Positions 1-27,066 of a stretch of 27,066 bases of DNA are shown here, piece after piece. Source of the DNA: an uncultured Bacteroidales bacterium (GTDB taxonomy: Bacteria; Bacteroidota; Bacteroidia; Bacteroidales; UBA932); contig CAMHRD010000001.1 in the NCBI GenBank assembly GCA_946187365.1, positions 1 to 27,066 of the forward strand, written 5' to 3'. The position numbers were made by a program, and so were the translations under genes. Numbering within the stretch: the first letter of the stretch is position 1; the number at the start of each line of letters is the position of its first letter. The notes under the pieces are model-generated. The model was not told the DNA's origin. It made no database searches and saw only the letters and a list, made by a program, of their open reading frames with translations.

Positions 1-561
1 GTTGTGATGCTTACCGGAGTATTTGTTTCTCCTTGTTTTGCACAGAAAAAAGAGACCAGAAAGGAAAAACAGGCCAGAATTGAGAAAATGGTTGCAGACG
101 GAGCTGCCCAAAAGGACTTTTTCATTGAAATTGGAAGAATATTCCCTAAGAACGGTGTGGCTCAAAACATTGTTTATGACACACAGGTTTACTTTATTGA
201 CTGCAGAAAGGACCGTTTCTTCTGCAATCTTCCATATATAGGACAGGCCGAGGTTGCTTCCAGAACTGCATACGGAAGTCAGGTTAATTCCAGTATGGGA
301 TTGGCAGCCCATAACCAGGTGGTAACAATCATAGGCGGATGGCAGGAGAAGGCAAAGAGTTACCTCTTTCAGGTTGTATTCTGGAACGGTGATGTTGATA
401 ATGACAAAGATCCAAAACAGGTTACTTTAACCATTCAGCTTTATAAATCCGGCAAAGCATACGCAATGGCTGCCATACCGGGTTATGAGAACGTCTCTTA
501 CGAAGGAGAGATTGCAGAGAGACCTGCACCGGAAGAGCCGAATCCTCTTACAACGGAATAA
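1..561 (+). CDS. DUF4251-like exported protein (probably 5'-truncated by the window edge)
   Basis: Frame is open from base 1 (gtt gtg atg...). Signal-peptide-like end ...SPCFA|QKK. Core 'FFIEIGRIFP...FFCNLPYIGQA...AYG' resembles the DUF4251 pattern (F.I.V....P...LPYFGRAY). Family assigned by recognition, not by search. Confidence 0.6.
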   Translation, partial: VVMLTGVFVSPCFAQKKETRKEKQARIEKMVADGAAQKDFFIEIGRIFPKNGVAQNIVYDTQVYFIDCRKDRFFCNLPYIGQAEVASRTAYGSQVNSSMGLAAHNQVVTIIGGWQEKAKSYLFQVVFWNGDVDNDKDPKQVTLTIQLYKSGKAYAMAAIPGYENVSYEGEIAERPAPEEPNPLTTE

Positions 562-574
562 AAAACAATAGATT

Positions 575-1111
575 ATGAAGAATATTACACGCATTATCAG
601 TATAGTTGCCGCCGCTACGGTATTGGGAATCTTTCTGGTTTCCTGCGGAACAACTGTTCAGAGCGGAAACAACAACGTTACCGTAACTCAGAAGGTTAAC
701 GTTAAGACCAATGACTTTTATGTTGAGGTAGACAGAATCATTCCTCTGGGATTTCCTCAGAAAGAGACTTTGGACGGTTATTATCTCTCAGTAAAGGGAG
801 ATACCCTCAACTGCATGCTTCCTTATATAGGCAAGGCAAACCTCTCATTTGCAGATGAAAACGCCATATCAATAGAGGCGGATGATTATAAGATATCTCC
901 AAAATCTTCATACAATGAGAAGAAGAAGGGGTATCAGGTAGATTTCAGTTTTACCAACCGTTACTGTGCGGAGACTTTTGACGTAACCGTAGAACTTTAT
1001 GACAGCGGATACGCTTACATAAGAGTTACTTCTGCTTACAGAGATATGATTCAGTATCACGGACAGGTTACCAACAGACCTACCATTAAAAAGATTATTA
1101 AGAAGAAATAG
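575..1111 (+). CDS. DUF4251-like lipoprotein, paralog of the upstream ORF
   Basis: Lipobox LVS-C. Core 'DFYVEVDRIIP...YLSVKGDTLNCMLPYIGKA' aligns by eye with the upstream ORF. 13 nt downstream of it. Confidence 0.65.
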   Translation: MKNITRIISIVAAATVLGIFLVSCGTTVQSGNNNVTVTQKVNVKTNDFYVEVDRIIPLGFPQKETLDGYYLSVKGDTLNCMLPYIGKANLSFADENAISIEADDYKISPKSSYNEKKKGYQVDFSFTNRYCAETFDVTVELYDSGYAYIRVTSAYRDMIQYHGQVTNRPTIKKIIKKK

Positions 1112-1122
1112 TCAAACCCGTT

Positions 1123-3597
1123 ATGTTTAAAAGATTTTCTCTTCTCATCAAGGGCGCAATATTTACAATCTCCTTGATGTGCGTTTCCTTTGTATCATAC
1201 GCTCAGAAAGAGAGCGTTAATCCATACAACACTCTCATTCCCAAACCTCAAAAGGTGGAGATGTTTGAAGGTAAAGAGGGGGCGCTCATTAATAAACGGT
1301 ACTATATAATCTCTCCGGAGTGGGAGGTTTCATCTGCAATGCTTCTTGCGGATTACTTGAACAATCTGTTTGGAAGGGAGAATGTTTGGCGTGTAAACAC
1401 CTGGTCTTTGGATGATTACAGAAGGTACACAAAAGGTTCTCTGGCAGTAAACAAACCAAAGTTTGTAAGAAAAAGTGACGGCGCAACAAAGATTTTTATA
1501 AACGCTTTTGATATCCTTCCTAACATTGATGAGAAAGAGAAGGGTAAATATTATCTCTCTGTTCTGGAAGATGAAATTACAATAAATGCAAAAGATAAAG
1601 AGGGTGTTTTAAACGGAATTCAGACACTTTTACAGCTTCTTCCTCCGCAGGTATATAACTCTAATAATAAGGAGTTTATAAATGAGTATATGATTCCTGC
1701 AGGAAAGATAGAAGATTATCCTCAGTTCCAGTACAGAGGTTATGAGTTGGATGTTTCAAGAACCTTCCGTCCGGCAAAGGATATCTATAAAGTTCTGCGT
1801 TGGATGGCACATCATAAACTCAACAAATTTCACTGGCATCTTACAGATGATCAGGGATGGAGAATTGAGATAAAATCTCTTCCGCTTTTAACGGAGAAGG
1901 GTGCCTGGAGAGGACCGGATGAGGTTGTTCCATCTTCCTTTGGTTCAGGCAATAAGCGCTACGGAGGTTTCTACACTCAGGAGCAGATTGAAGATATTGT
2001 ACGTTATTCGGAGTCTTTGGGAATAGAGATTATTCCGGAGATTGAAACTCCGGGACATTCACTTGCAGTTGCAGCAAGTTATCCGGAGATTCTCTGCAAC
2101 GCTCCGGAAGATACAAGCATTAACAACACCGGTTACAGCAGAGAAATATGGTGCGTTGCAAAGGAGAGCAACTACGAGTTTATAGAGAAGATTATTAAAG
2201 AGGTTGCAGAACTTTTCCCAAGCAAAATAATCAATATGGGAGGAGATGAAGTAAACCACTTTAACTGGAAGAGATGTCCGGATTGTCAGGCACTTATGAA
2301 GAAGATGGGATATACTGACGAGAGTCAGCTGCACTCCTATTTTGTAACCAGAGTGAACGAGATTGCAAAGAAATACAACAAGAAGATTGCAGGGTGGGAG
2401 GAGATTATGATGGCAGACGGAATTCAGGATAATTCTCTTATTTATGTATGGCACAGCAAGAAGTTTGGACCTATGGCGGTTCAAAACAGATTTGACTGTG
2501 TTATGCAGGCAGCGGAGTATGTTTATATGGATATGAAGCAGTCTCCTATTGAGAGAGGGCACAACTGGTGCAGAGTTGTTCCGCTGGATATAACCTACGC
2601 ATACGATCCTATTGCACTGGCTGCTTTTGCAGAGAAGAATGAGAAGGAGAGAGAAAAGTTCTACAACATTCTGGCAAACAGACACGTGGTTGGAATTCAG
2701 GCAGGACTATGGGAAGAGCTGGGTAACAGACCTGAGAACTTTGTTGAGTATCAGACATTTCCAAGACTCTGTGCTGTTGCGGAAACTGCCTGGGGAACAT
2801 CAAAAATGCTGGCAGACAGTGCCGCAAACTATAACGATTTTTATAACCGTCTAACTCAGTATCATTTCCAAAGAATGAACAATATGGGAATAAGATACCG
2901 TGTTCCGTATCCTATAGTTATTGCAGAGGAAAAGGCTCAGACAAGAAGTGATGTTTTAAGAAGCGGCTCACCTAAAAAGCTTTACAAGATTACGGCAAAG
3001 GCTCCTTATGAAAATGCCGTTATAAAATATGCTATAGTTGCACCTCAAACCGCAGCAGACGGAATAAGAGGACAGAAAGATACAACCACCTATAAGTATG
3101 TTTATACTGAGCCTATAATTACCAGAGATATAGCAAATTATCGCTTTGCAACATTTGTCTCTGACACTCTTCACTCCATAGGTGTTGCAGTATCTAACGT
3201 GCCGCTTTACAATGAACTTAAACCGGCTGTAAAAGTTGAAACCAATATGAATGCCTCTGAGAGTTCCATAAAAGTTTTAACTGAATACAAGAGAGGTTCA
3301 TACTGCCGTTTTAACGGCAGAGCAAAGGCAGGAGATTACATTATCTTCACCTTTGATAAACCTGTGCAGTGTTCTGTTATAGACATAGTTACAGGAAGAT
3401 CTAATGTAGATTTCTACGGCATTACAGAGGGTTATGCAGAGTACTCCTTAGACGGTAAAAATTATATGGGAAGAAAAGATGTGGAAGACAGCCGTATGGT
3501 TCTTACTCCAAATGCAAAAGTTAAGAGTGTAAGGATTACTATAACAGGAGAAAGCGATGGTCAGAACCTTATTCTGCCACCGCTTCTAATCTACTAA
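1123..3597 (+). CDS. GH20 beta-N-acetylhexosaminidase with N-terminal GH20b domain and C-terminal discoidin/F5-8-like domain
   Basis: Signal peptide. Motifs 'EDYPQFQYRG', 'LDVSR', 'HWHLTDDQGWRIEI', 'IIPEIETPGH', catalytic 'GGDE', 'GWEEI', 'FPRLCAVAE'. Confidence 0.92.
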   Translation: MFKRFSLLIKGAIFTISLMCVSFVSYAQKESVNPYNTLIPKPQKVEMFEGKEGALINKRYYIISPEWEVSSAMLLADYLNNLFGRENVWRVNTWSLDDYRRYTKGSLAVNKPKFVRKSDGATKIFINAFDILPNIDEKEKGKYYLSVLEDEITINAKDKEGVLNGIQTLLQLLPPQVYNSNNKEFINEYMIPAGKIEDYPQFQYRGYELDVSRTFRPAKDIYKVLRWMAHHKLNKFHWHLTDDQGWRIEIKSLPLLTEKGAWRGPDEVVPSSFGSGNKRYGGFYTQEQIEDIVRYSESLGIEIIPEIETPGHSLAVAASYPEILCNAPEDTSINNTGYSREIWCVAKESNYEFIEKIIKEVAELFPSKIINMGGDEVNHFNWKRCPDCQALMKKMGYTDESQLHSYFVTRVNEIAKKYNKKIAGWEEIMMADGIQDNSLIYVWHSKKFGPMAVQNRFDCVMQAAEYVYMDMKQSPIERGHNWCRVVPLDITYAYDPIALAAFAEKNEKEREKFYNILANRHVVGIQAGLWEELGNRPENFVEYQTFPRLCAVAETAWGTSKMLADSAANYNDFYNRLTQYHFQRMNNMGIRYRVPYPIVIAEEKAQTRSDVLRSGSPKKLYKITAKAPYENAVIKYAIVAPQTAADGIRGQKDTTTYKYVYTEPIITRDIANYRFATFVSDTLHSIGVAVSNVPLYNELKPAVKVETNMNASESSIKVLTEYKRGSYCRFNGRAKAGDYIIFTFDKPVQCSVIDIVTGRSNVDFYGITEGYAEYSLDGKNYMGRKDVEDSRMVLTPNAKVKSVRITITGESDGQNLILPPLLIY

Positions 3598-3613
3598 TAT
3601 ATTGTAAGTTATA

Positions 3614-4834
3614 TTACTCTGCCCGCTTTACGTTTGTATAAGCGGTAACTATTGTTTTATCTAACAGAGAGTTGAACTCCTTTACTTTCTCCTCTGTAAG
3701 TTTACCCTTACGGAGAGCTTTTACCACAGGTTCAGAATCTTTAAGTATCTCCTCCTGGTAAGGATATAACTGCTGGCTATATCCCGTTCCCTCAGGATTA
3801 TAGAGAAGTGAGAAGTGGAAATATTTATTTCCGTTTCCTCTCTTTATTGGGAAGATATCTTTCTTAAGAGAGAGCACCTGGTCACAGGCATAGCAGTAAT
3901 TTTTCTTCTCTCCGCTGCCCTTTAAAAGTGAGAAAGGAATCTGTGAAGGATAGGCCATAAATACCGGAACCATAAGGGCTAACGGGCCATAACCTATACC
4001 GCACCAGAAGATGGTATTAGAACCATTTTCTCCCTTTTTAACTCCCTGGAAAATTGAGATGGCGGAGGTGGATTTTCTTGGAATGAAATCCTGGTCCATA
4101 AACCAACCGTTTGTCTGCTGAGCAATATTGCTCTCCCTCAGATCTGCCTTAAGGAGAGAGTGATAGAAGGAGCGTGAGAGTTTATCCATTATCCATTCAG
4201 GAGTAAATTTAACTCCCTCTGCGTATGCTTTATCTATTACATCAGTAGCGTTGCCGAATCTTACATATCCCATTCCCTTATCCTCTTCTCCGCTGCGGGA
4301 ATAGTTGGTTGTAATGAGGTATCCGTTAGGTGCAACTGCAGGATCATTGGCATCAAACTTTTTCCAGGTTCTGGTATTTACCTCATAGTAAGCTGCTCCT
4401 CCCTCTGCATCTATTACTCCGAAGTTTGCCTCTACTGCAAGAGGTTTTCTTATTGTATCCAACAGATTTTCAAAGTCTTGTATGGTTCTGCAAATTGAGA
4501 GTGCAAGGTACATTACCTCTCCCTCAGAATCCTGCAGATCTTTCTCTTCCGGAATTGCAAGATTGTATGAAGCGGTATTCATTATGCAGAATCCAACCTC
4601 GTTACTTCCGGCCCAGGCATCTCCTCCTCTCTTTGGAGAATTTACCAGAGCAACAAATCCATATATTCTTCCCTGGAAAAATTCAAGGCGGTTATTGAGT
4701 TCTCCGGTGTCTCTGTTTTTCCACATCAGAGGTCTTCCGTCTTTTGTACATTTACCCGTGAAAATTGCTGATGTACAAGCAAATATATCTACAGATAGTA
4801 ACGTAATAAGAAGAAGTGTAAATATCTTTTTCAT
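3614..4834 (-). CDS. Exported Ntn-hydrolase, peptidase C45 / isopenicillin-N acyltransferase-like
   Basis: Signal peptide followed directly by 'CTSAIFTG...DGRPLMWKNRD', then 'NEVGFCIMN' and 'NFGVIDAEGGAAYYE', typical of the Bacteroidales C45-like family. Confidence 0.8.
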   Translation of the reverse strand: MKKIFTLLLITLLSVDIFACTSAIFTGKCTKDGRPLMWKNRDTGELNNRLEFFQGRIYGFVALVNSPKRGGDAWAGSNEVGFCIMNTASYNLAIPEEKDLQDSEGEVMYLALSICRTIQDFENLLDTIRKPLAVEANFGVIDAEGGAAYYEVNTRTWKKFDANDPAVAPNGYLITTNYSRSGEEDKGMGYVRFGNATDVIDKAYAEGVKFTPEWIMDKLSRSFYHSLLKADLRESNIAQQTNGWFMDQDFIPRKSTSAISIFQGVKKGENGSNTIFWCGIGYGPLALMVPVFMAYPSQIPFSLLKGSGEKKNYCYACDQVLSLKKDIFPIKRGNGNKYFHFSLLYNPEGTGYSQQLYPYQEEILKDSEPVVKALRKGKLTEEKVKEFNSLLDKTIVTAYTNVKRAE

Positions 4835-4854
4835 GGTAATAGAATTAATTGTCT

Positions 4855-5892
4855 TTAAAACAGAGAGTAATCTTTATATGGAGATATTCCCAAATGTTTA
4901 TAGGAGATCTCCGTTACCTCTCTTCCTCTTGGAGTTCTTCTCAAAAATCCCTCCTGAATAAGGAATGGTTCATAAACCTCTTCAATAGTTCCGGCATCTT
5001 CACCAACTGCAGTTGCAATGGTTGTAAGTCCAACCGGTCCTCCTTTAAATTTATGAATGATGGTGGAGAGTATTTTATTATCCATCATATCCAATCCTCT
5101 CTTATCTATATTGAGCGCATCAAGAGAATATCTTGTAATCTCCAGATTTATATCTCCGTTACCCTTTACCTGCGCAAAATCTCTAACTCTTCTCAAAAGT
5201 GAGTTGGCAATTCTTGGGGTTCCGCGGCTGCGGCAGGCAATCTCCTTAGATGCCTGGTCATCTATATCTATATCTAAAATCTTTGCAGAACGTTTTACTA
5301 TATTTTGCAGAGTTTCTGTGTTATAATACTCTAAGTGACAGTTAATTCCAAAACGTGCACGGAGCGGTGAGGAGAGAAGTCCGCTGCGGGTTGTGGCTCC
5401 CACAAGAGTGAAAGGATTAAGGGTTATCTGCACAGAGCGGGCACCGGGGCCTTTATCTATCATAATATCTATGCGGAAATCCTCCATCGCGGAGTAAAGA
5501 TATTCCTCCACAATTTTAGGCAGGCGGTGAATCTCATCAATAAAGAGCACGTCTCCCGCCTCAAGTGAGGTTAAAAGGCCGGCCAGATCTCCGGGTTTGT
5601 CCAAAATAGGGCCGGAGGTCACCTTCATATCCACTCCCAGTTCATTGGAGATAATATTGGCCAAAGTGGTCTTTCCTAAACCGGGAGGGCCAAAGAGCAG
5701 GGTATGGTCCAAAGACTCTCCCCTCATCTTTGCAGCCTTCACAAAGACCTTGAGGTTCTCTACAACCTTATCCTGGCCTGCAAAATCACTGAATTCCTGG
5801 GGACGGACCAGCTTTTCCATCTCTCTGTCCGATGTGGATTCTATCTCTCTCGGATTGAAATTCTCTATATTTGTGTTCTCCTCTGAAATCAT
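4855..5892 (-). CDS. ruvB: Holliday junction branch migration helicase RuvB
   Basis: '[12 protein letters not shown]', Walker A 'GPPGLGKTT', Walker B 'VLFIDEIH', 'GATTR', 'RGTPRIAN', C-terminal 'GPVGL...[17 protein letters not shown]'. Confidence 0.98.
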
Positions 5893-5899
5893 AGCAAGA

Positions 5900-5907
5900 C
5901 AAAGATA
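5900..5907 (-). promoter_or_regulatory. Bacteroidota -7 promoter element (TATCTTTG) for ruvB
   Basis: Minus-strand TAnnTTTG match 7 nt upstream of the ruvB ATG. Confidence 0.7.
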
Positions 5908-5920
5908 CTTTTTTAACCGC

Positions 5921-5957
5921 TTAAAATATAATTACTATATAAATTAAAATATAAAAA
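5921..5957. repeat. AT-rich DNA-unwinding-element-like tract containing direct repeat TTAAAATATAA x2
   Basis: 36 of 37 bases are A/T. Identical 11-mers at 5921-5931 and 5944-5954. Confidence 0.75.
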
Positions 5958-5973
5958 GTAGTTGTAGTAATAC
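5956..5973 (+). repeat. DnaA-trio-like array (5'-AAG TAG TTG TAG TAA TAC-3')
   Basis: Period-3 TAG-like repeats (3'-GAT-5') between the AT-rich tract and the tandem DnaA boxes. Confidence 0.7.
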
Positions 5974-5975
5974 TC

Positions 5976-5993
5976 TGTGGAAAGTGTTGATAA
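5976..5993 (-). promoter_or_regulatory. Tandem DnaA boxes (TTATCAACA and CTTTCCACA on the minus strand)
   Basis: Two abutting 9-mers, each one mismatch from TTWTNCACA, pointing toward the trio array. Confidence 0.75.
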
Positions 5994-6046
5994 CCCAAAA
6001 AATCCTATTCAAAATCACTTTTAAGGCATATTTCTTTTAAACCGAG

Positions 6047-6157
6047 TGTTGAAAACCTATAGATAAACCTGTTGGAAAAAAGGAGGTTTTTCCACAGAAA
6101 AAGTTATCCCCTCTTTTTTACAAAGTTATTAACATAGATAATAACAATTTATCTACC
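6047..6157. promoter_or_regulatory. Distal DnaA-box cluster
   Basis: Minus-oriented TTTTCAACA (6047-6055), TTATCTATA (6058-6066), TTTTCCAAC (6071-6079). Plus-oriented TTTTCCACA (6088-6096, exact match), TTATCCCCT (6104-6112), TTTTTTACA (6114-6122), TTATTAACA (6126-6134), TTATCTACC (6149-6157). Confidence 0.65.
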
Positions 6158-6161
6158 TTTG
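6154..6161 (+). promoter_or_regulatory. Bacteroidota -7 promoter element (TACCTTTG) for mfd
   Basis: TAnnTTTG match 10 nt upstream of the mfd ATG. Confidence 0.7.
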
Positions 6162-6171
6162 CGCCACATAT

Positions 6172-9100
6172 ATGAGCAGGATAGAAGGGATAGCCGGCAA
6201 GTTTGACTCCTTGGAAGTGGTGAAAAGATTATCCTCCTTTATAGAGGGCTCTAAAAAGGGTGACTCTGTAGTTATAAAGGGACTTTTCGGATCTTCCAAA
6301 GCTTTTCTATTGTCTTCTGCCGTCAAAAATAGCAGCTACGGCAAGATTCATATAGTGGTGGAGGATACCAAAGAGGCGGCAGAATATATGTGCGCAGATC
6401 TCTATGAGATATTTAACGGAGAGGTCTATTACTTCCCCCTCTCCTCCTCTTCCCAGGCCAGAAAAATCTCCATAAAAGACTCATCTAACAAAGTACAGAG
6501 AAGCATCACCCTCAGCGCTTTGAACAACTTCTCCAGTGAGAGTAATTCTATCGCGATAGTTACATATCCCGATGCGGTAAAGGAGAAAATAATGGCGCAG
6601 CGCGCTGTATTGGAGGGAATACTGAAAATATCTGTGGGTGAGGAGATTGAGTTTGACTCAATAAAGGAAAAACTTACCGCTGCAGGGTTTGAAAGGGTAG
6701 ATTTTGTATCAGAGCCGGGAGAGTTTGCAATAAGGGGAGGTATAGTAGATATCTTCTCATATTCAGACAATGTTCCTTACAGAATAGATTTCTTTGGAAA
6801 CAGTGTAGATAGCATAAGAAAGTTCTCACTGGATACTCAGCGTTCTAAAGAGGAGGTAAAAAGTGTGGAGATATTTCCGAACGTTTGCGGAGAGGATAAG
6901 GTGATGGCTTACGGCGGAGATACTCTCTTTAATTATGCCTCTAAATATTCCGTTGTAATTTGGAACAACACATACGAGCAGTTGGGTGAGATGTATGATA
7001 CTCATCCTTGTATATCTCTGAACGGCAGGAGTATAAAAGATAGCGCAGATGAAGAGGTACTTGAGATGAACTGCTCTCCGCAGCCAAGTTTTAACCGCAA
7101 CTTTGAACTTCTGGCAGATGATATAAGAGCACGTAAAAAGCAAGGATATCAGGTATTTATAAGTTCCTCTTCTGCAGAGCAGATTGAGAGAATAAGAAAC
7201 ATATTCAAAGATTCCGCTCATATATCAGAGGGAGAACATCCTACCTTTGAGGCGCTGGAAAGTTCTATTAACGAGGGCTTTATAAGTGCAGATGTAAAAC
7301 TGTGTCTTTATACTGACCATCAAATTTTTGAGCGTTATCACAGAGTGAAGGTAAGACGTGAGGTGGAGAGAAGCGAGCGTCTTACGCTTGAAGATCTGAG
7401 TGCTTTTCACGTTGGAGATTATGTGGTTCATATAGACCACGGAGTAGGTGTCTTTGGAGGGTTGGTAAAGACAGAGGTAAACGGAAAACATCAGGAGGCT
7501 ATTAAGATAATTTACAAAGACGGTGATGTAATTTTTGTCTCCGTTGGAGGACTTCATAAAATATCAAAATATAAGAGCAAAGACGGGGAGCCTCCTAAGA
7601 TTTACAAACTTGGAAGCGGTGCCTGGAACAAGCTGAAAACCACCACTAAAGCCAAGATTAAAGATATTGCAAAAGAGCTTATTGAACTCTATGCAAAACG
7701 TAAGGGAACAAAGGGCTTTGCCTTCTCTCAAGACTCCTATCTTCAGAACGAACTTGAGGCATCGTTTATGTTTGACGATACGCCGGACCAGGTAAAAGCA
7801 ACCAAGGCCGTTAAGGCAGATATGGAGAGTGAGAATCCTATGGACCGTCTTATATGCGGAGATGTGGGATTCGGAAAGACGGAGGTTGCAATACGTGCGG
7901 CGTTCAAAGCGGTGTGTGACGGAAAGCAGGTTTGCGTTCTGGTACCTACCACAATTCTTGCACTGCAGCACTATAAAACCTTTACGGAAAGACTGGCGGA
8001 GTTTCCTTGTAAGATAGATTATATCAGCCGCTTACGCAGTGCCAAAGATATACGTTTAATAACGGAAGATGTAAAGACTGGAAAGACTGATATTATAATT
8101 GGAACGCACCGTCTTTTGAATAAAAACATCACCTTCAAAGATCTTGGACTTTTAATAATTGATGAGGAGCAGAAGTTTGGTGTTGCCGCAAAAGAGAGGC
8201 TGCGTCAGTTAAAAGTTGAGGTAGATACTTTAACTCTTACCGCCACTCCTATTCCTCGTACTCTGCAGTTCTCACTGCTTGGTGCAAGAGACCTCTCCAT
8301 TATAAATACTCCTCCGCCAAACAGACTGCCTGTGGAGACGGAAGTTATTGATTTTAACGAGGATTACATAAAGGAGGCAATAGAGAGTGAGATAAAGAGA
8401 GGCGGGCAGGTCTTCTTTGTTCACAACAGAGTTGAAGACATTCTTGCGGTGGAGCAGATGATTAACCGCATCTGTCCAAAGGCAAAGACAATTGTGGGGC
8501 ACGGCAAGATGGAACCTTCTGTGCTTGAGAACAGAATTCTAGATTTTATTAGGGGAGATTATGACGTGCTTATCTCCACTACAATCATAGAGAACGGTAT
8601 AGATATACCTAACGCCAACACTATGATTATCAACCAGGCACAGATGTTCGGCCTGAGTGATCTGCATCAGTTAAGGGGTAGGGTTGGACGCAGCAATCGC
8701 AGAGCATACTGCTATCTGATTGTTCCGCCAATGTCCTCCATTACAGAAGATGCAAAGAGAAGGATAAAGGCAATTGAGGCCTTCTCTGAACTGGGCAGCG
8801 GATTCAATATTGCAATGCAGGATTTGGATATAAGAGGTGCCGGCAATATGTTGGGAGGAGAGCAGAGCGGCTTCATTGCAGATATGGGATTTGAGACCTA
8901 CCAAAAGATTCTCAATGAGGCATTTATAGAGATTAACGCCCAGCGGGCAGACTTTGTAAATCCAATGCAGAACACCACTCAGTTTGTATCTGACTGCACC
9001 GTTGAGACAGACCTGGAAATCTTTATTCCGGATGAATATATACCTCAGCCAACGGAGAAGATTAAACTCTATAAAGATTTGGATGCGGTTAAGGAAGAAA

Positions 9101-9441
9101 GTGATATTGAGCCGTTTATAGAGTCTTTGAAAGACCGCTTTGGTACTCCGCCGGCCCAGGTTATGGAGCTTGCAAATGTTGTTAAACTGAGACTGAGAGC
9201 AGTAAAGATTGGTGTGGAGAGAATAATTCTTAAGTCTGACATTATGCGTCTATACTTTGTATCTGACGCCAATTCAGCCTTTTACAGAACGGAGTTGTAC
9301 CAGAAGGTGATGGGCAGGATTGCAACTTTAAGGGGAGCAAAACTTAACTACAAACCTCAGGAGAAGAAACTGACGCTTACCGTTCCGGGAGTGAAAAGTG
9401 TAACTGCCGCATACGGCATAATATGCTCTTTAGGGGCTTGA
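6172..9441 (+). CDS. mfd: Transcription-repair coupling factor Mfd
   Basis: UvrB-like 'GFERVDFVSEPGEFAIRGGIVDIF', RID 'VGDYVVHIDHGVG', 'DRLICGDVGFGKTE', 'DEEQKFG', 'TLTATPIPRTL', 'QLRGRVGRS', TRG 'DLDIRGAG', C-terminal TRCF domain. Confidence 0.97.
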   Translation: MSRIEGIAGKFDSLEVVKRLSSFIEGSKKGDSVVIKGLFGSSKAFLLSSAVKNSSYGKIHIVVEDTKEAAEYMCADLYEIFNGEVYYFPLSSSSQARKISIKDSSNKVQRSITLSALNNFSSESNSIAIVTYPDAVKEKIMAQRAVLEGILKISVGEEIEFDSIKEKLTAAGFERVDFVSEPGEFAIRGGIVDIFSYSDNVPYRIDFFGNSVDSIRKFSLDTQRSKEEVKSVEIFPNVCGEDKVMAYGGDTLFNYASKYSVVIWNNTYEQLGEMYDTHPCISLNGRSIKDSADEEVLEMNCSPQPSFNRNFELLADDIRARKKQGYQVFISSSSAEQIERIRNIFKDSAHISEGEHPTFEALESSINEGFISADVKLCLYTDHQIFERYHRVKVRREVERSERLTLEDLSAFHVGDYVVHIDHGVGVFGGLVKTEVNGKHQEAIKIIYKDGDVIFVSVGGLHKISKYKSKDGEPPKIYKLGSGAWNKLKTTTKAKIKDIAKELIELYAKRKGTKGFAFSQDSYLQNELEASFMFDDTPDQVKATKAVKADMESENPMDRLICGDVGFGKTEVAIRAAFKAVCDGKQVCVLVPTTILALQHYKTFTERLAEFPCKIDYISRLRSAKDIRLITEDVKTGKTDIIIGTHRLLNKNITFKDLGLLIIDEEQKFGVAAKERLRQLKVEVDTLTLTATPIPRTLQFSLLGARDLSIINTPPPNRLPVETEVIDFNEDYIKEAIESEIKRGGQVFFVHNRVEDILAVEQMINRICPKAKTIVGHGKMEPSVLENRILDFIRGDYDVLISTTIIENGIDIPNANTMIINQAQMFGLSDLHQLRGRVGRSNRRAYCYLIVPPMSSITEDAKRRIKAIEAFSELGSGFNIAMQDLDIRGAGNMLGGEQSGFIADMGFETYQKILNEAFIEINAQRADFVNPMQNTTQFVSDCTVETDLEIFIPDEYIPQPTEKIKLYKDLDAVKEESDIEPFIESLKDRFGTPPAQVMELANVVKLRLRAVKIGVERIILKSDIMRLYFVSDANSAFYRTELYQKVMGRIATLRGAKLNYKPQEKKLTLTVPGVKSVTAAYGIICSLGA

Positions 9442-9465
9442 TAAAGATTGTATTCAAAATATCAC

Positions 9466-9473
9466 TATATTTG
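9466..9473 (+). promoter_or_regulatory. -7 promoter element (TATATTTG) for the coaX operon
   Basis: TAnnTTTG match 8 nt upstream of the coaX ATG. Confidence 0.6.
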
Positions 9474-9481
9474 GACTTTAT

Positions 9482-10213
9482 ATGGAAACAAACCTTTTAG
9501 TAGATATAGGTAATACCAACGCCAAGGTTGTATTTTACTACAACGGTACAATGGGGCGCCTGCACCGTTCCTCAGAGAGGGATGCTGTGGCCTTCATTAA
9601 AAGCGTTATAGAATCTACAAGGTATGAGGTAAATACAATAGTTGTAAGCAACGTAAGAACCTCCAACGAGCCCGTTAAGGCTGCGCTGGAACCGCTTTGC
9701 AAGAAGCTGATACTATTGGATTACAGAACTCCTCTGCCTATAGATCTGGGTTACGGGTTTGATGCAACGGAACTGGGTGCAGACCGTATTGCGGCAGCTC
9801 TGGCAGTGGCCTATATGTTTAAGGGTCAGGACTGTATAAAGTTTGACTTTGGAACCGCCCTTACGGTAGATTTTATAGACAAAGAAGGGCACTATCTGGG
9901 AGGCAATATCTCCCTTGGAATGCGAAGCCGTTTCAGAGCGTTGAACGAGTTTACAGGACTGCTTCCATACATCACTCCGGATGCGGAGTTCCCGCCTGTG
10001 GGAGTTACCACCACCGGTGCAATGAGCGCAGGGGTTGTATTCGGTCTGATATTTGAAGTGGAGGGATATATTAAGAGATACCCTCAGCATACCATAATTT
10101 TTACGGGAGGTGATTCCTTCTATTTTGCACACAGGATTAAGCACACTGTTTTTGCAACACAGGATATGGTACTGCAGGGATTGGCAATTATAGCAGATTT
10201 TTATGCAAAATAA
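9482..10213 (+). CDS. coaX: Type III pantothenate kinase
   Basis: 'LLVDIGNTNAK', 'LGADR', 'DFGTALTVD', 'GGNISLG', 'IFTGGD', 'LQGL'. Confidence 0.93.
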   Translation: METNLLVDIGNTNAKVVFYYNGTMGRLHRSSERDAVAFIKSVIESTRYEVNTIVVSNVRTSNEPVKAALEPLCKKLILLDYRTPLPIDLGYGFDATELGADRIAAALAVAYMFKGQDCIKFDFGTALTVDFIDKEGHYLGGNISLGMRSRFRALNEFTGLLPYITPDAEFPPVGVTTTGAMSAGVVFGLIFEVEGYIKRYPQHTIIFTGGDSFYFAHRIKHTVFATQDMVLQGLAIIADFYAK

Positions 10214-10214
10214 A

Positions 10215-11504
10215 ATGAGAGCAAAGAGATTGATATTATTGGCGTCTGCCTTTTTATTGGGAGTAACCCGCATGGCGGCACAGGAAGTTGATGCACTTGG
10301 AACCTTTACTCCATACTCCATTTACGGAGTGGGAGATCTCTACAACAACAACTCCGCCATCAACCTGGGTATGGGTGGTATTGGAATGGGAATCAGAGAC
10401 TCAAGATTCATAAACTATAAGAACATAGCCTCTTTAACCCAGAGAGACACTCTCTCCTTTATGTTGGATATGGGAGTGATGGGAAGGAATATGTACCTTA
10501 AGGACAAAAACACCACATCTGCCTATAACACAGGCAATATCAATAACTTCACCTTCTCTTTCCCAATTAAGAACAAGGCCTCTTTCATCTTTGGAATAAT
10601 GCCTTACTCCAGCGTAGGTTATAAGTTCAAGAGCGTGGAGGATGATGTAAACCTCATTAACAAATATGGTTACATCACCTATTACAAATACGGTAACGGA
10701 AACATCAACCAACTCTTCTTTGGAGGAGCAATGAATGTTATTAAGAACGTTTCCGTAGGAGCCTCTGCCGTTTACTACTTTGGAAGCCTTACAAACCACA
10801 GCAACATTGCCTTTACAAATTCAGATATAAGAACCATAGAGACAGGCTGGAAGCATAAGCCTCACGGCTGGGCTGCAGAGTTTGCGGCTCAGGCTTCATT
10901 CCCAATGCCAATGGAAAACACCACCCTTACGGTGGGTGCAACCTACAGAATGAAGAGCACGCTCTACGGTTCACAGAGCAGATATGCCTACGCATACGAC
11001 GGCTCAATACGAGATACCATCTCAGACAATCCAATCAAAGAGCATATAAAGATTCCGGGAAAGATTACCGCCGGTGTGGCACTCTCAAAACTGGACAAGT
11101 GGACAATAGGTTTGGATTATGAGCGCCAGGATTGGTCAAAGACAAACTTCAAAAATACTCCGGGTGTAGGATTTGACTCACAGACAGCCTCTTCCATTAA
11201 GATAGGAGGTGAATATACCCCTAACAGATTTGATATCCGTTACTTCTACAAGAGAGTCTCTTACCGTGCCGGCTTCCACTATGACAAGACATACGTACGT
11301 TTGGATGGTAAGAGTATAAACCAGATGGGATTTACAATTGGTGCATCACTGCCAATCTACCGTCTTAACAACTCAATCAACGTTGCCGTAGACTTTGGTC
11401 AAAGAGGCTCCAAAACAGGCAATTTGGTAAGAGAAAATTACATTAATTTCATTGTGAGCTTAAGTTTGCACGATATTTGGTTTGTAAAACCTAAGTTCCA
11501 ATAA
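10215..11504 (+). CDS. FadL/PorV-like outer-membrane beta-barrel, possible BamG-type BAM accessory subunit
   Basis: Signal peptide. N-terminal hatch motif 'TPYSIYGVGDL...GMGGIG', 'GIMPYSSVGY', alternating beta-strands, C-terminal 'WFVKPKF'. Alternative start at 10203. BamG assignment rests on recalled synteny and similarity and needs a search. Confidence 0.75.
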   Translation: MRAKRLILLASAFLLGVTRMAAQEVDALGTFTPYSIYGVGDLYNNNSAINLGMGGIGMGIRDSRFINYKNIASLTQRDTLSFMLDMGVMGRNMYLKDKNTTSAYNTGNINNFTFSFPIKNKASFIFGIMPYSSVGYKFKSVEDDVNLINKYGYITYYKYGNGNINQLFFGGAMNVIKNVSVGASAVYYFGSLTNHSNIAFTNSDIRTIETGWKHKPHGWAAEFAAQASFPMPMENTTLTVGATYRMKSTLYGSQSRYAYAYDGSIRDTISDNPIKEHIKIPGKITAGVALSKLDKWTIGLDYERQDWSKTNFKNTPGVGFDSQTASSIKIGGEYTPNRFDIRYFYKRVSYRAGFHYDKTYVRLDGKSINQMGFTIGASLPIYRLNNSINVAVDFGQRGSKTGNLVRENYINFIVSLSLHDIWFVKPKFQ

Positions 11505-11510
11505 ATTGAC

Positions 11511-11518
11511 TACATTTG
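11511..11518 (+). promoter_or_regulatory. -7 promoter element (TACATTTG) for the TPR gene
   Basis: TAnnTTTG match followed by an AU-rich leader of about 50 nt. Confidence 0.55.
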
Positions 11519-11568
11519 CAACCAATATAAACAAGTATAAATAAGAACTACTCAAATAATTTACTGCT

Positions 11569-12894
11569 ATGAAAAAATTAAGAATTGCACTGTTGGTATT
11601 CACTGTTCTGGCCCTATTCACTACCGTTGAGGTATCTGCTCAAGGTAGATTTGGAAAGGATAGCGCAGATTGTGTGAACAATCTTAATTTCTATCAGGAT
11701 TTCCTTCGCCAGGGTAATATGACTGAGGCCTATTCTCATTGGATTCAGGCTTTAAAATTCTGCCCTCCAAAGGTTTCACAGAACCTCTACATCAACGGTA
11801 GAAAAATTATGTTGAGCAGAATTAACAATACTCAGGACCCTGAGCTGAGAGCCGCTATGATAGATTCACTCCTGGAGTTGGCTACTACCAGAGCAAATCT
11901 CTTCCCTAGCAGAGCTAAAGTTGCAAAGGAGGGACGTCTGAAAGATATGATGATGTTCTTTGGACAGGATCCTGCAAAGGCAAAGCTTCTCTATGACAAC
12001 CTTACCGCATACGCAGATGAGTTTGGTTCAAGTTCAGATGACCAGATGTTAGTTAACGCTATGATTAAGGCCGGAGAACTCTATGCAGCTAAGCAGATTA
12101 CAGATGAGGATGTTATGAACGCATACTCAAAATTCAATGACCTCTTTGAGGCACGTAAGGCTGCGTTCCCTAATGACACCACAATTGACGCTTCAGAGGC
12201 TATGCTTCAGAACGCATTCATCAACAGCGGTGTTGCTACCTGTGACAACCTCATTAAAGTGTTCACTCCAAGATTTGAGCAGAACCCTAATGATACCACT
12301 CTTCTGAAGACAATATCAAGTTTGCTCAACAGCAACGAGTGTACAGACTCCGAGCTCTTCTCACAGGTTGTTGGTCAGATGTACAAACTCAACCCAACAG
12401 CAGGTGCCGCTTACTTCCTTTACAGATTCTTCAACTCTAAGGGAGATGAGGATAAGGCTCTGGGTTATCTGAAGGAGGCTGCAAGCGTTGCAACAGGCGT
12501 AGACAAAGGTACTTACCTCTATGAGCTTGCAACCATTCACTATAAGAACCGTTCATTCGGACAGGCAGCATCAGTTGCACGCCAGGCTGCAGACCTTAAT
12601 CCTAAGTATGCGGGCAAGGCTGAGATGCTTATTGGAACTATCTGGGCTTCCATTTCTTGCGGCGGTGACGAGATTGCAAAGAGAGCTAAGTTCTGGGTTG
12701 CTACAGACTTTATGCAGAGAGCAATGGCAAAGGATCCATCTCTTGCTGCTGAGGCTCAGAAGAACATTGCAAGATATCGTCAGTACTTCCCTAAGGCTGA
12801 GGATGCCTTTATGTATGACCTTGTAGACGGTAAGGGTTACTCTATCTCCTGCGGAGGTATGAGCGCCTCTACAACGGTTAGAACTTTGAAGTAG
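11569..12894 (+). CDS. Exported tetratricopeptide-repeat protein, conserved in the Bacteroidota coaX-lptC cluster
   Basis: Signal peptide ...VSA|QG. All-helical TPR-like repeats (e.g. 'ALGYLKEA', 'YLYELATIHY', 'ARQAADLNP'). C-terminal 'YFPKAEDAFMYDL...TTVR'. Confidence 0.75.
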   Translation: MKKLRIALLVFTVLALFTTVEVSAQGRFGKDSADCVNNLNFYQDFLRQGNMTEAYSHWIQALKFCPPKVSQNLYINGRKIMLSRINNTQDPELRAAMIDSLLELATTRANLFPSRAKVAKEGRLKDMMMFFGQDPAKAKLLYDNLTAYADEFGSSSDDQMLVNAMIKAGELYAAKQITDEDVMNAYSKFNDLFEARKAAFPNDTTIDASEAMLQNAFINSGVATCDNLIKVFTPRFEQNPNDTTLLKTISSLLNSNECTDSELFSQVVGQMYKLNPTAGAAYFLYRFFNSKGDEDKALGYLKEAASVATGVDKGTYLYELATIHYKNRSFGQAASVARQAADLNPKYAGKAEMLIGTIWASISCGGDEIAKRAKFWVATDFMQRAMAKDPSLAAEAQKNIARYRQYFPKAEDAFMYDLVDGKGYSISCGGMSASTTVRTLK

Positions 12895-12910
12895 AAAACC
12901 TTTAGGCACA

Positions 12911-13582
12911 ATGCATAAAGGCCTATACTCAAGAGGATTAAAAGGATTACCAAAATTATTTTTGGTAATCCTCTTTTTTGCATTGTCCATTTCCTGTTCC
13001 AGAAGGACGGAACTTGCCGGCCAGATAGATTTGGCCTCCGCTCCAAGAATGCAGGGAGACAGTATAGTTGCAATTCAGTCTACCAACGGAGATATTGTAA
13101 TGAGGCTCCAGGCTCCAAGGATGGAGAAGTATGAACTGGATTCTCTCTCGTATGATCTATTCCCAAACGGATTTGACGTTTACTCTTACAGAGACAGCAA
13201 CCTTGAGGCTCACATTCACGCAGAGGTTGCAAAGCACACCACCAAGAAAAATCTGGAGGAGGTATGGGAGGTTTACGGCAACGTTGTAATCCGTAATTTT
13301 GTTAACGGCCAGACCATGAAGACAGACACTCTTTACTGGGACCGTTACAGCCACAAAATCTATACGGACTGTTATGTGGAAATGGCTTCTCCTCAGGGAT
13401 TTATGCAGGGTTACGGAATGGAGAGCGATGAGACTGCATCCAATGCAGAAATCAGACGTCCGTTTGACTCTTTCAGCCGCATTCAGGAGGATTCCACTTA
13501 CGTAGATACCGTAAACTTTATAGGACCTATTCTCCGTCCGGAAAAGATAGGGGTAGATCTTAAAGTTACCGGTAAAAAATAG
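12911..13582 (+). CDS. lptC: LPS export periplasmic protein LptC (Bacteroidota type)
   Basis: Lipobox-like 'ISC'. Beta-jellyroll motifs 'FPNGFDV', 'WEVYGNVVI', 'TDTLYWD', 'IYTDCYV', 'GYGMESD'. Position between the TPR and hemolysin-family genes. Confidence 0.8.
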   Translation: MHKGLYSRGLKGLPKLFLVILFFALSISCSRRTELAGQIDLASAPRMQGDSIVAIQSTNGDIVMRLQAPRMEKYELDSLSYDLFPNGFDVYSYRDSNLEAHIHAEVAKHTTKKNLEEVWEVYGNVVIRNFVNGQTMKTDTLYWDRYSHKIYTDCYVEMASPQGFMQGYGMESDETASNAEIRRPFDSFSRIQEDSTYVDTVNFIGPILRPEKIGVDLKVTGKK

Positions 13583-13583
13583 T

Positions 13584-14858
13584 ATGATAACCAACATAAT
13601 CATAGTAGTTGTTGCACTCTGTTTCTGCTGCCTTTTTTCAGGCTATGAAATGGCCTTTCTGCACTGCAACCGTCTCAAAGTTGCGCTGGATAAAAAGGAG
13701 GGGAAAAAGTATGCGGTTGCAATGGACCGTTTCATCAAAAACGAGGGAGATCTGATCTCCGCTCTTCTGGTGGGCAACAACATATTTGTGGTTATCTACA
13801 GTATTGCGGCGGCGCACCTGCTCTCGCCTCTAATCTACAGATACTTAACAACTTCCACATCCATCGCGATAATTATAGAGACCGTTATTGCAACCTTCAT
13901 TGTAATGATAACGGCGGAGTATCTGCCAAAGACCCTCTGCTACCTGAATGCCAATAAGGTCTTCTCACATTTCTACAGAATTATTCTTTTCTTCTACTAC
14001 CTGCTCTATCCTATTACCTGGATTACCAACAAGTTGGCAAATCTTATCTTAGGTACGGGCAAGAAGGATGATAAAAAAGTTGCATACGCATACCAGCAGG
14101 AGGAGGCTGCTTTTGACCAGACAGACCTTCTGAATCTCTCTGAGGAGGTGGAAGATGCGCAGGGTGATGATGTGCCTTCAGACATTGAGATTTTCCAGAA
14201 TGCGGTAGATTTTTCAAAGACAAAAATTAAGGAGTGTCTTATTCCGCGTACGGAAATTACCGCCATAGATATTGAGGAATCTTCAGAGGATTTACTCTCT
14301 TTGTTTGTAGATACCGGGTACTCCAGAATCATTGTTTACCAGGAGACTATAGATGATATCATTGGTTACGTTCTGAGTAAGGATCTTATGAAAAAACGTA
14401 ATGCTCCGCTTAAGGAACTTTTGCGTCCAATCAAACACGTGCAGATGGATATGGATGCTCAGGCTCTGCTTGAGATGATGATAAACCGCAAGGAGAATAT
14501 TGTTGCGGTAGATGATGAATACGGCGGAACGGAGGGTATTGTTACCCTGGAAGATCTTATTGAGGAAATCTTTGGTGAGATAGATGATGAGTTAGACCGT
14601 AATGACCTGCTGGAGAAACAGATAGGAGAGAACGAGTGGGTCTTCTCCGCCCGTTTGGACGTTAAAGACATTAACAGAAAATATGAGTTGAATCTGCCGG
14701 AAGATGATGCGTATGAAACTCTTGCCGGATTGATTCTCTATACCGCACAATCCTTCCCAAAAGAGAAGGAGACGTTCCGCATAGGGGACATCTCCTTCAC
14801 AATTCTCAAAACCTCTAAAAAGAGAATAGAGACTGTTTCTGTTAAACTGTTGGATTAG
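13584..14858 (+). CDS. CNNM/CorC 'hemolysin-family' membrane protein (DUF21 + CBS pair + CorC domain)
   Basis: 'FSGYEMAF', 'LLVGNN', 'AEYLPKT', 'PRTEI', 'GYSRIIVY', 'VDDEYGGTEGIVTLEDLIEEIFGEIDDE', 'YETLAGLIL'. Confidence 0.92.
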   Translation: MITNIIIVVVALCFCCLFSGYEMAFLHCNRLKVALDKKEGKKYAVAMDRFIKNEGDLISALLVGNNIFVVIYSIAAAHLLSPLIYRYLTTSTSIAIIIETVIATFIVMITAEYLPKTLCYLNANKVFSHFYRIILFFYYLLYPITWITNKLANLILGTGKKDDKKVAYAYQQEEAAFDQTDLLNLSEEVEDAQGDDVPSDIEIFQNAVDFSKTKIKECLIPRTEITAIDIEESSEDLLSLFVDTGYSRIIVYQETIDDIIGYVLSKDLMKKRNAPLKELLRPIKHVQMDMDAQALLEMMINRKENIVAVDDEYGGTEGIVTLEDLIEEIFGEIDDELDRNDLLEKQIGENEWVFSARLDVKDINRKYELNLPEDDAYETLAGLILYTAQSFPKEKETFRIGDISFTILKTSKKRIETVSVKLLD

Positions 14859-16963
14859 TAGAACTTATAACGTCTGTCTACAACTCCTGCGTCTAAGCTC
14901 ATAACCTGAGGAAGTACATTCAGAATATTGTAAACTGCGCTCTCGCTCTTTCTCTGAGCGTCATCCTCTGTGTAGTAAGCTCCCGCCTTGCGGTCTTTAA
15001 TCTTGAAGTAATAAACTCCAATTGAACCCTTTACAGGACCAACAATTCCGGTCTCACCCTTCTCGCCGGCAGCAGCAACTGCTCCAATGAACTTAGGGTC
15101 TAGACTCTGACCGCCGTTCATAGATGCAAAGGTTACATCACTCTGAGAACTTACGGTAGTTCCAAGTGCCTCTCCAAGGCTCAGCATATCAGTAGGATTG
15201 ATAACCTTCTCTGCACACTCTTTAGCCTCTTTCTCCACCTTCTTCTGAATTGTGAGCAGGTCTTTGATCTGAGGAGCAACCTCACTCATCTCTGCAAAGC
15301 CCATTGGGTGAATCTTCTTAAGAGCAGCAACTACAAAGTACTTGTTGTTGACAGAAATAACCTGAGAAACTGCACCCTCCTTGTTGTCATAAATCCAACG
15401 GCTTACCTCTTTCATGTTGTCATATCCGGCAATCTGTGAAGCGCCGCCCAAAAGACGGTTTACAGGGATAACTGAAAGGTGGTTCTCATTTGCATACTTC
15501 TCAAACTGTTTGATGTCATTTCCGCTGTTGTCTACAACTTTGTTAGCCTCAGCGTAAACCTTTGAGAAGGTCTCGCGGCTAGGGGTTGCCTCTCTTGCCA
15601 GAACTGCAACCTTTGCCTTGCGGAGAGGTTTTGTCATATCCTCAACTTTAACAACAACAAAGTTGTCATTAATAGGGAATATCATATAATCACCCTTCTT
15701 TGCAGAGAATGCCTTAAGGAAGTCTGCAGGAAGCTGATTGGCAGCAACCTGCTCTGTAACCCAACCAATTACGCCAGGCTCAACACCCTGCTGAGGAGGG
15801 AAATACTTGGCTGCCAGAGCTGCAAAGTCCTCACCGCCCTTAAGAATACGTACAAGAGAATCTGCCATCTTCTGATCCTTTGCAGGGAGGAATTTTACAA
15901 ATACGGAGTCCGGTCTCTGGGCAACGTCCAGAATCTTTGCTGCAACAAACTCTTTCTCAAATGGCTGAGGCTCAAGGATTGCGCCTGCAGGATTGGTTGC
16001 GGCAAACTCGTCAACTATAGAAGAACCCTCAGAGATGTCACCCTTCTTAAAGTAGATGTCTACAAAAGGAACGTCTGAGTTCTTAGCAATAAAGTTCTTC
16101 ATATCTACATCTGCAGTCTTTACAAACTGCGGGAAGAGTCTATCCATATCTGCCTTTGCAACCTCAATGTCTCTCTCAGACGGGAGAATCTCAAATGCTA
16201 TAATCTCAGCATCTCTGGTCTCATCCTGCTTGAGTGCAGGTTTGATTCTCTCATAGTAATCCTTTACCTCATTGGTGCTTACGCTGATTGTACTGTCTGC
16301 AGCATAACCTATAGGCATAACCACAAAGTCAATATCGTATGCATTGTTGTTGTCTGCAATATCTCTCTTAACCTGGAGGTTGTTTGCAAATGAACTCTTT
16401 GCAATCATTGCAGAATACTTGAGGAACGTTCTGTCCTGAACAATGTTGTTCTCCAAGAAGTCCCAGTATTTACGCAGGTTGCCGCTGTTGTCCATTTCAA
16501 CATTCTGAAGGAACTGGCTAAGACGCTCAGGATCAAACTCTCCGTTAGCGTTGAGCATCATACCCTCCTGTAGCAGAACAGGGGAGATATCGCTACCCTT
16601 GGTCATATCCACAAACTCCTTCTCTCCAACCCTTATACCTGCTCTCTCACAAGCCGGCATTATAACCTCCTCAGTAAGGAGAGACTGCCATGCAGATGCG
16701 TTAATCATCTGAGAAGTCTCCTCATTGGATGCGTCTGCCGCACCGGTAAGGTTGTAAATGCTGTTGTAGTAATCTACTCTCTTGCTGAACTCCTGATAAG
16801 AAATACCCTTCTTGCCAATCTTTCCTACGTCATACTTTGATGAGAACATGGAAATGGTGGACTGCAAAGTGTCCGGGTCCACAATAAAGGCCAGCAACGC
16901 AAGCGCAATAATAATGGAGATAAAGACACCCATTCTTTTGCGCATTTTCTCAAGAACTGCCAT
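14855..16963 (-). CDS. ppiD: PpiD-like membrane-anchored periplasmic chaperone (SurA-N domain + parvulin-like domain)
   Basis: ATG is on the minus strand at 16963 (track strand is wrong). N-terminal anchor 'MAVLEKMRKRMGVFISIIIALALLAFIV', SurA-like helical domain, parvulin-like 'ADSL...GEDFAALAAKY...IGWV', C-terminal 'VVDRRYKFY'. Confidence 0.82.
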   Translation of the reverse strand: MAVLEKMRKRMGVFISIIIALALLAFIVDPDTLQSTISMFSSKYDVGKIGKKGISYQEFSKRVDYYNSIYNLTGAADASNEETSQMINASAWQSLLTEEVIMPACERAGIRVGEKEFVDMTKGSDISPVLLQEGMMLNANGEFDPERLSQFLQNVEMDNSGNLRKYWDFLENNIVQDRTFLKYSAMIAKSSFANNLQVKRDIADNNNAYDIDFVVMPIGYAADSTISVSTNEVKDYYERIKPALKQDETRDAEIIAFEILPSERDIEVAKADMDRLFPQFVKTADVDMKNFIAKNSDVPFVDIYFKKGDISEGSSIVDEFAATNPAGAILEPQPFEKEFVAAKILDVAQRPDSVFVKFLPAKDQKMADSLVRILKGGEDFAALAAKYFPPQQGVEPGVIGWVTEQVAANQLPADFLKAFSAKKGDYMIFPINDNFVVVKVEDMTKPLRKAKVAVLAREATPSRETFSKVYAEANKVVDNSGNDIKQFEKYANENHLSVIPVNRLLGGASQIAGYDNMKEVSRWIYDNKEGAVSQVISVNNKYFVVAALKKIHPMGFAEMSEVAPQIKDLLTIQKKVEKEAKECAEKVINPTDMLSLGEALGTTVSSQSDVTFASMNGGQSLDPKFIGAVAAAGEKGETGIVGPVKGSIGVYYFKIKDRKAGAYYTEDDAQRKSESAVYNILNVLPQVMSLDAGVVDRRYKFY

Positions 16964-17018
16964 ATAGTTTTAATCTTTAAAAGTTTTTCAATTTATTCAG
17001 GTCTCCCTAAAAGGGCTA

Positions 17019-17026
17019 CAAAAGTA
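17019..17026 (-). promoter_or_regulatory. -7 promoter element (TACTTTTG) for ppiD
   Basis: Minus-strand TAnnTTTG match about 55 nt upstream of the ATG, with an AU-rich leader. Confidence 0.55.
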
Positions 17027-17039
17027 ATAAAAATTTGGA

Positions 17040-18143
17040 TTATACGTTAAATAGGAAGTGCATAATGTCACCATCCTGCACCACATACTCTTTTCCTTCT
17101 GTGGCCAGTTTGCCGGCAGCACGGCAGGCGCTTTCACTGCCGTAGTGAACAAAGTCATCAAACTTTATAACCTCTGCGCGTATGAAACCCTTCTCAAAGT
17201 CTGAGTGGATTACACCCGCTGCCTGAGGTGCCTTATCTCCCTTTTTGAAGGTCCAGGCGCGTACCTCCGGCTCTCCCTGGGTAAAGTAGGTCTGAAGTCC
17301 CAGCAGGCGGTATGCTCCCTGAACAAGACGCACAATGCCGCTCTCTTTAAGCCCCAACTCCTCCAGGAACATCTGACGGTCTTCATAACTCTCCATCTCC
17401 GCAATGTCTGACTCTATCTTGGCGGCCAGCACCAGAATCTCAGCCCCCTCATCTTTAACGGCCTCTTTAACTCTCTCCACGTAGGCATTTCCCATTGCGG
17501 CACTTGCCTCATCTACGTTGCAGACATACATAACCGGCTTAGCCGTAAGAAGGAAGAGGCTCTTTGCAAGCTTTATATCTTCCTTATTATCAAAGGTTAC
17601 GCTGCGTGCATTCTCTCCTCTCTCCAGAACCTCCTTATACTTTTCCAGCACGGCGCAGAGTTTCTGTGCCTCCTTGTCCCCTCCGGTCTTTGCCTGTTTT
17701 GAGACCTTAGCCAGTCTATTCTCGACAGTTTCTAAATCCTTTAACTGTAATTCGGTATCTATCACCTCTTTATCTCTTACCGGATCTACGCTGCCATCTA
17801 CATGTGCAATGTTGGGATCATCAAAACAACGCAGCACGTGCAAAATAGCATCTGTCTCCCTGATATTTGCAAGGAACTGGTTTCCAAGACCTTCTCCCTT
17901 GCTAGCACCCTTTACCAGACCGGCAATATCTACAATCTCCACCGTAGCGGCCACCACATTGCGCGGATGAACCATCTCCACCAGTTTCTCCAACCTTTTA
18001 TCCGGTACTGCAGTGGAACCTATCTGCGGATTGATTGTGCAAAACGGAAAATTTGCAGCCTCCGCCTTTGCGGAGCTGATACAATTGAACAGAGTGCTCT
18101 TACCAACATTTGGAAGTCCTACTATACCGCACTTTACAGACAT
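17040..18143 (-). CDS. ychF: Ribosome-binding ATPase YchF
   Basis: Minus strand (track strand is wrong). 'GIVGLPNVGKSTLF', 'NFPFCTI', 'VDIAGLVKGASKGEGLGNQFL', 'HVLRCF', TGS domain, C-terminal 'GKEYVVQDGDIMHFLFNV'. Confidence 0.97.
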   Translation of the reverse strand: MSVKCGIVGLPNVGKSTLFNCISSAKAEAANFPFCTINPQIGSTAVPDKRLEKLVEMVHPRNVVAATVEIVDIAGLVKGASKGEGLGNQFLANIRETDAILHVLRCFDDPNIAHVDGSVDPVRDKEVIDTELQLKDLETVENRLAKVSKQAKTGGDKEAQKLCAVLEKYKEVLERGENARSVTFDNKEDIKLAKSLFLLTAKPVMYVCNVDEASAAMGNAYVERVKEAVKDEGAEILVLAAKIESDIAEMESYEDRQMFLEELGLKESGIVRLVQGAYRLLGLQTYFTQGEPEVRAWTFKKGDKAPQAAGVIHSDFEKGFIRAEVIKFDDFVHYGSESACRAAGKLATEGKEYVVQDGDIMHFLFNV

Positions 18144-18178
18144 ATCTTTTCTCTCTTTTTATTCGTTTAACAAGGCTG

Positions 18179-18186
18179 CAAATTTA
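18179..18186 (-). promoter_or_regulatory. -7 promoter element (TAAATTTG) for ychF
   Basis: Minus-strand TAnnTTTG match 35 nt upstream of the ATG. A second match lies at 18218-18225. Confidence 0.5.
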
Positions 18187-18257
18187 ACAAAAAGAAAGTT
18201 GGATTTTGCATAAAGGTCAAATATACTCTATGGCATCCGCCCGTATTAAAATGACTT

Positions 18258-18265
18258 TATATTTG
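18258..18265 (+). promoter_or_regulatory. -7 promoter element (TATATTTG) for the EEP nuclease gene
   Basis: TAnnTTTG match 4 nt upstream of the ATG. Confidence 0.55.
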
Positions 18266-18269
18266 GAGC

Positions 18270-19124
18270 ATGAAGAACTTAAAGGAATATCTCTTACTGC
18301 TGCTTATGTTCTGGAACCTGGAGAACTTTTACCTAGATTCCCGCCGCTTTGTAAGCAAAAGAGACCTCATTGTTAAAACCGTTATGGCGGTAAAGGACAG
18401 AGAGGGGGAGTTTCCCGCCCTCATTGGGCTCTGTGAAACGGACAGTTATCTTGCTACCCGCATGCTGGTTAACAACACTCCGCTGGAGCGGTTAGGCTAT
18501 AAGATTATCCACAAAGATTCTCCGGATAAAAGAGGGATAGATGTGGCGCTTTTGTATCGCGATGAATTTTTTAACCTGCTGAGTGCCCGCTTTTTAAGGG
18601 TGACCTCTTTTAAAACCAGAGATATTCTGTATGCAAAAGGAACGGTTGGAGTTGATACCCTGCATATCTTTGTAAACCACTGGCCCTCAAAGCTTGGGGG
18701 AGAGAAGAGCTCCTCTTCAAAGAGGATGGAGGTAGCTGCTCTTTTAAAGAGCGTTACAGATTCCATAAAGAGTACAAACCTTTCAGCCTTAATAATCGCG
18801 ATGGGGGATTTTAATGACGCTCCCTCTTCAGAGGCGGTAAAAAGCCTGGAGCTCAATAACCTGTCGGGAAAACTGAAAGACTCTTTAAATGCCTCTCATT
18901 CAGAGATAAAGGGCTCTCATAAATTCAGAGGCAGGTGGGAAATGCTGGATCAATTTTTAGTGAGTGACTCCGTAAGGGGCTCTGCCTCCCTCTTTTATAT
19001 GCCGCACCTTCTGACGGAGGATAAAAAGTATTACGGTGTTAAGACCAGAAGAACTTTTGTTGGGCCCCGCTTTATTGGGGGTGCAAGTGACCACCTGCCA
19101 ATTTTGTTACGAATAAAATTGTAA
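18270..19124 (+). CDS. Endonuclease/exonuclease/phosphatase (EEP, DNase I-like) family protein
   Basis: 'WNLENF', 'GLCE', '[11 protein letters not shown]', 'VNHWPS', 'MGDFND', 'LDQFLVS', 'SDHLPI'. Confidence 0.9.
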
Positions 19125-19129
19125 ATTTG
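19122..19129 (+). promoter_or_regulatory. -7 promoter element (TAAATTTG) for thyA, overlapping the EEP stop codon
   Basis: The EEP TAA stop (19122-19124) supplies the TA. 5 nt upstream of the thyA ATG. Confidence 0.55.
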
Positions 19130-19134
19130 TCTCC

Positions 19135-19929
19135 ATGAAACAGTATTTAGATCTTCTAAAGAAAATAATGGATGAGGGTGTGGTTAAGCATGACCGCACC
19201 GGCGTGGGGACAAAGAGCATATTCGGCCATCAGATGAGGTTCAACCTCAATGATGGTTTCCCTCTTCTTACAACCAAGAAAGTGCACTTAAAATCAATAA
19301 TTTACGAGCTTCTGTGGTTTATTAACGGAGATACCAACATTAAGTATCTGAAGGAACACGGAGTGAGCATTTGGGATGAGTGGGCAGATGAAAACGGTGA
19401 GTTGGGGCCGGTTTACGGGGCGCAGTGGAGAAGGTGGAACTGCGGAGACGGACGCCATATAGATCAGCTTCAGAACGTGATGGATACGCTCAAAAACAAT
19501 CCGGATTCCCGCCGTATAATTATCTCCTCCTGGAACGTTGCGGAAATTGAGAAGATGGCGCTTCCTCCTTGCCACTCTCTCTTTCAATTTTACGTTGCGG
19601 ATAACCGCCTCTCCTGCCAGCTTTACCAGAGAAGTGCAGATACTTTTTTAGGTGTTCCTTTCAATATTGCATCTTACGCTCTGCTTACTATGATGATTGC
19701 AAAGGTGTGCGGTTTTGCCCTTGGAGATTTTGTTCACACTACCGGAGATACTCATATCTATCTTAATCATTTTGAGCAGGTTAAAGAGCAGCTGAGCAGG
19801 ACGCCGAGAGCGCTTCCTAAGATGTTGATTAAGGGTGAGCAGAAAGATATTTTCTCCTTTAAGTATGAAGATTTTGAACTTGTTGGATATGACCCGTATC
19901 CGGCAATAAAGGCTCCGGTTGCTGTTTAA
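19135..19929 (+). CDS. thyA: Thymidylate synthase
   Basis: 'HDRTGVGT', 'ELLWF', '[10 protein letters not shown]', 'NPDSRR', catalytic 'LPPCH', '[14 protein letters not shown]', 'HIYLNH'. Confidence 0.98.
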
Positions 19930-19940
19930 AAGTTTGCATT

Positions 19941-20429
19941 ATGATTTCACTGATTGCTGCGGTTGCAGAGAATGGTGCCATTGGAAGAGGTAATGAGCTT
20001 CTTTGGCATATAAAAGAGGATCTTGCTTATTTTAAGCAGGTTACTATGTCTCACCCGGTAATTATGGGACGTAAGACTTTTGACTCCATTGGCAGGGCAC
20101 TTCCAGGAAGACGCAACATTGTGGTTTCACGTTCAAAGTTATCAAATACAACTATTGAACAGGCAGAAGATTTAACGGCTCTGCTTACGGAGGTTAAGAG
20201 AAAGCGGACGGAGTTTTTTGTTATAGGCGGAGGCTCCCTTTACAAAGCTGCAATGCCTTTTGCAAAACGTCTATACATCACAAAGATTTTTGCTGAGGCA
20301 AAAGATGCAGATACATTCTTTCCAGCAATCGAGAGTAACGAGTGGAAAGAAACCTTCTCTTCTAAAGTGCTGACAGATAAAGAAAACAATATAAAATTCC
20401 AATTTGTCATTTATGAGAGAAAGGGCTAA
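19941..20429 (+). CDS. folA: Dihydrofolate reductase
   Basis: 'ISLIAAVAENGAIG', 'LLWHIKEDLAYFK', 'IMGRKTFDSIGRALPGRRNIVVS', 'VIGGGSLY', 'DTFFP'. Confidence 0.95.
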   Translation: MISLIAAVAENGAIGRGNELLWHIKEDLAYFKQVTMSHPVIMGRKTFDSIGRALPGRRNIVVSRSKLSNTTIEQAEDLTALLTEVKRKRTEFFVIGGGSLYKAAMPFAKRLYITKIFAEAKDADTFFPAIESNEWKETFSSKVLTDKENNIKFQFVIYERKG

Positions 20430-21729
20430 ATTCAAGAGCTCGCTGGGTATGCTGCTGGCACTGGTGGGCTCCGCAATCGGCTTGGGCAATCTCTGGAGAT
20501 TCCCATACGTTGTTGGTAACAATGGTGGTGCCGCTTTCATTATTATCTACCTTATTGTGGTGGCTTTAATCTGCCTTCCTGTAATGGTTGCAGAGTTTGT
20601 GATTGGACGCCGTGCAAGAAGCAACGCCTACTCCGCATACGACAAATTTGCTCCAAAAACCAAGTGGAAATATGTTGGTCTGCTGGGAGTTATAACCGCC
20701 TTAATCATAGACTCCTTCTATTGCGTTGTTGGTGGTTGGACTGTAAGTTATCTCTTCCACTCACTCTGTTTGGATGTTACTACAACTACAACCGGAGAGA
20801 GTGCCTCAATGTTCTCCGCGCTCTCTTCAGACACATCTTCTAACCTTATCTATATGCTTATATTCCTGGGACTTACCTGCGGCGTGGTAATGCTGGGTGT
20901 GCAGAAGGGAATTGAGCGCAGCTGCAAGTATCTGATTACCATTCTTGCAGTTCTGATTGTGGCAATAATGATTAACTCTCTTACCCTTGAGGGTTCTTCA
21001 GAGGGGTTGAAATTTCTCTTTAAACCGGACTTTTCAAAGGTAACATTCAAGACTGTTCTATATGCAATGGGGCAGGGATTCTTCTCACTCTCACTGGGTT
21101 GCTGCTGTGTCCTTACATACGCTTCCTATGCTCCACATAAAGACAACCTTCTTAAGACCACATCTCTTACCGTAACCTCAGATGTTCTCTTTGCTCTTAT
21201 TGCGGGAGCCGCCATACTTCCTGCAGTATTTGCTTTTGGAATTTCACCTACAGAGGGTGCCGGCCTGGCCTTCATAACACTGCCTGAGGTCTTTGGGCAA
21301 ATGGCTATGGGTAAGGTAATTGCAATCTTCTTCTACTTTGTACTCTTTGCCGCTGCAATCTCTTCATCCATTTCACTTTTGGAGATAGTTGTGGCTTACA
21401 TAATGGAGATTTTCTCCTTCAAACGAGTTAAGGCAGTTGTGATTTCCTCAGTAATTATGATTGCACTCGGAATCTGCTGCGCCGTTTGGGGTAGCATTTT
21501 CAACCTGTTTGACTACATATCTGCCAACATACTTATGACAACGGGAGGATTCCTTGTTGCACTCTTTGTAGGATGGAAGATTACCCGCAAAGATTTTGAA
21601 GATGAGATAACCAGTTCCGGCATGCACAAGGTTCCTAAATGGCTCCTTGTAACTCTCCGTTTCTTAATAAGATACGTGGCTCCTATAGGCGTTGCCGCCG
21701 TTATGATTAGTAGTCTCGCCGGCCTTTAA
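20413..21729 (+). CDS. Sodium-dependent transporter, NSS/SNF family
   Basis: 'GSAIGLGNLWRFPY', 'NGGAAF', 'GIERSCK', 'GQGFFSLSLG', 'GAGLAFITLP', 'SSISLLE'. ATG at 20413 overlaps the folA end by 17 nt (track starts at TTG 20404). Confidence 0.93.
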   Translation: MRERAKFKSSLGMLLALVGSAIGLGNLWRFPYVVGNNGGAAFIIIYLIVVALICLPVMVAEFVIGRRARSNAYSAYDKFAPKTKWKYVGLLGVITALIIDSFYCVVGGWTVSYLFHSLCLDVTTTTTGESASMFSALSSDTSSNLIYMLIFLGLTCGVVMLGVQKGIERSCKYLITILAVLIVAIMINSLTLEGSSEGLKFLFKPDFSKVTFKTVLYAMGQGFFSLSLGCCCVLTYASYAPHKDNLLKTTSLTVTSDVLFALIAGAAILPAVFAFGISPTEGAGLAFITLPEVFGQMAMGKVIAIFFYFVLFAAAISSSISLLEIVVAYIMEIFSFKRVKAVVISSVIMIALGICCAVWGSIFNLFDYISANILMTTGGFLVALFVGWKITRKDFEDEITSSGMHKVPKWLLVTLRFLIRYVAPIGVAAVMISSLAGL

Positions 21730-24245
21730 TCTATCTTTGCAGGCTCTTTCTTTTTGAAAGAAAGGACTATTGCTGCTGCTATTAGGATTAGCAGAAGCAG
21801 GGATGCGTAGAGTGAGTAACTCTCTCCTTTTATGAAGCTCTTTGGTTGGAAGGTGAAGGTGATATCTCCCTCTCCTGCAGGAACTATTGCTCCTCTTAAA
21901 ACCCAGTTAGCCTGGAAGATATCCAACTCGCTCTCTTTGCCCTCTGCCTCTTTTACAACAGCCTTCCACCCAGGATAGTAAACCTCACTGAAGAGTGCAA
22001 CACTTGGTTTTGATGTTGAGTAATGGTATACAAGTTTATTAGGGGCATAGCTAGTGAGGCTTATCATTCTGACATCTCCGCTGTCTGCTTCAAAGCCTTT
22101 TAGAGCGCTTTCAAATTTTTTATTGACAATTGCAGTGGTCCGCGGATTTATATCACCAAGTTTTTCAATCTCTTCATTGGCGTTATCTACAAGTGCAACA
22201 CTGTCTGCAAACCAGCAATTGCCTAAAGCGTAGGAGTTTACAATTGGTGCGCTCTCTCCGTTTACAATGATGTAACGGGTGTTGAGCATACTTAAAACAG
22301 GATGGAATGTAATTGCAGAGGCTGCCTCATCCAATGTTGTTACTCCCTGCAGTTCAGAGCCCATCTGTGCTATCTCTTTTCTGATGTAACGGTCAATCAA
22401 ATCCTGGTAACGCTGCAGTTTTGCAGGTGAGTAACCGCCAATGGTTTTATGGTGGTAAGAGATGTATGCATTGTTGAAAGGATCTACCGTAAGATCTAAA
22501 ACTCTGTAGTTTGGATCCCTGTCAGATTCCTTAAGGAATGTATCTACCGGGCGGGCGTTGAGAACGCTTGTAAACTCCTGCTGCGTAACAAAATGTGAAG
22601 AGTTCAGGTAACGTTTGTCTGCACTCCATAGATCTATTCCAACAAGCAGAATAAGTGCTGCAGTTGCATAGCAAACCTTCATCTTCTTGTTGAAAGAGAG
22701 CCATATTACAAGTGTTGCAAGAAGTATGAAACAGAGAGAACGGAAGGCGTCCGCTCTTAGAAGTGCCGCCCTGTCTTGAGTAAGTGTTGCAACAAGTTCC
22801 TTTGGAAGCTGAGCATCCGCTCCGCCAGAGAAGTTGCCAGCAAGTGACGGTACCAGGCAGAAAATCAGGGAGAAACCTCCTGTTATACCCAATGCCCAAA
22901 GCAGAGATTTTTTAGCCCTTGCCTTATCTAAAGAGTAAAACTTATCCAACGCCAATATGGCAAGTATAGGAACCGTTACCTGCAAAATCACAAGAATCAT
23001 AGAGACGGTTCTGAACTTGTTGTACAGCAGCATATAGTTGAAAAATAGGCGTGTAGGAGCCATAAAGTGATAGCCCCAGGAGAGCACAACAGCAAGCAGA
23101 GATACCAATACTATCCACCATTTAACTCCGCCTCTAACAACAAAAAGTCCTAGTACAAAGAGGAATATGCAGATTGCTCCAAGATACATAGGACCAGCGG
23201 TAAATGCCTGCGGTCCCCAGTAGAGCGGCATCTGTGATACAACTTTCTCCGCCTCGTAAGCGGGATAGTTGTACTGCTCCGTAAGCATCTTGTAGGTTGC
23301 AGAAGATGAAGAGAGCTTACCTGCAGAGGCTCCTCCGTTAAAGTTAGGAATCAGAAGGTTAGGAGTCTCCTCCACACCGTATGACCACTGGGTTGCATAC
23401 TCCAGATCCAATCCTGAACGGCTCTTTTCTCCCGTTGTTGCAGCACTGTTATCCGTAAGTTCCGTTCCGCCTCTCATGGTGTACTTACCGTACTCGTAAG
23501 TTGGCCAGAGGTGGTTGATGTTTGCAGCAACACCTAAAAGACCTGCAACCAGTGCAACCAGAGATATCTTAAAGAATTTGCCAAAGCATTTTTCCTTAAT
23601 TGCTTTTATGAATTGCCAGATTACAAAACCAACAACTATAATTGCCAGGTAGTAAGTGATTTGCGGATGGTTGGCCTTAACCTGAAAACTGAGTGCAAGA
23701 CCAAAGAGCGCAGCACCCAAATATGAACTTTTGCGGTAAGCATACACCAGTGCCGCAATAACCCACGGCATAAAGGCAATGGCCATCATCTTGGTGTTGT
23801 GACCAACCTGAATTATCTGCATGTTGTACGAACAGAAGGCAACAGCAATTGCTCCCAATATTGCAAGATAGATATTCACACCAAATGCAAGGAACATTAA
23901 AAAGGCTCCTATCATGCAGACTATCAGATAACTGGCAGGGCGCTGTCCTATAAAGAGAATATCATAAAGATACTTTGTGAAATCTCCGTGATACTTAACG
24001 GAGATGGTAGTTGCCGGCATTCCGGAGAACATGGAGTTAGTCCAGTAGGTTGGATCATCCGGGTGGGCGTCATTCCAATCTACAATCTCATGGCTCATTC
24101 CCTTCCAACTGGATATATCTGACTGATTTACAACCTTTCCGCTCAGTGTATAAGGCGCATACGCATACCCAATTACTATAAATCCTACAATTGCAAGTAC
24201 ATACGGAATCAACTTCCTAAAAACATTGCTTTTCCTTTCCTCCAT
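21726..24245 (-). CDS. YfhO-family polytopic membrane protein (putative GT-C glycosyltransferase)
   Basis: Minus strand (track strand is wrong). 'QSDISSWKGM', 'WTNSMFSGMP', 'NHPQITYY', 'PLYWGPQAFTAGPMYLG', 'GGYSPAKLQRYQDLI', 'LFSEVYYPGWKA', 'ANWVLRG'. Confidence 0.85.
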   Translation of the reverse strand: MEERKSNVFRKLIPYVLAIVGFIVIGYAYAPYTLSGKVVNQSDISSWKGMSHEIVDWNDAHPDDPTYWTNSMFSGMPATTISVKYHGDFTKYLYDILFIGQRPASYLIVCMIGAFLMFLAFGVNIYLAILGAIAVAFCSYNMQIIQVGHNTKMMAIAFMPWVIAALVYAYRKSSYLGAALFGLALSFQVKANHPQITYYLAIIVVGFVIWQFIKAIKEKCFGKFFKISLVALVAGLLGVAANINHLWPTYEYGKYTMRGGTELTDNSAATTGEKSRSGLDLEYATQWSYGVEETPNLLIPNFNGGASAGKLSSSSATYKMLTEQYNYPAYEAEKVVSQMPLYWGPQAFTAGPMYLGAICIFLFVLGLFVVRGGVKWWIVLVSLLAVVLSWGYHFMAPTRLFFNYMLLYNKFRTVSMILVILQVTVPILAILALDKFYSLDKARAKKSLLWALGITGGFSLIFCLVPSLAGNFSGGADAQLPKELVATLTQDRAALLRADAFRSLCFILLATLVIWLSFNKKMKVCYATAALILLVGIDLWSADKRYLNSSHFVTQQEFTSVLNARPVDTFLKESDRDPNYRVLDLTVDPFNNAYISYHHKTIGGYSPAKLQRYQDLIDRYIRKEIAQMGSELQGVTTLDEAASAITFHPVLSMLNTRYIIVNGESAPIVNSYALGNCWFADSVALVDNANEEIEKLGDINPRTTAIVNKKFESALKGFEADSGDVRMISLTSYAPNKLVYHYSTSKPSVALFSEVYYPGWKAVVKEAEGKESELDIFQANWVLRGAIVPAGEGDITFTFQPKSFIKGESYSLYASLLLLILIAAAIVLSFKKKEPAKID

Positions 24246-24261
24246 ATTCTTTCTTTTTCTA

Positions 24262-25599
24262 TTACTTACTTATTTCATCCAGCAGTTTTGCCAACTGCTC
24301 TGTTGTTTGCACGCGTGAAAATCTTTCAACGGCTTTGTTCTCTGTTGATGGCAAACAGCGCGCTGCAAAGTCACGCATAATGGATTCTATTGCTATGGCA
24401 TCATCAAATTCCGCCATCTTTCCTCGGCCGGTCTCTTTGAGTATTTTACCCAAATCTCCGTTTACCGGACCAAAGGCAAATATCTCTCCTTTGCAGGCAA
24501 TATATTCGTAAAATTTGCCCGTTAAAATTGCAGCGGACTCCTTCTCCTTTCTTAGCGGAAGCAGAAGAACGTTGGCCCTCATCTGCCATCCTATGCTCTC
24601 AAGATGAGGAACATATCCGTACTGAGTGTAATAACTCTCAAGTCCCGCAGCCTTTATCTCCTCAGCCACGCAACCATCTGTCTGGCCCATAGTTACAATC
24701 TTAAGCCGTGATGCAAAATCTGCATTCTCCTTTACCATCTTGCCAAGTACCGGCCATAGCAGATCCGGGTCTGCACTCTTTGGTAGAAGACCTGTGTGAA
24801 CAATCACAAACTTTCCTTCACACTCTCTGTCTATTCTCTCTTTTATCTTCTTTAGGACCGGACGTTTTTCCGTTGAAAAATCATCCGGATCAAAGCCGTT
24901 GGTAATAACCTCTACCTTTGGAGCAAACTCTGCATACTCTCCTGTTGAAAACTCCTCCTTCATCTTATCTGAGACTACTACAACTTTGGAGGCGTTATTC
25001 AGGATGCGCCTTTCCAGAGCCTGATGCTTCTTCAAAGAGGAGGCGCTCAGGCCAAGGTGTTTGAAGTAAAAAATCTTTGTCCACGGGTCCCTGAAGTCTG
25101 CCAGATGGGGGATATTGAACTTTTTGTGGAGAGCATCCGCAATCAGGTGCATAGAGTGAGGCGGTCCGGTGCTTACCACCGCATCAAACCTCTCCCCCTC
25201 TTTAATCAGCTTGGAAAGGAACCTTACAGAAGGCTTAATCCACCAGCAACGAGGGTCCGGAATGAACCAGTTTCCCCTAATATGCATGGAGAGTCTCTTA
25301 AGGAAACCGCCCCCTTCTGAGGAGATAATGTTGGCCTCAATCTTCTCTCCCTTCTTCTTTCCGGAGAGTATCTTATAGAACTTATAAGGCTCTGTAATTT
25401 TGCGCTTTATAACTTTTGTGTCCGCCCCTATATCCGCCATAAGGGAGTCGTCCGTGGAGTTGACGTCCGGGTTCAAAGGGGTATAAATTACAGGCTCCCA
25501 TCCGTATTGTGGGAGGTACTTTGAGGCCTTGAGCCACCTCTGCACTCCGCTGCCACCGGACGGTGGCCAATAATATGTGATAATCAGAACCCGCTTCAT
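24262..25599 (-). CDS. GT4 (GT-B fold) glycosyltransferase
   Basis: Minus strand (track strand is wrong). 'RVLIITYYWPPSGGSGVQRW', 'STGPPHSMH', 'ADFRDPW', 'ITNGFD', 'TGKFYEY'. Confidence 0.9.
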   Translation of the reverse strand: MKRVLIITYYWPPSGGSGVQRWLKASKYLPQYGWEPVIYTPLNPDVNSTDDSLMADIGADTKVIKRKITEPYKFYKILSGKKKGEKIEANIISSEGGGFLKRLSMHIRGNWFIPDPRCWWIKPSVRFLSKLIKEGERFDAVVSTGPPHSMHLIADALHKKFNIPHLADFRDPWTKIFYFKHLGLSASSLKKHQALERRILNNASKVVVVSDKMKEEFSTGEYAEFAPKVEVITNGFDPDDFSTEKRPVLKKIKERIDRECEGKFVIVHTGLLPKSADPDLLWPVLGKMVKENADFASRLKIVTMGQTDGCVAEEIKAAGLESYYTQYGYVPHLESIGWQMRANVLLLPLRKEKESAAILTGKFYEYIACKGEIFAFGPVNGDLGKILKETGRGKMAEFDDAIAIESIMRDFAARCLPSTENKAVERFSRVQTTEQLAKLLDEISK

Positions 25600-25602
25600 C
25601 TG

Positions 25603-26850
25603 CTATTTGTCCGCCTCGGTACCCTTAATCAAGTTTTGATAGAGGCAGTTTACAACGCGGTTATGAACCGCCATAAAGCCACGCTCACGCTTGCCTGAGC
25701 AGCCGTTGGTCATGGAGACAATACCAAAGGTTCTCTCCTTGTTCCAGAGCATAATGGTGTAGACTCCGTAAGCACCTCCGGTGTGGCCCACCATTGTCTT
25801 GCCTGGGATAATGTCTTTATTGTTCCAGAGAGCAAATCCGTAGTAAACAGGCTCGCCTCCCTCAAATCCCTCTTCAGTTCCGGTCTCTGTAAAGCGGCTC
25901 TGCATAAGGAGAGCGCTCTGGCTTCCCAGAACCTTTGCACCGTTGGCTGCGGTTCCAAGACCCATGTGCATCTGCATAACCTTTGCCAATCCAACAGGGT
26001 TGATCTTCATTCCGCCGGTAGGCGAGAAGATAGGAGTTGAGTAACCGAATTCATACTCTGCAATCTCCTTTGTTCTAGGAGCGTACGCCTCTTTCTGCTC
26101 TTCCCATTTGCCCTCATTATCTTTCTCATAGAGAGAGACAAACTTTGTAGAATCCAGACTTGCAACCCAGTAACCTGCGTAGTCAATACCTACAGGTTTA
26201 AGAACGTTGTTTACAACATACTGGTCAAAGCGGATCTTGCTAACTCTCTCAATGATAGTTCCCAGGGTGTTGTAACCCAGGTTGCAGTACTCGTACTGAG
26301 TACCCGGACGGTAATCGTTGTAAGACTTTGCAAAGTCTGCATTCTTCTCAGGATTAATAACATCCAGTTTAAAATATCCCCCTGCATCGTTCAGAGATGA
26401 GGTGTGGGAGAGCAGCATGTAAGGTGTAATCTTTACATCCGGGAACTTAGGATTTCTAACCTTAAAGCCAACAAGATCACTCACATCTGCATCCAAATCC
26501 AGAGCACCCTTTTCCACCAGCTGCATAATGGAAGTAGCGGTGAAAGATTTTGAGATGGAGGCAATGCGGAAGAGGTCATCCTCCTGCAGAGGAGTCTGGT
26601 TCTCAAGGTTTTTGTAACCCCAACTGTTTTTGTATACAATCTCGTCTCCCTTTACAACGGCAACGCCCAATCCAATGACGTCCAAATCTGCCATAATTTT
26701 CTCTATACCCTTATCTATGCCCTCTGTGTAGAGAACCTCTTCAACGGGCTGAGTATCTTTGTTTTCCTTAGCAGTGTTGCAGGAAACAAGAGCCGTAATT
26801 CCAATAGCCAAAGCTATGACGGCAACTGATGAATAAGTAGAAATTTTCAT
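25603..26850 (-). CDS. AmpC/beta-lactamase-fold serine hydrolase lipoprotein
   Basis: Minus strand (track strand is wrong). Lipobox LVS-C, SxxK 'SISK', YxN 'YCN', 'HTG', 'LLSHTSSL'. Confidence 0.9.
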   Translation of the reverse strand: MKISTYSSVAVIALAIGITALVSCNTAKENKDTQPVEEVLYTEGIDKGIEKIMADLDVIGLGVAVVKGDEIVYKNSWGYKNLENQTPLQEDDLFRIASISKSFTATSIMQLVEKGALDLDADVSDLVGFKVRNPKFPDVKITPYMLLSHTSSLNDAGGYFKLDVINPEKNADFAKSYNDYRPGTQYEYCNLGYNTLGTIIERVSKIRFDQYVVNNVLKPVGIDYAGYWVASLDSTKFVSLYEKDNEGKWEEQKEAYAPRTKEIAEYEFGYSTPIFSPTGGMKINPVGLAKVMQMHMGLGTAANGAKVLGSQSALLMQSRFTETGTEEGFEGGEPVYYGFALWNNKDIIPGKTMVGHTGGAYGVYTIMLWNKERTFGIVSMTNGCSGKRERGFMAVHNRVVNCLYQNLIKGTEADK

Positions 26851-26868
26851 ACAAATTGTGAATTTTTA

Positions 26869-26876
26869 CAAATATA
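26869..26876 (-). promoter_or_regulatory. -7 promoter element (TATATTTG) for the serine hydrolase-GT4-YfhO operon
   Basis: Minus-strand TAnnTTTG match 18 nt upstream of the ATG. Confidence 0.55.
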
Positions 26877-26891
26877 GGAAAAGATAAATGC

Positions 26892-26899
26892 TAATTTTG
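26892..26899 (+). promoter_or_regulatory. -7 promoter element (TAATTTTG) for mutS
   Basis: TAnnTTTG match 4 nt upstream of ATG 26904. Confidence 0.5.
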
Positions 26900-26903
26900 C
26901 ATT

Positions 26904-27066
26904 ATGGGAGAGAGAAATCTTAATACACCGTTAATGAAGCAGTACGTGCAGTTCAAAGCACAGTACCCGGAGGCGCTCCTGCTTATGAGAGTGGGAGATT
27001 TTTATGAGGCCTACGGAGAGGATGCCCTTACGGTGAGCAAGGTTTTGGGAATAGTTCTTACAAAAC
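26904..27066 (+). CDS. mutS: DNA mismatch repair protein MutS, N-terminal fragment (runs off the window)
   Basis: Own translation: [54 protein letters not shown]. This is the MutS domain I start (TP.M.QY...GDFYE). Not in the supplied track. Confidence 0.92.

Follow-up and report, generated by a model that had tools for sequence, protein, structure and literature searches.

The ruvB-mfd intergenic region as the probable chromosomal replication origin of an uncultured Bacteroidales bacterium

A close described counterpart of the locus presented here is the basal unwinding system (BUS) of Bacillus subtilis oriC, in which DnaA boxes 6/7 are combined with DnaA-trios and an AT-rich region (PMC6669920, PMC8287927, PMC10721633). 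As defined for B. subtilis, a BUS comprises one or more DnaA boxes, three or more NAN trios separated from them by a spacer of up to 16 bp, and then A+T-rich DNA, all on the same strand, and it has been predicted in 85% of 2070 origins (PMC8287927). Origins located away from dnaA are common in Bacteroidetes, for example in Prevotella intermedia OMA14 (PMC4755523), and the automatic BUS calls for Bacteroidales are heterogeneous (supplement, PMC8287927). In Escherichia coli, oriC lies between mnmG/gidA and mioC, distant from dnaA. An original prediction, made from the DNA letters of a single contig, placed the chromosomal origin of an uncultured Bacteroidales bacterium in the gap between ruvB and mfd. 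The analysis supports this reading through the excess of DnaA boxes, the BUS layout, the uniqueness and conservation of the locus, and the GC-skew switch of relatives. Of the computational checks proposed with the prediction, all those carried out point to an origin.

The source assembly is a MAG of 1.30 Mb in 231 contigs, 74% complete, and the window analysed is the whole of its largest contig, C1 (27 kb). Buffalo rumen is the recorded source of one relative of the same genus. As predicted, no internal non-coding stretch of the window is longer than that at 5893-6171, where 279 bases separate the diverging genes ruvB and mfd (ORF list, Pfam); the G+C content of this region is 27.6%. The window was also correctly said to contain none of dnaA, dnaN and gidA. 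No known RNA family or tRNA was matched in the window, and an account of the gap in terms of RNA, tRNA or sigma-70-type signals was set aside, as the sigma-70-like and terminator-like matches were weak and uninformative. Two ORFs of the window are without a Pfam match at E <= 0.001, one of 406 aa directly downstream of ruvB on the same strand (3614-4834, minus) and one of 433 aa at 10203-11504 (plus). The elements of the gap and its flanking genes are as follows.

4855..5892, minus strand: ruvB, transcribed leftward, away from the gap; Pfam RuvB_N, AAA_lid_4 and RuvB_C, E 2e-77
5900..5907, minus strand: putative -7 promoter element of ruvB, minus-strand sequence TATCTTTG; fits TAnnTTTG, with an equivalent kept in genus relatives
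5921..5957, no strand assigned: A+T tract, 36/37 A+T, read from the sequence; proposed DNA unwinding element
5959..5973, plus strand: five trio-like triplets, TAG TTG TAG TAA TAC, followed by a TC spacer at 5974-5975, as in the published BUS layout (PMC8287927)
5976..5984, minus strand: DnaA box 2, CTTTCCACA, reading TGTGGAAAG on the plus strand; abuts box 1 and is part of an invariant block in the six-species alignment
5985..5993, minus strand: DnaA box 1, TTATCAACA, reading TGTTGATAA on the plus strand; PWM 14.2 bits; invariant in the six-species alignment
5994..6046, no strand assigned: box-free spacer of 53 bp with short A and T runs; its sequence varies among species
6047..6055, minus strand: DnaA box TTTTCAACA; PWM 13.4 bits; conserved TGTTGA block in the six-species alignment
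6058..6078, minus strand: two weak boxes, TTATCTATA (6058-6066) and TTTCCAACA (6070-6078); CCTGT core at 6067-6071 conserved in the six-species alignment
6088..6096, plus strand: DnaA box TTTTCCACA, the sole exact TTWTNCACA and the first box of opposite orientation; conserved block
6104..6112, plus strand: weak box TTATCCCCT with 2 mismatches; not conserved in the six-species alignment
6119..6146, plus strand: most conserved block of the right half, with box TTATTAACA (6126-6134) and, after 3 nt, a second degenerate box
6153..6160, plus strand: putative mfd -7 promoter element, TACCTTTG; TAnnTTTG in relatives; overlaps a weak box at 6149-6157
6172..9441, plus strand: mfd, the transcription-repair coupling factor gene, transcribed rightward, away from the gap; Pfam UvrB_inter, CarD_TRCF_RID, DEAD, Helicase_C and TRCF

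Read from left to right, the left part of the gap consists of the A+T tract, five period-3 triplets, a 2-nt spacer and two abutting, co-oriented boxes. This is the order and strand logic of the B. subtilis BUS, with its two co-oriented adjacent boxes, period-3 triplets and A+T tract, and the short spacer is also similar: 2 nt to the near box and 11 nt to the better one. Both the tract, with 36 of its 37 bases A or T (5921-5957), and the TAG-like triplet repeats (5959-5973) had been named in the original prediction and were found as described. The tandem pair (5976-5984 and 5985-5993) adjoins the triplets, of which TAC, TAA and TAG follow one another after the 2-nt spacer and provide, within 16 bp of a box, the minimum of three NAN trios, a pattern prone to arise by chance in A+T-rich DNA. 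As to the A+T-rich element beside the boxes, by nearest-neighbour free energy no duplex among the ~1.3 million 40-mers of the assembly is less stable than the one that starts at 5921. The gap is also the top 300-bp window of the 1.3-Mb assembly for boxes, so that a distance of 20 bp separates the assembly's strongest box cluster from its most meltable DNA.

The triplets follow a pattern of their own in the genus. Among 30 distinct species sequences, T recurs at every third base counted from box 2, with frequencies of 0.87 at -5, 0.97 at -8, 0.90 at -11, 0.70 at -14 and 0.70 at -17, and A is nearly excluded at these positions. The canonical central A of the trio (consensus 3'-GAT-5') is not conserved across these sequences, whereas the 5' T is kept. 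The triplets of the window, with a central A in four of five, are the most canonical among the species sequences compared. The periodic T in place of the central A, together with the changed trio-reading residues of DnaA described below, is a new, minor detail.

DnaA-box-like 9-mers were counted with at most two mismatches to TTATCCACA. Eight were found in the gap, at 5976, 5985, 6047 and 6058 on the minus strand and at 6088, 6104, 6126 and 6149 on the plus strand; the boxes at 6047-6078 have the same orientation as the tandem pair and those at 6088-6157 the opposite one. Measured against TTWTNCACA, the gap has a single exact match (6088), as predicted, and six with one mismatch, two of which overlap, are T-rich and are of doubtful worth. 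With these seven, the gap accounts for 7 of the 73 exact and one-mismatch matches in 1% of the window. The predicted number of about 10 boxes is slightly generous yet fair, given eight by the first rule and seven by the second. Dinucleotide shuffles of the region contained 1.05 +/- 0.97 boxes and none of 5000 reached eight, and 17 G+C-matched windows of the genome held at most three each, which places the cluster well above chance. A PWM trained on 15 gaps of the clade gave TTWTCAACA as the box consensus, position 6 being A in 92% of sites; box 1 (5985..5993) is its best match. Single predicted boxes spelled with A for C are already present in the BUS table for Porphyromonas and Prevotella (PMC8287927), and the clade consensus itself is a new, minor detail. 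We found nothing specific in the literature on TTATCAACA boxes in Bacteroidetes.

All 13 genus genomes in which the flank is long enough retain the divergent ruvB-gap-mfd arrangement, and the tandem pair is present in each of the 13 gaps, in slightly deviant form in one (L013). When the ruvB-mfd gaps of relatives were compared, as had been proposed with the prediction, conservation fell exactly at the box-like elements. In the six-species alignment, conserved blocks cover the tandem pair, the boxes close to 6047, 6070 and 6088, positions 6119-6146 and both -7 elements, with diverged sequence in between. A single copy of the tandem-box pattern is present in the assembly (0.06 expected). In 61 genus genomes, its two spacing variants gave 71 matches compared with 12 for a reversed control, usually one per genome. 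Of 20 matches retrieved from genomes outside the derivation of the pattern, 17 sit 60-130 nt upstream of ruvB, with mfd beyond them wherever the flank allows; the other three lie in G+C-rich, coding-like sequence. The tandem-box signature is found about once per genome in these 61 incomplete assemblies. A better box-trio-AT locus elsewhere, which the prediction had named as evidence against it, was found neither in the assembly (74% complete) nor in the genus genomes. Three further box-rich windows of the assembly, on C138, C51 and C25, were considered as candidates, and none adds a tandem pair or an unstable tract.

With 231 contigs, the largest of 27 kb, the assembly itself is too fragmented for a GC-skew analysis, and the test that had been suggested for the prediction was therefore run on six relatives whose contigs are large. 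The minimum of the cumulative GC skew lay at the following distances from the tandem boxes.

G020, 234 kb analysed: minimum 28 bp away; change-point support at 170-172 kb
G003, 264 kb analysed: minimum 4.5 kb away
G004, 321 kb analysed: minimum 4.8 kb away
G050, 400 kb analysed: minimum 4.7 kb away; noisy profile
G075, 268 kb analysed: minimum 5.3 kb away, a near-tie; change point 0.2 kb away
G014, 400 kb analysed: minimum 21.6 kb away; locus within a flat trough at 345-430 kb

The switch is thus at or near the orthologous locus: five relatives have their minimum at a distance of 28 bp to 5.3 kb, and in the sixth the locus is inside a flat trough. In all six, mean skew was negative on the left side of the locus and positive on its right side, and the cumulative curve at the locus stood 0.1-5% of its range above the minimum. 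A Fisher combination over the six gave P = 2e-6, which is overstated because the genomes are related. Skew is weak in this group, and in most genomes it localises the switch to within a few kb only. In G014, the best single change point is 38 kb from the locus. The cumulative skew on its contig C15 is flat for ~85 kb around the origin candidate, compared with a sharp V in G020 and G075; possible explanations are a rearrangement, a mis-assembly or an insertion close to the origin.

The cognate initiator is encoded on contig C64 (L001:1108-2517). It is a canonical DnaA of 469 aa with DnaA_N, Bac_DnaA and Bac_DnaA_C domains, that is, with N-terminal, AAA+ and helix-turn-helix DNA-binding domains. 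The neighbours of dnaA on this contig are an MlaD-domain gene and an M20-peptidase-like gene, and no box cluster lies beside it, so that the dnaA neighbourhood was rejected as an alternative origin. In B. subtilis DnaA, the trio is contacted by N187, I190, I193, R202 and E228 (PMC10721633). We aligned the C64 protein to the B. subtilis DnaA of the cryo-EM BUS complex (8btg), and all five positions differ, being T209, Q212, A215, L224 and V249. The ISM residue I190, usually hydrophobic, is accordingly Gln in this protein. The same positions read mostly N-V-I-S-E in other classes of Bacteroidota and variants such as Q-I-V-I-V or N-Q-S-I-A in Bacteroidia, where the R/E pair that holds the trio guanine (R202/E228 in B. 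subtilis) is generally missing and replaced by hydrophobic residues; in the genus of the window, N187, I190 and I193 are replaced as well. The changed contact residues and the periodic T suggest, by correlation alone, that Bacteroidia DnaA may have a different single-strand reading code.

Taken together, these results make it very likely that the ruvB-mfd gap is the single DnaA-dependent chromosomal oriC of this bacterium. In the proposed mechanism, DnaA from C64 would use its domain IV to bind the two adjoining, co-oriented boxes at 5976-5993, and an ATP-DnaA filament would extend from there leftwards over the triplets at 5959-5973, gripping one strand, presumably the plus strand. The filament would open the adjoining 37-bp A+T tract (5921-5957), where the helicase would be loaded. 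The boxes at 6047-6078 and the oppositely oriented ones at 6088-6157 may scaffold the initiation complex, similar to the left and right halves of E. coli oriC, and the 53-bp spacer between 5994 and 6046 might have a DNA-bending role. The ruvB and mfd promoters at the two edges would fire outwards; we speculate that they could aid melting through negative supercoiling or be repressed by DnaA.

A first alternative, which concerns these promoters, is that the gap is merely a DnaA-regulated divergent promoter for ruvB and mfd and that the true origin lies elsewhere. DnaA regulates genes in other bacteria, and both putative -7 elements are inside the gap, the one of mfd overlapping a weak box. They fit TAnnTTTG, which we take to be the Bacteroidetes-type -7 promoter element. 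Their apparent positions only 8-12 nt ahead of the start codons would imply very short leaders and would place the promoters inside the edges of the origin. A regulatory role of this kind could coexist with origin function. As the sole function of the gap, however, it would not be expected at the GC-skew switch of relatives, nor would a promoter be expected to hold the single strongest box cluster, or the least stable duplex beside a tandem pair with period-3 repeats. We therefore consider it very improbable that the gap is a regulatory site only.

Slightly less probable still is that the gap is a DnaA titration or reactivation site rather than an origin. The datA and DARS sites of E. coli are clusters of DnaA boxes outside oriC, and the gap resembles them as a cluster outside the dnaA region. 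Such a site need not sit at a skew minimum, and its boxes would be expected to lie at some distance from the skew switch, with the real origin at another locus; the gap coincides with the switch in relatives, and no second, better cluster was seen in the assembly or in relatives that are 92-96% complete. Moreover, we know of no datA- or DARS-type site with trios plus an unwinding element, both of which are present here in what is the only strong cluster found. As for the third alternative, that the boxes are a by-product of A+T-rich intergenic DNA, the box consensus is itself A+T-rich and the region has a low G+C content, but the shuffles never reached the observed count, the G+C-matched windows held at most three boxes and the box positions are conserved columns among diverged ones, so that chance is effectively refuted.

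Considered as an oriC, the gap differs from that of B. subtilis in that it neither adjoins dnaA nor is bipartite. Its boxes have A at position 6 in place of the C of the B. subtilis and E. coli consensus, its triplets keep the 5' T and not the central A within the genus, and its DnaA differs at the five trio contacts. It also resembles E. coli oriC (see PMC13643167), which is likewise dnaA-distant and monopartite, with an unwinding element at one edge, opposed box arrays and flanking genes transcribed alongside. The flanking genes are others, and IHF or Fis sites were not identified in the gap. Unlike E. coli oriC, the gap also has no GATC cluster: 5893-6171 contains zero GATC sites, as stated in the prediction, which argues against sequestration of the Dam/SeqA type. 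GATC is under-represented in the whole assembly, at 1.70 per kb compared with 3.84 expected from base composition. With the predicted DoriC/Ori-Finder origins of Bacteroidetes, such as that of P. intermedia OMA14, the gap has in common that its box cluster is remote from dnaA and coincides with a GC-skew transition, and it differs from them in being flanked by ruvB and mfd. In contrast to the heterogeneous automatic BUS calls for Bacteroidales, this genus presents one clean, conserved module.

The association with ruvB extends further. In two other Bacteroidia lineages, represented by G077 and G078, a box cluster is located within 0.3 kb of the GC-skew minimum, and the combined use of skew and boxes holds in these lineages too. 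TTWTCAACA clusters lie between a nadA-MORN-repeat-ruvB operon and rpiB in both, at L207:7228-7853 (G077:C1 ~343.2-343.9 kb) and L212:10550-11119 (G078:C1 ~50.6-51.1 kb). Among 80 Bacteroidota ruvB loci, 20 have a 400-bp stretch with at least 4 boxes no further than 3 kb from ruvB, in most cases upstream of it. Together with the G077 and G078 clusters, this indicates that the linkage between ruvB and the origin recurs well beyond the genus. No origin-like cluster was found directly upstream of ruvB in Bacteroides, Alistipes and the Muribaculaceae genome MF13079, so that the adjacency is lineage-specific. A box cluster 2 kb downstream of ruvB on a closed Bacteroidales chromosome (L072) was discarded, as it lies in coding sequence and looks like chance. 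A broader interpretation is that Bacteroidia have a variant module, built from 5'-TNN-3' units and a DnaA with altered contacts, combined with an old, class-wide oriC-ruvB linkage that would couple repair promoters to origin firing. We regard this as a tentative possibility and think it rather unlikely.

The original prediction had also raised the possibility of an undescribed origin context. This holds for the specific ruvB and mfd flanks, as we found nothing specific in the literature on origins flanked by these genes. It does not hold for the position away from dnaA, which has already been reported as usual in Bacteroidetes (PMC4755523) and is not new as a context. The gap represents a probable oriC of the ordinary DnaA/BUS type, from a lineage whose origins were so far only predicted. 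The understanding of how bacterial origins function is left unchanged by it, dnaA-distal origins being already known in the phylum. What the locus provides is a cleaner consensus than the automatic calls for the order, namely the TTWTCAACA box, tandem pairing, a spacer of 2 nt and T repeats of period 3. For a large genus of rumen and gut Bacteroidales that are uncultured, it also provides a well-supported anchor for the origin, which helps to orient assemblies, to estimate growth from metagenome peak-to-trough ratios and to design oriC-based vectors.

Follow-up and report, generated by a model that had tools for sequence, protein, structure and literature searches.

The 279-bp gap between the divergent genes ruvB and mfd is probably the chromosomal origin of a rumen Bacteroidales bacterium, with positions 5921 to 5993 forming its unwinding end and opening in the manner of Bacillus subtilis. 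The more general part of this reading, that the gap is oriC, holds very probably. The window analyzed is one entire 27-kb contig (27,066 nucleotides) of a metagenome-assembled genome (MAG) that is 74% complete and divided among 231 contigs. The best match to its RuvB in public genomes is "Bacteroidales bacterium isolate RGIG7951" from buffalo rumen, which bears out the assignment to Bacteroidales in the original prediction. The sequence elements described below, their statistical rarity, their conservation, and the origin-compatible position of the gap in relatives were all established directly.

On this reading, the origin of an uncultured genus of rumen Bacteroidales lies at the ruvB-mfd gap, unlinked to dnaA, a placement that helps both peak-to-trough growth-rate estimates and the genome orientation of these MAGs. 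The box-pair/trio/A/T-tract layout is a clean instance, but of an expected type: since it has already been predicted for 85% of more than 2,000 species, Bacteroidetes included, the general picture is unchanged. What is new are the specifics, namely, the ruvB-mfd origin site in an uncultured rumen genus, an invariant period-3 T, and substitutions in the DnaA pocket. A more useful lead comes from a mismatch, in that the DNA module is B. subtilis-like but the DnaA lacks the trio-reading residues of that species, taken together with the invariant period-3 T in close relatives. The module could therefore be used to probe the generality of "nucleobase capture."

Layout and rarity of the putative unwinding module

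The gap (positions 5893 to 6171) is bordered by ruvB on the minus strand (4855 to 5892; 345 amino acids; Pfam domains RuvB_N, AAA_lid_4, and RuvB_C) and by mfd, encoding the transcription-repair coupling factor, on the plus strand (6172 to 9441; 1089 amino acids; Pfam domains UvrB_inter, CarD_TRCF_RID, DEAD, Helicase_C, and TRCF). It contains eight DnaA-box-like 9-mers within 182 bp, four in minus orientation (5976, 5985, 6047, and 6058) and four in plus orientation (6088, 6104, 6126, and 6149). The first two minus-oriented boxes abut. The distal one, TTATCAACA (plus strand TGTTGATAA; 5985 to 5993), has one mismatch to TTATCCACA and is the commonest box form across the origins of the genus; the proximal one, CTTTCCACA (plus strand TGTGGAAAG; 5976 to 5984), has two mismatches and is kept in relatives.

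A 2-nt spacer, TC (5974 to 5975), leads from the box pair to six 3-nt units resembling DnaA-trios of the 3'-GAT-5' type (5956 to 5973). These lie on the plus strand, which carries 5'-TGTGG..., and singly are AAG (5956 to 5958), TAG (5959 to 5961), TTG (5962 to 5964), TAG (5965 to 5967), TAA (5968 to 5970), and TAC (5971 to 5973). Beyond them lies an A/T tract (5921 to 5955), the candidate duplex-unwinding element, which holds the 11-nt direct repeat TTAAAATATAA at 5921 to 5931 and 5944 to 5954. On the other side of the box pair, a 53-bp box-free interval is followed by two further minus-oriented box-like sites (6047 to 6066), TTTTCAACA at 6047 to 6055 and TTATCTATA at 6058 to 6066. Four plus-oriented sites, TTTTCCACA (6088), TTATCCCCT (6104), TTATTAACA (6126), and TTATCTACC (6149), occupy 6088 to 6157 and are predicted to form an opposed DnaA-assembly array. 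The succession of A/T tract, six units, spacer, and two abutting co-oriented boxes is as claimed in the original prediction, the spacer being 2 nt. The triplet grouping proposed there was correct on the plus strand, whereas its minus-strand version (GAG TAT TAC...) was one base out of register. The repeat reported within the A/T run was found at 5921 and 5944.

The two copies of TTAAAATATAA are the only ones in the window, where 0.03 would be expected. The repeat is real in the window, but it was rejected as a functional element because the second copy is absent in the closest relative. A single-stranded DNA (ssDNA) hairpin was looked for in the A/T tract (5921 to 5955), and none was found. 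A structured RNA or ssDNA hairpin was likewise set aside, there being no Rfam match above noise and a fold no better than that of shuffled sequences.

The co-oriented tandem pair at 5976 to 5993 is the sole one in the 1.3-Mb MAG when both strands are scanned for boxes at an offset of 8 to 10 with summed mismatches of at most 3. The five proximal 3-nt units score 13/15 against TAR, a value reached by 0.9% of local 36-nt shuffles (P = 0.009), and five-unit matches to TAR of at least 13/15 have a background frequency of 2.2e-5 per position in the MAG. No other 50-nt window of the contig is as A/T-rich as positions 5921 to 5970 (90%); even 88% is reached by just 7.7e-5 of genome windows. In box density, the gap ranks 1st among 62,055 280-bp windows of the MAG (score 11; mean 1.19, standard deviation 1.18). 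The tandem pair, the rare run of trio-like units, and the contig's A/T-richest stretch are mutually adjacent, and this arrangement exceeds chance.

Conservation in the genus and comparison with known systems

The closest relative, G102, is 91% identical over 901 nt. Its boxes, spacer, and four proximal units are identical to those of the window; the fifth and sixth units differ, the second copy of TTAAAATATAA has not been kept, and the flanking A/T DNA is altered. The downstream box blocks (6047 to 6066 and 6088 to 6157) are kept as well, and the 53-bp box-free interval has diverged. That interval (5994 to 6046) is the least conserved part of the gap in this comparison; it may serve for bending or spacing, its length being more important than its sequence. 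In other relatives, the plus-oriented box array recurs as AAGTTATCAACA.

The box pair and the A/T tract are present in all 22 genus sequences examined. Canonical TAR units exceed shuffles in 4/22 (the window, G102, L003, and L004) and do not in the remaining 18/22. Of the conservation looked for in relatives, the box pair therefore stood in every same-genus sequence, but the canonical central-A trios were confined to the window, G102, and two others.

In the seven closest genomes, whose DnaA is at least 74% identical, T occupies each of the columns at -5, -8, -11, -14, and -17 from the box, and every column between them varies. In the window, these first-position Ts are at 5971, 5968, 5965, 5962, and 5959. 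The spacer C adjoining the box (C5975) is also invariant in these seven genomes. Five invariant columns of 15 fall entirely in one phase in 3/3003 arrangements. The shared phase of the five T columns therefore indicates a five-unit period-3 element under constraint. The constrained base is the T of 3'-NNT-5' and not the central A, which is degenerate even among the seven closest genomes. In B. subtilis, the most important trio base is the central A.

The other 15 genomes share the motif TTG TTG TTT ATT TAT. Two origin designs are found in this one genus (5976 to 5993 versus L008 to L025): abutting boxes at offset 9 with a 2-nt spacer and, in those 15 genomes, overlapping boxes at offset 8 with a spacer of 3 to 4 nt. 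In both, the period-3 or T-rich element lies about 11 to 12 nt from the distal box.

Work on the basal unwinding system (BUS) of B. subtilis oriC (incC) is reportedly that of Richardson (2016, 2019) and Pelliciari (2021, 2023). The BUS was defined in B. subtilis (PMC6669920), where the string reads 3'-AATAGGTGT TTAGGTGT CCGG GAT GAT AAT GAA GAT GAT AAAAAATAT-5' (PMC8287927, supplementary table). Written the same way, the window is 3'-AATAGTTGT GAAAGGTGT CT CAT AAT GAT GTT GAT GAA AAATAT...-5'. The original prediction had proposed a close resemblance between the two sequences. A global alignment bore this out, with 36 of 43 aligned columns identical and one 5-nt gap, and 0/2000 shuffles scored as well. 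The 5-nt gap corresponds to one unit less and two spacer bases less in the window than in B. subtilis.

The two modules are alike in element order, strand, and orientation, and in both the distal box is the one nearer consensus. The first trio lies 11 nt from the distal box here and 12 nt from it in B. subtilis, and both modules have 5'-TAG/TAA-3' (3'-GAT-5') units followed by an A-rich tract. The claimed match to the B. subtilis layout was thus upheld, with strand, orientation, and the 11-nt distance as in the published BUS geometry (PMC8287927, PMC6669920). There are also differences. The boxes abut here (offset 9), whereas those of B. subtilis share one base (offset 8); the spacer here, TC, has 2 nt and is only half G/C, compared with 4 nt (GGCC; 3'-CCGG) there; and both boxes here deviate from consensus, with 3/6 units fully canonical. 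The candidate origin lies between ruvB and mfd, whereas that of B. subtilis lies between dnaA and dnaN. The putative helicase operator here is DciA, where B. subtilis has DnaD/DnaB/DnaI.

A survey predicted a BUS in 1755/2070 species (85%), six of which were tested in vitro (PMC8287927). Its search called for three or more DnaA-trios (3'-NAN-5', preferred 3'-GAT-5') no farther than 16 bp from a box, on the strand with 5'-TGTGGATAA, and the distance from the best box to the trios peaked at 10 to 13 nt (PMC8287927). Ori-Finder 2022 likewise marks DnaA-trios as a matter of routine. In the window, the tandem boxes are co-oriented, and the upstream one (TTATCAACA) is nearer consensus than CTTTCCACA. 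The distal box and the first trio are 11 nt apart, and the units are on the expected strand. Read 3' to 5', they are CAT AAT GAT (GTT) GAT GAA, which gives three consecutive NAN units and 5/6 overall. The DNA beyond the trios is 90% A/T, and an A/T tract is found in all relatives examined.

According to the original prediction, so clear a module would support conservation of the trio mechanism in this phylum. Such support would not be new, since BUS predictions for Prevotella, Porphyromonas, Bacteroides, and Tannerella were included in the 2021 survey. The tabulated Bacteroidetes predictions are those for Prevotella ruminicola 23, Porphyromonas gingivalis W83, Bacteroides helcogenes, Tannerella forsythia, and Salinibacter ruber (PMC8287927). 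A search of the main texts of papers for DnaA-trio and Bacteroidetes together gave no match; the data sit in the supplementary table of PMC8287927. In the BUS literature examined, no species of this phylum is among those tested experimentally. The tabulated cases share phylum and order with the present one, and in both a box or box pair, a short spacer, and NAN units are predicted. The entry for Prevotella ruminicola is built very similarly (3'-AATAGTTCT ATAAGTGC CGTA TAG TAT GAT GAA TAA GAT...). Unlike the present lineage, which is a rumen lineage represented by MAGs only, those predictions come from closed genomes and DoriC origins; here, the origin was placed by box density, conservation, and the GC skew of relatives.

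DnaA and the proposed mode of opening

The DnaA of this organism (469 amino acids) is encoded on contig C64 of the MAG (G000) at 4444 to 5850 (locus L001:1108-2517). It aligns ungapped through the initiator-specific motif with the B. subtilis DnaA of the BUS cryo-EM structure 8BTG (E = 2.6e-91). In the B. subtilis protein, the central adenine is bonded by Asn187 and Glu183 and the guanine by Arg202 and Glu228; the third base sits between Ile190 and Ile193, and Lys222 and Glu223 contact the backbone (PMC10721633). Inspection of these positions, a check proposed along with the original prediction, revealed that the ssDNA- and trio-contacting residues of B. subtilis are not kept. Asn187 is replaced by Thr and Glu183 by Asn; Arg202 by Leu and Glu228 by Val; Ile190 (E. 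coli Val211) by Gln (Q212) and Ile193 by Ala; and Lys222, beside a 1-amino-acid deletion in the loop, and Glu223 by Ser. The E. coli H/B residues are not kept either (V211 is Q212, and R245 is G).

The I190A substitution abolishes ssDNA binding in B. subtilis, and alanine at that residue does so in model species. None of the ssDNA- and trio-contacting residues is universally conserved (PMC10721633). In a 30-genome sample of the phylum, most genomes retain Glu183 and Lys222, and the Ile190 position is V or I in 24/30. In the genus, residue 187 is generally Thr, residue 202 Leu, and residue 228 Ala or Val. Within it, only the seven-genome subclade with abutting boxes and a 2-nt spacer has Gln at 190; M, I, or V occupies this position in the other members. 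As the trio-contacting residues are replaced, base-specific 3'-GA-5' capture cannot be inferred by homology. Judged from the sequence, the residue loss lowers confidence in base-specific capture and not in oligomer loading, and this DnaA may still bind ssDNA. It is possible, if doubtful, that the BUS geometry has been kept while the ssDNA read-out has shifted, with the initiator pocket (Asn187 to Thr genus-wide, Ile190 to Gln in the seven-genome subclade) co-varying with the origin motif (the invariant T).

From the analogy with B. subtilis, we infer DnaA binding, oligomer loading on the 3-nt units, a melting site, and helicase loading. DnaA-ATP would bind the better distal box (5985 to 5993) and the weaker proximal box (5976 to 5984), and the two bound protomers would nucleate a head-to-tail AAA+ oligomer. 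This oligomer would run off the boxes onto the plus strand over five or six period-3 units (5956 to 5973). By holding and stretching that strand, it would allow the adjoining 90% A/T tract (5921 to 5955) to melt. The replicative helicase would then be loaded with DciA, which is encoded in this genome, as the operator. The remaining boxes (6047 to 6157, in two opposed arrays) may serve to increase the DnaA concentration locally and to complete the orisome; in the 2019 opening model of Richardson for B. subtilis, the distal subregion raises the local DnaA concentration (PMC6669920). Alternatively, the opposed arrays might form Left- and Right-type subcomplexes as in E. coli (PMC10325909).

The competing explanation that survives best also takes the gap to be oriC but replaces base-specific trio capture with a looser ssDNA read-out or with mere use of the very A/T-rich tract. 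We consider it unlikely. The read-out could then be an E. coli-type ssDUE recruitment of TT[G/A]T(T), with HU bending the 53-bp box-free gap, and the near-canonical TAG/TAA units would be a lineage-specific accident in a T-rich period-3 element. In its favor, central-A trios are unconserved beyond the nearest relatives, and this DnaA has other residues at the positions with which B. subtilis DnaA reads G and A. The motif shared by the other members of the genus is rich in TTGT/TTAT on the same strand. At the E. coli oriC DUE (R1 box, TT[G/A]T(T) ssDUE motifs), T-containing motifs likewise lie on the 5'-TGTGGATAA strand, 5' of the first box (PMC10325909; E. coli row of the BUS table). Both origins also have DnaA-box arrays in two opposed sets, with a stretch free of boxes following the first box or boxes, an arrangement that recalls the Left and Right DnaA-oligomerization regions of E. 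coli.

The module in the window differs from that of E. coli in lacking 13-mer repeats and GATC sites and in having units that abut the boxes, those of E. coli being about 10 nt or more away. That the equivalents of V211 and R245 are Q and G argues against an E. coli-type read-out, as does IHF, which is not expected in this phylum (PMC10325909). Further points against the looser read-out are that the units adjoin the box pair at the BUS distance, that the 3-nt register is strict in seven genomes, and that the window's own units fit the trio consensus at the P value given above. We favor B. subtilis-like opening over it.

Placement of the origin

In about 20 same-genus genomes, every contig that extended far enough showed the divergent ruvB-mfd arrangement with an intervening box cluster. 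Four relatives have long contigs, and in each of them no box cluster in a stretch of 220 to 400 kb ranks above that of the gap. The fragmentation of the MAG (231 contigs, 74% complete) makes its own GC skew unreadable and means that an origin on unassembled DNA is possible, so same-genus relatives were used for skew. The cumulative GC-skew minimum was at 237.2 kb in G004 (contig C8; gap at 232.2 kb), at 309.6 kb in G110 (C5; gap at 314.3 kb), and at 150 kb in G102 (C6; gap at 128.5 kb); in G014 (C15), it was a plateau at 353 to 425 kb, with the gap at 383.4 kb. The gap is 5 to 22 kb from the minimum in these four relatives, the skew being weak and the minima broad. Strand-corrected and GC3 break-point fits in the relatives fell 22 to 45 kb from the gap, on a side that varied with the method. 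Because the skew estimates are broad and method dependent, they support a zone containing the gap rather than a precise site.

An origin adjoining dnaA was ruled out, as no box cluster was found around dnaA either on contig C64 of the MAG or in 30 genomes of the genus. Box scores in those 30 genomes were 3 to 7 at the dnaA flanks versus 6 to 20 at the ruvB-mfd gaps, and dnaA lies on contigs other than those with the gap. The rival box-dense windows of the MAG (on C4, C138, C26, and C51) are every one inside long open reading frames (ORFs). No competing intergenic box cluster was found in the MAG or in the 220 to 400 kb of the four relatives.

Predicted promoter motifs are found at both edges of the gap. 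A -7 motif of the Bacteroidetes type, TAnnTTTG (TATCTTTG; 5900 to 5907, minus strand), lies 7 nt upstream of the ruvB ATG, and another (TACCTTTG; 6154 to 6161, plus strand) lies 10 nt upstream of the mfd ATG. The ruvB-side motif is present in relatives as CAAAGATAC or CACAAATATAA (plus strand), and the mfd-side motif is kept too. TAnnTTTG is known as a promoter motif of Bacteroidetes, and here the promoters are predicted. Transcription is therefore predicted to leave the origin both ways. A sigma-70 promoter scan gave weak matches of 9/12 at best and was set aside because this phylum uses other promoters.

These motifs bear on a second alternative, quite improbable in our view, in which the gap is not an origin but a DnaA-controlled divergent promoter for ruvB and mfd or a datA- or DARS-like titrating or reactivating locus, the A/T tract being promoter-upstream DNA. 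With a -7 motif at the ruvB edge, the A/T tract does overlap the ruvB upstream region. GC skew locates the origin only to within tens of kilobases, and other Bacteroidales families have ruvB without a box cluster. Against this stand the rank of the cluster as the strongest in the MAG and in 220 to 400 kb of four relatives, the lack of a competing intergenic cluster there and of any cluster at the dnaA flanks, and the distance of 5 to 22 kb from the skew minimum. Moreover, neither titration nor repression would call for period-3 units and an A/T tract placed beside a tandem pair as in the BUS.

It is very unlikely that the trio-like units arose by chance in low-complexity A/T-rich intergenic DNA beside real DnaA boxes. 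In favor of chance, the published criterion (three NAN units, no farther than 16 bp from a box) is a loose one that 85% of predicted origins satisfy, and most relatives fail to beat shuffles; the background frequency and shuffle P value reported above, the period-3 T invariant in seven diverged genomes, and the identity of four proximal units in G102 amid changed flanking A/T DNA all speak against it.

Boxes upstream of ruvB were absent in the three other Bacteroidales families sampled. In Marinilabiliales, box clusters, several with exact TTATCAACA, occur in A/T-rich intergenic DNA a few hundred base pairs upstream of ruvB, without mfd. The loci concerned, of which the first 1500 nt were used, are from Marinifilum breve (L173), two Prolixibacteraceae MAGs (L152 and L172), and a Mangrovibacterium MAG (L158). 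An origin near ruvB may predate this genus and extend beyond it.

Two features of the window outside the gap were also noted. Two long ORFs have no Pfam match at E ≤ 0.001, one at 3614 to 4834 on the minus strand (406 amino acids) and one at 10203 to 11504 on the plus strand (433 amino acids). The TAnnTTTG motif is enriched in the window as a whole, with 37 matches versus 22.9 expected, a count reached by 0/100 shuffles. It lies just upstream of several starts, for example, at 9466 to 9473 before the pantothenate kinase gene at 9482 and at 18258 to 18265 before the ORF at 18270.
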